Positions 1-64,000 of a DNA stretch of 64,000 nt are shown one piece after another. The position numbers and the translations under genes are program-made. Location of the stretch: assembly GCA_977020255.1 (NCBI GenBank), contig CDROCS010001674.1, positions 186,001 to 250,000 of the forward strand. Reading direction: 5' to 3'. Position 1 is the first letter of the stretch. Every line of letters starts with the position of its first letter. Below the pieces are notes generated by a model. It was not told where the DNA came from. It saw only the letters and a program-made list of their open reading frames with translations, and made no database searches. This DNA comes from Obrimoposthia wandeli. Lineage: Eukaryota.

Positions 1-2
1 TT

Positions 3-467
3 GAAGCTTCTGGATTATCAGATCAATCTTACCCAATTGAAGTAGGTTATTCTTTACCAGACGGCAATGGCGAAAGTTTACTCATCAACCCTTTAACAGC
101 AAGCGATGTATGGCAGCATTGGGACGATTATGCTGAAAATGAAATACATCGAATCTCACGAAAAGAGCTTGAAATTAAAGGCAATCAAGTGGTTGAAGTG
201 TGCCAACATTTAAATGCTGTTCTTGGTAAATTTGAACATGTTTTTTGTGATAGCCAATGGGATCTTTTTTGGTTGGGCCGGCTTTATCATGCGGCGCACA
301 TGCGACCCTCATTTATGTTGACAGAAATTGGGCACTGGTTAATGCAAGAAAATGGTATTGAGCGATCACGCTTTCAATTGGCATTGGAAGAGCAAGGTCC
401 GATAAAGCACCGAGCAATGGAAGATGCCAAACAAATTCGACTCGCAATAACACGTTTAGTGGAATGA
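3..467 (+). CDS. 3'-5' exonuclease-like protein (DEDDh/DnaQ-like fold), 5' end outside the window
   Basis: Frame is open from base 3 (EASGLSDQSYPIEVGY...) into the 189..467 ORF; the EAS start fits the ExoI motif DxEAS. Confidence 0.6.
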   Translation, partial: EASGLSDQSYPIEVGYSLPDGNGESLLINPLTASDVWQHWDDYAENEIHRISRKELEIKGNQVVEVCQHLNAVLGKFEHVFCDSQWDLFWLGRLYHAAHMRPSFMLTEIGHWLMQENGIERSRFQLALEEQGPIKHRAMEDAKQIRLAITRLVE

Positions 468-592
468 AATATACGTTCATTTGTCTAGTGAAGTCAGATT
501 AAATTATAACACTGTAGCTACTGGTAAAGTGGTTACAGTCGTTTGTTAAATCGCTACAATTACACCATTATCCCTTTCTTCTTGAGTGGCTC

Positions 593-1708
593 TTGCTAAC
601 CCAAACTCTACGCGTTGCCATGTTTAATGTATCGATGTCTGAACCTGTATCAGGTCAAATCCTTAAACAAACCGCCAACGCTGAAAATAAGCGTTTTTCT
701 AAACTTGCCGCTATTATCCAATCTGTTCGTTCTGATGTGTTGTTACTGTGCGAATTTGATCACCCGGGTGACGGCGGTGATGACGGGGCACTAGCCAATT
801 TTTGTCATCATTATTTGGCTGTACCTCAGCATGGACAAGACGAAATTGAATACCCTTATCAATACTGCCCGCCGAGTAATACAGGGTTATTAAGTCCATT
901 TGATTTAAATGGTGATGGCGTAATTAGTCTGCCGGAAGATGGGTTGGGTTTTGGTGAACATCATGGTCATTTTAGCTTTGTGATTTTGTCTCGTTATCCA
1001 ATTCAAGTCGATCAAATTCGCAGTTGGCAGCATCTATTATGGCGAGACATGCCTGAACATTGTATGCCTGACGGTTTCTACAGTGAACAAGCACAAAGTG
1101 TATTGCGTTTGTCGTCAAAGAATCATGTTGTTGTACCTGTTGAAGTAAATAATCAAGTTATTCATTTGTTGTGTTGCCACCCAACCCCGCCTGTTTTTGA
1201 TGGTGAAGAAAAGCGTAATGCACGTCGTAATCATGATGAATTACGTTTAGTCACCGATATTATCAATAACGCTGATTATTTAGTGGATGACAAGGGTAAA
1301 AAAGGTGGGTTATCCAAAGCTGATTCGTTTGTTGTACTGGGTGACTTAAATGCAGACTCAGTTGATGGTGATGGAATGAAGAGTGCTATCCAAGGCTTGA
1401 TTTACCATAACAGAATTAATCGCTCCATTAGCGGGGGAATACTGACACCGAAGAGTCTCGGTGGCCGTTTCCATCGACCTTGGCAACCTCGTTCTGGTCG
1501 TTCAAATGAGTGGACGCATTTAAGCGGTTTACGATTAGATTATGTATTACCTTCAATGGATCTTAGCGTTAAACAAACAGGGGTATTCTGGCCGGATAAA
1601 AAAGACCCTTTGCGCCATTTAATTACCAATGAAAAAGGGAAAGAGCGAGCACAAGATGGCTCTGATCACCGTTTAGTATGGGCCGATTTACAGTTGTGTT
1701 CTCAATAA
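593..1708 (+). CDS. Endonuclease/exonuclease/phosphatase family protein
   Basis: 371-aa ORF with FNV, LLLCEFD, GDLNAD, LDYV and SDHRLVW motifs. Confidence 0.85.
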   Translation: MLTQTLRVAMFNVSMSEPVSGQILKQTANAENKRFSKLAAIIQSVRSDVLLLCEFDHPGDGGDDGALANFCHHYLAVPQHGQDEIEYPYQYCPPSNTGLLSPFDLNGDGVISLPEDGLGFGEHHGHFSFVILSRYPIQVDQIRSWQHLLWRDMPEHCMPDGFYSEQAQSVLRLSSKNHVVVPVEVNNQVIHLLCCHPTPPVFDGEEKRNARRNHDELRLVTDIINNADYLVDDKGKKGGLSKADSFVVLGDLNADSVDGDGMKSAIQGLIYHNRINRSISGGILTPKSLGGRFHRPWQPRSGRSNEWTHLSGLRLDYVLPSMDLSVKQTGVFWPDKKDPLRHLITNEKGKERAQDGSDHRLVWADLQLCSQ

Positions 1709-1802
1709 AAAACAAAGTGCTAACCCTCAATATTTCAATGTGACCTATCTTTAATGAGAGCCATTAATGTAAGAGATGCGTTTTAATGACAAGGAGTGGG
1801 TT

Positions 1803-2930
1803 ATGCCAGATAAAGTATTAAGCGGTGAAGGGCTTAGGGGGCAAAGCGCAGGCTCAACTGCGATTTGTACCGTGGGTAAAACGGGAACAGGGCTCACTTA
1901 TCGTGGGTATGATATTTCCGATTTGGCAGAGAGTGCTGATTTCGAAGAAGTGGCTTATTTACTGTTAAAAGGAAAGCTGCCCACTCAGGCACAATTGGAC
2001 GCTTATAAAACGGTACTGATTTCTTATCGTGGCTTACCGTTGGCATTGAAGGTGGTGTTAGAACAAATACCGGCCGATGCTCACCCCATGGATGTGATGC
2101 GAACGGGGTGTTCTATGCTAGGAAATTTAGAACAAGAACATGATTTCGGTGAAGAGTATGACAAAGCCGACCGTTTACTTGCCTTGTTTCCGGCCATTAT
2201 TTGTTATTGGTATCGCTATAGTCATCATGGGGTTCGCATTGAAACCTATTGCGACCAAGATAGCTTAGGCGGTTATTTTTTGAAAATGCTGACAGACCAA
2301 TCGCCCTCTGAATTACATAAACGTGTTATGCACTGTTCGTTAATTCTTTATGCCGAGCATGAATTCAACGCATCAACATTTGCCGCGCGCGTTTGTGCCT
2401 CGACATTGTCTGATTTACATTCTTGTATTGTCACCGCCATTGGTACGTTACGAGGCCCGTTACACGGTGGCGCAAATGAAGCGGCTATGGCAATGATTGA
2501 ACAATGGCAAACTGCCGATGAAGCTGAAGCGGGCATTTTGACCATGTTAGCAAACAAAGAGAAAATTATGGGGTTCGGACACGCGGTATATAGCGAATCT
2601 GACCCACGTAACGTGTTAATTAAACGGTGGTCGAAATTGTTATCAGAAGAAGCTGATGATGCGGTGTTATATGCGATTTCAGAACGTGTAGAAACCGTGA
2701 TGAAAAGGGAAAAAGGCTTATTTTGTAATGCGGATTTCTTTCATGCTTCGGCGTACCATTTTTTGAATATACCAACAAAACTGTTTACGCCTATTTTTGT
2801 CATGAGCCGCTTAACAGGGTGGGCTGCGCATGTGTTCGAACAACGCGCTCATAATCGTATCATTCGTCCAAATGCTGATTATATTGGACCCGAACACCAA
2901 GATTGGTTATCGATTGATAAACGGCATTAA
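1803..2930 (+). CDS. prpC: 2-methylcitrate synthase (stand-alone copy)
   Basis: GLRGQSAGSTAICTVG N-terminus, EHEFNASTF, GPLHGGANE, GFGHAVY, NADFF; start taken at ATG 1803 after a GGAG RBS. Confidence 0.9.
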   Translation: MPDKVLSGEGLRGQSAGSTAICTVGKTGTGLTYRGYDISDLAESADFEEVAYLLLKGKLPTQAQLDAYKTVLISYRGLPLALKVVLEQIPADAHPMDVMRTGCSMLGNLEQEHDFGEEYDKADRLLALFPAIICYWYRYSHHGVRIETYCDQDSLGGYFLKMLTDQSPSELHKRVMHCSLILYAEHEFNASTFAARVCASTLSDLHSCIVTAIGTLRGPLHGGANEAAMAMIEQWQTADEAEAGILTMLANKEKIMGFGHAVYSESDPRNVLIKRWSKLLSEEADDAVLYAISERVETVMKREKGLFCNADFFHASAYHFLNIPTKLFTPIFVMSRLTGWAAHVFEQRAHNRIIRPNADYIGPEHQDWLSIDKRH

Positions 2931-3196
2931 TATACCCAAGCTACCTCAAGATGCAGGATTCAGAGTGTTCTCAGCGTGTTTAATTCAAGGAAAATGAGTG
3001 TAGGAATGGCATTCCCTTTCAAACACATTTGACACAGAAGTAGATACGCTGAATCACTCCCGAAGGGCGAGTTTTGTTGGGCTCTATGCGGTGTTACTTA
3101 TTTTCAACGTAGAACGACTAGGTCTATAAATAAGCGCCTTGCCTAGAGCCCAACAAATTCTCGCTGAAACGAGCATCTTGAGGTAACTTGGGTATA
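2931..3196. mobile_element. ~266-bp TA-flanked MITE-like palindromic repeat, subfamily A, full length
   Basis: 24-bp terminal inverted repeats TATACCCAAG(C/T)TACCTCAAGATGC with one mismatch; internal nested hairpins; a homologous copy lies at 46570-46834. Confidence 0.85.
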
Positions 3197-3233
3197 TGCA
3201 AAGATGAACGAGACGATATCTGGCAGAGAGACT

Positions 3234-3860
3234 ATGGTGAATCGTGATCTGTTTACGGCAATAGATGCTGCTGATATGAGTTCAAAAGGGGAGTGGATAA
3301 CCATTCCTCAGGGGGTGTTGTATTGGTCACCTCAACACTTTTCGCCATCACAAGCGGAACATTATTTTCAGTGTTTGTTATCTGAGCTGAATTGGCGCCA
3401 AGAATCCATTCGAATGTTTGGTAAGCAAGTGCTACAACCTCGGTTGCAGGCTTGGTGTGGTGATGTGCCTTATACCTATTCAGGTTTAACGATGAATCCC
3501 GATCCTTGGACGACTACATTACAATCGATTAAAGAAAGCTGCCAAGCGATCACGAATACATCGTTTAATTCGGTGCTCGCCAATCAGTACCGTGATGGGA
3601 GTGATTATATGGGTTTTCATCAAGACAATGAAAGAGAGCTAGGTATTCAGCCTGTCATTGCTTCGGTGAGTTTGGGTGAAGAGCGGCGCTTTGTATTAAA
3701 GCACTTGCACACCAAGCAAAAAATTGAGTTTACGATGCATTCTGGCTCGTTACTGATCATGGCAGGTGATACTCAGCAATATTGGGCGCATTCCGTACCT
3801 AAAACCGTTAAGCCGATGTTGCCTCGAATTAACCTCACGTATCGATATATCTATAGATAA
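3234..3860 (+). CDS. AlkB-family 2OG-Fe(II) dioxygenase (ALKBH2/3-like)
   Basis: QPRLQAW, NQYRDGSDYMGFHQD (HxD), IASVSLG, HSVPK and RINLTYR motifs; start could be 3204. Confidence 0.85.
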   Translation: MVNRDLFTAIDAADMSSKGEWITIPQGVLYWSPQHFSPSQAEHYFQCLLSELNWRQESIRMFGKQVLQPRLQAWCGDVPYTYSGLTMNPDPWTTTLQSIKESCQAITNTSFNSVLANQYRDGSDYMGFHQDNERELGIQPVIASVSLGEERRFVLKHLHTKQKIEFTMHSGSLLIMAGDTQQYWAHSVPKTVKPMLPRINLTYRYIYR

Positions 3861-4079
3861 CCTTGTGTACGCTGCGATGAGTGAGCAATTTAATTATTTT
3901 TCGAGCTTTAGGGGAAAACGACCTAATGTCTCATTTTCAAACAATACCGCCTCTGCCAGCTTTATTTTGACCGTTTTCTGACGTTTGATTGATAGCATTT
4001 TTGTGCGTGTAATATACGCGAATTGTTGAAGAACAACAGATCGTCGTGTTATTGAGTAGGTTAATGTTTAAGGAGTTGT

Positions 4080-5216
4080 ATGAAGCCTTCAGTCTTAAAG
4101 TCGTTATTTAGCATTAAGTTACGATTTATTCCGGTCATATCGTCGGTATTATTAATCGGGTTAATACCGACAACTGTGAATGCGACGTCAAGCAGCGTTG
4201 AGCCGCCAGCGGTAACGAGTACTTTTCAGCAAGATGCCAAGATGATTCGTGATACTTATGAATCGCAGCTTTATACATTACCCGCGTTTAAATCGGGTCA
4301 TTATGGGCTAAGAATGTATCGCCAAACACTCGACTCCAAATACAATGCAGCGGTATGGTCTGATATGGCACGGGTTGCGAGTCGCTTAAATAAATTTGCC
4401 ACTGAAGTGCATACACCTGAACAGATTGCAGCGTACTCAAAACAACGCATAGATGGCTACCTTGATGAAAAAGATGAACGTAGTCAATTACGTTATGCCG
4501 CCACCAAAAATATGCCAGAATACCTATACCTTGGTGTTGATTTATTAGGTTCGATGGCACGTGCAAATGAATATGGCCTTAAACATCGTGAAGATGAAAA
4601 GCTGCGTAAGGTAATAGAACGCTACGACTTTAAAAAGTATGCGACGAATGAAGCGATGATCAAAGCATGGGCTGCGCAAATAGCCAATCAGGTCTATTGG
4701 TTACGCCAGTTAGGTGAGCAAGATGTGGTCGACGATTTCATTACGGCGTTTAAAAAAGCGTACCCAGATAATCAAGATAGCCAGCTTTCAGCTTACCAGT
4801 TTGGCAATAAAATCTATGGCTTAACCCACATTATTTTTGCTGCTTCAGAATATTATCAGCACCCTATTAAAGAACAAGAGTACCAATGGATTTTTGATTA
4901 TTACCGACAGAATATCGATACCATTATCGAAAGAGCAAAAGAGGATGTGATTGCAGAAGTAGGCATTAATTTCTTATTGGCTGGTTTAGATAACGATCCT
5001 GTTGTGCTTAAAACCCGAAAAGTGATTCAGAATGCGATAAACCGTGAACATGGCATAGTACCATCGGTTCGCGGTGGTGTGGGTCTACTCGATGGGGAGC
5101 ACCGTAATACCTTAGCCATCATGTTGTTAGATTGGAAAGGGGCACATATCGCGCCTACATATACAAAACAACCTGATGTTTTCTCGTCGATGCCTTACGG
5201 TTTAGAAGCGAAGTAA
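4080..5216 (+). CDS. Exported protein of unknown function, DUF3541-like
   Basis: 378-aa ORF with signal peptide; GHYGLRMYRQT and YGLTHIIFA segments recalled from Vibrionaceae DUF3541 proteins. Confidence 0.6.
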   Translation: MKPSVLKSLFSIKLRFIPVISSVLLIGLIPTTVNATSSSVEPPAVTSTFQQDAKMIRDTYESQLYTLPAFKSGHYGLRMYRQTLDSKYNAAVWSDMARVASRLNKFATEVHTPEQIAAYSKQRIDGYLDEKDERSQLRYAATKNMPEYLYLGVDLLGSMARANEYGLKHREDEKLRKVIERYDFKKYATNEAMIKAWAAQIANQVYWLRQLGEQDVVDDFITAFKKAYPDNQDSQLSAYQFGNKIYGLTHIIFAASEYYQHPIKEQEYQWIFDYYRQNIDTIIERAKEDVIAEVGINFLLAGLDNDPVVLKTRKVIQNAINREHGIVPSVRGGVGLLDGEHRNTLAIMLLDWKGAHIAPTYTKQPDVFSSMPYGLEAK

Positions 5217-5320
5217 GCGCACTCTGAATATTCGACGAATAAAAACGATAACGATGAAGTGTTCTGAAATGGTAAAAAACCCTCGCCATGTGTCATTAGC
5301 ACCATGGCGATAATGTCTAT

Positions 5321-5929
5321 TTAAAAGTACTTGCCTTTTATCGTGTTGTATTTACCTTTTAAACTACTGACCGTAAATGTTTTAACGGTAATGTTAGGCG
5401 ACCAATAAGCAGCGTTCCAACCTGCTTTTTGTTTTAGCTGGCGAACAAACTGTTGGGGCTTTGGCAGTTGTTTCCAGACTTGTGGTAAGAACAATGCTTG
5501 TTTATTACCATTGGATAAAATCACCCCCACTTTATGAGAGCTTAATAATTCGATTAACGCTTCTTCAGACTCGATGTCGACTATTTGAGGTTCTGATAAA
5601 ACAGAGATCTCAATGGTTAAATCATCAAGTTGGTCTTCTGTTAGTGGCATGAAGCGGCGGTCTTCATAAGCACTTGCTCTGGCTTTATTATGTACTTCAA
5701 GCACCAATGGCGAGTACGCAGCAGTTGAACCAAGGCAACCTTGTAGCTGTCCGTTAACTTCTAATGTGACGAAGCAGGCGGAAGGGGCCAATAATTTCTT
5801 ATGGTATAAATCAAGTTGTGGGGTTTTAATGACGCCTGTTGATAAATGCCCACGAATAGCTTCACGAGCAATATCTAAAAGTTGAGTTAATTCCCCTTTA
5901 TTGAATTTCTGATATGAGGTAACTGACAT
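5321..5929 (-). CDS. amrA: AmmeMemoRadiSam system protein A (AMMECR1 domain)
   Basis: CFVTL...LQGCLG, EDRRF, IEISVLS, LFLPQVW, LKQKAGW; adjacent to amrB and amrS. Confidence 0.9.
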   Translation of the reverse strand: MSVTSYQKFNKGELTQLLDIAREAIRGHLSTGVIKTPQLDLYHKKLLAPSACFVTLEVNGQLQGCLGSTAAYSPLVLEVHNKARASAYEDRRFMPLTEDQLDDLTIEISVLSEPQIVDIESEEALIELLSSHKVGVILSNGNKQALFLPQVWKQLPKPQQFVRQLKQKAGWNAAYWSPNITVKTFTVSSLKGKYNTIKGKYF

Positions 5930-6686
5930 ATCCAACGACTCTCTCCTTATCTCCTGCGGTATCACCAGAGTTTTTTAATTCCATTCGTGTTAATTGGTAT
6001 CCCCGTTTTTTTGCCAGTAATAGCAACGCATTTATTCCTGTTGAGCCACACGCTTGCTCTGCAGTTAATGATGGTTCAAAACGTTCGATGGTAGAGCAGG
6101 TGTTTTGATCAATACATTGTGCATCCGAATAGGGATGAAAATGGCTTAAATCACTGCTTATTACGAGCAATGTATCTTTTTGCTGCCACAGTGCATCGAT
6201 GATCTTTGCTACATTGATAGAGGAAATATCACTAGTAAGCAGTGGTAACACCGTAAATTGATGTAAGCACGTTTGTAAAAAAGGCAGTTGTACTTCAAGG
6301 CAGTGTTCTTGCGCATGAACTTGATCTGATACCTTAATATTATCTATTTTACGTAGATAATCAACAGATTGTATGTCGATTAATATGCTGCCTAATGGTG
6401 TTGAAAAATAGCGTGAATTAGGTACTGCACAACCATGAAACGCGTATCTATGACTCGGCCCAATCAAGATAACTTTTTTAATCGTTTCTGCCTGACGTTG
6501 AAGTTGACAGTACGCTTTTGCAGCAACCTGACCTGAATAGATATACCCAGCATGCGGCACGATTAACGCGCGGATTAAACCGCGATGTGTTGCTGGTGGT
6601 GAACACCAATCATCAAGCTGTTGTTGCAAAAGTGATGCAGATTTTTCATAAAATCGACCAGCTACAGCTGGGAGACGCGTTGCCAT
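5898..6686 (-). CDS. amrB: AmmeMemoRadiSam system protein B (MEMO1 family)
   Basis: AVAGRFY, PHAGYIYSG, GPSH, EHCLEVQLPFLQ, SSDLSHF, NSGD and VVGY motifs. Confidence 0.92.
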   Translation of the reverse strand: MATRLPAVAGRFYEKSASLLQQQLDDWCSPPATHRGLIRALIVPHAGYIYSGQVAAKAYCQLQRQAETIKKVILIGPSHRYAFHGCAVPNSRYFSTPLGSILIDIQSVDYLRKIDNIKVSDQVHAQEHCLEVQLPFLQTCLHQFTVLPLLTSDISSINVAKIIDALWQQKDTLLVISSDLSHFHPYSDAQCIDQNTCSTIERFEPSLTAEQACGSTGINALLLLAKKRGYQLTRMELKNSGDTAGDKERVVGYVSYLISEIQ

Positions 6687-6772
6687 AGGCCTATTTCCAT
6701 AGAAATCACACAGATATTATGTACAGGACTATATTTAGTATAGGTAAGAAATTTTCTTTGTGAGTCATAAAC

Positions 6773-7852
6773 ATGCAATCACCCCCAGATTTTTTTAAAA
6801 CACAGTATTGGCATCGCTTAGATGATGGTCGCGTTGTGTGTGACTTGTGTCCGAGACATTGTCGGTTGCGTGAAGGCAAGCTTGGAGCGTGTTTTGTTCG
6901 GCAAGCACACAATGGGGAAATTGTATTAACGAGTTATGGGCGTTCAAGTGGATTTTGTATCGATCCTATCGAGAAAAAACCGCTCAATCATTTTTACCCA
7001 GGCAGTTCAGTACTGTCTTTCGGCACTGCAGGGTGTAATTTAAGTTGCAAATTTTGCCAAAATTGGAGTATCAGTAAATCGCGCAAGATTGATACTTTAG
7101 GGCAACAAGCAATGCCAGAACAAATCGCCCAAGCAGCAAAATCACAAGGTTGTGACAGCATCGCTTTTACCTATAACGACCCTGTGATTTTTTTGGAATA
7201 TGCTGTCGATGTTGCTCAGGCTTGTCATGAAGAAGGAATCAATAGTGTCGCGGTGAGTGCGGGCTATATATGCGATGCACCTAGAGTCGATTTTTTCCGT
7301 TATATGGATGCGGCCAATATTGATTTAAAAGCCTTTACAGAGCATTTCTATCACAAGATTTGTAGCGGTCACCTTGCGCCAGTGCTTGATACCTTGTTGT
7401 ATCTTCGACATGAAACGGATGTGTGGTTTGAAATAACCACGTTATTGATCCCCGATGAAAACGACAGCATTGCTGAAATCGAAGCGTTAAGCCGTTGGGT
7501 ATTTGACAATTTAGGACCCGATATTCCCATTCATTTTAGTGCCTTTCATCCCGATTTCAAAATGAATGACAAGCCCAGAACTGCGCCTTATATTGTGCAG
7601 CGAGCTAGAGAAATTGCGATTAAGAACGGATTACATTATGCCTATGTCGGTAATATTTATGATGAAGCAGGAGATAGTACCTATTGCCCTAATTGCAGTA
7701 AAAAAGTGATTTCACGTAACTGGTTTCAGCTTGGGCAGTATGCGGTCGACAGCACGGGTAAGTGTTCATATTGTGGTTATCAGTTGGCAGGACGGTTTGC
7801 AGCAAAGAAAAAAGCGTTCGGACGGCAGCGTATTCCAATACGTATTAGCTGA
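6773..7852 (+). CDS. amrS: AmmeMemoRadiSam system radical SAM enzyme
   Basis: CDLCPRHC, DPIEKKPLNHF, radical SAM CNLSCKFC, C-terminal CPNC...CSYC; divergent from amrB. Confidence 0.92.
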   Translation: MQSPPDFFKTQYWHRLDDGRVVCDLCPRHCRLREGKLGACFVRQAHNGEIVLTSYGRSSGFCIDPIEKKPLNHFYPGSSVLSFGTAGCNLSCKFCQNWSISKSRKIDTLGQQAMPEQIAQAAKSQGCDSIAFTYNDPVIFLEYAVDVAQACHEEGINSVAVSAGYICDAPRVDFFRYMDAANIDLKAFTEHFYHKICSGHLAPVLDTLLYLRHETDVWFEITTLLIPDENDSIAEIEALSRWVFDNLGPDIPIHFSAFHPDFKMNDKPRTAPYIVQRAREIAIKNGLHYAYVGNIYDEAGDSTYCPNCSKKVISRNWFQLGQYAVDSTGKCSYCGYQLAGRFAAKKKAFGRQRIPIRIS

Positions 7853-7947
7853 ATTTTTTATTGAAATATTGTATTCGCCCATTGTATTTGACCCTCACTT
7901 TCCATTATCGTACCGCTATTAAAGCTAATCAGTCTAAATGGAATACC

Positions 7948-8256
7948 ATGTCTACAATGACCATTGAACAGTTATCAGAATACAAAAACCTTGTAATTAC
8001 TCAGCCACATTGCCCATTTTGTGTAAAAGCAAAAGCGCTTTTAGATGATAGCGATACAGAGTACACAACACTAGTACTCGGTACTGATCTTGAAAAAACA
8101 GAGATGGTTGCTTTCATTGAATACGTTGCAAATACGACAGTTCGTACTGTGCCACAAATCATTCTTGATGGTAAATTCATTGGTGGGCATGATGATTTAG
8201 TCGCTTTTCTTGAACGCCAAGTGAATACCGAAGAATTAGGTGATTTCGAACTATAA
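7948..8256 (+). CDS. Glutaredoxin
   Basis: CPFC active site, TVPQI, FIGG; start taken at ATG 7948. Confidence 0.85.
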   Translation: MSTMTIEQLSEYKNLVITQPHCPFCVKAKALLDDSDTEYTTLVLGTDLEKTEMVAFIEYVANTTVRTVPQIILDGKFIGGHDDLVAFLERQVNTEELGDFEL

Positions 8257-8270
8257 GTTTGAATGACTTC

Positions 8271-8295
8271 AAAGGCTCCTACGGGAGCCTTTTTA
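8271..8295 (+). terminator. Intrinsic terminator of the glutaredoxin gene; also the candidate left attachment site
   Basis: AAGGCTCC-tacg-GGAGCCTT followed by a T-run. Confidence 0.8.
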
Positions 8296-8385
8296 AATCA
8301 TTTTTAACCAATTTATTACGTATTAATTCAATGATTTATTGATAAAAAATGTTGTTGGGTATTGTTAATTATTGCTGCTTTTTTG

Positions 8386-8463
8386 TCATAATGTGGACAA
8401 TGGATTTAGTATTTTTGCTTCATTTAAGTAGTCAGGTGCTAAGTGCGCATATGTCATGGTTTG
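8386..8463 (-). pseudogene. C-terminal relic of a tyrosine recombinase (P2/HP1-like phage integrase)
   Basis: Hand translation of the minus strand gives QTMTYAHLAPDYLNEAKILNPLSTL*, matching the TM.YAH(L/F)APD.L...NPL tail that carries the catalytic Tyr; upstream codons do not continue the protein. Confidence 0.75.
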
Positions 8464-8569
8464 CCCCCCCCATGTGAGTGAGATCCATGGGGCTGATGGT
8501 GGCTTTCAGGCGATTATGGCTTGTTGAAATACCGCGCCTTACATCCATTTTGTAATTTCAGCTTATGCG

Positions 8570-10492
8570 TTAAATCTTAAACTGCCCAATTAGATTCTTT
8601 AAACGGCCGGATAATGCATTTAGCTGATGACAGGCTTCTATCGTCTGGCTGGAAGCATCTGACGTTTGATAGCTTTGTTCGCTGATTTTCTCTATGTTCC
8701 GGCCGATATCAGAAACCACGGCATTTTGTTCTTCCGTCGCGGTCGCAACCTGGGTGTTAATATCATTTATGGTGGAAATGGTTTGCTGAATCGTGGCTAA
8801 AGAGCTACCTATCTTGCCTACCAGTTCTAAGCTTAATTTACTGCTGCTTTGCCCTTCATCCATCACATCAACAGCTTCTTTGGTGCCTTGCTGCAGTTGT
8901 GTAATCATTTCCTGTATTTCAAGCGTTGATTGGTTTGTTCTGTGTGCCAGTGAACGAACCTCATCTGCGACAACAGCAAATCCCCGGCCATGATCGCCGG
9001 CTCGGGCTGCTTCAATTGCAGCGTTCAGCGCGAGCAGATTGATTTGATCTGAAATACCATTGATGACATCGATGATGGCTCCAATTTTGTCGGTTTGATG
9101 GGCGAGGTTGGCAATGACCGAAGAGGCTGAATTAACATTGCGAGATAACGCCGACATCGAGTCAATATTGCTTTGGACAATATCGATGCCGTTCGACACT
9201 TCATTGTTGCCTTGCTGAGCCGAGTCCGCAGCGATTGAGGCGTTGCGTGCCATTTCCGAAATGGTGGTGCCCATTTCATTAATCGCCGTTGCGATTTGCG
9301 TTGTCTGCTCTTTTTGATCCTCTACAATATTTCCTGCACCTTCAGAGAGCTGTTTGGTGTTTTCAATTGAGGTGACCAACTCTGTACTGACATGTGAAAC
9401 TTCTTTTATCGAATCGTGTATTTTTTCGATAAAGCTATTGAAGCCTATTGAAAGCTCGGTTATTTCATCATTACCTTTTATCTCTAGTCTCTGGTTGAGA
9501 TCGCCTTCACCTTCACCAATGTCACGCATTAAATGGGCGACATTACGTATAGGAGTCACGATCCTTGCGGCTAAAAACGCAGCAAGAAGGGTAAATAATA
9601 CCGCCAGGGCGATATTAATGAGGATGTTTTTTTCAGTGACGGAGTCATAAGCGCGATATAATTCGTTTTCGGAAATTTCCGCAACAATATACAGATCAAT
9701 AATGGGCAAGTAACTTGAGGCAATAAGGTGTGTACCTTGATCGGTAATCAGTTTATTAAGGCTGAACTCTTGCTGATTCAGCAATGTTGATGTCAGAGAC
9801 GCGGGTAACTGATTTTTCATGATTCCCGTCTCAGGCTGTATTCTGATTTCGCCCTGTTGTGAGACAAGATACACGCCACCTGTTTCGCCCAACTTGTATT
9901 GTCGCAGCATGTCGGATAATTGACTGAGGTCAATTGCCATACCGGAAACTGATAGCGGTTCGCCATTTTTAATGGTCAGATTATTGATAAATAGGCGTTC
10001 CTGTCCTTCTTGGCCAGTATCAAAAGTCAGATTGACGGCTTCACCAGTACGAAGTTGGTTATATAACCATGAGTAGGCTGGATCATCGGCTGAAACTGCC
10101 CCTCTGAGCCCTTCGCCCGAGCGGTAGTCACGTAAGCCTTTCATTGAAACCAGGAAGGTACCGTTTACATTTCCCATCCTCGTCAGCGAATCTAATTGGC
10201 TTAAGACTTCGGCTCGTCTGCTATCGGGTTCGCCATTTATTATCCAGTTCTGAATAAAGACATTGCTGGCTAATTGACTGGCTGCTTGAACCGGAAGGTT
10301 AATATCACTTTCTATGGCTTCACGAATGACCGCAAGGGCCGTCGGTAACTGTTGCTCTTCAACTTGCTTGAGCATCAACTGTTTTACCTGATAATTGTTT
10401 ATCAGTGTTGTTGCTGAAAGTGAGAAGAGTAGCGCAATACAGGTAGCGAATATGATTTTATTTTTTATTGATATGCGATTGAGCTTATTCAT
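8570..10492 (-). CDS. Methyl-accepting chemotaxis protein (Cache, HAMP and signalling domains)
   Basis: Two TM segments, HAMP ([17 protein letters not shown]), signalling hairpin [30 protein letters not shown]. Confidence 0.95.
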
Positions 10493-10528
10493 TGGTTACT
10501 TCTACTTCAGGTAGCAAATAAGAGGGGG

Positions 10529-10793
10529 TATACCAACACCGTTAAATATCTTGTCATTCAGAGCTTCTCTGGGAGGCAAGTTTCAGGATAGTGATTGAAG
10601 GAAGGGTAGATCCCTTTTGAAATCGCTAGACACAGAAATTGCTTTCCAGAGAGGCTCCCTTCGGGCGAGTTTAAAATGGTCTTATACTGCGTTGAAAGCT
10701 TTTGATTTAGAACCCTAGAACTTCAATCTTTCGCCTAGTCTAAAGCCATTTTAATTCTCGCTGATTGGTAAGATATCTAATGGTGTTGGTATT
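10529..10793. mobile_element. ~265-bp MITE-like palindromic repeat, subfamily B
   Basis: TIR TATACCAACACCGTTAAATATCTT / AAGATATCTAATGGTGTTGGTAT; same length and hairpin layout as 2931-3196. Confidence 0.75.
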
Positions 10794-10884
10794 TTATTCA
10801 TCCGTTCATTAACAAAATAGCGCCATGGATTAAATACTAATTGGTATCCATGGCGTGTCGAGTAAAGGACTGTAGCGAGTCACT

Positions 10885-11229
10885 TCACACTTGCCGTTTT
10901 ATTACTAGCACCTTTCCATGCGAAGATGCCTCCAGGATCACCATATCCGAGTTAATTGGAATGCAAGGCTCATGCCCGGAAGGAGCCTTAATTGGCAAAC
11001 ACTTAGCGCCATCGGCTTCAATAATAAAAATTGTGAAAGGGGATGTATTTTTGAGCTACTCAACAAGGTTTGGTGTGATCCCTGATACTTTGGTTTGCTA
11101 TTTGCTATTTGCTATTTGCTATTTGCTATTTGCTATTTGCTATTTGCTATTGTCGGTCATTTTTCCATCATTCGGCGCTGTTTCATTTTGATAGCAAAAA
11201 GTGATAGCGGGTTTTGATAGTTGGTTTTG
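10885..11229 (-). pseudogene. yqeC: Relic of yqeC (selenium-dependent molybdenum hydroxylase accessory protein)
   Basis: Minus-strand translation KPAITFCYQ...[heptamer VNTR]...KVSGITPNLVE*LKNTSPFTIFIIEADGAKCLPIKAPSGHEPCIPINSDMVI; EADG..P.KAP..HEP.IP is the YqeC signature; in-frame TAG at 11056-11058. Confidence 0.75.
11094..11149. repeat. VNTR (TTTGCTA) x 8
   Basis: Eight perfect 7-bp units counted directly. Confidence 0.97.
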
Positions 11230-11260
11230 CTAACCAGTACACAATTGCTACGTTTCTTTA

Positions 11261-11425
11261 ATTATTGTCGTGAACCCTGATTATCGGCGGGGCATGTTTG
11301 GTTCAATTCAGGTCGGTGTCAGTGAAGTACGAAGTGAGCACTTCTTTATTTGCCATGGCGACATGCCGGCGGCTTATCACGTAGTATGCGAGAGCGCACA
11401 TCGCAAGTATCAAATTGATTATTGA
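11261..11425 (+). pseudogene. mocA: Relic of a molybdenum cofactor cytidylyltransferase (MocA/YgfJ-like nucleotidyltransferase)
   Basis: Hand translation IIVVNPDYRRGMFGSIQVGVSEVRSEHFFICHGDMPAAYHVVC...; NPDY..GM..SI..G and GDMP are MocA/MobA-family motifs; the N-terminus is missing. Confidence 0.78.
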
Positions 11426-11758
11426 GATATCACTATTATCAATTTGATAGCCGTTGTATCAACTCCGTTAATTAACTTACCATTCAGAACACCACGGTTA
11501 TTCGACTACAACACCACATACTCAAAAGACCACGTAGCTTTAGTGCTGCAACAAAGCCATTTTAAATGGAATACCTGTCTTTGCTGGAACAAAAACACCA
11601 TAGATGAGAGAATTTGGAAAGTAAAGTGAAGGAAATAACGAGAGGGGGAGAAAATAGACCACCAATGTAGTCTATTTTTATTACCTAACAGCACATGGTC
11701 GATATGTGGTGGTATTTTTGTTAAAATTATGTTTATAAAGATTTTATTTCTGCATTAG

Positions 11759-11780
11759 GGCTCCTGCTGGGGCCTTTTTA
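11759..11780 (+). repeat. Direct repeat of 8274-8295 (candidate right attachment site)
   Basis: GGCTCCTGCTGGGGCCTTTTTA versus GGCTCCTACGGGAGCCTTTTTA, 19/22 identical. Confidence 0.5.
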
Positions 11781-11843
11781 CTATATGGCGAGTACATTGT
11801 TGTGTGATGTACGCATTAACCGAAAAAGATAGGAAGAGTAACT

Positions 11844-12515
11844 ATGCAACGCAATCATCAATTATTTTTCGGTAAAGTAAAACAACAATACGGTTTTAAT
11901 ACAGCCATAGATAAAATGCCTATCGCAGACGGCGCTTTTCTTACTGTATTGGGTTTTGAAGGGGATGAGTGTGCCGACCCTAAACACCACGGTGGTGTTG
12001 AAAGGGCAGTGCATCATTATCCTGCTGAACATTATGCTTATTGGATGCAGCAATACCCAGAACGTGATTGGCAAGCACCGGGTATGGGCGAAAATATTAG
12101 TACCCTTGGAATGACCGAAGATACTGTGTGTATCGGTGATCGCTACCAATGGGGTGAAGCCATTGTTGAAGTAAGCCAACCCCGTTCGCCGTGTTATAAA
12201 TTGAATAAAATATGGCAGGTCGACAAGCTATCTACAGAAATGCAAAGCAGCAGCCGATGTGGCTGGTTATATCGTGTTATTCAGCCGGGTTTCGTACGCA
12301 CTGATGATCTGCTGGTGTTAATTCAACAAGCAGAGAAGCCGATTACCGTTAAACAGGTGTGCGGTATGTTTTTCGGTGAGCCGTTGAATCCTGAATCTTT
12401 GGCTGCATTAGACCAATGTGAAGCATTGTCGACCAGCTGGCGTGACAAGGTAACGTTACGTATCGAAACCGGCACGGTAGAGAACTGGAATTTCCGTTTA
12501 TTGGGTCATGCGTAA
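11844..12515 (+). CDS. yiiM: MOSC-domain protein, YiiM-like
   Basis: HHGGVERAVHHY, GENIST, IGDRYQWG, VSQPRSPCYKL, GWLYRVIQPG. Confidence 0.88.
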   Translation: MQRNHQLFFGKVKQQYGFNTAIDKMPIADGAFLTVLGFEGDECADPKHHGGVERAVHHYPAEHYAYWMQQYPERDWQAPGMGENISTLGMTEDTVCIGDRYQWGEAIVEVSQPRSPCYKLNKIWQVDKLSTEMQSSSRCGWLYRVIQPGFVRTDDLLVLIQQAEKPITVKQVCGMFFGEPLNPESLAALDQCEALSTSWRDKVTLRIETGTVENWNFRLLGHA

Positions 12516-12591
12516 TGTAGCGCCTATAAGAGCTGCCGCAGGTGGCAGTTCTTGGGTTTTGCAATAGGGATTCTCGGCGTGTTTATAAGAG

Positions 12592-12605
12592 TTGATCCAG
12601 ATTAA
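12592..12605 (+). promoter_or_regulatory. FNR-like box upstream of the nrfG-like gene
   Basis: TTGAT-CCAG-ATTAA, 9/10 match to TTGAT-N4-ATCAA. Confidence 0.5.
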
Positions 12606-12699
12606 TGGATACGCTGTTAGAGGGGTAATTCCCTCACCGAGAGTATTGAAAACAGGTAAAATAGACACATCAATTCATTGGATGATAAGTACCTTTATA

Positions 12700-13380
12700 A
12701 TGAGCGAATTCGGGACAGGATTAGAAATGTTTGCAGGCGTCATCTTACTTATTGTCGTGAGTTTGATATTGATTTGGTGGAAGCAGTCGCAATCGTCTGA
12801 TAATCGCTTATGGATTCCTGTTGTTATCAGCCTTGTTTTGATTGGTGGTTCTGGCAGTTTGTATGCCATGTTAGGTTCACCGGCGTACCATGCAGAATTA
12901 GCTGTTGATAGTGCGAATGATGAATTTTCGGGTATGACCGCCAATCAAATTAACCAACGACGTATAGAAGAAATTCAAAATACGATACGTGAAGATAAGC
13001 AAAACAGTGAAGCGTGGTATTTGCTGGGTAATGCGTATATGTACGTGAGTGAATTCGATAAAGCCGCGATTGCTTTTGGTTATTCAGCGCGATTGGCCGA
13101 TAGCCCTCAAGCTAATGTTTTTTCAGCACAAGCTACTGCTGAGTATTACCAAAATGGTCAAAAACTAACTGAGAATATTCAGCAATTATTAGATTACGCC
13201 TTGCAGTTAGACAGCGATAACCTGCCTGCTTTAATGCTATTAGCATCAGATTATTTTCTAAATGCCCGTTACCAAAAAGCCATTGATACATGGCAGCAAG
13301 CCTTAGACAGCGAACGTTCAGATTTAGATCGCGTCGCGCTTATTTCTGCTATTAATCGCGCTAAAATTTTAGTGCGTTAA
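12700..13380 (+). CDS. nrfG: TPR-containing cytochrome c maturation protein (NrfG/CcmI-like)
   Basis: Two N-terminal TM segments, then TPRs (NSEAWYLLGNAY, ALMLLASDYF...YQKAIDTWQQAL); start is 12700 or 12727. Confidence 0.75.
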   Translation: MSEFGTGLEMFAGVILLIVVSLILIWWKQSQSSDNRLWIPVVISLVLIGGSGSLYAMLGSPAYHAELAVDSANDEFSGMTANQINQRRIEEIQNTIREDKQNSEAWYLLGNAYMYVSEFDKAAIAFGYSARLADSPQANVFSAQATAEYYQNGQKLTENIQQLLDYALQLDSDNLPALMLLASDYFLNARYQKAIDTWQQALDSERSDLDRVALISAINRAKILVR

Positions 13381-13517
13381 CCTGTTCATTTTCCAGTAAA
13401 ACCTGCCCGTTGAAAGTAACGCTGTGTCCTTATCTCTGGTTTTGAGCCAACAGAGAGGCTTTATACCGTATACTAAAGCCAATAAATTTTAGTAGATCTT
13501 AATAACACAGCGATTTT

Positions 13518-13724
13518 ATGAAACTCGACTTCTCAGGTTTAAACAAGCAAACACAGAAATCTTTTGGTGACCAACGTGCGATCATTAAACGGGTAATGCA
13601 GGGTAAGCAGGTATTGTGCGAAGAATGCAAGCAACCGTTATTGTTGGTTACGCCAGAAGCCAGTGAAAAGCCTGGTATTAGCTGCAAAAAAGGCTGTACC
13701 AATATTGAGTTAGACTTTGCATAA
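13518..13724 (+). CDS. Small Cys-motif (zinc-ribbon-like) hypothetical protein
   Basis: 68 aa with CEEC...CKKGC; good start context; converges on the nrfA terminator. Confidence 0.7.
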   Translation: MKLDFSGLNKQTQKSFGDQRAIIKRVMQGKQVLCEECKQPLLLVTPEASEKPGISCKKGCTNIELDFA

Positions 13725-13821
13725 CGCGTAAAGACGACATGTAATGTATACAAGCATCCATAAAGATAACTGCTTATGTAAAACGTATGCTTATATTGGC
13801 GTAATACTCGTTGAGTAAATG

Positions 13822-13855
13822 AAAAAAGCCAGCATAGAATGCTGGCTTTTTTTTT
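13822..13855. terminator. Bidirectional intrinsic terminator
   Basis: A6-GCCAGCAT-aga-ATGCTGGC-T9. Confidence 0.85.
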
Positions 13856-13906
13856 ACATGTGATTAGCGTTAACGTTTTAGCTATCTTTCGATAGGTTAG
13901 TAACGA

Positions 13907-15370
13907 TTAGTACTTTGCTTCACGTGCTTCTGCTTGTTTGTCCCACTCTGGTGCGATGGTCTTTAAGAACTCATCTTTTTCAGCATTCATCTTATCCATA
14001 TCCATACCAAGCGCTTGTTGTGCCTTCACTTTGGTTGAAATATCAGGAATCTGAATTTCTTCAGTAATACCTTTGGTTGCTAATAAGCGAATAACTTTAG
14101 CGCGAGCATCACCAGCTTTATCAAGTGCAGTACCTAGAACACGTAATGCAACTTCTGGTGCGTGCATATGCACACCATGAGACGCGATTGCGTAATCCCA
14201 ACGCCACTGTGCATGACGGATATCCATTAGGATAGGTTCCATTTCTGCTTCAGTTGCGCCTGCATCCCACGCCGCTTTCGCTTCGAAGTGTGCAGCAATG
14301 ATTTGCTTCTCAGCACGTAACTTCATCTCAAGTACGCTAGCTTTACGCGATGCTACGACACTTTTCAGTGCTGCTTTAGTTTGTGTATGACACTGGGCAC
14401 AAGTATCTTCGAAGCGGTCAAATGGGTTACCCACTTTGTGGTCGGTATATACTGTGCCGTCTTCGTTTTGTACTTTAGGCATGTGACAGTCAATACACGT
14501 CACATTGTTTTTGCCGTGAATACCTTCACGCCATGTTTCATAGCCAGGGTGCTGTGCTTTTAGCATTGGTGCTTTTGAAACGCCGTGAGTCCAATCTTTA
14601 AAGCCAATCTCGTCGTAGTACACTTCCATGTCGTCAACCGATGTGCCTTTATCCCAAGGGAATTTGACCGATTTGTTTGGACCAGTGAAGTAGTATTCAA
14701 CGTGACATTGACCACAGACTTGCGCTTGTTGATCAAAGCGAGATTGATCTTCAAACTTCTTGCCGATGGTTTCCATTGCGCGTTCAGCGTATGGGCGTGA
14801 CATCTGTAATGCAGGGCCGCCTTTGGCAAACTCTTCGCTGCCCGTGTTATGACAATCTGAACAACCAATCGCGTTGTTGATTTCAGCGCCTAAACGAGCC
14901 CATTTGCCTTCAAAGTAGCCATCTTCACCACGATCATCGATTACGCGTGCCACATCAGGGCTTTTACAGCTCCAACATGCCATTGGCATTGGGCCAGATT
15001 TGTCATCTGTTGGTCCGCCTGTACGTAATGTTTCACGTACATCGGTAATCGCGTAAAAATGTCCACGCGCTTTGTTATAGTCTTTAGAGAAGCCATATCC
15101 TGCCCATAGAACGACCATGTTAGGATCGCCTACTAAAGCATCTTCAATTTCTCCGCTCTCTTGTGTTGCTTTCCAGCTTTTATATTGCTCAGCGTGAGCT
15201 TCCGCAAACTTTTCGTTGCGAGGCTCAAAGCGCATCCCTTCTTGTTCAGTAGTTGTCTGATTTTTATCAGTCACTGCTTGTTCAGAAGTTGCCAGCGCAT
15301 TAGTCGATAAGCATAACGCTGACAATATAGCTGCCATGGCGGCAGTATTTCGCGTCCATTTCTTACTCAC
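13907..15370 (-). CDS. nrfA: Ammonia-forming cytochrome c552 nitrite reductase
   Basis: CWSCK active-site heme plus four CxxCH motifs; KAQHP; signal peptide. Confidence 0.97.
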
Positions 15371-15504
15371 GATGTGTCACTCCAGTTTTCTAATTATTAA
15401 ATAAGGCCAAGCGTTGTGAATGCGGCTAACTCAAATAACAAAAGATGGAGTTCAAACTAATAATAACAAATTATTTCACATTGTTAATGTTAATGAATAG
15501 AACG

Positions 15505-15518
15505 TTGTCTTGGATCAA
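15505..15518 (-). promoter_or_regulatory. FNR-like box, nrfA side
   Basis: Minus strand reads TTGAT-CCAA-GACAA, 8/10. Confidence 0.55.
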
Positions 15519-15563
15519 ATGTGTTTATTTGTTGGTGGGATCTAACCAGTAAAAATAGGCATA

Positions 15564-15579
15564 TACCCCTTATTAGGTA
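15564..15579. promoter_or_regulatory. NarP/NarL 7-2-7 site
   Basis: TACCCCT-TA-TTAGGTA, one mismatch to TACYNMT-NN-AKNRGTA. Confidence 0.6.
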
Positions 15580-15655
15580 TTTACTTCTCGATGGTTAATG
15601 GCGTGTTATTTTTTCTTTTAAATCTTAAAAATCATAATGTTGGCTGTTATTTTTC

Positions 15656-15669
15656 TTGATCTTAATCAT
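15656..15669 (+). promoter_or_regulatory. FNR-like box, nrfB side
   Basis: TTGAT-CTTA-ATCAT, 9/10. Confidence 0.6.
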
Positions 15670-15686
15670 TAAAAGGTCATTTCTGA

Positions 15687-15702
15687 TGCTACTTAAGAGG
15701 TA
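15687..15702. promoter_or_regulatory. Second NarP/NarL 7-2-7 site
   Basis: TGCTACT-TA-AGAGGTA, one mismatch. Confidence 0.5.
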
Positions 15703-15990
15703 TTTGCAGGCTGACGCAATTTATTACATTTAAAAATATTATGTAATAAGCATGTTAAGCGTTGTGGCTAATAGTATCAGGTTAATGAGAGTGGATGTCA
15801 ATTGCAAATGGTTTTTATTTCTTTTTATTGCACTTGTTCACAGGTGTTTATTTCGTAGCAGCAGTGATTCGAAAAATAAGAAAGAAAAACGTTTTGCAGA
15901 ATTTTAATCAAGAGTTTCAACAGAAATTACATTTAAGCACCGATTGTTATTCGTATGTGAGTAGCAATTATGGAGAAGAAAAGGTGAATA

Positions 15991-16593
15991 ATGGGCAATT
16001 ATAAAGTTGCCATGAATACAATGATTACATTTTTTGTGGCCATGTGTATTTTTGGTTTTTCTATAAACGTTGCCGCGGACTCGAACACACAGGACGCCAC
16101 AACCGCGACCCCTGCCGTGATTAATCAAGAGTCAGGTCAACATGTTGTCAAATTTATAAGGGACAGGGATTACGCTTGTACGCAGTGTCATAAAGATGAA
16201 AAAGATGTACTAAAAGGTGCACATGGTGATGCCATTCATGCGCAAACGGGTCGAGATGTAACGTGTGTTGATTGCCACAGTAATGTGGGTGAAGACCACC
16301 GTGATGGTGCAAAAGTAGTGACAAAATTCGCGCCAGCTCAATCGGTTGCCGGTTCTGAGAAACCTGCTGCTGATGTTTCGTGGATTAAACAGCAAAACAA
16401 TACATGTATAAACTGTCACGAGCCGAAAGACTTACGCGAAGTAAACTGGACGCATGATGTGCATGCGCTGGATCTATCGTGTGCTTCTTGCCATACCGTG
16501 CATCCAGATACTGATCCGATGAAAGGTATTGATCGAAAGTCGAAGATTAAGATGTGCGTCGACTGCCACTCAGACCAGAAAAAAGAGAAGTAG
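15991..16593 (+). CDS. nrfB: Pentaheme cytochrome c NrfB
   Basis: Five CxxCH motifs (CTQCH, CVDCH, CINCH, CASCH, CVDCH); signal peptide. Confidence 0.93.
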   Translation: MGNYKVAMNTMITFFVAMCIFGFSINVAADSNTQDATTATPAVINQESGQHVVKFIRDRDYACTQCHKDEKDVLKGAHGDAIHAQTGRDVTCVDCHSNVGEDHRDGAKVVTKFAPAQSVAGSEKPAADVSWIKQQNNTCINCHEPKDLREVNWTHDVHALDLSCASCHTVHPDTDPMKGIDRKSKIKMCVDCHSDQKKEK

Positions 16594-16604
16594 GAGATGA
16601 TGGT

Positions 16605-17297
16605 ATGACGTGTTCAAGACGAAATTTTTTAGCGGGCGCAGGCGCGGTGATTTTTACCACCGGTGTTAGCGCTGGTAGTGGGGTACTTGGTCGCCAATCG
16701 TTAGTTGCGACCATGGAAGACGGTGTTAAACGCTATGGCATGGTACATGATGAAACATTGTGTATTGGCTGTACGGCGTGTACTGATGCTTGTCGTGAAG
16801 TAAACAACGTGCCAGAAGGTGTTTCTCGCCTAGAAATAGTGCGCAGTGAACCTCAGGGAGAATACCCAGATGTGAGCTATCAGTTCACTCGGATTTCTTG
16901 TCAGCATTGTGATAATGCACCTTGTGTGCATGTTTGTCCTACAGGGGCTTCTTTCAAAGATCCTGAAACTGGCATTGTCGATGTTGATCCTTTCAAATGC
17001 GTAGGTTGTGGTTATTGCCTAGCTGCGTGTCCGTATAAGGTTCGTTTCTTTAATCCAGAAACAAAATCTGCAGATAAATGTGATTTTTGTCGTAAGACCA
17101 ACCTGAAGGAAGGCAAACTGCCGGCCTGTGTTGAATCTTGCCCAACGAAGTCACTGACGTTTGGTGATCTAAATGATCCAAACAGTGAAGTGTCAAAGTT
17201 ATTAGAGCAAAAGCCTGTTTATCGTGAAAAGGTGGAATTAGGCACATCACCGAAGTTATATAAAGTGCCTTATGGAAAAGGGGAGATAAAAGGATGA
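16605..17297 (+). CDS. nrfC: Fe-S protein NrfC
   Basis: Tat motif SRRNFL; four 4Fe-4S Cys clusters. Confidence 0.93.
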   Translation: MTCSRRNFLAGAGAVIFTTGVSAGSGVLGRQSLVATMEDGVKRYGMVHDETLCIGCTACTDACREVNNVPEGVSRLEIVRSEPQGEYPDVSYQFTRISCQHCDNAPCVHVCPTGASFKDPETGIVDVDPFKCVGCGYCLAACPYKVRFFNPETKSADKCDFCRKTNLKEGKLPACVESCPTKSLTFGDLNDPNSEVSKLLEQKPVYREKVELGTSPKLYKVPYGKGEIKG

Positions 17298-18253
17298 TGA
17301 CTACTTTTGCCGATGCCTTTTATTTTGATTCCTTAGTGTGGGATTGGATTATCGCAATCTATTTGTTTCTAGCAGGCATGTCTGCTGGAGCTGTAATGAT
17401 TTCGATATACTTGAAACGTAAAGTTATTCAAGGCCACCCAAGCACTAATGGCATCATTAAAGCGACAGCTATTCTTGCACCATTTGGTATTATTGCTGGT
17501 TTAGTAATTCTAATTTTCCACCTGACTAAACCATGGTCATTTTGGAAAATAATGATTTTCTATAACACATCGTCAGTCATGTCGATGGGTGTAATACTGT
17601 TCCAAGTTTACATGGTGGTGTTGTTTGCTTGGATAACGATTATTTTCAAAGATGATTTACTCAAACTGTTGAACGGTCGTTTACCGATTGTTGATAAAGT
17701 GGTGGGTCTAATCAGTAAATATGAAAATAGTATTGAGCTATTCTTAGGCTTCTTAGCGGTAATGTTAGCGGCTTATACTGGCTTCTTATTATCGGCACTT
17801 AAAACCTACCCATTGTTGAATAACCCAGTATTGCCAATACTCTTTTTGTTCTCGAGTTTATCGTCGGGAGCGGCTGCTTGTTTGCTATTTGGTATTATTG
17901 GTTTCAAAGAATCAGCGCATAGCGCCAGTGTTAAATGGATTCACAAGTTTGAACGTCCGGTTGTGGTGTTCGAATTGTTTGTTCTTTTTGCATTCTTTTC
18001 TGGTCTCTACTTCGGTGGTGGACAAAGAGAAGCGGCGGTTATGGCAGCGATTGGCGGAGGCTTTTGGGCATCGTGGTTTTGGTATGGGGTAATAGGGTTA
18101 GGCATGTTGGTACCGTTGGGTTTGAATGCAGTTAGTTCTGACGGTGTTAAATACAATAAAGCCTTTATCATGCTAGTGACCACTCTCAGCCTTATTGGTG
18201 TGTTGATGTTACGTACCTTTATTTTATATGCTGGACAAATGACACTGGTTTAA
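17294..18253 (+). CDS. nrfD: Quinol dehydrogenase membrane subunit NrfD
   Basis: WDWIIAIYLFLAGMSAG, HLTKPW, AYTGFLLS, LRTFILYAGQ. Confidence 0.93.
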   Translation: MMTTFADAFYFDSLVWDWIIAIYLFLAGMSAGAVMISIYLKRKVIQGHPSTNGIIKATAILAPFGIIAGLVILIFHLTKPWSFWKIMIFYNTSSVMSMGVILFQVYMVVLFAWITIIFKDDLLKLLNGRLPIVDKVVGLISKYENSIELFLGFLAVMLAAYTGFLLSALKTYPLLNNPVLPILFLFSSLSSGAAACLLFGIIGFKESAHSASVKWIHKFERPVVVFELFVLFAFFSGLYFGGGQREAAVMAAIGGGFWASWFWYGVIGLGMLVPLGLNAVSSDGVKYNKAFIMLVTTLSLIGVLMLRTFILYAGQMTLV

Positions 18254-18273
18254 TATCAGGCATTACGAAGTTT

Positions 18274-18302
18274 AAATCGCCACATAATTTGTGGCGATTT
18301 TT
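18274..18302 (+). terminator. Intrinsic terminator after nrfD
   Basis: AAATCGCCAC-ataattt-GTGGCGATTT followed by Ts. Confidence 0.75.
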
Positions 18303-18411
18303 CGTTTAAGTTCCGCAGTTATTGATCAAATGCAATGCGGGCGACAGTGTGTTACTAGAAGATGGTGAATAAATATTCCTACTACTTCTAGAGCATAAAA
18401 AAGGAAATTTA

Positions 18412-20460
18412 ATGATCCCAGAAGTTGGACATTATGCATTAATACTTGGGTGTATCTTTGCTGTATTAGGCGGAACAATCCCTTTGTATGGCCTTATTAA
18501 AAAAGACTCATATCTTATCCGCTATGCGTGGCCGTTAAGCTATGGTGCTTTTTTCGCTATCTCATCTTCTATCGTATTACTCGGCTACAGCTTTGCGGTT
18601 GATGACTTTTCGGTTGCGTATATCGCGCATCATTCTAATTCGCAACTTCCTCAAGTGTTTAAAATTGCCGCCGTGTGGGGCGGACATGAAGGGTCATTTC
18701 TATTTTGGCTATTTTCACTTGCAGGTTGGAGCGCTGCTGTTGCCTTTGTCTATCAGTACAAAGCCCCTTCAGGTGTTAATCAACCAGAAAAACAAGTGCA
18801 GCATGAAGCTTTTATCGGGCGAGTGTTGGTTGTTCTTTCTCTGTTAATTGCCGCATTTAGTGTGTTTACGTTATTCACCTCGAATCCTTTTTTACGTTTA
18901 TTGCCTATGCCTTTGGAAGGACGAGATTTAAACCCAATGTTGCAAGATGTGGGGCTAATTTTTCATCCTCCTATGTTGTATCTCGGTTATGTCGGCTTTG
19001 CGGTGAGTTTCGCATTTGCCATTGCTGCGTTAACAACGTCGGCATCATCTGAACTGCCTTGGGCGGGCTGGAGTCGTCCTTGGGCATTAGCTGCGTGGGT
19101 ATTTCTAACCGGTGGTATTTCATTGGGTTCTTGGTGGGCATACTACGAACTGGGTTGGGGTGGTTGGTGGTTTTGGGATCCGGTCGAAAATGCCTCTTTA
19201 ATGCCTTGGTTAATGGGTACCGCTTTACTGCATTCGTTGATAATGACTGAAAAGCGAAATGCATTAACCAGTTGGACATTACTGCTGTCGATCTTTACCT
19301 TCTCGTTAAGTTTACTCGGCACATTTATCGTTCGTTCAGGTGTACTAACCTCTGTGCACGCGTTTGCTGTAGATCCAACCCGTGGTGTTGCATTGCTAAG
19401 TATTCTTGGTGTGGTGCTACTGAGTTCTTTGACGCTTTTTGCCTTAAAGGGCGGTCAATATATTAAGCCTGTTCGTTTTGGTTTCTTATCGCGTGAAGCT
19501 GCATTCTTGGCGGGTAACAGTTTATTTGCCGTTGCGACGTTCACGATTCTGATTGGCACCTTCTATCCAATGATATTCCAAGCATTTGGATTGGGAAATA
19601 TTTCAGTGGGTGCACCGTATTTTAATAGCCTGTTTGTGCCGCTCAGTTTCATTCTTTTTACCATCATGGGCTTAGCACCATTAATAAAATGGAAGAATGC
19701 GACATCAGATAATTTCATTATGGGTATTATTGCCCCATTGTCTGCCTCTGTGATCATTGGTGTTGCACTATCCGTGATGTTTGAACGAGGTATTAACCTT
19801 GTAGTCTGCATTGCCTTCATCATGGCATTGTGGGTTACGCTAACGTCCTTACAGGCGCTTTATATTGATCAAACGTCGCGTAAGCATTGGCAGTTTGATA
19901 GTCAATGTTGCCGCCAACTTGCTATGGTAACGGCACATATTGGTGTGGCAGTTGCGCTTGTCGGGGCAACGTTAGTCAGTTATTACGTCGAAGAAACCAA
20001 TAATAGAATGGGGCCGGGTAGCCAATTAGTCCTTGGCGATTACCAGTTTGATTACCAAGAAACGGAGTTATTAATTGGTCCTAATTATACCGCTGAACAA
20101 GCCAATATTGCAGTAACTCGGATTAATGGCGTTGATAATGATGCTGAACTTATTGGTTATATTAAGCCCCAGCGCCGGCATTACACGGTGCGAACAATGA
20201 ACATGAGTGAGCCGGGTATTCATTGGTTTTGGAAAGGTGATATTTATATAACGCTGGGTGACAAAATCAATAAAACAGATTACGCCGTGCGTATTCAATA
20301 TAAACCTTACGTTCGATGGTTATGGGTCGGCAGTTTATTGATGATGTTGGGTGGTGCTATGGCTGTACTTGCTCGTATTAGAATCATGGTGATGGCTAAG
20401 AAACAACAGCGTCAATGCCAAGAGGAAAAGCTCACATCAACAATTATTATGTGGAAGTAG
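18412..20460 (+). CDS. nrfE: Heme lyase NrfE (CcmF family)
   Basis: WGGHEGS, HPPMLYLGY, WWD motif WGGWWFWDPVENAS, SVHAF. Confidence 0.92.
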   Translation: MIPEVGHYALILGCIFAVLGGTIPLYGLIKKDSYLIRYAWPLSYGAFFAISSSIVLLGYSFAVDDFSVAYIAHHSNSQLPQVFKIAAVWGGHEGSFLFWLFSLAGWSAAVAFVYQYKAPSGVNQPEKQVQHEAFIGRVLVVLSLLIAAFSVFTLFTSNPFLRLLPMPLEGRDLNPMLQDVGLIFHPPMLYLGYVGFAVSFAFAIAALTTSASSELPWAGWSRPWALAAWVFLTGGISLGSWWAYYELGWGGWWFWDPVENASLMPWLMGTALLHSLIMTEKRNALTSWTLLLSIFTFSLSLLGTFIVRSGVLTSVHAFAVDPTRGVALLSILGVVLLSSLTLFALKGGQYIKPVRFGFLSREAAFLAGNSLFAVATFTILIGTFYPMIFQAFGLGNISVGAPYFNSLFVPLSFILFTIMGLAPLIKWKNATSDNFIMGIIAPLSASVIIGVALSVMFERGINLVVCIAFIMALWVTLTSLQALYIDQTSRKHWQFDSQCCRQLAMVTAHIGVAVALVGATLVSYYVEETNNRMGPGSQLVLGDYQFDYQETELLIGPNYTAEQANIAVTRINGVDNDAELIGYIKPQRRHYTVRTMNMSEPGIHWFWKGDIYITLGDKINKTDYAVRIQYKPYVRWLWVGSLLMMLGGAMAVLARIRIMVMAKKQQRQCQEEKLTSTIIMWK

Positions 20461-20467
20461 AGCAACT

Positions 20468-20998
20468 GTGATGAAAAAGACCCGATTTATTCCATTGGTA
20501 CTTGCTTCATTGGCTGGCATCTTGTTAGTGATAGGAATGAACAGTAAATCTGCTCCTACGGTGTCTCCTTTAGCGGATCGGCCTGTCCCTGATTTTGCCT
20601 TACCCAGTTTGCAGCAAGAACTGGACAGCATTACTCAAGCCAGTTTAAAAGGTGAAGTACAACTGCTGAATGTTTGGGCGTCGTGGTGCAGTATTTGTAA
20701 GTCTGAACATGCCTATTTACAACAATTGGCAGCAGAACAGTCTTTAAGCATTATTGGATTAAATTACCGTGATGAACGCAAAGCGGCACTAAATGAATTA
20801 GCCCAAACTGGTAACCCTTATAAAAAAGTGATTTATGATCCTAAAGGATCGTTAGCATTAGACCTTGGGGTGTACGGCACGCCAGAAACATACCTTATTG
20901 ATCAAAGAGGTATTATTCGACATCGCTATGTAGGGGCATTAACCCCGACTATTTGGGAGCAACAATTTGCGCCATTAGTTGCCCAATTAAAGGAATAA
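20468..20998 (+). CDS. dsbE: Thiol:disulfide interchange protein DsbE/CcmG
   Basis: NVWASWCSIC, GLNYRD, GVYGTPETY. Confidence 0.9.
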   Translation: MMKKTRFIPLVLASLAGILLVIGMNSKSAPTVSPLADRPVPDFALPSLQQELDSITQASLKGEVQLLNVWASWCSICKSEHAYLQQLAAEQSLSIIGLNYRDERKAALNELAQTGNPYKKVIYDPKGSLALDLGVYGTPETYLIDQRGIIRHRYVGALTPTIWEQQFAPLVAQLKE

Positions 20999-21000
20999 GC

Positions 21001-21519
21001 ATGATACGTCTTTATTTGAAGTCGTTGCATTTAGAGGATCCAAATTTGAATAAGTCTAAAGCGCCTTATTTAGCTTTGATCTTTGGTTTTATAACCGTGA
21101 TATTAAGCGTGTTATCACCTGTTCAAGCAAGCGGAGAACAAATTTTTATTGCCGCTGATAGCCAGTTAGTCGAGTCGGTTGAAACTTTTCAGTTTCGTTC
21201 GCCGCTTGAACATAAAAGGGCATTAGAATTAGCCAAAACCTTGCGCTGTCCACAATGTCAGAATCAAAACCTGATTGAATCAAACTCGCCAGTCGCCAAA
21301 GATTTACGCTTAAAAGTGTATCAAATGATTAATGCTGGCAGCTCTGATCAAGAAGTCATTGAATTTATGACAAGCCGCTTTGGTGATTTTGTTTTGTATC
21401 AACCCAAGTTCACCCCGCAAACGTATGTGTTATGGCTTGCGCCTTTTTTTATCTTACTTTTATTTGGCCTATTAGGTATTCGATCTATTCGTGCGAATAG
21501 ACGAGAAGACAAAGCTTAA
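21001..21519 (+). CDS. nrfF: Heme lyase complex subunit NrfF (CcmH N-terminal family)
   Basis: LRCPQCQNQ, RFGDFVLYQP, LWLAP. Confidence 0.88.
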   Translation: MIRLYLKSLHLEDPNLNKSKAPYLALIFGFITVILSVLSPVQASGEQIFIAADSQLVESVETFQFRSPLEHKRALELAKTLRCPQCQNQNLIESNSPVAKDLRLKVYQMINAGSSDQEVIEFMTSRFGDFVLYQPKFTPQTYVLWLAPFFILLLFGLLGIRSIRANRREDKA

Positions 21520-21524
21520 AGATA

Positions 21525-21596
21525 TATACCCAAGTTACCTTAACTAAACTTGCAGCTGCCACTTTAAATTTTGCATCTAGACGGAGTTTGGGTATA
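21525..21596. mobile_element. Short (72-bp) internally deleted MITE/ERIC-like element
   Basis: Begins TATACCCAAGTTACCT and ends TTTGGGTATA; lies 5 bp after the nrfF stop. Confidence 0.65.
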
Positions 21597-21801
21597 AACA
21601 TATTTATCATTACCTCGCTTGTATGAGAATTGAGCCATTCATATTTGTATGCCCCGCGGTTTTTTGCCTACACTGGTTTCGTTAGGTCATTGATATTGAT
21701 TAAAAACGAAAGAGTATACGGTGTACTGTATGTTTGGTGTGTAGTATTCAGAATGTATTAGTTATCCGTATGGTTATTCCTCGAATAAACAGGGTAGTTA
21801 A

Positions 21802-23907
21802 ATGAAAAATAAAGGAATTTTAGCTGTTGCAATAAGTTTTAGCCTTATTGTTGCCTCAACGGGAAATGTTTTTGCTAGCGGTGGTGGAGCAGTTCTTTCA
21901 GATCCCGGTGCCGCAGAAGGGAAGCATTTCGACCCCAAAGGTAAGTTACCATCCAGTTTTACTGTCGAAATACAGCAAGCCCTTCGTAAATCTCTTCCAT
22001 TATCGGATACCCGCGATTTTGATGAAGCCAAAAAAGGTTTTATCGCCGCCCCAGACTACAAACAAATTCAAGCAGAAGCAGGCAACGTAGCATGGGATAT
22101 GGCGAGCTACGAATGGCTACTTCAAGATAAAGAATTCGACAGTATTCACCCTTCGTTACAACGCCAAGCTGTATTAAACATGGCTTATGGTTTATATGAA
22201 GTGGTACCAGATAAAATTTATCAGGTACGCGGCTTTGATTTAGCCAATATTAGTTTTATTAAAGGTGATACCGGTTGGATTATTTTCGATCCGCTTACCG
22301 CGAAAGAAACCGCCGCAGCAGCGCTCAAATTTGTTAATGAACAATTAGGGGAGCGACCTGTCGTCGCCGTTGTTTATTCTCACTCACATGCCGATCACTT
22401 TGGCGGTGCGCGTGGGGTGGTGACTGATGAAGAGATTAAAGCCGGTAAAGTGCAGATTATTGCCCCAGAAGGCTTTATGGAGCACGCTGTATCAGAGAAC
22501 GTGTACGCCGGTAACGCAATGAACCGTCGAATGTTCTTTCAATATGGTGTGTTATTACCGCGTAGCCCTTTTGGGCATGTTGATCAGTCCATTGGTAAAA
22601 ACACAGCAGCAGGTACAACTGGGTTAGTGCCCCCTACGGTTTACATTAAAAATGACATCGAAGAGATGACCGTCGATGGCGTGAAAATGATTTTCCAAAA
22701 TACCCCAGGTACTGAAGCACCAGCTGAAATGAATACTTACTTCCCTGATTTAAAAACATTTTGGGCAGCAGAAAATATTACCGGCACTGTTCATAATATT
22801 TATACTCTTCGTGGGGCATTGATTCGAGATGCACTGGAATGGTCTAAACAAATCAATATTGCGTTGTATAAATTTGGTCAAGAGGCTGAAGTTATGTTTG
22901 CCTCACACAGCTGGCCGCGTTGGGGTAACGAACGTATTCAAGAAATTATGCGTTCGCAACGTGATATATACGCAAACTTAAATAACGAAGTGCTTCACCT
23001 TGCCAACCAAGGTGTCACGATTAATGAAATACATAATCAATATAAGCCACCGAAAAGCTTACAAGATCAATGGTCGGCTCACAGTTATCATGGCTCTGAA
23101 CAACATAATAGCCGTGCGGTTGTTAACCGTTATTTAGGTTATTGGGATGGAAACCCTGCCACTTTGATCCCTTTATCGCCGCGTGAGACAGGTCCGTTAT
23201 ATGTCGAAATGATGGGCGGAGCTGATAAGATCATTAAGAAAGGGCAAGAATTATATGACAAAGGTGAATACCTTCAAGCATCTGAAATTATAAATAAATT
23301 GGTTTACGGTGAGCCTGAAAACCAAAAGGGTAAGGATTTATTAGCCGATGTCTTTGAGCAAATAGGGTATCAGCAAGAAAGCCCAAGTGTACGAAATAGC
23401 TTCTTGGCTGCTGCTTTTGAATTACGCTCGGGTATTCCGACAGGTGCCTCGCCAAAAACATCGGGACCTGATGTTATTCGTGCGATGTCGACAAGCTTAT
23501 GGCTCGACTTCTTGGCTATTCGTTTAGACAGTGAAAAAGCGGATGGTATGCATTTCATCATCAATTTAGTCACGCCCGATAATGATGAAAAGTATGCAGT
23601 AGAGCTAAACAACTCTACGCTAACGAATATCAAAGGATACCTTGCCGATAAGCCTGATCTAACGCTGACGATTAATCGTTCAGATTTAGAGCAAGTAATG
23701 ATGGGGGCTATAAGCATGGATGAGCAGATTGATGCTGGTAAAGCGAAGCTAGAGGGAGATCGTAAGCCGATTGATCAGCTCAAAACAATGATGACTCAGT
23801 TTACACCTGACTTTGAGTTAATGCCGGGTACAAAAAAGGGTGAAAGCGAGAAAGTAGAACGTAATGCATTTGAGCAAGAGCCATTAGCTATCACTGATGG
23901 GGGTTAA
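21802..23907 (+). CDS. Alkyl/aryl sulfatase, SdsA1/BDS1 type (metallo-beta-lactamase fold with C-terminal SCP2-like domain)
   Basis: Signal peptide, SHSHADH, TPGTEAPAEM, HNIYTLRGA, HSYHG. Confidence 0.9.
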   Translation: MKNKGILAVAISFSLIVASTGNVFASGGGAVLSDPGAAEGKHFDPKGKLPSSFTVEIQQALRKSLPLSDTRDFDEAKKGFIAAPDYKQIQAEAGNVAWDMASYEWLLQDKEFDSIHPSLQRQAVLNMAYGLYEVVPDKIYQVRGFDLANISFIKGDTGWIIFDPLTAKETAAAALKFVNEQLGERPVVAVVYSHSHADHFGGARGVVTDEEIKAGKVQIIAPEGFMEHAVSENVYAGNAMNRRMFFQYGVLLPRSPFGHVDQSIGKNTAAGTTGLVPPTVYIKNDIEEMTVDGVKMIFQNTPGTEAPAEMNTYFPDLKTFWAAENITGTVHNIYTLRGALIRDALEWSKQINIALYKFGQEAEVMFASHSWPRWGNERIQEIMRSQRDIYANLNNEVLHLANQGVTINEIHNQYKPPKSLQDQWSAHSYHGSEQHNSRAVVNRYLGYWDGNPATLIPLSPRETGPLYVEMMGGADKIIKKGQELYDKGEYLQASEIINKLVYGEPENQKGKDLLADVFEQIGYQQESPSVRNSFLAAAFELRSGIPTGASPKTSGPDVIRAMSTSLWLDFLAIRLDSEKADGMHFIINLVTPDNDEKYAVELNNSTLTNIKGYLADKPDLTLTINRSDLEQVMMGAISMDEQIDAGKAKLEGDRKPIDQLKTMMTQFTPDFELMPGTKKGESEKVERNAFEQEPLAITDGG

Positions 23908-24159
23908 CGCTAGCAGTTAAATGACTGTCTGCTAAATGACTACCTGATACTTTTAAGAGGGAGGCGTTATATGTTTTTAACTAGAAAGAGAAGCAATAAC
24001 GTCTCCTTTTATTTATAAGATGGTGCTAATTAGCCAAAGTTGAGCAGATATTTATTTAAAATGATAAAAGCCCGTTAACTCTATTTCAGGCACTACAGTT
24101 CAAGGCTGTGATTGCGTATACTGACAAAACTGAATTTATACCAACATAGTGCAGCGAAT

Positions 24160-24654
24160 ATGATTATTTTCACCACCAATTTCGGCGATATTGAGATTGA
24201 ACTTGATATGAAGCAAACACCAGTCAGTTCAAGAAACTTTTTAAAGTATTGCCAAGATGGTTTTTATGACGGCACTATTTTCCACCGAGTAATTAAAGGA
24301 TTCATGATCCAAGGTGGTGGCTTTACTGTCGACATGCAAGAAAAGCCGACACGTGATGCTATTGTGAATGAAGCGAATCGTGGACTTAAAAATGTTGTTG
24401 GCAGCCTAGCAATGGCGCGAACAGATGCTCCGCATTCGGCGACTGGGCAGTTTTTCATTAACCTAGACGATAACGACTTTCTTGATTATACCGCTACGTC
24501 CAATGCTGGATGGGGTTATGCGGTATTTGGAAAGGTTAGCGCGGGTATGGATGTTGTTAATGCGATTGCTAAAACTAAAACAACCTCGAAATACGGTCAT
24601 GATGATGTACCGTGTGAAGCAATCATTGTTGAAAAAGTAACGATTGCAGAATAA
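24160..24654 (+). CDS. Cyclophilin-type peptidyl-prolyl isomerase (PpiB-like)
   Basis: FHRVIKGFMIQGGGF, AMART, QFFIN, YAVFGKV. Confidence 0.92.
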   Translation: MIIFTTNFGDIEIELDMKQTPVSSRNFLKYCQDGFYDGTIFHRVIKGFMIQGGGFTVDMQEKPTRDAIVNEANRGLKNVVGSLAMARTDAPHSATGQFFINLDDNDFLDYTATSNAGWGYAVFGKVSAGMDVVNAIAKTKTTSKYGHDDVPCEAIIVEKVTIAE

Positions 24655-24735
24655 CGTTGCTGTGCCTAACGTATAAGTTAAACCATTAGCGACTGCTGAT
24701 GGTAAACGGAACGTTAGACATTAAATTAAAAATTC

Positions 24736-24771
24736 AAAAGGAGGCATTATATTAATAATGCCTCCTTTTTT
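24736..24771. terminator. Bidirectional terminator
   Basis: AAAAGGAGGCATTAT...ATAATGCCTCCTTTTTT. Confidence 0.8.
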
Positions 24772-24815
24772 AATATGTATATATAACCGTAAGAACGCAA
24801 CTTAGGGTGTGACAG

Positions 24816-25547
24816 TTAACTACCGGTTGAAACTATTTCCCACGACCCATCTTGATTTTGACAAGCCGTACCGTAAGCATTTTCATTTTTCCCACCAACG
24901 GTGATCTTTTGCTGGAATTCACGACAATAACGACCACTGGTTGTTGTACCTTCGCGTGTCGCCGTTACTGAACCTGATGCGCCGCCGTCACTCCAGTTAA
25001 TTTGTTCATCAATAGGAGCTGTTGTGGCTTTCACCTGTGCTGCTTCGTGTTCTCTTTCTTGTTGTTCATTGAGGTTATCGAGCAGTTTTAACGTTATTGC
25101 GGTGAATGCTAACCATTTCCATGCATCGTTATCATTATAGTAATTACCATAACCATAATAGACATGACCATGTGGGCGAACGACAACGACATTTCGATAA
25201 GTACGGTGTCGGTTAGAGGGAACAACAACGGTATTATGTCGATTATTATTGATGACAACGTTATTGTTTTTATTGACGTGATTAATATTCACATCTTTAT
25301 TATTTATCTTTACGTCTTTATTTTTAATCTTTATGTCATTGCTTTTTAAGTTGTTTTGTATGTTCTTATTTACTCGCACCGAATCTTGCCTGTGAAGTGG
25401 GCGATTTTTAAGTTCGCCTTTTTTATCTGCAAATCTTCCTTCATTAGCAGACGCTATTTGAGACATAAAGGTAATGGAGACAATAGAACTTAATATGATA
25501 GCACATAACGAATTGCACTTAACTATTTGAAATATAGCCTTTTTCAT
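24816..25547 (-). CDS. Exported protein with C-terminal RT0821/Lpp0805 (17-kDa surface antigen-like) domain
   Basis: Signal peptide; C-terminal WSDG..SGSV...GRYCREFQQKITVGG...AYGTACQ..DGSW. Confidence 0.7.
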   Translation of the reverse strand: MKKAIFQIVKCNSLCAIILSSIVSITFMSQIASANEGRFADKKGELKNRPLHRQDSVRVNKNIQNNLKSNDIKIKNKDVKINNKDVNINHVNKNNNVVINNNRHNTVVVPSNRHRTYRNVVVVRPHGHVYYGYGNYYNDNDAWKWLAFTAITLKLLDNLNEQQEREHEAAQVKATTAPIDEQINWSDGGASGSVTATREGTTTSGRYCREFQQKITVGGKNENAYGTACQNQDGSWEIVSTGS

Positions 25548-25628
25548 TGCTTTATACTCTCACGTTAAACCTTAAGTTCTAAGTATAGTGAAGTGTTTGA
25601 ATTTTATCTTAATTAGGCGATGAATACT

Positions 25629-25829
25629 CTATGCCAATACGTAAGTAATCAACCCTAAAAATGCTAAGCAAGCACCACCAAAAAAACCAAATTCTATACG
25701 TTTTTCTACAACGCATTTAACGTGTTCTTTTTTTACTGTAAGCATCATGAATAAGCAGCCACCTGCTAATGCAAAAAGCAGTACGCCGATACTGAATAAT
25801 CCGGCTTGTAAAAAATCGATAAGTTCCAT
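25629..25829 (-). CDS. Small two-TM membrane protein
   Basis: 66 aa, two hydrophobic helices, AAGGA RBS. Confidence 0.6.
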   Translation of the reverse strand: MELIDFLQAGLFSIGVLLFALAGGCLFMMLTVKKEHVKCVVEKRIEFGFFGGACLAFLGLITYVLA

Positions 25830-26057
25830 GGTTATTTTTCCTTTTAGGCAATTTACTAATGCGTACCTAATTGTTAACCCTATATTTTTTATGGGCTTTG
25901 TGGCACGTCTATAATGTTGAGTGGCATCGATAATACACGTTAAAGAGTTGGGTGCAATCTGAGAACGGTAGGATGAGATCTAGTAGGGAATAAAAAGCCC
26001 TTGAGCATTTGAAGAACAAATTGGTCAAGGGCTTTATAGTGCGTTGCTAAATATTAG

Positions 26058-28478
26058 TTAATACGCAACATGTAACAACATTTCAATAGGGTAAGCGGCT
26101 GATACCACGACTTCATCTTGAATTTGTTGCGCTTCAGTAAGCAGTTTTTTAGCGGCATCTATATCGCTAGTTGTTAAAGGCTTCCCTGATTCAATGTGTT
26201 TGATGAGGTTAAGCCCTAGCTGCGACACTTGAGTAACATGCTTAGCCACGGGTTTAATGTCTTTTAATAAATAGTTACCGTCGACAATTGTCATTAATGC
26301 ATCGTTGTTATCAATCCAGCTTTGCAGTTGTTGTACTATTTGCGTTTTGGCTGTGGAATTTTTCGGGTTCACAATAAACGCTGTTACGTTCTTATTTAAC
26401 TGGCGAACTTCAAGGCTTTCTGGTGGAAGCGCATCCGCAAAACGGTTTAATGGATCAAATCGGTCATAGTTTTCATATGTCGATTTCTCGTGGTGACGGT
26501 GATAATACTGCGCTTGCTCAACGGCTTCTGCTAATACTTGTAGTGGTCGAATATCTTGACCATTAGCGAGGCGTTTCATTCCAACTAATGCATTCCACTC
26601 ATGCTGTAGCCCCACAGAAACGGTGGCCCAGTTGCCCATCGTTTCCATACGTTCATACATACTATCTTCATCGGTAATGGTTTCTGCCGACCACAAACGT
26701 TCAGCAATAACGTAAGAACGTGGCCACATACGAAGATCGATAGTATCGTCTTTAACATTTTCTGCCCATAAAGTGACTTCGCCACCCAGAATAAGGTGTT
26801 CTTGTTCTTTCTTTAATGCGACAGGGTAAGGTGCTGTTGGGTATTGGCTGTTCTTTATATCAGTACCAGCAATTTTCTGACCAGTCATTACATATTGTGC
26901 GTTGCCTACCACCATATGCCCGGTGAGTTTTCCATCCTGTAACTCAACACGTGGTTTAGTTTGTCCCATCCATGAATCCATCCAGAAAGAGGTAATACCT
27001 TGGGTGGTTTCAATATCAAAGATGGCACGACGAGAACGTCCTTTGTAATCAATAAAGCCACGACGAGTACCATCTTTAGATGTTATTAGCGTAAATGTAC
27101 CTGCAACAGCGCTGCCACGCTTACGTGGTGCTTCAAATTGCCACGTTTCCCAGCTTTCATCTGCGTGTACTTTATCATCAACCTGTAAAGGCTTAGGCAT
27201 TGGGTCATTACGGTAATGCATGGCTGCGGGTTGTGCTTGGTCGATGTAATATCCCGTAGATAAAATGCCTTGGTAGCCATCATTTGCGGACTCACCTAAT
27301 GAATCGTGTCCACGCCAAGATTGGATCACGATACTTTTTGGTAGATCAGGGTGGTAAGTTTCATCCCAACCAATCATTTTTCGATTGTGTTTTTTAAGAA
27401 TTTCTTCCACTTCTTGGTTAAAGTACGCGTGTAACTCGAGCGCATCTTTTAGTCCTTTCTCGGCCATAAATGCTTGTACGGCCTTACTGTCATTCCATTG
27501 CTTTGGATTTACTTCGTCGCCACCAATATGAATGTATTCATCTGGGAATAATTCAGTGACTTCACCAATGATTTTATCAATAAAGGTGTAAACCTCAGGT
27601 TTTGTTGGGTCGAGCAATGGTTCATGCACACCCCATTTACGTTCGATTTTATACTCTTTTATTTCGGTCATGAGTTCTGGGTAAGCTGCAGCAATTGCTG
27701 ATGCATGGCCAGGTAAGTCAACTTCAGGAATCACACGTATACCAAGATTTTTAGCATAAGCTACAACGTCTTTGATTTGTTTGCGAGTGTAGTAAAGACC
27801 GTCAGACCCTTTTTCGTGTAGGTTAGGGTAGGCCAAAGATTCAATACGCCAGCCCTGATCGTCTGTTAGGTGCCAATGGAAGGTATTAAATTTTGCAGAA
27901 GCCAAACCATCAATTTGACGTTTAATATCATCAACAGGAATGAAGTGGCGTGATGTATCAATTAACGCACCACGCCATGGAAAGCGAGGTGAGTCTTCAA
28001 TGTTAACTGCTGGTACTTCAGCACCATTAGGTGTGTTTTGTAAGAGCTGTAAGAATGTTTCGATGCCATGCAATGCTCCATAAGGTGTGTTGGCATTAAG
28101 AACTGCTTGGGTACTGCTCACATCTAGGCTGTAACTTTCGTCTTCTTTTTCTTGTTGAACATCTGTAAGAGCGCCAGCTTTAACATTGATAATTAATTGG
28201 GGTGTTTTATTAGCAGCTTGAATGGGCGTGGTTAAGAAGAAACCTGTTTGGCGTTCAATACGATTATTTAAACGTTGTACGGCAGACTCTAATCGCTCTG
28301 ATGTGAATCCGGTTAATTTAGCCGAAAAATCACGGTCAACAATTAGCCCCTTTGAATCACTCAATGTAACTTGCTGAGGGTAGGGCATAAGTTGAAGATC
28401 AGTATTAGGCTTATCAGCCAATGCAGGAAAGGCTGATATAATTAATGATAAAGAAAGTGCCAAAGGTTTCATCTTCAT
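26058..28478 (-). CDS. GH20 beta-N-acetylhexosaminidase (OngA-like by context)
   Basis: DSPRFPWRG, DTSRHF, HWHLTDDQGWR, catalytic HIGGDEV, GGEVTLWAE; signal peptide. Confidence 0.93.
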   Translation of the reverse strand: MKMKPLALSLSLIISAFPALADKPNTDLQLMPYPQQVTLSDSKGLIVDRDFSAKLTGFTSERLESAVQRLNNRIERQTGFFLTTPIQAANKTPQLIINVKAGALTDVQQEKEDESYSLDVSSTQAVLNANTPYGALHGIETFLQLLQNTPNGAEVPAVNIEDSPRFPWRGALIDTSRHFIPVDDIKRQIDGLASAKFNTFHWHLTDDQGWRIESLAYPNLHEKGSDGLYYTRKQIKDVVAYAKNLGIRVIPEVDLPGHASAIAAAYPELMTEIKEYKIERKWGVHEPLLDPTKPEVYTFIDKIIGEVTELFPDEYIHIGGDEVNPKQWNDSKAVQAFMAEKGLKDALELHAYFNQEVEEILKKHNRKMIGWDETYHPDLPKSIVIQSWRGHDSLGESANDGYQGILSTGYYIDQAQPAAMHYRNDPMPKPLQVDDKVHADESWETWQFEAPRKRGSAVAGTFTLITSKDGTRRGFIDYKGRSRRAIFDIETTQGITSFWMDSWMGQTKPRVELQDGKLTGHMVVGNAQYVMTGQKIAGTDIKNSQYPTAPYPVALKKEQEHLILGGEVTLWAENVKDDTIDLRMWPRSYVIAERLWSAETITDEDSMYERMETMGNWATVSVGLQHEWNALVGMKRLANGQDIRPLQVLAEAVEQAQYYHRHHEKSTYENYDRFDPLNRFADALPPESLEVRQLNKNVTAFIVNPKNSTAKTQIVQQLQSWIDNNDALMTIVDGNYLLKDIKPVAKHVTQVSQLGLNLIKHIESGKPLTTSDIDAAKKLLTEAQQIQDEVVVSAAYPIEMLLHVAY

Positions 28479-28916
28479 GTGTTGCCTCGGAATATATAAG
28501 GTTAGCAGTAACGGCTAACAAAATTGAATGCATGCGTAAAAGGAATTAATAACTGAGTTTGTCAGTTACAACTCGTTAGTAACTATCATATCCCGATGTG
28601 GTTACATTTATCAAATCGTCACAATTCAAAAAGTAACATTAAAATATTGGTTTTTAATCAGTGGTTTGTGATTATTTTTCTGCTTGTTTGATAGTTTCTA
28701 ACTTGGTATTTTTAATGCAGTGTGATCACTTTCAATAAATAAATTCATTTGAAAAGCTATTTAATAAATAGAGGGTTTAAATATGTCTAAATGTATTGGT
28801 ATTTTGTTTGTTAACGTTAAAATGTGTGATCTTAATTCCTATATTATGGATTTGTAATGAACGTTTTTTTAAAGCCGTTATTTATTCCAATTTTATGTGA
28901 TGTTAGTTTTACCTGA

Positions 28917-29738
28917 TTACCACCGAGCCTCAGCCAGTTTAAGTAACCGCTCAGGCATCGGTGCTGTCTGGATACTTGAGTAAATGAGCTGTTCGAGCAT
29001 TTTTTCAAGATTGAAGCGCCTATTGAACTTAAAACAGAATTCTCCGAGATAACGAGGTAAATGTTTTTTGTTTATTGCATGGTAAGTACCGTGCATTGAA
29101 TTTTTCACATTACTAATCATTGTGTTGACCCATTGAAAGTAAGGCAATTCTACGCAATCAGCACCGCCGCCAGTGACGATAGCTAGGTGAAAAACATCCG
29201 CTTTTTTAACCCCCTTAAAGCAAGCCAAACCATCAGAAATAACGAGAGATTTAGGTACAAGATTCGCTTTCGCCCAACGCGTTAATTCTTTGGTTTTAAA
29301 ACCTGTTACAACACTAAATCGCATGTTAATTGGGTGACCATCTTCGTTCATTGATACTGCGGCAACGAAAGGACGTACGCCCTCGGGTGCCACGGTGGAC
29401 TCCTCCCCAATAAACATCGTCCAGTTGAATGTAACCATTCAATGGTGTTTCATCATCTCGCTCTTTCATTGTTTGCATCAATTTATGCTTCATACGCCAT
29501 GCCGCGTTACACGAGACAGCTCTAATGCAGAAATACCAAGTTACTGTTTAATGGCAATCTAAGGTGGCAGACGTAACTGATCCTTGCTGTTGGCACTGGT
29601 TACATTGATAAAGTTTTCTTGAGCCACAATGTTCACATAGATCCATCGCATATCAAACAGTCGTTTTCGACATTGCTCTTCAGTACCTAGTTGTGAAATA
29701 AAAGCATGTATTGAAATACTTTTTTGGAATTGGACCTT
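28917..29738 (-). mobile_element. Decayed IS1595-family (ISSod11-like) transposase pseudogene
   Basis: Fragments in shifting frames: KVQFQKSIS...GTEEQC...MRW, CEHCGSRKLYQCNQC, GISALELSR, AWRMKHKLMQ...LDDVYWGG, then PFVAAVS...SDGL...WVNTMISNVK...YLGEFCFKFNRR. Confidence 0.88.
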
Positions 29739-29778
29739 TAGGTGTAGTCAAAATTCAAGTTTTATGTCCGTATTCGGC

Positions 29779-29812
29779 AAAAGCCCTAGCATTTAATGCT
29801 AGGGCCTTTATT
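29779..29812. terminator. Terminator downstream of the deaminase gene
   Basis: GCCCTAGC-atttaat-GCTAGGGC with A/T runs on both sides. Confidence 0.75.
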
Positions 29813-29896
29813 ATATTCGTTGATTAAAGTAAGCCTAAAAAAAGCTGAGCCGTTAATATCAGTTTATAAAGGCAAACTTCTTACTAAATATGCTGA

Positions 29897-31171
29897 TTAA
29901 AAACACGTCTCAACAAACTGGATAACAGAATGTTCATCATCTGATACGCAGAGATACTTCCACTTATCAAAGGTTAAACAAGGGTGAGAGGTTGAAAATG
30001 CAATCATGTCGCCCACTTTCAAATCGACACCGTCGGGTACAGTAACAAAGGTGTGTTGATCCATGATTGCCGTCGCGACTAAGCCTTCAACTGAAATCGT
30101 TTCACCGTTACGGTAACCTCGTTCTGGAATAGGTAAGCCTGCATCAAATGCGACATCCCGTTTACCTAGTCCAATCACCGCTTTATTGGTTTCTGGACGC
30201 GATAAAACATACGCCCATACTTCCAATGCTGATTCTAAGTTACCACCGAGTTCACAAGCGTAGCCGTGGTTTTGTTCTGCGCGCCCCATTACAAGGTTCT
30301 GTGCATCTTCATAAATGCCAGTATCATGAATAACGTAGCAGCCAGGTCTAATAATGGCTGTTAAGTGCTGACAGGCTGCAAAGCTTTCAGCGACTACGTC
30401 ATACCATGCTGAACCTGCGCCAGTAATTATCGGGTTGGTATCTGTAATTAGTTTTTCTTCAGTCAATAATTCAACGGTTTGAATTGTTTGAGCTAAAAAT
30501 TGGCGAATATCTTGCTCTGCGTTATCGCCGTGTATTACTCCTTCATAAACTTCAATACCCGCTAAGTTTAATGCGGGTAGAGTATTTATATGATGGGCTA
30601 ATGTGATGACTTCTTCAGGGGTACGACAACCACATCGACCACCTTCAACACCTGCTTCGATCAATACATTTAAGGTTATTCCTATATCAGCAAAGAACTG
30701 ATTGAGTTGATCGGCGTTATCCGTTGAATCGACACAACAGTAGAAGTTAACACCATTCTGTTGAATAACATTTGCCACCATTTTCATGTTGGCTTTGCCC
30801 ACTAATTGATTCGCCATCATGATGTTTTCAGCACCAGCTTCGGCAGCAGCTTGTACATGTGGTGCAGTGGCGACCGTTAATCCCCATGCGCCAGCTTGTA
30901 GCTGTTGTTCGAAAAATGCTGGCGTCATGGTGGTTTTACCATGTGGCGACAACTTCACTTGATGATGACTGGCGAACGTTTGCATCCACTCCATATTATT
31001 GGTGAGTGCACTTTGTTTAATGACCGCTGCTGGAAGACTGATATCTTCGTTAATTAAGCTGTATTTCCCATCAGGTTTTTCGCTTGACCACACACCTTTG
31101 GTGCCTGGCGAGAATTTTTTGTGATGAGTGTCTTGGTATTTACTAACATGCTTTTTATTTAATTGGTTCAT
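29897..31171 (-). CDS. PLP-dependent D-amino acid deaminase, DSD1/alanine-racemase-like fold (likely D-glucosaminate ammonia-lyase, OngC-like)
   Basis: SPHGKTTM PLP-lysine motif, GRCGCR, GAGSAWYD, HPCLTFDKW; neighbours kdgK and eda. Confidence 0.8.
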   Translation of the reverse strand: MNQLNKKHVSKYQDTHHKKFSPGTKGVWSSEKPDGKYSLINEDISLPAAVIKQSALTNNMEWMQTFASHHQVKLSPHGKTTMTPAFFEQQLQAGAWGLTVATAPHVQAAAEAGAENIMMANQLVGKANMKMVANVIQQNGVNFYCCVDSTDNADQLNQFFADIGITLNVLIEAGVEGGRCGCRTPEEVITLAHHINTLPALNLAGIEVYEGVIHGDNAEQDIRQFLAQTIQTVELLTEEKLITDTNPIITGAGSAWYDVVAESFAACQHLTAIIRPGCYVIHDTGIYEDAQNLVMGRAEQNHGYACELGGNLESALEVWAYVLSRPETNKAVIGLGKRDVAFDAGLPIPERGYRNGETISVEGLVATAIMDQHTFVTVPDGVDLKVGDMIAFSTSHPCLTFDKWKYLCVSDDEHSVIQFVETCF

Positions 31172-31344
31172 TCTTTATTCTCCTAACATGGCTCTCAGGC
31201 CTTGCTGTTATTGCTCTTTGGCGGGTTGATGATATTTGGTATGTTAGAAACTATCAAACATTGAATTGCTTTTTGTGCTGTTTCTCACTGTTTTGGCAAG
31301 GCGATGTGAATAAGATTTGTGGTGTCGAGAGGAAGGTGATAACC

Positions 31345-32208
31345 GTGACTATCGAAGTAGATATTGTTTCAAGAATTACAGAACGTTTCTCGCAATTGCG
31401 AGATGCAGAGAAGAAAGTGGCGAAGCTAGTAATAGACGATTTAGCGTCAGCAGCGAATGCCAGTATTAGCCAATTGGCTGATGAAGCAGGCGTGAGTGAG
31501 GCAACTATTACACGGTTTGCTAAAGCGGTCGGATGTAAAAATGTACGTGATTTAAAAATGAAATTAGCGCAGTCGATTGCAATAGGTCAGCGCTTTATTC
31601 ATGAAAGCCCTGACCAATCAGGCATTCAAGGGGTTTATGAGTCGATCAAAAATGTGATCAACATAAACCGTAAAGTGGTCAACGAAGAAGATATAGCAAC
31701 GGTTGTTGAAATGCTGCAAGGGGCAAGACAAGTGCTGTCGATCGGCATGGGGGGAGGTTCTACTATGTTATCGCAAGAACTGCAGTTTCGTTTATTCCGC
31801 TTAGGATACGCAGTGACAGCTTATAACGATGGCTTACTTGCTCGAATGGTTGCATCAACCGCAGACAGCAGCGATGTAATGGTGGTGATGTCGGCAACAG
31901 GTTATACCCCTGAAGTGGTCGAGCCAGCTTCTATTGCAAAGCAGTATGGATTGAAAGTGATAGCCATTACAGCGCCGAACTCACCATTGGCTGAAATAAG
32001 CGATGTAGTACTGCCTGTTGTGATTCAAGAAACAGATTTTATCTACAAACCATCGGCTTCACGTTACGCAATGATGGCACTGATTGATGTGATATCAACA
32101 GAACTGGCATTAAGTCATAAACGTCGTTCTCGAGACCGATTACGTCGTTTGAAGTTGGCACTTGATAGTCATCGCGGTGGTTTGGATAGGCAGCCTTTAG
32201 GCGATTAA
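31345..32208 (+). CDS. MurR/RpiR-family transcriptional regulator
   Basis: N-terminal HTH (SEATITRFAKAVGC) plus SIS domain (SATGYTPE, KPSASRYA). Confidence 0.9.
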   Translation: MTIEVDIVSRITERFSQLRDAEKKVAKLVIDDLASAANASISQLADEAGVSEATITRFAKAVGCKNVRDLKMKLAQSIAIGQRFIHESPDQSGIQGVYESIKNVININRKVVNEEDIATVVEMLQGARQVLSIGMGGGSTMLSQELQFRLFRLGYAVTAYNDGLLARMVASTADSSDVMVVMSATGYTPEVVEPASIAKQYGLKVIAITAPNSPLAEISDVVLPVVIQETDFIYKPSASRYAMMALIDVISTELALSHKRRSRDRLRRLKLALDSHRGGLDRQPLGD

Positions 32209-32283
32209 ACGCAGTTTGAAGTAACCGTTTTGGCGACATTATTCGAACTGTAAATGTTAACCATTTTAAGTAAAGGAAAACAC

Positions 32284-33726
32284 ATGCAGTTCGATACCGT
32301 ATTCCGGAATGTTCAAGTTGTAGACGGGACTGGTGCCGATGCATACAACGCTGATGTTGCAATAAAAGGGGATCGTATTGCTGCTATCGGTGATCTTGCT
32401 GGCTGCAATACGCAATGCCTAATCGATGGAAAAGGCCAAACGTTAGCGCCTGGTTTTATTGATGTGCATACGCATGATGATACTAACGTCATTCGTTACC
32501 CTGAATGTTTACCTAAGATCAGCCAGGGTGTAACAACCGTAATCGTAGGCAACTGTGGGATCAGTGCTTCACCAGCAATATTAGCGAACGATCCGCCAGA
32601 TCCTATGAACTTATTGGGTCAGAAAGACGATTTTAAATACCCAAGCTTTAAGAGCTATGCCGAAGCCGTTCAACACGCTCAACCTGCGGTGAATGTGGCA
32701 GCATTAGTGGGGCATACCACATTACGCAATAACGAAATGGACGACTTGCACCGCCCAGCGACATCATCTGAAATTGCTCAGATGAAAATCAAGCTGCACG
32801 ACGCAATGTCTCAAGGCGCGTTGGGGTTAAGTTCGGGTTTAGCGTATGCCAGTGCTCAGAAAGCACCAACTGAAGAAGTAATGGCATTGGTGGAAGAATT
32901 AGCCGCATTTGACGGTATTTATACCACGCATATGCGCACTGAATTCGAACAAATTTTAGGTGCGATGGATGAAGCATTCCGCACCGGTAAACACGGTAAA
33001 GTACCCGTCGTTATCTCTCACCTTAAATGTGCAGGGGCGGGCAATTGGGGCCGTACCGTAGAAGTTTTAGATGTAATGGAAAAAACGGCAAAGCACCAAG
33101 ATGTCTCATGTGATTGTTACCCGTATTCTGCGAGTTCATCGACTTTAGACTTAAAGCAAGTAACTGACGAAATAGATATTTTTATTACTTGGTCTGAAAC
33201 GTATCCAGAGCATGCTGGCAAGATGCTAAAGCAAATTTCAATAGAAATGGCACTTCCATTAATGGATGCTGCAAAAAAACTGCAACCTGCAGGTGCTGTT
33301 TATCACTGTATGGATGAAGCCGATGTAGAGCGCGTTTTGAAATACCGTTTAACCATGGTGGGATCAGATGGACTCCCGAATGACCCGCATCCACACCCGC
33401 GGCTTTGGGGCACATTCCCGAAAGTCTTGGGTTATTACAGCCGTGAACGCCAGCTATTTTCTTTGGCTGAAGCGGTTCATAAAATGACGGGGATGTCGGC
33501 AAAACGCTATTGCCTCACTGACCGAGGAGAAATAAAAGAAGGTGCCTACGCTGACCTAGTTTTATTTAACCCAACAGAAATTAAAGATGCAGCCACGTTT
33601 GAAAACCCTATTGCAAAAGCGAAAGGAATCGACGCCGTTATGGTGAATGGCTGCATCAGTTATCAAAAAGGCGAAGTAGACGCGCAGCGTTATGGTCGCT
33701 TTCTTTATCGCCATCAATTCATTTAA
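32284..33726 (+). CDS. N-acyl-D-amino-acid deacylase family amidohydrolase (OngB-like)
   Basis: PGFIDVHTHDD, QGVTTVIVGNCG, THMR, ISHLKC, GSDG, HPRLWGTFP. Confidence 0.9.
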   Translation: MQFDTVFRNVQVVDGTGADAYNADVAIKGDRIAAIGDLAGCNTQCLIDGKGQTLAPGFIDVHTHDDTNVIRYPECLPKISQGVTTVIVGNCGISASPAILANDPPDPMNLLGQKDDFKYPSFKSYAEAVQHAQPAVNVAALVGHTTLRNNEMDDLHRPATSSEIAQMKIKLHDAMSQGALGLSSGLAYASAQKAPTEEVMALVEELAAFDGIYTTHMRTEFEQILGAMDEAFRTGKHGKVPVVISHLKCAGAGNWGRTVEVLDVMEKTAKHQDVSCDCYPYSASSSTLDLKQVTDEIDIFITWSETYPEHAGKMLKQISIEMALPLMDAAKKLQPAGAVYHCMDEADVERVLKYRLTMVGSDGLPNDPHPHPRLWGTFPKVLGYYSRERQLFSLAEAVHKMTGMSAKRYCLTDRGEIKEGAYADLVLFNPTEIKDAATFENPIAKAKGIDAVMVNGCISYQKGEVDAQRYGRFLYRHQFI

Positions 33727-33756
33727 ACCTTAATAAAAAGAAGTTGGAGAAATATT

Positions 33757-34149
33757 ATGACAATCAAACGCTACGGCATCGAAGGCGGAACGGGTACAGG
33801 CGGTCAACATCTTCCATTTGCACGTGCAACGGAAGCGGGTGGTTTCCTCTATGTATCTGGTCAAACACCAATGACAGATGGCGAAGTGATTGAAGGCGGT
33901 ATTGTTGACCAATCTCGTTTAGCAATTCAAAACTGTGTCGACATTATGGAAGAAGCTGGTTATGCCCTGAAAGACGTTGTACACGTAAAAGTAGTACTGA
34001 CAGATTCACGTTACTTCCAGTCGTTTAATAAAGTGTTTAAAGAATTTTTCGGCGAGAACCCACCTGCACGTATTTGTATGGTGTGTGATCTTGTTGTTGA
34101 TGTGAAAGTTGAAGTTGATGTGACGTGCTATCGCGATGATCGCCGTTAA
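33757..34149 (+). CDS. RidA/YjgF family protein
   Basis: LYVSGQTP, FNKVFKEFF...PPAR, VKVEVD. Confidence 0.88.
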   Translation: MTIKRYGIEGGTGTGGQHLPFARATEAGGFLYVSGQTPMTDGEVIEGGIVDQSRLAIQNCVDIMEEAGYALKDVVHVKVVLTDSRYFQSFNKVFKEFFGENPPARICMVCDLVVDVKVEVDVTCYRDDRR

Positions 34150-34455
34150 TCAATAAAAGCTAGGTTCAAAGTAACACTGTAAAAAATAGAAGCTAGCCAG
34201 TGTGCGATGAAGCCAAGATATTCGTTGAGCAAAGACTCATGAAGCGAGTGTGAAGGGCATACTGGTAAGTGAAAGGGTACTGAGGGTAATAGCGTTTAGT
34301 TAAATATTGCCGTACTGCTATGAAATACAAGCAAGAAAAAAAGCTGGCAAAGTACCAGCTTGAAAAATAAATACTGACGGAATCAGTAAATCATGGGGTA
34401 GTTAACGGCTATCCCCAATTAAATAAAAGCAATGACGGATTATAAGAGGTGTGAG

Positions 34456-35946
34456 ATGAACAGTACACTTTTTCTCACCGGTTTCGGTGTGTATGTGGTT
34501 TTTTTAATCTGGTTAGGGTGGTTTGTATCACGTAACCAGAAATCAGGTGAAGACTTTCTACTTGGCGGGCGTAGCCTTCCTTTATTCCTTGTATTAGGTA
34601 CAACTGTCGCAACGATGGTAGGTACTGGTTCAAGTATGGGCGCAGTTGGCTTTGGTTATGCAAATGGTTGGGCTGGTGCGCTTTATGGTATCGGTGGTGC
34701 TCTCGGTATTTTACTGTTGGCAAAATGGTTTGCGCCTGTTCGTGAACTTAACTTTATGACCATGAGTGAAGAACTGGCTTACTATGTTGGTGCAAATAAG
34801 ATTGTTAAGAACGTTGTTGGTGTTCTGATATTTGTGGCTTCAATCGGCTGGTTAGGCGCACACATTCTTGGTGGCGGCATGTACCTAGCGTGGATTGCAG
34901 ATATCGACCTAAATACAGCAAAGCTGATCATTGCAGCTGCGTTTACTATCTATGTCGTTATCGGTGGTTACACTGCTGTGGTATGGACTGACACTATCCA
35001 AGCCGTCATTTTGTTTGCTGGTTTCATTCTTATGGCTGTGATGTCGGTAGATTATATTGGTGGCATGGATAACCTTTATGCTGCGATGGAACCTGCTGCA
35101 ACAAGCTTCTTAGCAATTGATAAATTAGGTATTATTCCTGCAGTATCATTGGCTATGGTTGTGGGTGTAGGTGTACTTGCAACGCCGTCATTCCGCCAGC
35201 GTATTTACTCAGGTAAAGATGTATCGACTATCCGTCGTTCGTTTGTTATCTCTGGTGTTTTATACTTATTCTTCTCTATCATTCCAGCGATTATTGGCAT
35301 GGCTGCTCATGCGATTAACCCTGAATTGAATAACCCTAACTTCTCATTCCCTTATGTTGCAGCAACGGTACTACCTGTTGGTGTTGGCATGATTGTATTG
35401 ATTGCAGGTTTGTCGGCAACAATGTCGAGTGCAAGCTCTGACGCAATTGCGGGTGTCTCTATCTTGATGCGTGATATCTACATCATGTTCATGGGTAAAG
35501 TACCGGCAAAAGATAAGATGGTTTCTTACTCTCGTATTTCGCTGGTGGTTGTGATTGGTTTTGCACTACTGTTCGCACTGACATCGAATGACATTATTGG
35601 CTATATCACTAAAATGATTTCAACGGTTATGTCAGGCATGTTTGTATGCGGCATGTTAGGACGCTTCTGGACTCGTTATAACTGGCAGGGTGCACTTGCA
35701 ACGCTAGCCGGAGCCTCTGTTGCATCATTTGCTATCATGTTTAATGCAGATTGGACCACATTCTGGGGTAACCCGGTTATCCCTTCTGTGCTAACAGCAT
35801 TAGCTGCGGGTGTTGGGGTAAGCCTTGCAACACCTGCAAATACAGTGACTAAAGCAGAAGCAAAAGCCATTCTAGATGCAGAGCGTCAAGCAATGGAACA
35901 AGATGCGGAAGAAACAGTATCGACAAAGCCTGTAATGGCAAAATAA
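34456..35946 (+). CDS. Sodium:solute symporter
   Basis: EDFLLGGR, GGYTAVVWTD, LSATMSSASS; many TM helices. Confidence 0.92.
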   Translation: MNSTLFLTGFGVYVVFLIWLGWFVSRNQKSGEDFLLGGRSLPLFLVLGTTVATMVGTGSSMGAVGFGYANGWAGALYGIGGALGILLLAKWFAPVRELNFMTMSEELAYYVGANKIVKNVVGVLIFVASIGWLGAHILGGGMYLAWIADIDLNTAKLIIAAAFTIYVVIGGYTAVVWTDTIQAVILFAGFILMAVMSVDYIGGMDNLYAAMEPAATSFLAIDKLGIIPAVSLAMVVGVGVLATPSFRQRIYSGKDVSTIRRSFVISGVLYLFFSIIPAIIGMAAHAINPELNNPNFSFPYVAATVLPVGVGMIVLIAGLSATMSSASSDAIAGVSILMRDIYIMFMGKVPAKDKMVSYSRISLVVVIGFALLFALTSNDIIGYITKMISTVMSGMFVCGMLGRFWTRYNWQGALATLAGASVASFAIMFNADWTTFWGNPVIPSVLTALAAGVGVSLATPANTVTKAEAKAILDAERQAMEQDAEETVSTKPVMAK

Positions 35947-36046
35947 TTCACTAAAACTAGATGAAATGCGGGTCTTTGTGATGAGCCGAGACCCGCAATA
36001 TAAATTACTCTTTTAGTACCACTCAAATAAAAATAAAGGTAATAGT

Positions 36047-36967
36047 GTGAAAATTGCATTTTTCGGCGAATGTATGGTTGAATTAAGTGGTCAGCCTCTA
36101 CAGCGTACCTTTGGTGGTGATACCTTAAATACAGCACTTTACCTTTCGAGGCTGGGTGCTTCTCGTCATCATTCTGTTAGCTATGCGACAGCCTTAGGTG
36201 TTGATAAAATCAGTCAGGATATGTTGGCATCTTGGCATGAAGAAAACATAGGAACGGATTTAGTTCGTAAAATTGAAGGCAAGCTGCCTGGTTTGTATTT
36301 GGTTGAAACGGAACCCAATGGTGAACGTCATTTTCATTATTGGCGTAATGACAGTGCTGCAAAATTTTATTTTTCTGAACAGTTGTCGCCACTAGAGCAG
36401 GCGATTGACTCGCATCAATTTGATGCACTATATATTAGTGGTATCAGCCTTGCGATTTTAGCTGAAGACGCCAAAACGGTATTAATTACGTTACTAGAAA
36501 AACACAAAGCTGCTGGGGGAAAAGTGTTGTTCGACAATAACTACCGCCCGCAGTTATGGACAGAAAAACAAGCTCAATACTGGTATGCGCAAGTACTCCC
36601 TTTTGTTGATATTGCATTAATTACTGAAGACGATGATCTTCGCGTATGGGGTAAAACCAATATTGTTGAGCGTTGTAAGCAATATGGTTGTAATGAAGTC
36701 GTGATAAAACGCGGCTGTGAGCCTTGTAAGATTGTCACTAACTTACAATCAGACGTAACAGAAACACGTTATGTGGCTGCCAATAGGGTTGAGCATGTTG
36801 TTGATACTTGTGCCGCAGGTGATTCCTTTGCTGCAGGGTACTTAGCTGGGCGATTAAATGGTGAATCAGCGTCGTCATCAGCCTCGCTTGGTCATCGCTT
36901 AGCCTCGACAGTGATTCAATATCCAGGAGCGATTATTCCGCTCGATGCAATGAAAGATATTTTGTAA
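36047..36967 (+). CDS. kdgK: 2-keto-3-deoxygluconate kinase
   Basis: FGECMVEL, GGDTLNTA, FDNNYRP, PfkB signature DTCAAGDSFAAG. Confidence 0.9.
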   Translation: MKIAFFGECMVELSGQPLQRTFGGDTLNTALYLSRLGASRHHSVSYATALGVDKISQDMLASWHEENIGTDLVRKIEGKLPGLYLVETEPNGERHFHYWRNDSAAKFYFSEQLSPLEQAIDSHQFDALYISGISLAILAEDAKTVLITLLEKHKAAGGKVLFDNNYRPQLWTEKQAQYWYAQVLPFVDIALITEDDDLRVWGKTNIVERCKQYGCNEVVIKRGCEPCKIVTNLQSDVTETRYVAANRVEHVVDTCAAGDSFAAGYLAGRLNGESASSSASLGHRLASTVIQYPGAIIPLDAMKDIL

Positions 36968-36980
36968 GGAACAGAAGTTA

Positions 36981-37613
36981 ATGTCTCACCAACTCATTGA
37001 AAAATTAAAAGCATTTAAAGTTATTCCGGTTATTCAAATCAACAATATTGAGCAAGCCGTACCTTTAGCTAAAACACTTGTAGAAAACGGTTTACCCGTT
37101 GCTGAAGTGACGTTTAGAACAGAAGCCGCCGCTGAAGCTATTCGTTTAATGCGTGAAGCATACCCACAAATGTGCATTGGTGCGGGAACAGTACTGAATG
37201 CAGAACAAGTTGATCGTGCAGTTGAAGCGGGTGCTGAGTTTGTTGTTGCACCTGGCTTAAACCCGAATACAGTGCGTTATTGCCAAGAAATTAATATTCC
37301 GATGGTACCGGGTGTTAATAACCCAAGCCAAGTAGAGCAAGCATTAGAGCTTGGATTAACATTCTTGAAGTTTTTCCCAGCAGAAGCGTCTGGTGGTATC
37401 AACATGGTTAAGTCGTTGCTTGCACCGTATGTTGATGTATCTTTTATGCCAACAGGTGGTATTGGCGAAGCAAATATCCGTGATTACTTAGCAGTTGATC
37501 GTATTCTTTGCTGTGGCGGCACATGGATGGTTTCACCTAAGATGATTGAAGCTGGTCAATGGGATGAAATTGGCAAACTTGTACGTGATGCAGTAACACT
37601 CGTACAAGATTAA
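36981..37613 (+). CDS. eda: KDPG/KHG aldolase
   Basis: AEVTFRT, GAGTVLN, KFFPA, PTGGI, CGGTW. Confidence 0.92.
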   Translation: MSHQLIEKLKAFKVIPVIQINNIEQAVPLAKTLVENGLPVAEVTFRTEAAAEAIRLMREAYPQMCIGAGTVLNAEQVDRAVEAGAEFVVAPGLNPNTVRYCQEINIPMVPGVNNPSQVEQALELGLTFLKFFPAEASGGINMVKSLLAPYVDVSFMPTGGIGEANIRDYLAVDRILCCGGTWMVSPKMIEAGQWDEIGKLVRDAVTLVQD

Positions 37614-37655
37614 GACGTGTAGCATAAAGTGACGTGCGTTATTGAGCACTAATAT

Positions 37656-37692
37656 AAAAAGCCTCTGTCTAGTAAATAGTCAGAGGCTTTTT
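37656..37692. terminator. Bidirectional terminator
   Basis: AAAAAGCCTCTG...CAGAGGCTTTTT. Confidence 0.8.
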
Positions 37693-37723
37693 AACATTGA
37701 ATGATTGTGAAATTAGGCGAGGG

Positions 37724-38503
37724 CTAAAACGTACATTGAGTTACTTTACCATCAGCGCTAAATGTAACATCTAAGGTCTGAAATAAAGGGGATTCACTGG
37801 TAAACGTTGCGATACAGGTACTCTTGTCGATATTCGCATTGTTCTTCTCACCATGAGCCACAATAACGTCTAACCCTTTAATTGTTGATGTTAACTGTCG
37901 CGTTACCGTTTCAGAAAATTGGCTGATTAAGATGATTTTATTGATACCGTTAGTTTGTAGGCGATCCACCGTATGACGAATAATCGCTAGATCTTTTGAG
38001 TCAGGTTCAGCTCCCGCAATCTTACTTTGATTAATCAGAGATAAATAGGCGATATCTTCACCGTTAAATGATTGGGTATAAGTATCTGCACGGGTTTTAT
38101 TTGGGTTATATGCATAGATATTATTACCTGATTGCGATAATCCAAAATCAATATTACTGGCTAAAATAGGCTTAGTTTTAGCCAACGTGTTGCCATACTT
38201 CTCGATACTTTCAGGTGCTAGTACTAGAGCCGTAATATAAGAAAAGTTAGGTGTTATCTCTGTTTTGTTGAGATCTTGATCTGAGTAGAATGCGATGAAG
38301 TCAGCATTGTTATTATCTGCCACTTTTTCGGCATCTTGTATTTGTTTAGATAGCCATGTTTCTATCGATTTTAAAGGCGTTAATGAAGGTACTTGAGTCA
38401 AAAAGCTAATAGTAACTGATACTGGTTGGTGATGGTTTTGCGGTGCGCATGCTGAAAGTGCAATAACAACCATGGTGATTAGACCAAAGGTTAGCTTTTT
38501 CAT
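37724..38503 (-). CDS. Lipoprotein with a degenerate 5'-nucleotidase/metallophosphoesterase-like fold
   Basis: Lipobox LSAC; PILASNI, GINKIILISQF and GLDVIVAHG echo UshA-type segments without their metal ligands. Confidence 0.5.
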   Translation of the reverse strand: MKKLTFGLITMVVIALSACAPQNHHQPVSVTISFLTQVPSLTPLKSIETWLSKQIQDAEKVADNNNADFIAFYSDQDLNKTEITPNFSYITALVLAPESIEKYGNTLAKTKPILASNIDFGLSQSGNNIYAYNPNKTRADTYTQSFNGEDIAYLSLINQSKIAGAEPDSKDLAIIRHTVDRLQTNGINKIILISQFSETVTRQLTSTIKGLDVIVAHGEKNNANIDKSTCIATFTSESPLFQTLDVTFSADGKVTQCTF

Positions 38504-38528
38504 TAATAAACCTAGATAACAAAGAAAG

Positions 38529-38544
38529 TGTGATGTAGATCTCT
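38529..38544. promoter_or_regulatory. CRP-like site upstream of the lipoprotein gene
   Basis: TGTGA-TGTAGA-TCTCT, 8/10. Confidence 0.4.
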
Positions 38545-38792
38545 ATTTTGCGCTATCTGATGAAAAGTAACAATATTTGAAGCGTTAATATTTACACCTA
38601 AAAGGCTAAGAATATTTTTAAACAACTATTTGTAAATAAAAGATAAAGGCTTTCGATTTCGGTATGTGTTTAGATTTGTTTGAAAATAACCGTGTGAGAA
38701 CTAGTTACTGTTTGATTAATAGGCGGTTGATTGTTATTTTTTGCGTTTTGGATGCAAAGTAATCAAACGATCAAAATAATATGATTTTGATG

Positions 38793-38827
38793 TTGACTCA
38801 TACTGAGCAATCAGTAGAATGCAGCCC
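38793..38827 (+). promoter_or_regulatory. Sigma70 stable-RNA promoter of the tRNA operon
   Basis: -35 TTGACT, 16-bp spacer, -10 TAGAAT, GC-rich discriminator GCAGCCC. Confidence 0.8.
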
Positions 38828-38909
38828 ATACCGCAACGGGGCAACCCATTAACGGTTAGCGATTGAAAGATTGCTTAATTCTTTAAGATGTTTTGGCATT
38901 AAAGAATAT

Positions 38910-38983
38910 GGCGCGTTGGCAGAGTGGCTATGCAGCGGATTGCAAATCCGTGTACCTCGGTTCGACTCCGGGACGCGCCTCCA
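38910..38983 (+). tRNA. tRNA-Cys (GCA)
   Basis: 74-nt cloverleaf, anticodon GCA, TTCGA T-loop, CCA end. Confidence 0.97.
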
Positions 38984-39003
38984 TTATTCCTTGAGAATAA
39001 TAT

Positions 39004-39079
39004 GCGACACTAGCTCAGCTGGTAGAGCGCAACCTTGCCAAGGTTGAGGTCACGAGTTCGAGCCTCGTGTGTCGCTCCA
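39004..39079 (+). tRNA. tRNA-Gly (GCC)
   Basis: 76-nt cloverleaf, acceptor stem GCGACAC/GTGTCGC, anticodon GCC, CCA. Confidence 0.96.
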
Positions 39080-39185
39080 AATTTTGTACTAACGGTCACG
39101 TTACATTGGCAGATCGTTATTAAGATGGTGTCTAACCGCTTTTTATAAAGCACATTGGTTGGAGCATCGCAATAAAGAATTGCGT

Positions 39186-39272
39186 GCCCTGGTGGTGGAA
39201 TTGGTAGACACAAGGGATTTAAAATCCCTCGGCGTTCGCGCTGTGCCGGTTCAAGTCCGGCCCGGGGCACCA
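39186..39272 (+). tRNA. tRNA-Leu (TAA)
   Basis: 87 nt, long variable arm, anticodon TAA, CCA. Confidence 0.96.
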
Positions 39273-39304
39273 TCTATTAAAGTCTGTATCGAAAGATATA
39301 GCAT

Positions 39305-39380
39305 GCGACACTAGCTCAGCTGGTAGAGCGCAACCTTGCCAAGGTTGAGGTCACGAGTTCGAGCCTCGTGTGTCGCTCCA
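39305..39380 (+). tRNA. tRNA-Gly (GCC), identical second copy
   Basis: Same 76-nt sequence as 39004-39079. Confidence 0.96.
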
Positions 39381-39386
39381 AATACG

Positions 39387-39419
39387 AAGCCCCGACAGGA
39401 ATGTCGGGGCTTTTTATTT
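39387..39419 (+). terminator. Intrinsic terminator of the tRNA operon (repeated in every downstream unit)
   Basis: AGCCCCGAC-aggaat-GTCGGGGCT followed by TTTTATTT. Confidence 0.9.
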
Positions 39420-39439
39420 ATTGGTCCTTTTTACAGCAT

Positions 39440-40086
39440 GCGACACTAACTCAGCTGGTAGAGAACAACCTTGCCAAGGTTGAGGTCACGCCTAAGCCTT
39501 GAAGATCGGGAGCCTCGTGTGTCGCTCCAAATACGAAGCCCCGACAGGAATGTCGGGGCTTTTTATTTATTGGTCCTTTTTACAGCATGCGACACTAACT
39601 CAGCTGGTAGAGAACAACCTTGCCAAGGTTGAGGTCACGCCTAAGCCTTGAAGATCGGGAGCCTCGTGTGTCGCTCCAAATACGAAGCCCCGACAGGAAT
39701 GTCGGGGCTTTTTATTTATTGGTCCTTTTTACAGCATGCGACACTAACTCAGCTGGTAGAGAACAACCTTGCCAAGGTTGAGGTCACGCCTAAGCCTTTG
39801 AGATCGGGAGCCTCGTGTGTCGCTCCAAATACGAAGCCCCGACAGGAATGTCGGGGCTTTTTATTTATTGGTCCTTTTTACAGCATGCGACACTAACTCA
39901 GCTGGTAGAGAACAACCTTGCCAAGGTTGAGGTCACGCCTAAGCCTTGAAGATCGGGAGCCTCGTGTGTCGCTCCAAATACGAAGCCCCGACAGGAATGT
40001 CGGGGCTTTTTATTTATTGGTCCTTTTTACAGCATGCGACACTAACTCAGCTGGTAGAGAACAACCTTACCAAGGTTGAGGTCACG
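39440..40086 (+). repeat. Tandem array of 149-bp pseudo-tRNA-Gly plus terminator units (4 full, 1 partial)
   Basis: Unit starts at 39440, 39589, 39738, 39887 and 40036; AGTTC of the T-arm is replaced by a 19-nt insert; the D-stem carries two substitutions. Confidence 0.92.
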
Positions 40087-40133
40087 CCTAAGCCTTGAAG
40101 ATTCGACCTTGCTTAGAGCCCAGCAAACCCTCG
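40087..40133 (+). mobile_element. Fragment of the MITE family fused to the last pseudo-tRNA
   Basis: 40088-40133 aligns without gaps to 3118-3163; the last 27 nt are 23/27 identical. Confidence 0.6.
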
Positions 40134-40152
40134 TTTACGAATTTGAAGGCGA

Positions 40153-40314
40153 TTATTTCATAAAGCAGCTTTTTGCATACTCAGTTGCTTCATTTGCCGT
40201 CCAGTCACCTTTTGGCTTGTCTTTTATTTCTTTACACCAATCTTCGCTGCCTATTTCCGGTGCGCAAGCAGATAATACAAAAACAGCTGTTATTAGTACT
40301 AGAATTTTTTTCAT
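40153..40314 (-). CDS. Small lipoprotein, DUF3012-like (53 aa; absent from the ORF track)
   Basis: Hand translation MKKILVLITAVFVLSAC-APEIGSEDWCKEIKDKPKGDWTANEATEYAKSCFMK; GAAGGG RBS. Confidence 0.85.
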   Translation of the reverse strand: MKKILVLITAVFVLSACAPEIGSEDWCKEIKDKPKGDWTANEATEYAKSCFMK

Positions 40315-40554
40315 TGTTTTCCCTTCAATTCATTAGTAGAAACTTGCTTATAAGCGTCACATTGATTAGTTGTGTATTCAAATGATAAATTATTAGTGTA
40401 GATAAAAGCGTTTTTTATGATATGACTTGATTAACAATAGACTTGTTGTGAAGCCATTTTAGAAAATAGCGCTTTTAATCTATTGTTATAACATGTTGTC
40501 AGTGTTTCGATGTTTTATACGCTGTGTTGTTAATTTTATAAGCAAGGATTCGCG

Positions 40555-41310
40555 ATGAAATTGAACTGCGATATGGGTGAAAGTTACGGTCCGTGGCAAA
40601 TGGGGAATGACGAAAAAGTTATGCCATTTATCGATATGGCAAATATTGCCTGCGGTTTTCACGCTTCCGATCCTGATATTATGGCGCAAACCGTTGAGTG
40701 GGCAACCACCTACCAAGTACAAATAGGCGCTCACCCCGGTTACGATGACAAGCTTGGTTTTGGACGACGTAGCATCCCTCATGCTCCACCATCAATAACC
40801 CATTTAATCGCCTATCAAGTGGGGGCTTTAGATGGAATTTGTCGATTGCATAATACCAAGGTGTCTTATGTTAAGCCTCATGGCGCTTTATATAATGACA
40901 TGATGGCAAACCGTGATATTTTCGAATCGATAGTAAAAGCTATTTCCGGTTTGAATGTTGATCGAATCAAAGATGCACCGTCTAATGCACTTAAATTGAT
41001 GATTTTAGCACGAGCCGATAATTCAGCTTATCAAGCAATAGCCGAACAATATCATGTAGAGCTACTGGAAGAAGCCTTTGCTGATCGTGCATATAATTCT
41101 GATGGTTCTTTGGTTTCACGAGCACAAATTGGTGCGGTTCACCACAGTCCAGAAAGAATTAAACTTCAAGTGATCCAATTATCTCAAGGCTATGTTGTCA
41201 CGCTTGATGGGCAACGATTGGCGCTTCATGCAGATACTGTATGTGTACATGGCGATAATGAAACATCAATTGAGAGCATAGCAGAATTACATAAGGTACT
41301 TAATCCATGA
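40555..41310 (+). CDS. pxpA: 5-oxoprolinase subunit A (LamB/YcsF family)
   Basis: LNCDMGESYG, ANIACGFHASDP, GAHPGY, KPHGALYN, EAFADR, VCVHGD. Confidence 0.93.
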   Translation: MKLNCDMGESYGPWQMGNDEKVMPFIDMANIACGFHASDPDIMAQTVEWATTYQVQIGAHPGYDDKLGFGRRSIPHAPPSITHLIAYQVGALDGICRLHNTKVSYVKPHGALYNDMMANRDIFESIVKAISGLNVDRIKDAPSNALKLMILARADNSAYQAIAEQYHVELLEEAFADRAYNSDGSLVSRAQIGAVHHSPERIKLQVIQLSQGYVVTLDGQRLALHADTVCVHGDNETSIESIAELHKVLNP

Positions 41311-42038
41311 TAAAGATTGAGCCTGTATCTGAAACCAGCCTGATTATTTATTTAGGCGATCAAATTGATCTGCAATTAACACCGGTGATCGCACAGTTAA
41401 CTCATTATCTAGATCAGCATTTTTCTGAGCAGTTGATTGATGTAACGCCTTCCTATACGTCCATTTTGGTCCAGTATCATCCTTTAAAGATCAACTTTAA
41501 AACCATCCAAGTCAGCGTATTGGCTTGGGCGAAAAAAGAACTTAAGTCGAAAAAAAATCGTAAGCTAAACAGCAACGATCAATGCACAATCAGTAGCGGT
41601 AAAACCATTACGCTTCCCGTGTATTATGATGTAAGCGTCGGGCCTGATTTAGCGTCGTTAGCCAAAGAAAAATATCTTTCAATAGAACAAGTCATTACCT
41701 TACATCAGCAGAAAACATACACAGTATGCGCCATTGGTTTTGCACCTGGTTTTGCTTTTCTTGCATCTGTAGACAGTTCGATAGCCACTCCTCGGCATGC
41801 CGAACCTCGTTTAAAAATACCCGCAGGTAGTGTTGGCATTGCCGATCAACAGACAGCAGTGTACCCAGATGATTCTCCCGGAGGCTGGCAAATCATTGGT
41901 AACTGCCCTCAGCAATTATTCTCACCGAACACTGACCCCATTTCACCGTTTGAAGTCGGGGATAAAGTGACCTTTGAAGCGATTGACCGTCAAACATTCT
42001 TAGATCTTGGAGGAGAAATATGGCCGCATTGGAAGTAG
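41307..42038 (+). CDS. pxpB: 5-oxoprolinase subunit B
   Basis: PSYTSILV, GPDL, IGFAPGFAFL, AGSVGIA, SPGGWQIIG. Confidence 0.93.
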   Translation: MIKIEPVSETSLIIYLGDQIDLQLTPVIAQLTHYLDQHFSEQLIDVTPSYTSILVQYHPLKINFKTIQVSVLAWAKKELKSKKNRKLNSNDQCTISSGKTITLPVYYDVSVGPDLASLAKEKYLSIEQVITLHQQKTYTVCAIGFAPGFAFLASVDSSIATPRHAEPRLKIPAGSVGIADQQTAVYPDDSPGGWQIIGNCPQQLFSPNTDPISPFEVGDKVTFEAIDRQTFLDLGGEIWPHWK

Positions 42039-42973
42039 TACGTGCTGGTATGTTAACGCTACTGCAAGATGCGGGGCGATTAGGTGTTGCGCAGTTAGGT
42101 TTAAGCCAAGGCGGTGCATTAGATATGCACGCGTATTGCTGGTCGAACTATTTATTGGGTAATGATATGTCGTGCCCACAATTGGAAATGACATTAGGGC
42201 AAGCCAGTTTTAAATCAGATCACGATGTTGTATGCGCGATCACCGGGGCTGATGCCGCTGCCACTATTGATGACATCCCTGTTAAACCTTGGCAAACTTT
42301 TTGTTTACGTAAAGGATCGTTGCTAGCGTTTAATTACCCTAGAAAAGGGCTGCGCACGTATTTAGCTGTAGAGGGAGGTTTTCAATGTGAGCCGTTAATG
42401 GGCAGTGTTTCTACTGTTGTTCGAAATAAAGTGGGGGGGATTGATGGTGGTCGAGCATTACTTGTGGGTGATAAGCTGCCAATGGTTCTTCCATCTTTTA
42501 AAAATGAATCTCATGTTAAGTATGCGCACAAAACGTTATACGTAGCGCCGCGTTTTATTCCGAATGATGAAGTACCATTAACCCTTAGAGTGATTGAATC
42601 GTATCAACATGCATTGTTTTCTGAGCACGATAAGGCAAGGTTTTATTCTAATTCCTACCGTGTAAGCCCGCAGTGCGATCGCATGGGATGTCGCCTTGAT
42701 GGATCGGGTTTGAATACGGCAGTCGATGGTATTATTTCTGAAGGCATTGCGTATGGTGCAATACAAATCCCACCGAATGGATTGCCTATAATTTTGTTCA
42801 ATGACCGGCAGACATTGGGGGGATACCCAAAGTTGGGCTGTGTTGCACGGATTGATATGGCCAAGCTTGCCCAAGCCGTTCCCGGTACAGAGGTACGGTT
42901 CTTGCGTGGAAAGGTAGAAGAACTGCAACAAGAATGGATACAGTTTTCACACTTCTTTGGATTACCGTTTTAG
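42020..42973 (+). CDS. pxpC: 5-oxoprolinase subunit C
   Basis: LLQDAGR, GLRTYLAVEGG, DRMGCRL, GAIQIPPNG, QTLGGYP. Confidence 0.92.
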   Translation: MAALEVVRAGMLTLLQDAGRLGVAQLGLSQGGALDMHAYCWSNYLLGNDMSCPQLEMTLGQASFKSDHDVVCAITGADAAATIDDIPVKPWQTFCLRKGSLLAFNYPRKGLRTYLAVEGGFQCEPLMGSVSTVVRNKVGGIDGGRALLVGDKLPMVLPSFKNESHVKYAHKTLYVAPRFIPNDEVPLTLRVIESYQHALFSEHDKARFYSNSYRVSPQCDRMGCRLDGSGLNTAVDGIISEGIAYGAIQIPPNGLPIILFNDRQTLGGYPKLGCVARIDMAKLAQAVPGTEVRFLRGKVEELQQEWIQFSHFFGLPF

Positions 42974-42992
42974 CGTCAAGAAATATAAGGAC

Positions 42993-43574
42993 ATGAGCAT
43001 TATGTATATTTTTGGTTATGGCAGTTTGATTAACAGCCATTCACGTCAATTAACGGGGCAAACGGGTAAAGCGATTCCTGCGGTAATACACGGTTTACAG
43101 CGTTGTTGGGGAAAAGTCGATGGTCGCTATAAAATAGCGCCGTTAGTGGCAAAACTCGGTGAAGGGCACTGTAATGGCGTATTGGTTGGCGTTGATGACA
43201 TTGCTTTGCAAGAATTTGATCGTAGAGAAAAAGGCTATCACCGTGTGAGTGTCAATCTTGATAGCATTGTGTGTGTTAGCGACGAGTGTATCTTGGAAGA
43301 AGATGAAATCGTTTGGGTGTACGTTAAAGACAATACTGAAGCACCTTGCGAGCATCAACCAATTGTACAGACCTATGTTGATACAGTATTGGCTGGTTGC
43401 TTATCGATTTCGGAATCGTTTGCTAAAACATTTGTGGAAACAACCTATGGCTGGCATCATCCGTTGGAAAACGACCGTCATAATCCTAAGTATGGCAATT
43501 TAGCAGGCGTGCTTGATGAGCATTTATACACAATAGACAGCTTGATTCAACAAGTTAGACTGCCGTTAAAGTAG
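42993..43574 (+). CDS. Gamma-glutamylcyclotransferase (GGCT/ChaC-like) family protein
   Basis: YIFGYGSLIN, CNGVL, FDRREKGY; start at ATG 42993 after an AAGGA RBS. Confidence 0.8.
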   Translation: MSIMYIFGYGSLINSHSRQLTGQTGKAIPAVIHGLQRCWGKVDGRYKIAPLVAKLGEGHCNGVLVGVDDIALQEFDRREKGYHRVSVNLDSIVCVSDECILEEDEIVWVYVKDNTEAPCEHQPIVQTYVDTVLAGCLSISESFAKTFVETTYGWHHPLENDRHNPKYGNLAGVLDEHLYTIDSLIQQVRLPLK

Positions 43575-43632
43575 AACGTCGCAATTTGTTAATGTAGCAA
43601 TACCTTAACTTAGTAAATAGTGTAGAGAGTAA

Positions 43633-43884
43633 ATGGCAAAACCGAACAAAAAAGGTCCAACCAAAACCGTTGATGTATTGTGTGCTGGCTGCAAAGCACA
43701 ATTATTTAAATACCGTAAAGGCGGCAAAGGCGCATTAGTGAAATGCTTTAAAGAACGAATAACGAAAGATTTTACGAATGAACCGTGTATTTGCCCTAAC
43801 TGTAAGGTGCAATTTGCACGTGATACTTTAGTACGAGGCACGCCGGCATATAAAATGATTGGTGGTAAAGTAACCGCCAAATAA
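43633..43884 (+). CDS. Small zinc-ribbon hypothetical protein
   Basis: CAGC...CPNC; GAGAG RBS; basic 83-aa protein. Confidence 0.75.
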   Translation: MAKPNKKGPTKTVDVLCAGCKAQLFKYRKGGKGALVKCFKERITKDFTNEPCICPNCKVQFARDTLVRGTPAYKMIGGKVTAK

Positions 43885-43951
43885 CGGTTGGCGGGGTGAA
43901 TGTGGCATCAATATGGTTGCTTTATGTACTGCTGCACCGCCTGTTAGATAT

Positions 43952-44716
43952 TTACTGTGCTTGTGGCGTAAAGGGTTTAGAGACTATTTTCACTGGAGGG
44001 CACACAACTTTTTTTGAATTTAATGTTGTTTTTAAGTCGAGAATTTTACGCTTATATGTACCAAGTACTAATTGATAATCTAAATCTGGTGCAAACCATA
44101 GGTATAGTTTTCGGTCACTTTTTCTGGTTTGCTCAACCCGAATTGCCTTCAGTTTGCCAAAGTTCGTATTAATCGTTTCTTGTCCTTTTACTTCAAAATA
44201 ATAATGATTTACTTCATCGGCATCTTGCAATAAAAAATCAAACTTTTTCTCGCCATTGATTACATTTAAGCGCATTTGACTTGCCAGTGCATCAGCATCC
44301 AGTAGTGGCATTGAATCGTCTGAAAATGTCATTATTTTACCGTTAGAATCTACGGATGATTTACTGGCATTATCGCTAAATTTAGCCGTGAACTTCCCAG
44401 ATATAAGGCCTTTTACATCCCGATCAAATGACTGAGATATAAAGCTATTTTTTTCTGCTGACCATTTATACGATGAATGCTGTTTCAAAGACGATTTTGT
44501 CACTAATACATCTATATTGCTATAGGTATAAACATTGACGTTGTTATTTTGCCAATTGATTTGCCGTTCAAAAGTGCCGATTTTTGCACCATGGAAAAAA
44601 ACGTTATACGACAGTATTTTCTTACATTGGTGGTATTTTTTAGGCAATTCTGTAGCAGATAGCGATGATGAAAAATCCAGCAGTAAAGCTGTTATCGCTA
44701 AGTAGATGCTTTTCAT
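43952..44716 (-). CDS. Exported DUF3108-like protein
   Basis: Signal peptide; ETINTNFGKLKAIRV and LWFAPDLDYQLV typical of DUF3108. Confidence 0.65.
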   Translation of the reverse strand: MKSIYLAITALLLDFSSSLSATELPKKYHQCKKILSYNVFFHGAKIGTFERQINWQNNNVNVYTYSNIDVLVTKSSLKQHSSYKWSAEKNSFISQSFDRDVKGLISGKFTAKFSDNASKSSVDSNGKIMTFSDDSMPLLDADALASQMRLNVINGEKKFDFLLQDADEVNHYYFEVKGQETINTNFGKLKAIRVEQTRKSDRKLYLWFAPDLDYQLVLGTYKRKILDLKTTLNSKKVVCPPVKIVSKPFTPQAQ

Positions 44717-44904
44717 ACCGCCACCGATTTTTATTCTAACTAAGAATAACTAATCATAGTAAAACGGTAGCATTTAGCGCCAGTTATCGCAAAATCAAGT
44801 TAGATAATAGAAGCATTAAATGACTAAAACGGTCCATTTTAGTCATTAGATAGCACTACTTTTTATACCAAAACTGGCGTTGTTTGTCTTTTTAGTATGC
44901 TGAT

Positions 44905-46452
44905 TTATTTCAGCATTCGCTTAAGGATTTTTCCTGTCGCAGTCATTGGCAACGATTCTAATATTTCAACATGGCGGGGATATTTGTAATCAGCTAAACG
45001 CTCTTTACCCCAATTAACAAATTCTTTAGGGGTTATTTTGCTATCCTCTTTTAGCACCACGAATGCTTTAACTTCTTCACCGTATGTTTTATGAGGTACA
45101 CCAATAACGGCAATCAGATGTACATCTGGATGTGTCATGAAGGTTTCTTCAATATCGCGAGGGTAGATATTGAAACCACCACGAATAATGACTTCTTTTA
45201 AGCGATCGACAACAAACACGTAGCCTTCATCATCAATACGAACAATGTCACCAGTATGAAGCCAACCATTCACAATGGTTTTAGCGGTTTCTTCAGGCTT
45301 CTTATAATACCCTTTCATTACGTTATGTCCGCGAATAAGAAGTTCACCTTTTTCACCTTGCGCGACCTCTACGCCATCTTTATCAACCGCTTTCATCGTA
45401 ACGCCTGGCAATGGCTGTCCGATGCTTCCGGGTTTACGCTTATATTCAAGTAAGTTAAATGCGGCAACAGGTGATGATTCTGATAAACCATAACCTTCAA
45501 TAACAGGAACGTTTAATATTTCTTCGAAGCGCTTTAATATTTCAACTGGCATGGAGGCACCCCCTGAAATAGCGACTTTCATATTTTTTGCAATTTCATC
45601 GATGTATTCACTGCCGTGTTTTTCAGTAAACGCGAGTAAACCGATATACATAGTTGGAACACCAGCAAAATGCGTTACCTTATGGGTGTACATCTGTTGC
45701 ATGACTGTTTTAGGTACAAAGCGTGGAATTAACACTAAAGCGCTGCCAGCGAGAACAGAGGTATTAAGAATCAGAGACTGACCAAATGTATGAAACAGAG
45801 GGAGAACCGCAATACTTACATCTGTGCCTTTTTGGTTTGTTAACGCTTGGCAGGCTTGCGCATTACACAGCATGTTACTTTGGCTTAATTCAGCCCCTTT
45901 AGCATGGCCTGTTGTACCTGAGGTATATAAAATTACACAGCTATCTTCTGCTTTACGATACACCGCATCAAAATGGACCTCTGGTGATGCTAACCACGAA
46001 TTAAAAGCGTGAGTGCCTTCAGGCAAGGCTTCTTGATTATTTTCTGCTTCAATCATGATGAAATGTTTACAGCTGTTAGCTTGCAGAAAGCCATCATAAC
46101 CAAATTGACCTGTTGGTAATGCACTATTCCCTTGGTAACAAATAAGCGCGATAGCATCTGAATCATCAAGATGATAGGCAACTTCAGCTCCCTTCAGCAT
46201 AATATTCAAAGGCACGTTTACAGCACCTACTTTCTGAATTGCATAATAGCTAACGACAAATGCTGGCATGTTTGGGCAAGATAGAGCTACTTTATCATCA
46301 GGTTTAATACCTAATAGTACGAGCTGATTAGCCACTTGGTTAACCATCCGATTAAGCTCTTGGTAGTTGATTTTCTGTTCTTGAAAAATCAACGCAGTGT
46401 TTTTCGGGCAAAAGGTCGCATTGCGCTCTAAATTAGTCGCTAAGTTGTACAT
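44905..46452 (-). CDS. Long-chain fatty acid-CoA ligase (ANL family)
   Basis: YTSGTTGHAKG, EGYGLSE, GWLHTGD, RGGFNIYP, TGKILKR. Confidence 0.92.
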   Translation of the reverse strand: MYNLATNLERNATFCPKNTALIFQEQKINYQELNRMVNQVANQLVLLGIKPDDKVALSCPNMPAFVVSYYAIQKVGAVNVPLNIMLKGAEVAYHLDDSDAIALICYQGNSALPTGQFGYDGFLQANSCKHFIMIEAENNQEALPEGTHAFNSWLASPEVHFDAVYRKAEDSCVILYTSGTTGHAKGAELSQSNMLCNAQACQALTNQKGTDVSIAVLPLFHTFGQSLILNTSVLAGSALVLIPRFVPKTVMQQMYTHKVTHFAGVPTMYIGLLAFTEKHGSEYIDEIAKNMKVAISGGASMPVEILKRFEEILNVPVIEGYGLSESSPVAAFNLLEYKRKPGSIGQPLPGVTMKAVDKDGVEVAQGEKGELLIRGHNVMKGYYKKPEETAKTIVNGWLHTGDIVRIDDEGYVFVVDRLKEVIIRGGFNIYPRDIEETFMTHPDVHLIAVIGVPHKTYGEEVKAFVVLKEDSKITPKEFVNWGKERLADYKYPRHVEILESLPMTATGKILKRMLK

Positions 46453-46569
46453 GATTTTTTTATCTTTTTATGAAGCTGCTTTACGTCTAATCATGTGGCT
46501 TTAAACAATATCGATAGGCGCAAATGAAAACGAACAAGCAAGCGTATTATTTGGATATGATTATTATTT

Positions 46570-46834
46570 TATACCAAAATCACCTCAAGATGCTCGTTTC
46601 AGTGAGCATTTGTAGAGGGCAAACAAGGTATTCATTTAAAAAATGAGTGTTTCTACGTTTAAAATGAGCAACACCGCAGAAAGCCCAGCAAACCACGCCC
46701 TTCGGTAGTGACTTTACGTGTCTACTTCTGTGTTCAATTTGTCTGAAATGGAATGCTATATCTACATACATTTCCCTTGAATTAAACTCGCCGAGAATAC
46801 TCTGAATTCTGCATTTTTAGGTAGATTAGGTATA
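46570..46834. mobile_element. MITE-like repeat, subfamily A, degenerate, opposite orientation to 2931-3196
   Basis: Colinear with the reverse complement of 2931-3196 over 265 bp, with many substitutions. Confidence 0.85.
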
Positions 46835-47273
46835 CATTTTTTGTGATTTTTTTGCGTATTCAAGGCGTGAAAGTACTAATAATGGGCGAGTGACGAGGTG
46901 GTTTAAACCATTTAAGGCTGATATTTCAGATTGAAATGTAAGGTGAATGCTTCGTTTTGATGTATGACAAAGTAGTCAGTTAAGCCTACTAGTACGTTGT
47001 CTTCATCGTCAATACGATGCTATTTATGGTAATGAAATAAAAAGTTAATCAAAGAATTAAAATTTATTAATTCATTTAAATCATGCGGTTATTTCCTTCG
47101 TTATTTTTTTGCTTTGTTGTCTCCATATTTAGACATCAATAAGATGTTGTTTTTGTTATAGAACATGAAATATCGCCATATCAAATATACATGACAAATT
47201 GAAGTCACTAATTTGACGATTTAGGGGGAAGGTTCTATTTTTATTGAGGTTTAATTGAGAGGAGGAATTGAAA

Positions 47274-47492
47274 ATGAAAAAAATGAACTCGTCGTATCGT
47301 TTACAGGTAATAAAAGAAGTAATGACTCGGCGACAGCTTACAGAACAAAATGATCCTATGGCTAATCATATCTCTCAGTTGCTAGATTCTCATGCACATG
47401 ATGACGTGGTCAAAGACGTGCCTCAATTTAGCGGAAGTCATTTTGATGAGCATATTGGTGGCTGGATCAGTAATACGTGGGATTTAAAATAA
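47274..47492 (+). CDS. Small hypothetical protein
   Basis: Strong GGAGGA RBS; ends FSGSHFDEHIGGWISNTW. Confidence 0.65.
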   Translation: MKKMNSSYRLQVIKEVMTRRQLTEQNDPMANHISQLLDSHAHDDVVKDVPQFSGSHFDEHIGGWISNTWDLK

Positions 47493-47719
47493 AAATCATT
47501 CAGTTTATCTGTTTGGTTTTGACGACATAGGGGCGCTAGCTGTATACGCTAAACGCCCTTGTTAGTATTTATAATCGGTAATACCATTTATCTCTATCAA
47601 AATACCATACCTTCTGTAATTTGCCTTTGCGGTAATATATCGGCGTTTTTTCACAGAGAACTGGAACAATATCGGTGACTGCTGTAAATTGATTCGTCAA
47701 TGTTTTGTTAGGTCGATGA

Positions 47720-48193
47720 ATGAACTACGTAGAGTTAGATAAGTATTCTCGCAAGTGGATTTTTACCCACGCATCTATGCCTGTTGCACCCGCAGATTTG
47801 GAAGAAATTAAACCGTTTACCCAAGCGCGCTCTTCACAAATTTGGTCAGAGCATATCAGTAAGCACAGCCCTGATGCTGATCACTTTGAGAAAGGTGATT
47901 GGGCTTCGGATGAAAAGATCTGGAGTGAAGGTACAGATTGGCAAAGCGAGTGGGATAGTGATGACGCCGCTTTGCCCAACGAAGTGCTAGAGTTCATCGA
48001 CTGGGAAGATAATACAACGGTCTTCTTTTGTTATGAAAAATACAATGTAATTGAGACCAAATGGGGCGTATTTAAACGTAATTGGAAGAATTTCTTATTC
48101 TTTGATGGCGGCCCAATGCTGATTGGTCGTAAGAAAAAACAAGTATTATGGTTTAACTCGAATGGCACGTTTAAATCTGGTCTTCGAGAGTAG
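47720..48193 (+). CDS. DUF2947-like protein
   Basis: YSRKWIF, Trp-rich, WKNFLFFDGGP. Confidence 0.7.
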   Translation: MNYVELDKYSRKWIFTHASMPVAPADLEEIKPFTQARSSQIWSEHISKHSPDADHFEKGDWASDEKIWSEGTDWQSEWDSDDAALPNEVLEFIDWEDNTTVFFCYEKYNVIETKWGVFKRNWKNFLFFDGGPMLIGRKKKQVLWFNSNGTFKSGLRE

Positions 48194-48300
48194 GTAGCAT
48201 CATTGTAATATTTACATAGCCGTTATATCAATATTATAAATAGCCTTTCAGATTATTATCCGTAATAATCTGAAATTGGCTTTATTCATCGCTAATATTT

Positions 48301-49131
48301 TTACGTTTCTAGATTGCCCATCAGCTCTTCGATTTTTTCACCTCCGGTTTTTAGGTTTTCATGAGTTGAATGAATAGAAGCACCTGAACTAATAAGAGGC
48401 TGATTTAGAGGTTCACCAAGTACAACAAATAAACGAGTGCCAATGTCACTTGTTTTTATTTCTAAGGCATGTGAACTTAAATCTAATATTGCCATTTGAT
48501 TAGGTTGTAGTTGATTTCCGCTAATATATGCTTTACCCGAACGCAAGTATATAAAACCAGCCGTTAAGCTATTCTTGGGTTGGAATGTCCAAGTGCCATA
48601 AGGTGAAATAATAATATCGAGATAGACAATATTAATACTATACCTAACGGGGCTATCTATTCCTTTGTAACTTCCAACAAGTACTTTTGTGGTTGAGTCG
48701 GCTTCTTCGACAAGGGGGAGTATTGAGGTTTTGTAATTGGTGCTAGAGGCGGTTTCCATTTCCGCATTGCCTGCGGGTAATGCCGTCCATAGTTGAAACG
48801 TTTCTACCACTCCATTTACTGGGGTTAATGTATCTTTGTGTACGATACCGCTTCCCGTGGTCATTACATGCACATCACCACCTTCTAGTGTTGCATGGCA
48901 ACCAGAAGAATCGACATGTTTCACTTTGCCTACAACAGAGTAACTTATAGTATCGACGCCAGAGTGCCCATGAAAATTTAGCCCAACAGGCTTCACTTTA
49001 TTTTTGGCTGCAAAATGATCCCACAGTACAAATGGATCGATTTCTGCGATATTATCTGCATCGATAAATGCAGTCATTGCCCCTGCTTTTAATCCGTATC
49101 GGATTGTTATTATCTTTCTTGTTTTATTCAT
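48301..49131 (-). CDS. Pirin-family (bicupin) protein
   Basis: IDPFVLWDHF, HGHSG, MTTGSGIVH, QLWTALP, GEPLNQP; start taken at ATG 49131. Confidence 0.8.
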   Translation of the reverse strand: MNKTRKIITIRYGLKAGAMTAFIDADNIAEIDPFVLWDHFAAKNKVKPVGLNFHGHSGVDTISYSVVGKVKHVDSSGCHATLEGGDVHVMTTGSGIVHKDTLTPVNGVVETFQLWTALPAGNAEMETASSTNYKTSILPLVEEADSTTKVLVGSYKGIDSPVRYSINIVYLDIIISPYGTWTFQPKNSLTAGFIYLRSGKAYISGNQLQPNQMAILDLSSHALEIKTSDIGTRLFVVLGEPLNQPLISSGASIHSTHENLKTGGEKIEELMGNLET

Positions 49132-49413
49132 CGCTAAACCCAAATAAGGTTCAATAGTTAAATCATAGACCTTGAGCCCAAAATAAACCAAAAATTTGCA
49201 GATAATTCTAAGATTGGATGAGTATGAACAGGGAGAGTTTGGTGCTATAAATATAATTTAATATCATTACCTTACGTAATAATTAGCGTTGTTATAATGT
49301 GCCTGTGCAATTTTAAACAAACGAATATAAACAAATGAATATAAACCAAACCCTCATGCTTATTTTTAATAAACAGAGGGCTTGGTTGTTTGTGTCTTTC
49401 TTTTTATATTTAC

Positions 49414-50616
49414 TTAGAAAGAACGGCTGTACTGAAGGCCGACAAGTATCGCATTTGCGCGCGTCGTGGCAGTTACTGTTCCGAAAGCAGGTTGCCCTGC
49501 TATTACTTCTTCGGTTACATCAACATCTTGACCCAGCAAATAAGTAGCACCGAAATCAATATTCGATTTGCTGTTGATATTGTACGTGAAGCCTGCAGAG
49601 AACCACTGACGGTTTGAATCAGGGATTGATAACGATTTGTCTTCATCAGCCGCTGAGATATCGTACATGTAGCCCGCACGTAACGCCCAATCATTGTTTA
49701 GGTAGTAAGTACCACCAATTGAGGCGTGACCAGCATCTTTCCAGTTGTAATCTTTAATTGTGGTACCGTTAGTTTCGACTTTATCGAACGCACCCCAACC
49801 GACCCACTGAAGGCTGTAGTGAGCGGCAAATTTTTCAGTCAGTAGATGGTAACCAGAAAATTCCACCATATCAGGTAAAGGTACGCTTAACTTATTTGTA
49901 TCTTTTCCTGCGTAATAAATATCACCTTCCGCTTTAAGTGTTGGGCTGTAACGGTAGCTTAAGCCAAAACGGTTATTCTCGTTTAATTCGTAAACCGTGC
50001 CGAGGTTGAAACCAAGAGCAAACCCATCGGCTTCAGCATCAAGTGCTTTGACTGTCCCCATGTCACGCTTTAGTGTGCCTTGACCATAAATCAAATCAAG
50101 ACCACCACCAATGCTCCATTGTTCATTTAAGCGGTATGCTAGGCTTGCACCGAAGTTCATGCTCATTACTTCGGTAGTACCACCTAATAAAGGTGCTTTA
50201 AAATCGCTTGAAAATTCAGTACCAGTACCGAAGTTAGAATATGCAGAAATACCCCATGCCATTTTATCGTTGATGGGTGACACTATGTAAAAATTGGGAA
50301 CAACGCTAATGCTGCCAATGTCATCAGCACCAAAAGTTTGGTTAGGTGCGTGTTTATATGAGGCATCTTTTACTGTTACATCGGTATCAATAACCGTGAA
50401 GCCGATAGACATGCTTGTTTCTTTAAACATTGTCATGGCTGCTGCGTTACGTGATATTACAGATGCGTTATCTGCGATTACCGCGTCCCCCGCAAATGCA
50501 CGACCGAGACCTGTCGCAGATTGACTATTAAGTTGGAAACCTGCCGCCATTGCTTGCGTAGAAGAAAGAGCGATCGCCGCAACGATAGCTTGAGTTAACA
50601 GACGCTTCTTGTTCAT
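49414..50616 (-). CDS. fadL: Outer-membrane long-chain fatty acid transporter, FadL/OmpP1 family
   Basis: AGFQL...LGRAFAG...DNAS, SNFG, IPDSNR, C-terminal Phe. Confidence 0.9.
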   Translation of the reverse strand: MNKKRLLTQAIVAAIALSSTQAMAAGFQLNSQSATGLGRAFAGDAVIADNASVISRNAAAMTMFKETSMSIGFTVIDTDVTVKDASYKHAPNQTFGADDIGSISVVPNFYIVSPINDKMAWGISAYSNFGTGTEFSSDFKAPLLGGTTEVMSMNFGASLAYRLNEQWSIGGGLDLIYGQGTLKRDMGTVKALDAEADGFALGFNLGTVYELNENNRFGLSYRYSPTLKAEGDIYYAGKDTNKLSVPLPDMVEFSGYHLLTEKFAAHYSLQWVGWGAFDKVETNGTTIKDYNWKDAGHASIGGTYYLNNDWALRAGYMYDISAADEDKSLSIPDSNRQWFSAGFTYNINSKSNIDFGATYLLGQDVDVTEEVIAGQPAFGTVTATTRANAILVGLQYSRSF

Positions 50617-50690
50617 TATTTAATAATTCTTATATTTATTTTTTGGCGAATGCCAAATTTGGATAGGATTTTAAAAGCTGAATATATTAA

Positions 50691-50707
50691 AACAAATTAG
50701 ACCAGCT
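50691..50707. promoter_or_regulatory. Possible FadR site upstream of fadL
   Basis: AACAAATT-A-GACCAGCT versus AACTGGTC-N-GACCAGTT; one good half-site. Confidence 0.4.
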
Positions 50708-51170
50708 CGATAATGGAATGAAAAGTTCAAAAAGAAAGTTAATTGTTTTTATTTTGTTACTTATAATGAATGTAACAGTGGGAAAGGGAGATGCTTGATG
50801 GCTATTATATATAACATCTCAGTGCGTCTGGTTGAATACATAGAAGGCTGAGGCTTTAGAGTAATTCCTTTAACTTTATTTTTGTTAAATGAAAAGTGGT
50901 ATGTACATTTTCATTTTTTGATATGATTTCCTCAATCATCTTCCATTATATTAGTCACCTTTTGTTACAGTTAGTTTAATATTTAAAATAAAAAATAGAA
51001 CTTGCTGTAAAAGAACCTGTATGAATCTAAGAGATATTGATGATGTTTAATCACTTAATGAGACGAATCAAATGGAATAATATCGGTGTTTTTACTGTAA
51101 TCAGAATGACGATTGTAATAAAGCGAGGTAAGATGGCATAAGATCAATGGCTTATCGATAAGGCTATCTC

Positions 51171-52769
51171 GTGTTTTATAACACCAAGACTTCTATTTAC
51201 GTTGTATGGCTACTCAGTTTTCTTTTTTTGTTTTCTTCTTCTAGTTATGCAATATCAGTAAGCAATGACAGTATTCCACTGGATGAAAAAGCCTTGTCGG
51301 AAAATTCTGTATATGAAGGTTTGCTACATGCAGATCTTGCACAAAAAGACCTAATACCTGAAGGGATCGTGGGTTCAGTTTGTGTTATTCGTCACGATAA
51401 TAAAATTGTGATGCTTTCAGAAGTGATTACCCAGAAACTATCATTACCTGGCGGGTATATTGACCCCGGAAATACGGCAGAAGAAGCCGCTGTTCGTGAA
51501 GCGCTTGAAGAAACTGGGCTGGTGGTTTCTATTGATAAATTACTGCAATACCGTGGACGAGCCGCTATATATAGTTGTGTGACTGATGCGCCTATTTTAG
51601 TGTCTTCACAGGTTGGTCATCGAAATTATACGGTTGTAGCCTCGTGGTTTGCAGAGCACTTTGGCAAAGAAGTAAGACGGGTTTATTTGATAGATCCAAA
51701 CAAAATGGATAACGATGAGTATCGATACCCTGATGATACAAAGCTATTAGCTAAGTGGATTAAGAATACGCCAAATAGTGAGATAACAGTCTATTCTGAT
51801 TTGAGTGATAAAGTGAATGCTTTACACCGTTTTGAATTAACGTTAATGAATGACTTTCAGCAATGGGTAAAATCACAGTCAACTACCGTTCAGTCATTGT
51901 TTGATGTAACCATGACAGTCGTTAATTTACCCGGTGAAGCTTATTTCCTTTTATTCGTTGCAATGGTGGTTATTGCTTTTTATGGCCCAATGGCCCTGTT
52001 GCAGTTATTCGTGATGTTAATTGGCGTCATATTCATCTCTTCTTTGCTTAAGCATGGTATTGCTTCACCAAGACCTTTTTATATCGTACCAGAATTACAA
52101 CAAACAAATGCTTATGGCTATAGCTTTCCTAGCGGTCATACGTTAACGGCTACTGTGTTATGGGGTATGTTGTGGTGCTTTATACGTGAGAAAAATGGTG
52201 CTGCAAAAATACCAAAGAATATTTCATTATTTTCACTCTTTATTGTCTTGATGATTGTAGGTCAAGCCGTTGCTAGAGTGTGGTATGGCGTACATTATAT
52301 GAGTGATACGATCGTGAGTATTATTCTGGGTATTGCGGTTGTCATTCTATGGAATAAATGGCGATACTCGAAGGTAACACCCTTAAAGCGTAGTATTGCC
52401 AGTAAATGGTTTTGGTTAGGCATTACGATCTTTGTTGGTGTTATTGTCAGTGTTACTCAACTTCCTGACCATATTTATTTATTCACTGCGCTATTGGCTA
52501 TTTTCTTAAGCATTGACTTTGTACCGAAACACCCGCTTAAATTATCAGTATTTAACCGCTGTGCAACGGCATTGATAACATTGATTGGTATTGCTGTGAT
52601 TGGTTATTTCGTTTCCTCTCTTGCGCACCGTTCTACGGTTAGCTTGATTGTCGTTGCGATAAATTCTATTGGGTCTGTTCTGGCAGTAGGTTGGACGGTG
52701 ATTGTTCCCTCGGTATTGTATAAAAAGCTGGCAAAGAAAGAGTGTTTTTTAAAAGCCAAATTAGACTAA
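51171..52769 (+). CDS. Bifunctional NUDIX hydrolase / PAP2 phosphatase membrane protein
   Basis: Nudix box PGG...REALEETGL; PAP2 motifs K....SPRP, SFPSGH, RVWYGVHYMSD. Confidence 0.88.
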   Translation: MFYNTKTSIYVVWLLSFLFLFSSSSYAISVSNDSIPLDEKALSENSVYEGLLHADLAQKDLIPEGIVGSVCVIRHDNKIVMLSEVITQKLSLPGGYIDPGNTAEEAAVREALEETGLVVSIDKLLQYRGRAAIYSCVTDAPILVSSQVGHRNYTVVASWFAEHFGKEVRRVYLIDPNKMDNDEYRYPDDTKLLAKWIKNTPNSEITVYSDLSDKVNALHRFELTLMNDFQQWVKSQSTTVQSLFDVTMTVVNLPGEAYFLLFVAMVVIAFYGPMALLQLFVMLIGVIFISSLLKHGIASPRPFYIVPELQQTNAYGYSFPSGHTLTATVLWGMLWCFIREKNGAAKIPKNISLFSLFIVLMIVGQAVARVWYGVHYMSDTIVSIILGIAVVILWNKWRYSKVTPLKRSIASKWFWLGITIFVGVIVSVTQLPDHIYLFTALLAIFLSIDFVPKHPLKLSVFNRCATALITLIGIAVIGYFVSSLAHRSTVSLIVVAINSIGSVLAVGWTVIVPSVLYKKLAKKECFLKAKLD

Positions 52770-52910
52770 CGATGGTCTTAGTGATTTCACGTTGAGCTTG
52801 GTCACACTTTTTTTAAGATAAAGAGTGATGTAAAGTGGTTTATTTCTATTTTGAAAATATAACAAGCCAGTCTTCGTAGGATACGATAAAGACACTGGAG
52901 AGGGAGAGCA

Positions 52911-55900
52911 ATGTTACCAATATTGACATATCAGAATAGTATCGACGACGTCGTACTGTCTTATCTGACTGAGTTAGAATCTGCTGGATTCACCGGCGAT
53001 ATTGAAAAAAGTTACGCGAGCCGTCTTGCTGTTGCTACCGACAATAGTGTGTATCAACAATTACCACAAGCCGTTGTACTTCCTCGTTCAGTGAATGACT
53101 TATCTCTAATAGGTCAACTCGGTCAAAAAGAGGCTTATAAAAAAGTAACGTTCTCACCGCGTGGTGGTGGTACAGGTACAAATGGTCAATCATTAACACC
53201 GGGTATCATTGTTGATCTATCTCGGCATATGAACCAAATCCTTGAAGTGAATGCTAAAGAAGGCTGGGTAAGAGTACAAACAGGGACAATTAAAGATCAA
53301 TTGAATGATGCCCTACGTCCTTACGGTTTCTTTTTCTCGCCTGACTTATCAACCAGCAATCGCGCTACTGTTGGTGGTATGATCAGTACCGATGCATCGG
53401 GGCAGGGGTCGTTAAAATACGGTAAAACATCGGATCATGTATTAGCGCTAAAAGCTGTATTGGTCGATGGTTCAATATTAGATACCGAACCGCTAGACAG
53501 TAACGGTGTGGCTCGTTATGCGAATGATACCAGTTTTGTCGGTAATGCGATTAACACTTCATCTACGGTATGCCGCGAAAAACGCCAACAGATTGTTGAT
53601 AAGTTTCCTCCGCTAAATCGCTTTTTAACGGGGTATGATCTTAAAAATGTGTTTGATGAAAATGTTGAAATATTCGATATTGCCCGTCTTTTATGTGGTG
53701 CTGAAGGGTCGTTAGCCTTTGTTGCTGAAGCCAAACTCAATATTACCCCGATTCCTAAGTCTCGTACTTTAGTTAACATTAAGTACGATAGCTTCGATTC
53801 TGCATTGCGTAGCGCCCCGATGATGGTCGAGGCTCAAGCACTATCGGTTGAGACCGTCGATTCACGTGTTTTGAATTTTGCGAAACAAGATATTGTTTGG
53901 AATACTGTTAGTGATTTACTTACCGATGTACCGGGCAAAGAAATGCTGGGTATTAATATGGTGGAATTTGCTAATAATAATCCTGAAGAAAATCACCGCC
54001 AAGTAGCCGACTTATGCGCAAAGCTAGATATTCTGATCGATCAGCAAAAAGATGGCTTAATCGGCTATCAAGTATGTAATGAACTGGCGAGCATTCAAAA
54101 AATCTACACCATGCGTAAAAAAGCAGTGGGTTTATTAGGAGCAGTACAAGGCAGTAAAAAGCCGATTGCTTTCGCAGAAGATACTTGCGTGCCACCCGAA
54201 AATTTAGCCGATTTTATTGTTGAATTTCGTCAACTGTTAGACGATAAAAAACTTGATTATGGCATGTTTGGTCATGTTGATGCTGGTGTATTACATGTAC
54301 GACCTGCATTAGATATGTGCGATCCTGAGCAAGAACGCACCATGAAAGAAATTTCAGACCAAGTTGTGGCTTTAGTGGCGAAATACGGTGGCTTAATGTG
54401 GGGGGAACACGGTAAAGGTTTCCGTTCTGAGTATGGCCCTGCATTTTTTGGCGATGAGCTGTTTACTGAATTACGTCGGATTAAAGCGGCATTTGACCCT
54501 GATAATCGCATGAATCCGGGTAAAATTTGTACGCCGTTAGGTAGCAGCGATGAGTTAGTTAAAGTTGATGGTGTTAAACGGGGTTTCTATGACCGTCAGA
54601 TTCCAGTAACAACGCGTGATAGCTTTAAACAAGCGATGGAATGCAACGGTAACGGTTTGTGTTTTAATTACGACACCAGCTCTCCTATGTGTCCGTCGAT
54701 GAAAATCACCGCTGACCGTCGCCATTCGCCGAAAGGGCGTGCGGGACTCGTGCGAGAATGGTTACGGCAGTTAGCCGAACAAGGCATTAATGCCGATGAG
54801 TTAGAGCATAAGTTGCTTACCACGACGCCCACGGTAAAGCAGATTATAGATCGTCTGAAAAATACCTATGGTTCTCGCAAGAATGATTACGATTATTCTC
54901 ACGAAGTGATGGAAGCAATGAACGGGTGCCTTGCATGTAAGGCGTGTGCAAGCCAATGTCCGATTAAAGTAGATGTACCGAGTTTCCGTTCTCGTTTCAT
55001 GAATATCTACTACAGCCGTTATCAACGTCCGGCCAAAGATTACTTGGTGGCTTATGTCGAAAACTACCTGCCGATTATGGCCAAAGCGCCCGTTACGTTT
55101 AACGCGATAATGCGACCTGCATGGTCGAAAAAGCTGACAGAAAAAACGATCGGTTATGTTGATATGCCAGCACTGTCGGTGCCAACATTAATGGAAGGCT
55201 TAGACGGTCATCATGCTACTCATTTTGATCTATCGTGGTTACAAGCACTGTCACAAGCAGAGCGTAGTCAGTACGTACTTATTGTTCAAGACCCGTTTAC
55301 CAGCTATTACGATGCGGAAGTGATCCGTGATTTTGTATACTTAATTGAAAAATTAGGTAAAAAGCCCATATTGGTTCCGTTCAAACCCAACGGTAAAGCA
55401 CAGCATGTGAAAGGCTTTTTACGTCAGTTTGCAAAAACAGCACGTAATACGGCTGATTTCTTGAATCAACTGGCGTCTTTGGGTATTCCGTTAGTTGGTA
55501 TCGATCCAGCACTTGTATTGTGTTATCGCGATGAGTACGAAGAAGTGCTGAAAGAAACGCGTGGTGATTTTCATGTTTTAACCGCTCATGAATGGCTAAC
55601 GCCACTTTTAGCGGAACAACCTAGTTATTCATTACGTGATAAAAATACGACCAACGACGATTGGTACTTGTTTGCGCATTGTACTGAAAAAACCAAAATG
55701 CCTAATGCAGAAAAAGAATGGATGGCAATCTTCAATCAATTCGGAGCAGGGCTAAAGCCTGTTGCGGTAGGTTGTTGTGGCATGGCGGGTACGTTTGGGC
55801 ATGAGAAAGACAAACTTGAAATCTCGAAGGGTGTTTACAATCTGAGTTGGAAGCCAAACATTGATAAGTTGGATCCCGAACGCTGTTTGGTGACAGGCTA

Positions 55901-55982
55901 TTCATGCCGTAGTCAGGTGAAACGTTTTGAACACATCAAAATGAAACACCCCGTTCAGGCGTTGTTGCAATTACTGTCGTAG
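52911..55982 (+). CDS. ydiJ: FAD-binding, Fe-S-binding oxidoreductase YdiJ (D-2-hydroxyglutarate dehydrogenase-like)
   Basis: PRGGGTGTNGQ, GHVDAGVLHVRP, WGEHG, CNGNGLC, CLACKAC, CCGMAG. Confidence 0.92.
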   Translation: MLPILTYQNSIDDVVLSYLTELESAGFTGDIEKSYASRLAVATDNSVYQQLPQAVVLPRSVNDLSLIGQLGQKEAYKKVTFSPRGGGTGTNGQSLTPGIIVDLSRHMNQILEVNAKEGWVRVQTGTIKDQLNDALRPYGFFFSPDLSTSNRATVGGMISTDASGQGSLKYGKTSDHVLALKAVLVDGSILDTEPLDSNGVARYANDTSFVGNAINTSSTVCREKRQQIVDKFPPLNRFLTGYDLKNVFDENVEIFDIARLLCGAEGSLAFVAEAKLNITPIPKSRTLVNIKYDSFDSALRSAPMMVEAQALSVETVDSRVLNFAKQDIVWNTVSDLLTDVPGKEMLGINMVEFANNNPEENHRQVADLCAKLDILIDQQKDGLIGYQVCNELASIQKIYTMRKKAVGLLGAVQGSKKPIAFAEDTCVPPENLADFIVEFRQLLDDKKLDYGMFGHVDAGVLHVRPALDMCDPEQERTMKEISDQVVALVAKYGGLMWGEHGKGFRSEYGPAFFGDELFTELRRIKAAFDPDNRMNPGKICTPLGSSDELVKVDGVKRGFYDRQIPVTTRDSFKQAMECNGNGLCFNYDTSSPMCPSMKITADRRHSPKGRAGLVREWLRQLAEQGINADELEHKLLTTTPTVKQIIDRLKNTYGSRKNDYDYSHEVMEAMNGCLACKACASQCPIKVDVPSFRSRFMNIYYSRYQRPAKDYLVAYVENYLPIMAKAPVTFNAIMRPAWSKKLTEKTIGYVDMPALSVPTLMEGLDGHHATHFDLSWLQALSQAERSQYVLIVQDPFTSYYDAEVIRDFVYLIEKLGKKPILVPFKPNGKAQHVKGFLRQFAKTARNTADFLNQLASLGIPLVGIDPALVLCYRDEYEEVLKETRGDFHVLTAHEWLTPLLAEQPSYSLRDKNTTNDDWYLFAHCTEKTKMPNAEKEWMAIFNQFGAGLKPVAVGCCGMAGTFGHEKDKLEISKGVYNLSWKPNIDKLDPERCLVTGYSCRSQVKRFEHIKMKHPVQALLQLLS

Positions 55983-56035
55983 TCGTAAGCACTGGCACCT
56001 AAAAAACAGGTACCCAAAAGCGATATTAAAGAAAT

Positions 56036-56066
56036 AAAAAAGCGAGCAATTAATGCTCGCTTTTTT
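56036..56066. terminator. Bidirectional terminator between ydiJ and aqpZ
   Basis: AAAAAAGCGAGCA-atta-atGCTCGCTTTTTT. Confidence 0.8.
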
Positions 56067-56095
56067 ATATGATGACTTTGTGTTGGTAACACTGA

Positions 56096-56791
56096 TTAAT
56101 CTTCGTTTGGACACAACCAGCGATAGACAATACCCGCTACAATTGCACCGAGTATAGGTGCAACCCAGAATAACCATAATTGAGACATAGCCCAATCACC
56201 CACGAAAATAGCTGGGCCTGTACTACGAGCAGGGTTAACGGATGTATTCGTAACAGGAATACTAATTAAGTGGATTAACGTTAACGCTAAACCAATGGCT
56301 AACCCCGCCATACCTGGGTTGGCTAATTTATGTGTCACACCAAGAATGATGAACAAGAACATAAAGGTCATTACAAACTCGGTTACAAAGCCCGACAACA
56401 TGGTGTAACCACCAGGTGAATGATCACCGTACCCATTGGATGCTAGCCCGCCAGCAAGATCAAATCCAGCCTGACCACTGGCGATAATATAGAGTACGAA
56501 CGCGCCAGCAATAGCACCTAAAACTTGGAAGACAATATAAGGGATAATTTCATTTGCTGGAAAGCGACCGCCAGACCATAAACCAACAGTCACAGCAGGG
56601 TTTAGGTGGCAACCTGAGATATGGCCAATAGCGTAAGCCATAGTAACTACCGTTAAACCAAAGGCAAGCGCTACACCAAGTAGGCCAATACCGACATCAG
56701 GAAATGCTGCGGCTAAAACAGCGCTACCACAACCGCCTAGTACTAGCCAAAATGTGCCAATGAATTCAGCGACAAGTTTTTTTATCATCAT
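56096..56791 (-). CDS. aqpZ: Aquaporin Z
   Basis: HLNPAVT and [11 protein letters not shown] boxes. Confidence 0.96.
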
Positions 56792-57070
56792 TAGTCTTCC
56801 TTTTCATAATCACGTATAACGAAATTTTAATAAGATATGGAGTGATAATTTACGATGTGAAAAGTGTAGCAACGTAATTTTAAAAGGCATACTTACACAA
56901 TACATTTTATTAAGAATAAGCTTAGGTTTTGCATTAATGGAGCTACATGATTAAATATCTTTTTTTGCTACAGGTGTTTAAATAATAAGACTATTGTTGT
57001 TAATAGAATAGTGATGATAGCTCATTAATATTATAGCTTTTTTAGGCTACATAATAAGGATGATGTCAGT

Positions 57071-57106
57071 AGTATCTAAGCTACATCTAGAGGTAACTTG
57101 GGTATA
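57071..57106. mobile_element. Minimal remnant of the subfamily A MITE termini
   Basis: Ends AGGTAACTTGGGTATA, identical to 3181-3196; left part TATCTAAGCTAC resembles the left TIR. Confidence 0.55.
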
Positions 57107-57113
57107 TAGCGTA

Positions 57114-58022
57114 TTAATCTGTTACATCAAGTAAGTAGTCTTCTAATTGATCAGATAGCCACTGAATAACTAATCCGCGTCGTGATTCACTTTCTACTAT
57201 TTCACCGTAAGGCTGCCAGCTCATTGCTTTATTATGTTTAATAACCTTGATTGTACCTTTCCGTAAATGGTCATTAATTAGAAGTGCAGGAACATTAGAC
57301 CACCCCGTACCATCTAAAACCGCGTGGCTTAGGTATTCATAAAAAGCTAGTGCGATGTAATTGGTTGAATTGGGTATACCAGTTTTTAAATTGTCATCTT
57401 CAATGTAAGCAAGAATGATTTCTGTATAGCGAGCGAAATCTTCACTGGTTACTTTTCGTAATTGACTAAGGGGGTGGTCTTTATGAGCAACAGACATCAT
57501 GCGAATTTGCCCTAAGTCGAAATGAAGCAAACGTGGAATACGATGTTCAGTTGGCAATAAACCATAAGCTACATCTACGGCATCCTGCTCTACTAAATTT
57601 TCTAACTCTGGTGGTGTAGCTGCATAGATAGAGATGCTTGTATTGGGGAATTTTTCTTTCAGGCGGTTGAGTGTGTCGCGCCAAAATGTTTCGGGTAAAG
57701 CATCATCGCGGGCGATACGAACAACAGATTCAACACCATCAATATGCAGGGTACACTTGCGTTTAATATCGTTAGCAATTTGTAAGAGGCGAGTGCAATC
57801 ATTGGCAATGCTTTCACCAATGTCCGTTAATTGAATACGATTCCCTGTTCGCGCGAGTAATTTGACACCGAGATCATCTTCAAGCGCGCAGAGTGAAGCA
57901 CTTACTGTTGTTCGGCTTTTATTCAATTTACGTGCAGCTTCTGTTATCGATCCTGTTTTACTGGCGTGAAGAAATATTTCAATCTGAGTTATTTTCAATT
58001 TAATGCTCCTACTGACAAACAA
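57114..58022 (-). CDS. LysR-family transcriptional regulator
   Basis: GSITEAARKLNKSRTTVS...LEDDLGVKLLAR HTH; exact start uncertain. Confidence 0.9.
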   Translation of the reverse strand: MFVSRSIKLKITQIEIFLHASKTGSITEAARKLNKSRTTVSASLCALEDDLGVKLLARTGNRIQLTDIGESIANDCTRLLQIANDIKRKCTLHIDGVESVVRIARDDALPETFWRDTLNRLKEKFPNTSISIYAATPPELENLVEQDAVDVAYGLLPTEHRIPRLLHFDLGQIRMMSVAHKDHPLSQLRKVTSEDFARYTEIILAYIEDDNLKTGIPNSTNYIALAFYEYLSHAVLDGTGWSNVPALLINDHLRKGTIKVIKHNKAMSWQPYGEIVESESRRGLVIQWLSDQLEDYLLDVTD

Positions 58023-58084
58023 ATGTCATTTAACCGATGATGATACTCGTGCTTATGCCAATCTAGATAAGTATCACTTTTAGC

Positions 58085-58181
58085 GACGAAAAAGTTGTCG
58101 CTGAGGGATTGTTACATTCTACGTCAACCAGATACTATGAATATATTCTAAAAAAAAACTTTATTGACGAAAAAATTGTCG
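58085..58181. promoter_or_regulatory. Pair of GAC-N9-GTC dyads between the LysR and CDF genes
   Basis: GACGAAAAAGTTGTCG (58085-58100) and GACGAAAAAATTGTCG (58166-58181). Confidence 0.5.
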
Positions 58182-58195
58182 ATAAAGGAGGATTT

Positions 58196-58867
58196 ATGAC
58201 CCGTAACATTCAGCTTGAACGTAAGCTTCTTCACTTTTCGACTCTTTTTGCGCTGTTATTTGCCGTTATGGGCATCAGTTTAGGGGCATGGATTGGGTCT
58301 TTAGTTATCGTATTCGATGGGGCTTACTCGTTGGTTAGTCTTTTTCTTACCTTAGTATCGGTTGCTGCTGCATCTTATATACATAAGCCGAGAAAGCATC
58401 CTTCTGCTATCAATATTACCAAAGTAGAGCCAATGGTTATCGCGTTCAAAGGGTTAGTGATCACGCTAATGTGCTGTATTTCTTTTGCATCAGCCATTGA
58501 GGCCATAATGAATGGTGGGCGTGATGTGAATGCAGGTATTGCTCTTATTTTTGGTGTTATTAATGTTCTAGGTTGTATTGGTGCTTATTGGCTGATGGTC
58601 AAAAAAGGTAAGCGTGCGAATTCAGGTTTAGTAGATGCAGAAGCAAAGCAGTGGTTAATGGACACCGTGATAAGTATTGCAGTAATGATTGGTTTTGTTT
58701 TTGCTAAGGTTTTATCGCTAACGGAATATGAATCGTATGCCGTGTATGCAGACCCAGTAATGGTCATTCTTGTTTCTATTTATTTTATCATTGTGCCATT
58801 GAAAATGACTTATGACGCTATTCAACAGTTAGTCTCAGATCAACAGCTAGCCTCAGACAACAACTAG
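58196..58867 (+). CDS. Cation diffusion facilitator, transmembrane domain only
   Basis: IVFDGAYSL, EAKQWLMDT, YADPVM; no cytoplasmic C-terminal domain; AAGGAGG RBS. Confidence 0.82.
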   Translation: MTRNIQLERKLLHFSTLFALLFAVMGISLGAWIGSLVIVFDGAYSLVSLFLTLVSVAAASYIHKPRKHPSAINITKVEPMVIAFKGLVITLMCCISFASAIEAIMNGGRDVNAGIALIFGVINVLGCIGAYWLMVKKGKRANSGLVDAEAKQWLMDTVISIAVMIGFVFAKVLSLTEYESYAVYADPVMVILVSIYFIIVPLKMTYDAIQQLVSDQQLASDNN

Positions 58868-58983
58868 TCTCAGACGATAATTAGTCTCAGACGACAATTA
58901 GTCTCAGACGACAATTAGTCTCAGACGACAATTAGTCTCAGACGACAATTAGTCTCAGACGACAATTAGTCTCAGATCAGTAA
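58829..58983. repeat. 17-bp VNTR (TTAGTCTCAGACGACAA), 9 units
   Basis: Five perfect units at 58881-58965 with degenerate 17/18-bp units on either side. Confidence 0.95.
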
Positions 58984-59140
58984 TTAGCACGATGCTTCTG
59001 TTGATTCAGCCAGAACATGATAAGTAAACGAATGGGGAATGGGGTTAGCTGGTTATTAAATGATGATGATTCAACCAAGAAACACGGTTGAATCACCAAT
59101 TTAACACTCGCTTTGAATGACAATACGCATTGAATGAAAA

Positions 59141-59620
59141 TTAGCGACCTAGTAGTAGCGTCTTTTCGATCTCACGGTAATAATGTGCAGTGTTAATGAG
59201 TGATGTAGCGGTAAGTCCAGGCACGCCATAAACTTCAACATCAATACCATGTTTGGTTTGTACTTTCTCTACGAGTAAATCAAAATCACCGTCACCAGAA
59301 AGTAAAATTACACGATCAACATCGCCAGCATGTTCAATCACATCAAGTGTTATACCAACATCCCAATCACCTTTCGCTGACCCATCGCTGCGTTGAATAA
59401 AGGGTTTAAGTTTTACTTCAAAACCGATACCACGAAGAATATTTTGGAATTGACCCTGCTTTTCATCACCTCGATGAATCGCATAAGCATAAGCTGCAAC
59501 TACTTCACGACCTTGCGTCGCTTCAGCCCAAAATGCATTGTAATCAAAATTACACTTATACTTATCTTTTACGGTGTAATAGATGTTTTGAACATCAACG
59601 AAAATGGCAACTTTTTCCAC
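59141..59620 (-). CDS. NYN-domain (LabA/DUF88) protein
   Basis: IFVDVQN, KGDWDVGITLD, SGDGDF. Confidence 0.88.
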   Translation of the reverse strand: MEKVAIFVDVQNIYYTVKDKYKCNFDYNAFWAEATQGREVVAAYAYAIHRGDEKQGQFQNILRGIGFEVKLKPFIQRSDGSAKGDWDVGITLDVIEHAGDVDRVILLSGDGDFDLLVEKVQTKHGIDVEVYGVPGLTATSLINTAHYYREIEKTLLLGR

Positions 59621-59871
59621 AATAATCCTGATCTTAGGTTAATTAAGAATATGCAGCACCATGGTGACGTGAATTACATAAAAATTCAAGCTAACTCTGT
59701 TGAACAATATCACTGGGTAAAATCACTTTGTTTTGTAAAGCGTCACTGAATAGTGCTGAAAATCAGCCGAAAAGTGTTTATTTATATGCATTCATGCTCA
59801 ATATAAAATAAAGTGGGTACCAGTTTGTATTTAATTGTTTTAAGCGACAGAGATAATAAGAGAGAAGAATC

Positions 59872-60612
59872 ATGAAAAGTATCTTGATTGGTGGGTTGTT
59901 ATTGAGCTCTACAGCTGTATTTGCACAAAGTTGTCCTGTCGATGTACCCAACGAAATTCACATCAATAATGGTGAAGTCTCTGTTTATCAGAGTGGCCAA
60001 CCGAAAGTCATGATAGATGAAGATAACAATGTCTTTATCAATGGCAAACAACTGGATTTAAGTGCAATGCAACGTCAGGCTTTGGAAGCCTACAGTAATG
60101 GCGTTAAAGAATATCTTCCGAAAATGGCAGATATAGCCAGTGATGGTGTAAGTATCGCCACTGATGTTCTTGATGAAGTTTCATCGAGTTTTGATTCAAA
60201 AGAGTCATTTGCCAACGTTGAAGCCTTGATTGATGAATATGGTCAAAAAGCACAAGATAAATTCTACAAAGACGATGAATTTGTTATGCCAGCCGATATG
60301 TTTTCCGATGTAGATGAAAGTTGGAAAACAGAATTTGATGAAGCGATGAAGCACGTCAGTGTTGAATCAATGTCGAGCTTATTTGCCGCGTTATCTGATG
60401 AAATGAAAGACGGCGAGATTAACTTTACTGAGCTTCAAACGAAATTCTCAGATCTAAAACAGCGTATTGAAGAGCGCGTAAAAGCCAGATCAGGTGAAAT
60501 GGCAGTGAAAGCGGATGACTTGTGTAGTTCGATTAAAGGCCTGGCTCAAGAAGAGCAAGAGTTACATAAAGCGATTCCTGAATTGAAAGATTATCAGATG
60601 TTTGAGATATAA
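59872..60612 (+). CDS. YggN/DUF2884-like exported protein
   Basis: Signal peptide, QSCPVDV, LFINGK-like segment, C-terminal LC...IPELKDY. Confidence 0.7.
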   Translation: MKSILIGGLLLSSTAVFAQSCPVDVPNEIHINNGEVSVYQSGQPKVMIDEDNNVFINGKQLDLSAMQRQALEAYSNGVKEYLPKMADIASDGVSIATDVLDEVSSSFDSKESFANVEALIDEYGQKAQDKFYKDDEFVMPADMFSDVDESWKTEFDEAMKHVSVESMSSLFAALSDEMKDGEINFTELQTKFSDLKQRIEERVKARSGEMAVKADDLCSSIKGLAQEEQELHKAIPELKDYQMFEI

Positions 60613-60797
60613 TTGATCTGCATGAATTTAAATTTATTTCTCAGTTAAACGACAGATCATGAATTTAGTGCTACTTGTTGCTTAATGGTGGCACTTTTTA
60701 ATCGTTAATCTGCTTAGTCACTCATAATAAATAGACCCTTAAATGAATAAGTTAGCACTGTGCTAAGATGACTTATCCGTTTTAAGAGGCTGATACT

Positions 60798-60953
60798 ATG
60801 TTAAAGATCGGCGTGATCATTGGGTTACTTGCTCTCGGTTTGTTAGCGACTAAGTATCTTGATGAAAAGATTCAGAAAAAAATCTTTATCGGGTTAGCTG
60901 CTATTGCAGCAGGTGCTATTGTTTTATTTATGGGTGCAGAACTATTCCGATAA
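60798..60953 (+). CDS. Small two-TM membrane protein (51 aa; absent from the ORF track)
   Basis: Hand translation MLKIGVIIGLLALGLLATKYLDEKIQKKIFIGLAAIAAGAIVFIMGAELFR; GAGG RBS. Confidence 0.7.
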   Translation: MLKIGVIIGLLALGLLATKYLDEKIQKKIFIGLAAIAAGAIVLFMGAELFR

Positions 60954-61134
60954 TATTTCTATATGATTTACAAAACAGGGTACACGTACTCCAGCACGAT
61001 GATTAAAATCATAAAGCTAAGCACCTCGCCACTTTCGTAAAATGGTGTATCGAGATTGCTTAGCCCTTCATTAAAAATCGTTAACGTATTTTAGGACGAT
61101 ACCCTGTCAATAATTCTGTGTTATTGCATCTTTT

Positions 61135-62130
61135 TTATAACATATCGGTTAAAGCAATTCCCACACCAATGCGTTGTTGGTTGTGGTTATAGTCTATTAG
61201 ACTTTCACCGTACCCCGTTGTGTATTGTGCATACCCACGTAAACGTCCCCATAATGGAAATGTTAACCCTAACTCAGCATAGCCCTTGTGTTCACTGAAA
61301 TTCTGACGCCCTAAAAAGGTGAATTCATATTCTTCCAAGCGGTAAGCTGAAGATAATTCAAAGTGCCCCATGTAGTCTTCAATATCAGGGTTGTCATCAC
61401 CATCTGCACTGTCTGGTGTTTCCTTTTCATCTTCAGGTAAACGCCACCAAGGACGCAAAGAGAGAGCAAAATTATTTTTTTCAAAAACAAAATCGGTGTA
61501 AATACGGTTCCAACTACGCGATAACTCTTGGCTACGGCCGTTAGATTCATGTTCAATACCGAATGCTACCCATGTATTACCGTCTAATGGTGTCCATGGA
61601 GTAGGAGCAAAATAGAACATTTCAGGTCGATAGTTGGTTTCTCTGAATGGGCTAGAAATATCATCGGCGTAAACCTGCCACCAAGATTTTAATGTGATGC
61701 CAAAAAACAACCCATCGCCTTCGATAAACATGCTGTCGTAATTCAAGGGCACTTTGAAGCTGATCTGAAATTTAGCTTCGACATCTTTAAGGCTGTCTTT
61801 CCAGCCAGTTTTGGCATAAGCGTCTTTGTTTACATCGTTGGTATACGTTACAGGTAAGATGTAATTCATTCTATGCGGTGTAATCACATAAGGATTGAAT
61901 GCGTTTTTACGCTCATTTGCCATCCGTTCAGACAGTAAATCTTGTTCGTTTTTAGCGAGCTCTGCATCGGTTTTACATTTTGCTCTTACTTCACCCAGTG
62001 TTAACTCATGATCGTGATATTTTACAGCATTGAGTAGGCAGGCATTGTAACTGATAGGCTGCTCTGCAAATGCCTTGAAAGAGACGGTAAAAAGAAGGAT
62101 TAATAAGCATGAAATGTAGTGATGAGTCAC
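61135..62130 (-). CDS. pldA: Outer-membrane phospholipase A
   Basis: KFQISFK, SSPFRETNYRPE, EHESNGR, RSWNR, GYGESLIDYN. Confidence 0.93.
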   Translation of the reverse strand: MTHHYISCLLILLFTVSFKAFAEQPISYNACLLNAVKYHDHELTLGEVRAKCKTDAELAKNEQDLLSERMANERKNAFNPYVITPHRMNYILPVTYTNDVNKDAYAKTGWKDSLKDVEAKFQISFKVPLNYDSMFIEGDGLFFGITLKSWWQVYADDISSPFRETNYRPEMFYFAPTPWTPLDGNTWVAFGIEHESNGRSQELSRSWNRIYTDFVFEKNNFALSLRPWWRLPEDEKETPDSADGDDNPDIEDYMGHFELSSAYRLEEYEFTFLGRQNFSEHKGYAELGLTFPLWGRLRGYAQYTTGYGESLIDYNHNQQRIGVGIALTDML

Positions 62131-62276
62131 AGAGAGTCCTTTCTATGTTATTAACGAACAATAAAAATAGAGTGTTGCTCGTTTGTATTTATAACACCGT
62201 AATGTACCAATGAGCTAAGTGTTGTTCGAATAATGTTAAATTAATTAATAAAAACGAAAGCTTATAAAAAAGACAC

Positions 62277-62306
62277 AAAAAAGGCGCTGAATATTCAGCG
62301 CCAATT
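62277..62306. terminator. Terminator after ygiQ
   Basis: GGCGCTGAA-t-aTTCAGCGCC; T-run on the minus strand. Confidence 0.75.
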
Positions 62307-62313
62307 TAATCAA

Positions 62314-63999
62314 TTATTTTGCTTTTGTTCTGCTTCGATTAGGATTTCCGCCTTGACCTTGACGAGTCGAGGTTGGCTTACCTGGTTTACTTGGGCGGTT
62401 GCCTGAAGGTTTACCACTCGCAGATGCAGAGTAATTACCTACATCACTTCCTTGGCTTCTTGAACCAGGCTTATTTCCAGGTTTAGTGCCAGCTTTGCCT
62501 ACAGGTTTACCGTTTGACGGAGTATTACCGTTCGACGAGGTATTACCATTTGGTCGGTTACCCGTGGTAGGGCGGCTGCCTGGTGGGCGTTTACCATCTT
62601 TACGAATATCTGGCTGATTCGGGTGCTTGGTTGCAAAACGTTTTGCACCATGACGACCTGATTGACGACGTTGTGCTGGCGTTAGCTGTGATTCTTGATC
62701 AGAACCTTCTTCAGGCACTAAACAATTGGCGCGATCACCGATAAGGTATTTCTTACCCATTGAAATCAGCGTTTCACGAATAAGCGGCCAGTTAAGTGGA
62801 TCGTGATAACGTAATAGGGCTTTATGCACACGACGTTCACGTTCACCTTTTGCAACAAATAATTCTTCACGCTTCTTATATTTAACACGTTTTAGCGGGT
62901 TAGTTTCAGAGTGATACATAGAGGTTGCATTACACATCGGTGACGGATAGAAGTTCTGAACCTGATCGCACTCATATTCATATTTCTTTAGCCACAATGC
63001 TAAGTTCAACATATCTTCATTGGTTGAACCCGGGTGCGCTGAAATAAAGTAAGGAATCAGGTATTGTTTCTTACCTGCATCTTTACTGTATTTTTCGAAC
63101 ATATTCTTAAAGCGATCGTATGTGCCCATGCCTGGTTTCATCATCAGGTCTAGGGTGCCTTTTTCTGTGTGTTCAGGCGCAATCTTTAAGTAACCACCCA
63201 CGTGGTGAGTCACAAGTTCACGTACGTATTCAGGCGATTCAACCGCTAAATCGTAACGCACACCCGATGCAATCAATACCTTTTTAATACCATCAACTTT
63301 GCGAGCTTCACGATAAAGATCGATGGTATGTCTATGGTCGGTATTTAGCTTTTCACAGATTTTAGGGAAGATACAAGATGGACGACGACAGTTAATTTCC
63401 GCCTTAGGATCTGAACAGCCTAAGCGGTACATGTTTGCAGTCGGACCACCAAGATCTGAAATAGTACCCGTGAACCCCGGTACTTTATCGCGTATATCTT
63501 TCAGTTCATCAATAATCGATTCTTGAGAACGGTTTTGAATAATACGCCCTTCGTGTTCGGTAATTGAACAGAAGCTACAGCCACCAAAACAACCACGCAT
63601 GATATTCACAGAGGTTTTAATCATGTCGTAAGCTGGAATTTTCGCTTTACCGTATGAAGGGTGTGGAACGCGTGCGAAAGGCAAGCCAAACACAAAATCC
63701 ATTTCTTCAGTTGTTAGTGGAATAGGGGGCGTATTAATCCATAATTCGCGATCACCGTGTTTTTGAGCCAATGCACGAGATGAATACGGGTTCGCTTCTA
63801 AGTGCATTACTCGGCTTGCGTGTGCATACAGAATACGGTCGTTACATAACTTTTCATACGAAGGTAAACGTATATAAGTATTTTTTGGATCATGACGAGA
63901 AGCCGTTACAACGATAGGCTTAGCAACGGGTTCTACCTTTACTTCATCTTCTTGCTTGGTTTTACATTCTTCTTCTGTCGCGTAAGGGTTGATCATAGG
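62314..63999 (-). CDS. ygiQ: YgiQ-family radical SAM protein, 5' end outside the window
   Basis: [49 protein letters not shown]. Confidence 0.92.
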
Positions 64000-64000
64000 C

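What the first reader, a model, noticed from the sequence alone, without database searches (positions are those of the whole stretch)
39440..40035. Tandem array of tRNA-Gly mimics with a rebuilt T-arm
Seen: after the normal operon terminator come four 149-bp units, each a full-length copy of tRNA-Gly plus the terminator (the ancestral unit is 135 bp). Every unit keeps the acceptor stem G1-C72, C2-G71, G3-C70, U73, CCA and the GCC anticodon arm. AGTTC is replaced by CCTAAGCCTTGAAGATCGG, and the D-stem 10-25 pair is broken. One unit has a variant insert (CCTTTGAG), arguing for real rather than collapsed-read copies. Known: those retained positions are GlyRS identity elements, EF-Tu reads the T-stem, and staphylococcal non-proteinogenic tRNA-Gly species have altered T-loops. 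Inference: the units could be chargeable but ribosome-excluded RNAs, decoys for anticodon nucleases or tRNA-targeting integrases, or simply amplified dead copies silenced by the terminators.
Basis: partly seen in the sequence, partly recalled or inferred. Interest (0 to 1): 0.78.

Follow-up and report, generated by a model that had tools for sequence, protein, structure and literature searches.

The report
Amplified pseudo-tRNA-Gly plus terminator array
The repeat is real: a broken copy of a glycine tRNA gene plus its terminator, amplified about five-fold in this bacterium, and the broken copy belongs to an old, apparently undescribed family found in about a quarter of 401 sampled genomes of the family Vibrionaceae (marine bacteria).

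Summary
After a Cys-Gly-Leu-Gly tRNA operon lie four 149-bp units and a truncated fifth, each a tRNA-Gly(GCC) copy with 14 extra bases in the T-arm, plus a strong terminator. ARAGORN and Rfam do not score the units as tRNAs.

The window is a Photobacterium-like contig inside a 1.35-Gb assembly. At the same locus, four related genomes carry one or two such copies, so the five-fold array is a lineage-specific expansion by unequal exchange. Unit 3 and unit 5 are already decaying, and no promoter was predicted inside the array.

The insert itself is not private. The same T-arm lesion sits in tRNA-Gly-derived copies in 95 of 401 sampled Vibrionaceae genomes: Photobacterium 43/67, Enterovibrio 15/24, Aliivibrio 7/15. 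It always lies in tRNA-Gly operons, and copy-plus-terminator arrays recur independently.

The tRNA-identical flanks evolve in concert with neighbouring real genes. The 5' half is often degenerate or deleted. The insert motif stays conserved while spacers diverge.

No phage, plasmid, integrase or FemAB link was found, and no robust conserved fold. Best reading: mostly silent amplified pseudo-tRNA units of a conserved family whose function is unknown.

The parts
38793..38820 (+). Promoter-like site of the tRNA operon (TTGACT, 16 nt, TAGAAT)
   Evidence: Consensus scan, 10 of 12 matches. It is the only good site upstream of the tRNAs, and none lies inside the array.
38910..39380 (+). Functional operon: tRNA-Cys (38910-38983), tRNA-Gly GCC (39004-39079), tRNA-Leu UAA (39186-39272), tRNA-Gly GCC (39305-39380)
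   Evidence: ARAGORN and the Rfam tRNA model at 56-66 bits. The same operon occurs in Photobacterium and Aliivibrio loci.
39381..39439 (+). Trailer, intrinsic terminator 'T2' (stem 39386-39413, then a T-run) and spacer. This 59-nt block is repeated after every unit.
   Evidence: Terminator scan: 12 pairs, 7 of them G-C. The block is identical in all units. It is the terminator that follows the pseudo-tRNA, not the genuine gene, in relatives G125, G105 and G157.
39440..39529 (+). Unit 1 pseudo-tRNA-Gly (90 nt); insert at 39491-39509; its terminator at 39535-39562
   Evidence: Not called by ARAGORN or Rfam. The predicted fold has no cloverleaf, z = -1.1.
39589..39678 (+). Unit 2 pseudo-tRNA-Gly; insert at 39640-39658; terminator at 39684-39711
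   Evidence: Identical to unit 1.
39738..39827 (+). Unit 3 pseudo-tRNA-Gly with the variant insert (39789-39807; G>T at 39799, A>G at 39800); terminator at 39833-39860
   Evidence: The change breaks two pairs of the small hairpin that can be drawn in the insert.
39887..39976 (+). Unit 4 pseudo-tRNA-Gly; insert at 39938-39956; terminator at 39982-40009
   Evidence: Identical to unit 1.
40036..40102 (+). Unit 5, truncated. The anticodon is mutated to ACC (40069). The unit ends inside the insert at the 9-nt stretch CTTGAAGAT (40094-40102).
   Evidence: In relative G125 the native downstream flank already holds CTTGAAGAT followed by the same bases as window 40103 onward. The right edge is therefore a deletion joint through 9-nt microhomology.
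40103..40314 (-). Native downstream flank and a convergent small lipoprotein gene (DUF3012, 40153-40314). These are outside the element and mark the orthologous locus.
   Evidence: Pfam DUF3012, E = 6e-19. The flank is 87-94% identical in four Photobacterium genomes.

Best explanation
The array is a recent, lineage-specific tandem expansion of one unit: a pseudo-tRNA-Gly plus an intrinsic terminator.

Expansion came from unequal homologous exchange. Copies share the 20-bp tRNA 3' end and the 59-bp trailer and terminator block, which lets misaligned copies recombine.

The pseudo-tRNA is not a new invention of this strain. It descends from an old family of tRNA-Gly(GCC) derivatives found in tRNA-Gly operons of Vibrionaceae. 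The family mark is a net +14-nt lesion of the T-arm: a variable part, then the conserved CCTYGAAGATCRGG. This lesion destroys the UUCGA T-loop.

The parts that are still tRNA-like are kept identical to neighbouring functional tRNA-Gly genes by gene conversion. In this strain that exchange also gave the units a full tRNA 5' half, where close relatives have a degenerate one.

The units here are most likely not working tRNAs and are poorly expressed. Each sits behind a strong terminator without a promoter of its own.

Shown: the anatomy, the family, concerted evolution, variable copy number, and the deletion joint at the right edge. Inferred: the exchange mechanism, low expression, and absence of tRNA function.
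For: The repeat and its lesions are documented. The units are not recognised as tRNAs and are not predicted to fold as a cloverleaf (z = -1.1 and -0.5).

There are five identical strong terminators and no promoter-like site inside the array.

The orthologous locus, with the same DUF3012 flank, carries one copy in three relatives and two in a fourth. There the copy has a degenerate 5' part and lies between two different terminators. The right joint is explained by 9-nt microhomology already present in a relative.

The family is found in 95 of 401 Vibrionaceae genomes, with none in the reversed-pattern control: Photobacterium 43/67, Aliivibrio 7/15, Enterovibrio 15/24. In five genomes the insert motif occurs only in tRNA-Gly-derived copies.

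Copy-plus-terminator arrays with other periods recur in other genomes.

T-loop position 59 (G or A) of the copy matches a neighbouring genuine tRNA-Gly in every locus examined; in a few loci the genuine genes carry both states.
Against: The insert motif is far better conserved than neutral sequence should be. In 13 Enterovibrio genomes its first 10 nt are nearly invariant while adjacent spacers are only 42-64% identical. The family as a whole may therefore have a function that these units share.

One copy in another contig of this assembly has a compensatory D-stem change (C11-G24 to U11-A24).

Terminators leak, and tRNA operons are transcribed very strongly, so read-through RNA could be appreciable. 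Metatranscriptome contigs from one sediment sample contain relatives' copies.

Copy number rests on one assembly.
Confidence: 0.6

Rival explanations
1. The family, these units included, makes a functional non-decoding tRNA-Gly-like RNA. It would be cut out by RNase P and 3' processing, perhaps charged by GlyRS through the acceptor stem and U73, and kept off EF-Tu and the ribosome by the wrecked T-arm. It would act as a glycine donor, a decoy or a regulator. The array would raise its dose.
For: The insert motif is conserved across three genera and between paralogous loci. Encoded CCA and U73 are kept in about 57 of 70 distinct copies, although they lay outside the search anchor.

In Enterovibrio the copies sit mid-operon without terminators, so they must be co-transcribed. 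Their 5' strand still pairs with the 3' acceptor strand at 5-7 of 7 positions in all 17, at 6-7 in 15 of them, with one compensatory U2-A71.

ARAGORN accepts copies with an intact D-arm as 90-91-nt tRNA-Gly.
Against: In many members the 5' acceptor strand or D-arm is degenerate or gone. No conserved fold is supported: RNAalifold gives only weak helices, and the window units fold no better than shuffled sequence.

Anticodon position 34 drifts, to ACC, ATC or GTC. FemAB passes the Pfam cut-off in 1 of 67 Photobacterium genomes.

In this window every unit lies behind a terminator. Most acceptor-stem changes are C-to-U opposite G, which keep pairing by default.
Confidence: 0.2
2. The pseudo-tRNA plus terminator is a cis-acting operon-end module. 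The tRNA-like 3' half would give processing enzymes an entry site on read-through transcripts. Stacked terminators would insulate the convergent downstream gene. Repeating the module would strengthen the stop.
For: In Photobacterium and Aliivibrio the copy sits after the last tRNA-Gly and its terminator, and before a second terminator. Copy-plus-terminator arrays arose independently several times. The gene downstream of the window array is convergent.
Against: In Enterovibrio the copies lie in the middle of operons without terminators. This model gives no reason for the insert to be conserved. No processing data exist.
Confidence: 0.12
3. The units are scars or decoys of site-specific integration. 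On this reading, partial tRNA-Gly 3' halves with a foreign stretch would be left by, or serve as attachment sites for, tRNA-targeting integrases.
For: In many members only the part from the anticodon arm to CCA is tRNA-like. That is the segment typically duplicated at att sites (general knowledge). The unit is bracketed by 20-bp direct repeats of the tRNA 3' end.
Against: No integrase or island lies between the gene and the copy; the gap is only about 100 nt. Insert-bearing sequence was not found in IMG/VR, in phage records or in plasmid records.

Pairs of copies about 46 kb apart turned out to be two separate tRNA operons. The same copy sits at the same operon end in two genera.
Confidence: 0.05
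4. The multi-copy array is an assembly artefact of a single unit.
For: Only contigs, not reads, could be laid on it, and no piece spans the array.
Against: The units are not all identical: unit 3 has a variant insert and unit 5 a mutated anticodon plus a unique joint. The repeat unitig has about 3.5 times the flank depth in the likely source run. Comparable arrays exist in independent genomes.
Confidence: 0.03

Closest known systems
tRNA pseudogene plus rho-independent-terminator repeats in Photobacterium phosphoreum tRNA operons (Giroux and Cedergren, J Bacteriol 1988/1989). Recalled from memory; the papers could not be retrieved here.
   Same: Same genus. Tandem repeats of a defective tRNA copy with an intrinsic terminator at the end of a tRNA operon, attributed to unequal crossing-over.
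   Different: As I recall, those are tRNA-Pro-derived. A conserved T-arm insertion shared across genera was not described, to my knowledge.
Non-proteinogenic tRNA-Gly of Staphylococcus (glycine donors for FemXAB cell-wall synthesis)
   Same: tRNA-Gly variants with altered T-arm features that weaken EF-Tu use while keeping GlyRS identity elements.
   Different: Those are normal-length cloverleaf tRNAs with base substitutions and a dedicated Fem transferase. Here the T-arm is 14 nt longer, the T-loop motif is lost, the 5' half is often degenerate, and FemAB passes the Pfam cut-off in 1 of 67 Photobacterium genomes.
3' external transcribed spacer of the E. coli glyW-cysT-leuZ operon (3'ETS-leuZ sRNA sponge)
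   Same: A non-tRNA product from the 3' end of the homologous Cys/Gly/Leu tRNA operon, ending in the operon terminator.
   Different: That RNA has no tRNA-like part and acts by pairing with RyhB and RybB. No pairing target or Hfq link was tested or found here.
tRNA 3'-half direct repeats at integration sites of phages and genomic islands
   Same: A partial copy of the tRNA from the anticodon arm to CCA lies downstream of the intact gene.
   Different: No integrase, no island and no phage or plasmid counterpart. The copy carries a conserved internal lesion and is syntenic across genera.
Bacterial tRNA-like Y RNAs (YrlA)
   Same: Non-decoding RNAs with tRNA-like parts.
   Different: YrlA keeps the T and D arms and replaces the anticodon stem, and it is encoded next to rsr. 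Here the anticodon arm is kept, the T-arm is wrecked, and no rsr lies nearby.

Membership tests
Functional bacterial tRNA | Recognised as a cloverleaf by tRNA finders | tested here: not met
   ARAGORN calls only the four genuine genes. The Rfam tRNA model gives no hit in 39440-40102 even at E<=1. Relatives with an intact D-arm are called as 90-91-nt tRNA-Gly.
Functional bacterial tRNA | 7-nt T-loop with the UUCGA motif closed by a 5-bp T-stem | tested here: not met
   AGTTC is replaced by a 19-mer. The loop motif is lost in all units.
Functional bacterial tRNA | Intact D-stem | tested here: not met
   G10>A and C25>A give an A-A mismatch, and G26>A is also present.
GlyRS substrate (bacterial tRNA-Gly identity set: G1-C72, C2-G71, G3-C70, U73, C35, C36) | Identity nucleotides present | tested here: met
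   Present in units 1-4. Unit 5 lacks the 3' half. Whether they suffice in this fold cannot be tested with these tools.
Staphylococcus-type non-proteinogenic tRNA-Gly system | A Fem-type aminoacyl-tRNA transferase in the genome | tested here: not met
   PF02388 passes the cut-off in 1 of 67 Photobacterium genomes, whereas the insert-bearing copies occur in 43 of 67. The window's own genome was not searched for it.
Integration-site repeat (attL/attR) | An integrase or island between the tRNA gene and the partial repeat, or the sequence present in a mobile element | tested here: not met
   About 100 nt separate the gene from the copy. Neighbouring genes are housekeeping. No hits in IMG/VR, phages or plasmids.
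Tandem duplication by unequal homologous exchange | Head-to-tail units with identical boundaries lying within sequence shared by the parental copies; copy number varying among relatives | tested here: met
   149-bp period at 99% identity. The 20-bp tRNA 3' end and the 59-bp trailer are shared. One or two copies at the orthologous locus.
Vibrionaceae insert-bearing tRNA-Gly derivative family (defined here) | tRNA-Gly(GCC) anticodon arm and 3' end, with CCTYGAAGATCRGG in place of the T-loop, located in a tRNA-Gly operon | tested here: met
   Units 1, 2 and 4 match the consensus exactly. The operon context is the same as in Photobacterium and Aliivibrio.

The most novel reading that the evidence does not exclude
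The insert-bearing tRNA-Gly derivative is a conserved, functional, non-decoding RNA gene of Vibrionaceae. It would be made from tRNA operons by co-transcription or terminator read-through, cut out like a tRNA, and used off the ribosome, for example as a glycine-charged helper, as a decoy for a tRNA-Gly-targeting enzyme or toxin, or as a regulator. The window's array would then be a dosage amplification of it.
Probability: 0.25. Interest if true: 0.8.

Novelty: new variant of a known kind. Interest (0 to 1): 0.55.

Why it matters
Defective tRNA copies in bacterial tRNA arrays are usually dismissed as short-lived debris. Here one specific lesion of the T-arm has persisted in tRNA-Gly operons of at least three genera. 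It is kept in step with the working genes by gene conversion, yet it holds its own conserved motif.

That leaves two possibilities. Either this is an instructive case of how concerted evolution can preserve a non-functional variant for a very long time, or it is an overlooked tRNA-derived RNA. Both can be tested directly with an insert-specific probe in cultivable Photobacterium, Aliivibrio or Enterovibrio strains.

For annotation, it explains why tRNA finders sometimes report 90-91-nt 'tRNA-Gly' genes, or even 'tRNA-Asp', in these genomes.

Tried and rejected
Mobile-element origin. Two IMG/VR pattern scans gave one chance hit and none. BLAST against phage and plasmid records matched only ordinary tRNA-Gly genes. 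Copies about 46 kb apart in three genomes looked like island att repeats, but they are two separate tRNA operons.

Known RNA family. The Rfam scan gave only sub-threshold hits to rnk_pseudo and ohsC, caused by the terminator hairpin.

Conserved RNA fold.
- RNAalifold on 68 copies gave one weak helix.
- A small hairpin in the insert (CUYGA-AGA-UCRRG) keeps pairing in 66 of 70 copies. That is not significantly more than chance given relatedness.
- A hairpin between the insert's 5' half and the 3' side of the anticodon arm is strong thermodynamically but is broken by the common T-to-C variant.
- A rod-like fold of the Enterovibrio copies has z-scores of -2 to -4 but no covariation.

Origin of the insert. 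I saw partial similarity to the reverse complement of the preceding tRNA segment and to the tRNA-Cys T-arm. Neither was convincing.

Literature. Six full-text searches and two look-ups by id found nothing on this element, and the Giroux and Cedergren papers could not be retrieved.

Expression. Only assembled contigs were available, so levels and RNA ends could not be read.

Full report
**What is in the window**

A promoter-like site at 38793-38820 precedes four tRNA genes: tRNA-Cys, tRNA-Gly(GCC), tRNA-Leu(UAA) and tRNA-Gly(GCC), together spanning 38910-39380.

From 39361 to 40102, Tandem Repeats Finder reports a 149-bp period, 5.0 copies and 99% matches. Reading and aligning the units gives four complete units and a truncated fifth. 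The 90-nt pseudo-tRNAs of the complete units lie at 39440-39529, 39589-39678, 39738-39827 and 39887-39976. Each is followed by the same trailer and terminator (12-pair stem) and a short spacer. The fifth unit is 40036-40102.

Against the genuine gene, every unit carries three substitutions: G10>A, C25>A and G26>A. In each, AGTTC of the T-arm is replaced by a 19-mer, a net gain of 14 nt. Unit 3 has two adjacent substitutions in the insert (39799, 39800). Unit 5 has the anticodon changed to ACC (40069) and stops inside the insert.

ARAGORN and the Rfam tRNA model do not recognise any unit. It missed only the fifth fragment.

**Where the window comes from**

The window is contig C1674 of a 1.35-Gb, 6912-contig assembly, so it is a bacterial contig inside a eukaryote-sized assembly.

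**The same locus in relatives**

These four genomes have the same downstream flank: a DUF3012 lipoprotein gene, then pxpABC-like genes. In them the last genuine tRNA-Gly is followed by, in order:
- one terminator (T1);
- a roughly 50-nt spacer;
- one insert-bearing tRNA-Gly derivative, or two in one genome;
- a second terminator (T2), which is the terminator repeated in the window.

In those relatives the derivative's 5' part is degenerate: a weakened acceptor strand, about 17 extra bases and a damaged D-arm. The window's units instead have a full tRNA 5' half, including the AGCAT that precedes the genuine gene. They are therefore a recombinant form made by exchange with the upstream gene.

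The right edge of the array is also explained. In one relative the native flank already reads CTTGAAGAT followed by the bases found at window 40103 onward. The fifth unit was thus joined to the flank by a deletion through 9 nt of microhomology with the insert.

Copy number at this locus is 1, 1, 1, 2, and 4 plus a fragment. A 700-nt metagenome contig that is nearly identical to the window carries one full and one truncated copy.

**The element is not private**

Other contigs of the same assembly hold further copies with related but different inserts. One lies in a Met-Gly array and two in another Cys-Leu operon.

An exact-pattern scan of one genome per bacterial species found the insert-bearing form only in Aliivibrio, Photobacterium and Enterovibrio, plus two metagenome bins: a 700-nt 'Motiliproteus' contig that looks mis-binned and a Saprospiraceae contig that is not tRNA-like.

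I then searched with a 25-mer covering the conserved insert end and the tRNA 3' end, allowing three mismatches. It hit 95 of 401 sampled Vibrionaceae genomes and none with the reversed control. By genus the counts are:
- Photobacterium, 43 of 67;
- Aliivibrio, 7 of 15;
- Enterovibrio, 15 of 24, where most of the misses are small, probably incomplete genomes.

In five genomes a 15-nt insert motif occurs only in tRNA-Gly-derived copies.

Copies always sit in tRNA-Gly-containing operons. In Photobacterium and Aliivibrio they are often at the operon end, between two terminators. In Enterovibrio they lie mid-operon without terminators and have lost the D-arm.

Tandem arrays of copy plus terminator, with other periods, occur in several other genomes: 115 nt x4-5, 157 x4, 143 x3, 124 x3. 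I recall a similar arrangement being described for a Photobacterium phosphoreum tRNA operon in 1988-89, but I could not retrieve those papers.

**How it evolves**

Position 59 of the T-loop is G in some lineages and A in others. In every locus examined the derivative carries a state also present in the neighbouring genuine tRNA-Gly genes; in a few loci the genuine genes carry both. The tRNA-identical parts are therefore homogenised with the working genes, and their conservation says nothing about selection on the derivative.

The insert cannot be maintained that way, because the genuine genes lack it. Its start (CC) and its end (CCTYGAAGATCRGG) are nevertheless conserved across genera and across paralogous loci, while its middle varies.

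Within Enterovibrio the first 10 nt of the insert, which lay outside the search anchor, are nearly invariant in 13 genomes. Adjacent spacers and trailers there are only 42-64% identical.

One caution applies. All spacers of this operon are unusually well conserved between Aliivibrio and Photobacterium, roughly 80-90% by eye. The baseline rate at these loci is therefore low.

**Tests of particular functions**

*tRNA-like fold.* The window units fold no better than shuffled sequence (z = -1.1 and -0.5). The minimum-energy structure keeps the acceptor stem but pairs the insert's 5' half with the 3' side of the anticodon arm, which would bury the anticodon. That hairpin, and a small hairpin within the insert, recur across the family. 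Neither is supported by convincing covariation.

In the 17 Enterovibrio copies the 5' strand still pairs with the 3' acceptor strand at 5-7 of 7 positions (6-7 in 15 of them), with one compensatory change. Most changes, however, are C-to-U opposite G, which preserve pairing by default.

*Cell-wall-type glycine donor.* FemAB passes the Pfam cut-off in 1 of 67 Photobacterium genomes.

*Integration site.* There is no integrase, no island and no phage or plasmid counterpart.

*Expression.* Only assembled contigs could be laid on the window. Two metatranscriptome runs from one sediment sample contain contigs with relatives' copies. In the likely source run the repeat unitig has about 3.5 times the flank depth. 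Neither result shows transcription or a copy number.

**Verdict**

The array is best explained as a recent unequal-exchange amplification of a pseudo-tRNA-plus-terminator unit. It is mostly silent and already decaying (confidence 0.6).

The unit belongs to an old, widespread family of tRNA-Gly derivatives with a conserved T-arm lesion, and I found no description of that family. Whether the family has a function remains open. I put about 0.25 on a functional non-decoding RNA and 0.12 on a cis-acting operon-end module.

Noticed in passing
L007:1200-1930 (G000 contig C5135): A second Cys-Leu operon in the same assembly, in which both glycine positions are occupied by insert-bearing copies (1508-1600 and 1836-1926) and no genuine tRNA-Gly remains. 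The second copy has a compensatory D-stem change (C11-G24 to U11-A24), and ARAGORN calls it a 91-nt tRNA-Gly.
   Followed up: partly
L006:1-1800 (G000 contig C3739): A long Met-Gly cassette array. One copy is insert-bearing (1503-1592, insert starting CCAGTTCC). One tRNA-Gly has a base deleted in the anticodon loop (108-182, ARAGORN 'tRNA-???'). The CCAGTTCC insert type recurs in Met-Gly arrays of other Photobacterium genomes, so the paralogous copies are old.
   Followed up: partly
window 39080-39185: The 106-nt spacer between tRNA-Gly and tRNA-Leu is about 80-85% identical, by eye, between Photobacterium and Aliivibrio. That is unusually conserved for a tRNA spacer and may mark a processing signal or a structured element.
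   Followed up: no
L046 (genome G384), two copies near position 1500: A tRNA-Gly derivative with a different 20-nt insert at exactly the same site. It is an A+T-rich palindrome between the same CC and GG ends, which can form a hairpin.
   Followed up: no
L123:1021-1111 (genome G137): An insert-bearing copy whose anticodon has mutated to GTC. ARAGORN reports it as a 91-nt tRNA-Asp, an annotation trap.
   Followed up: no
window 39381-40074, minus strand: Five sub-threshold Rfam hits to the Pseudomonas rnk leader (34 bits against a gathering score of 55) and to ohsC. Both are caused by the repeated terminator hairpin and are spurious.
   Followed up: yes
between the pseudo-tRNA and the DUF3012 gene in relatives G001, G105 and G157 (L011, L067, L068): About 550 nt encoding a small putative lipoprotein are present in three relatives. 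They are absent from the window and from G125.
   Followed up: no
G000 as a whole: The assembly is 1.35 Gb in 6912 contigs and holds several bacterial contigs with tRNA-Gly arrays (C1674, C3739, C5135, C3649, C506). The window is bacterial, Photobacterium-like, and not part of the host genome.
   Followed up: partly
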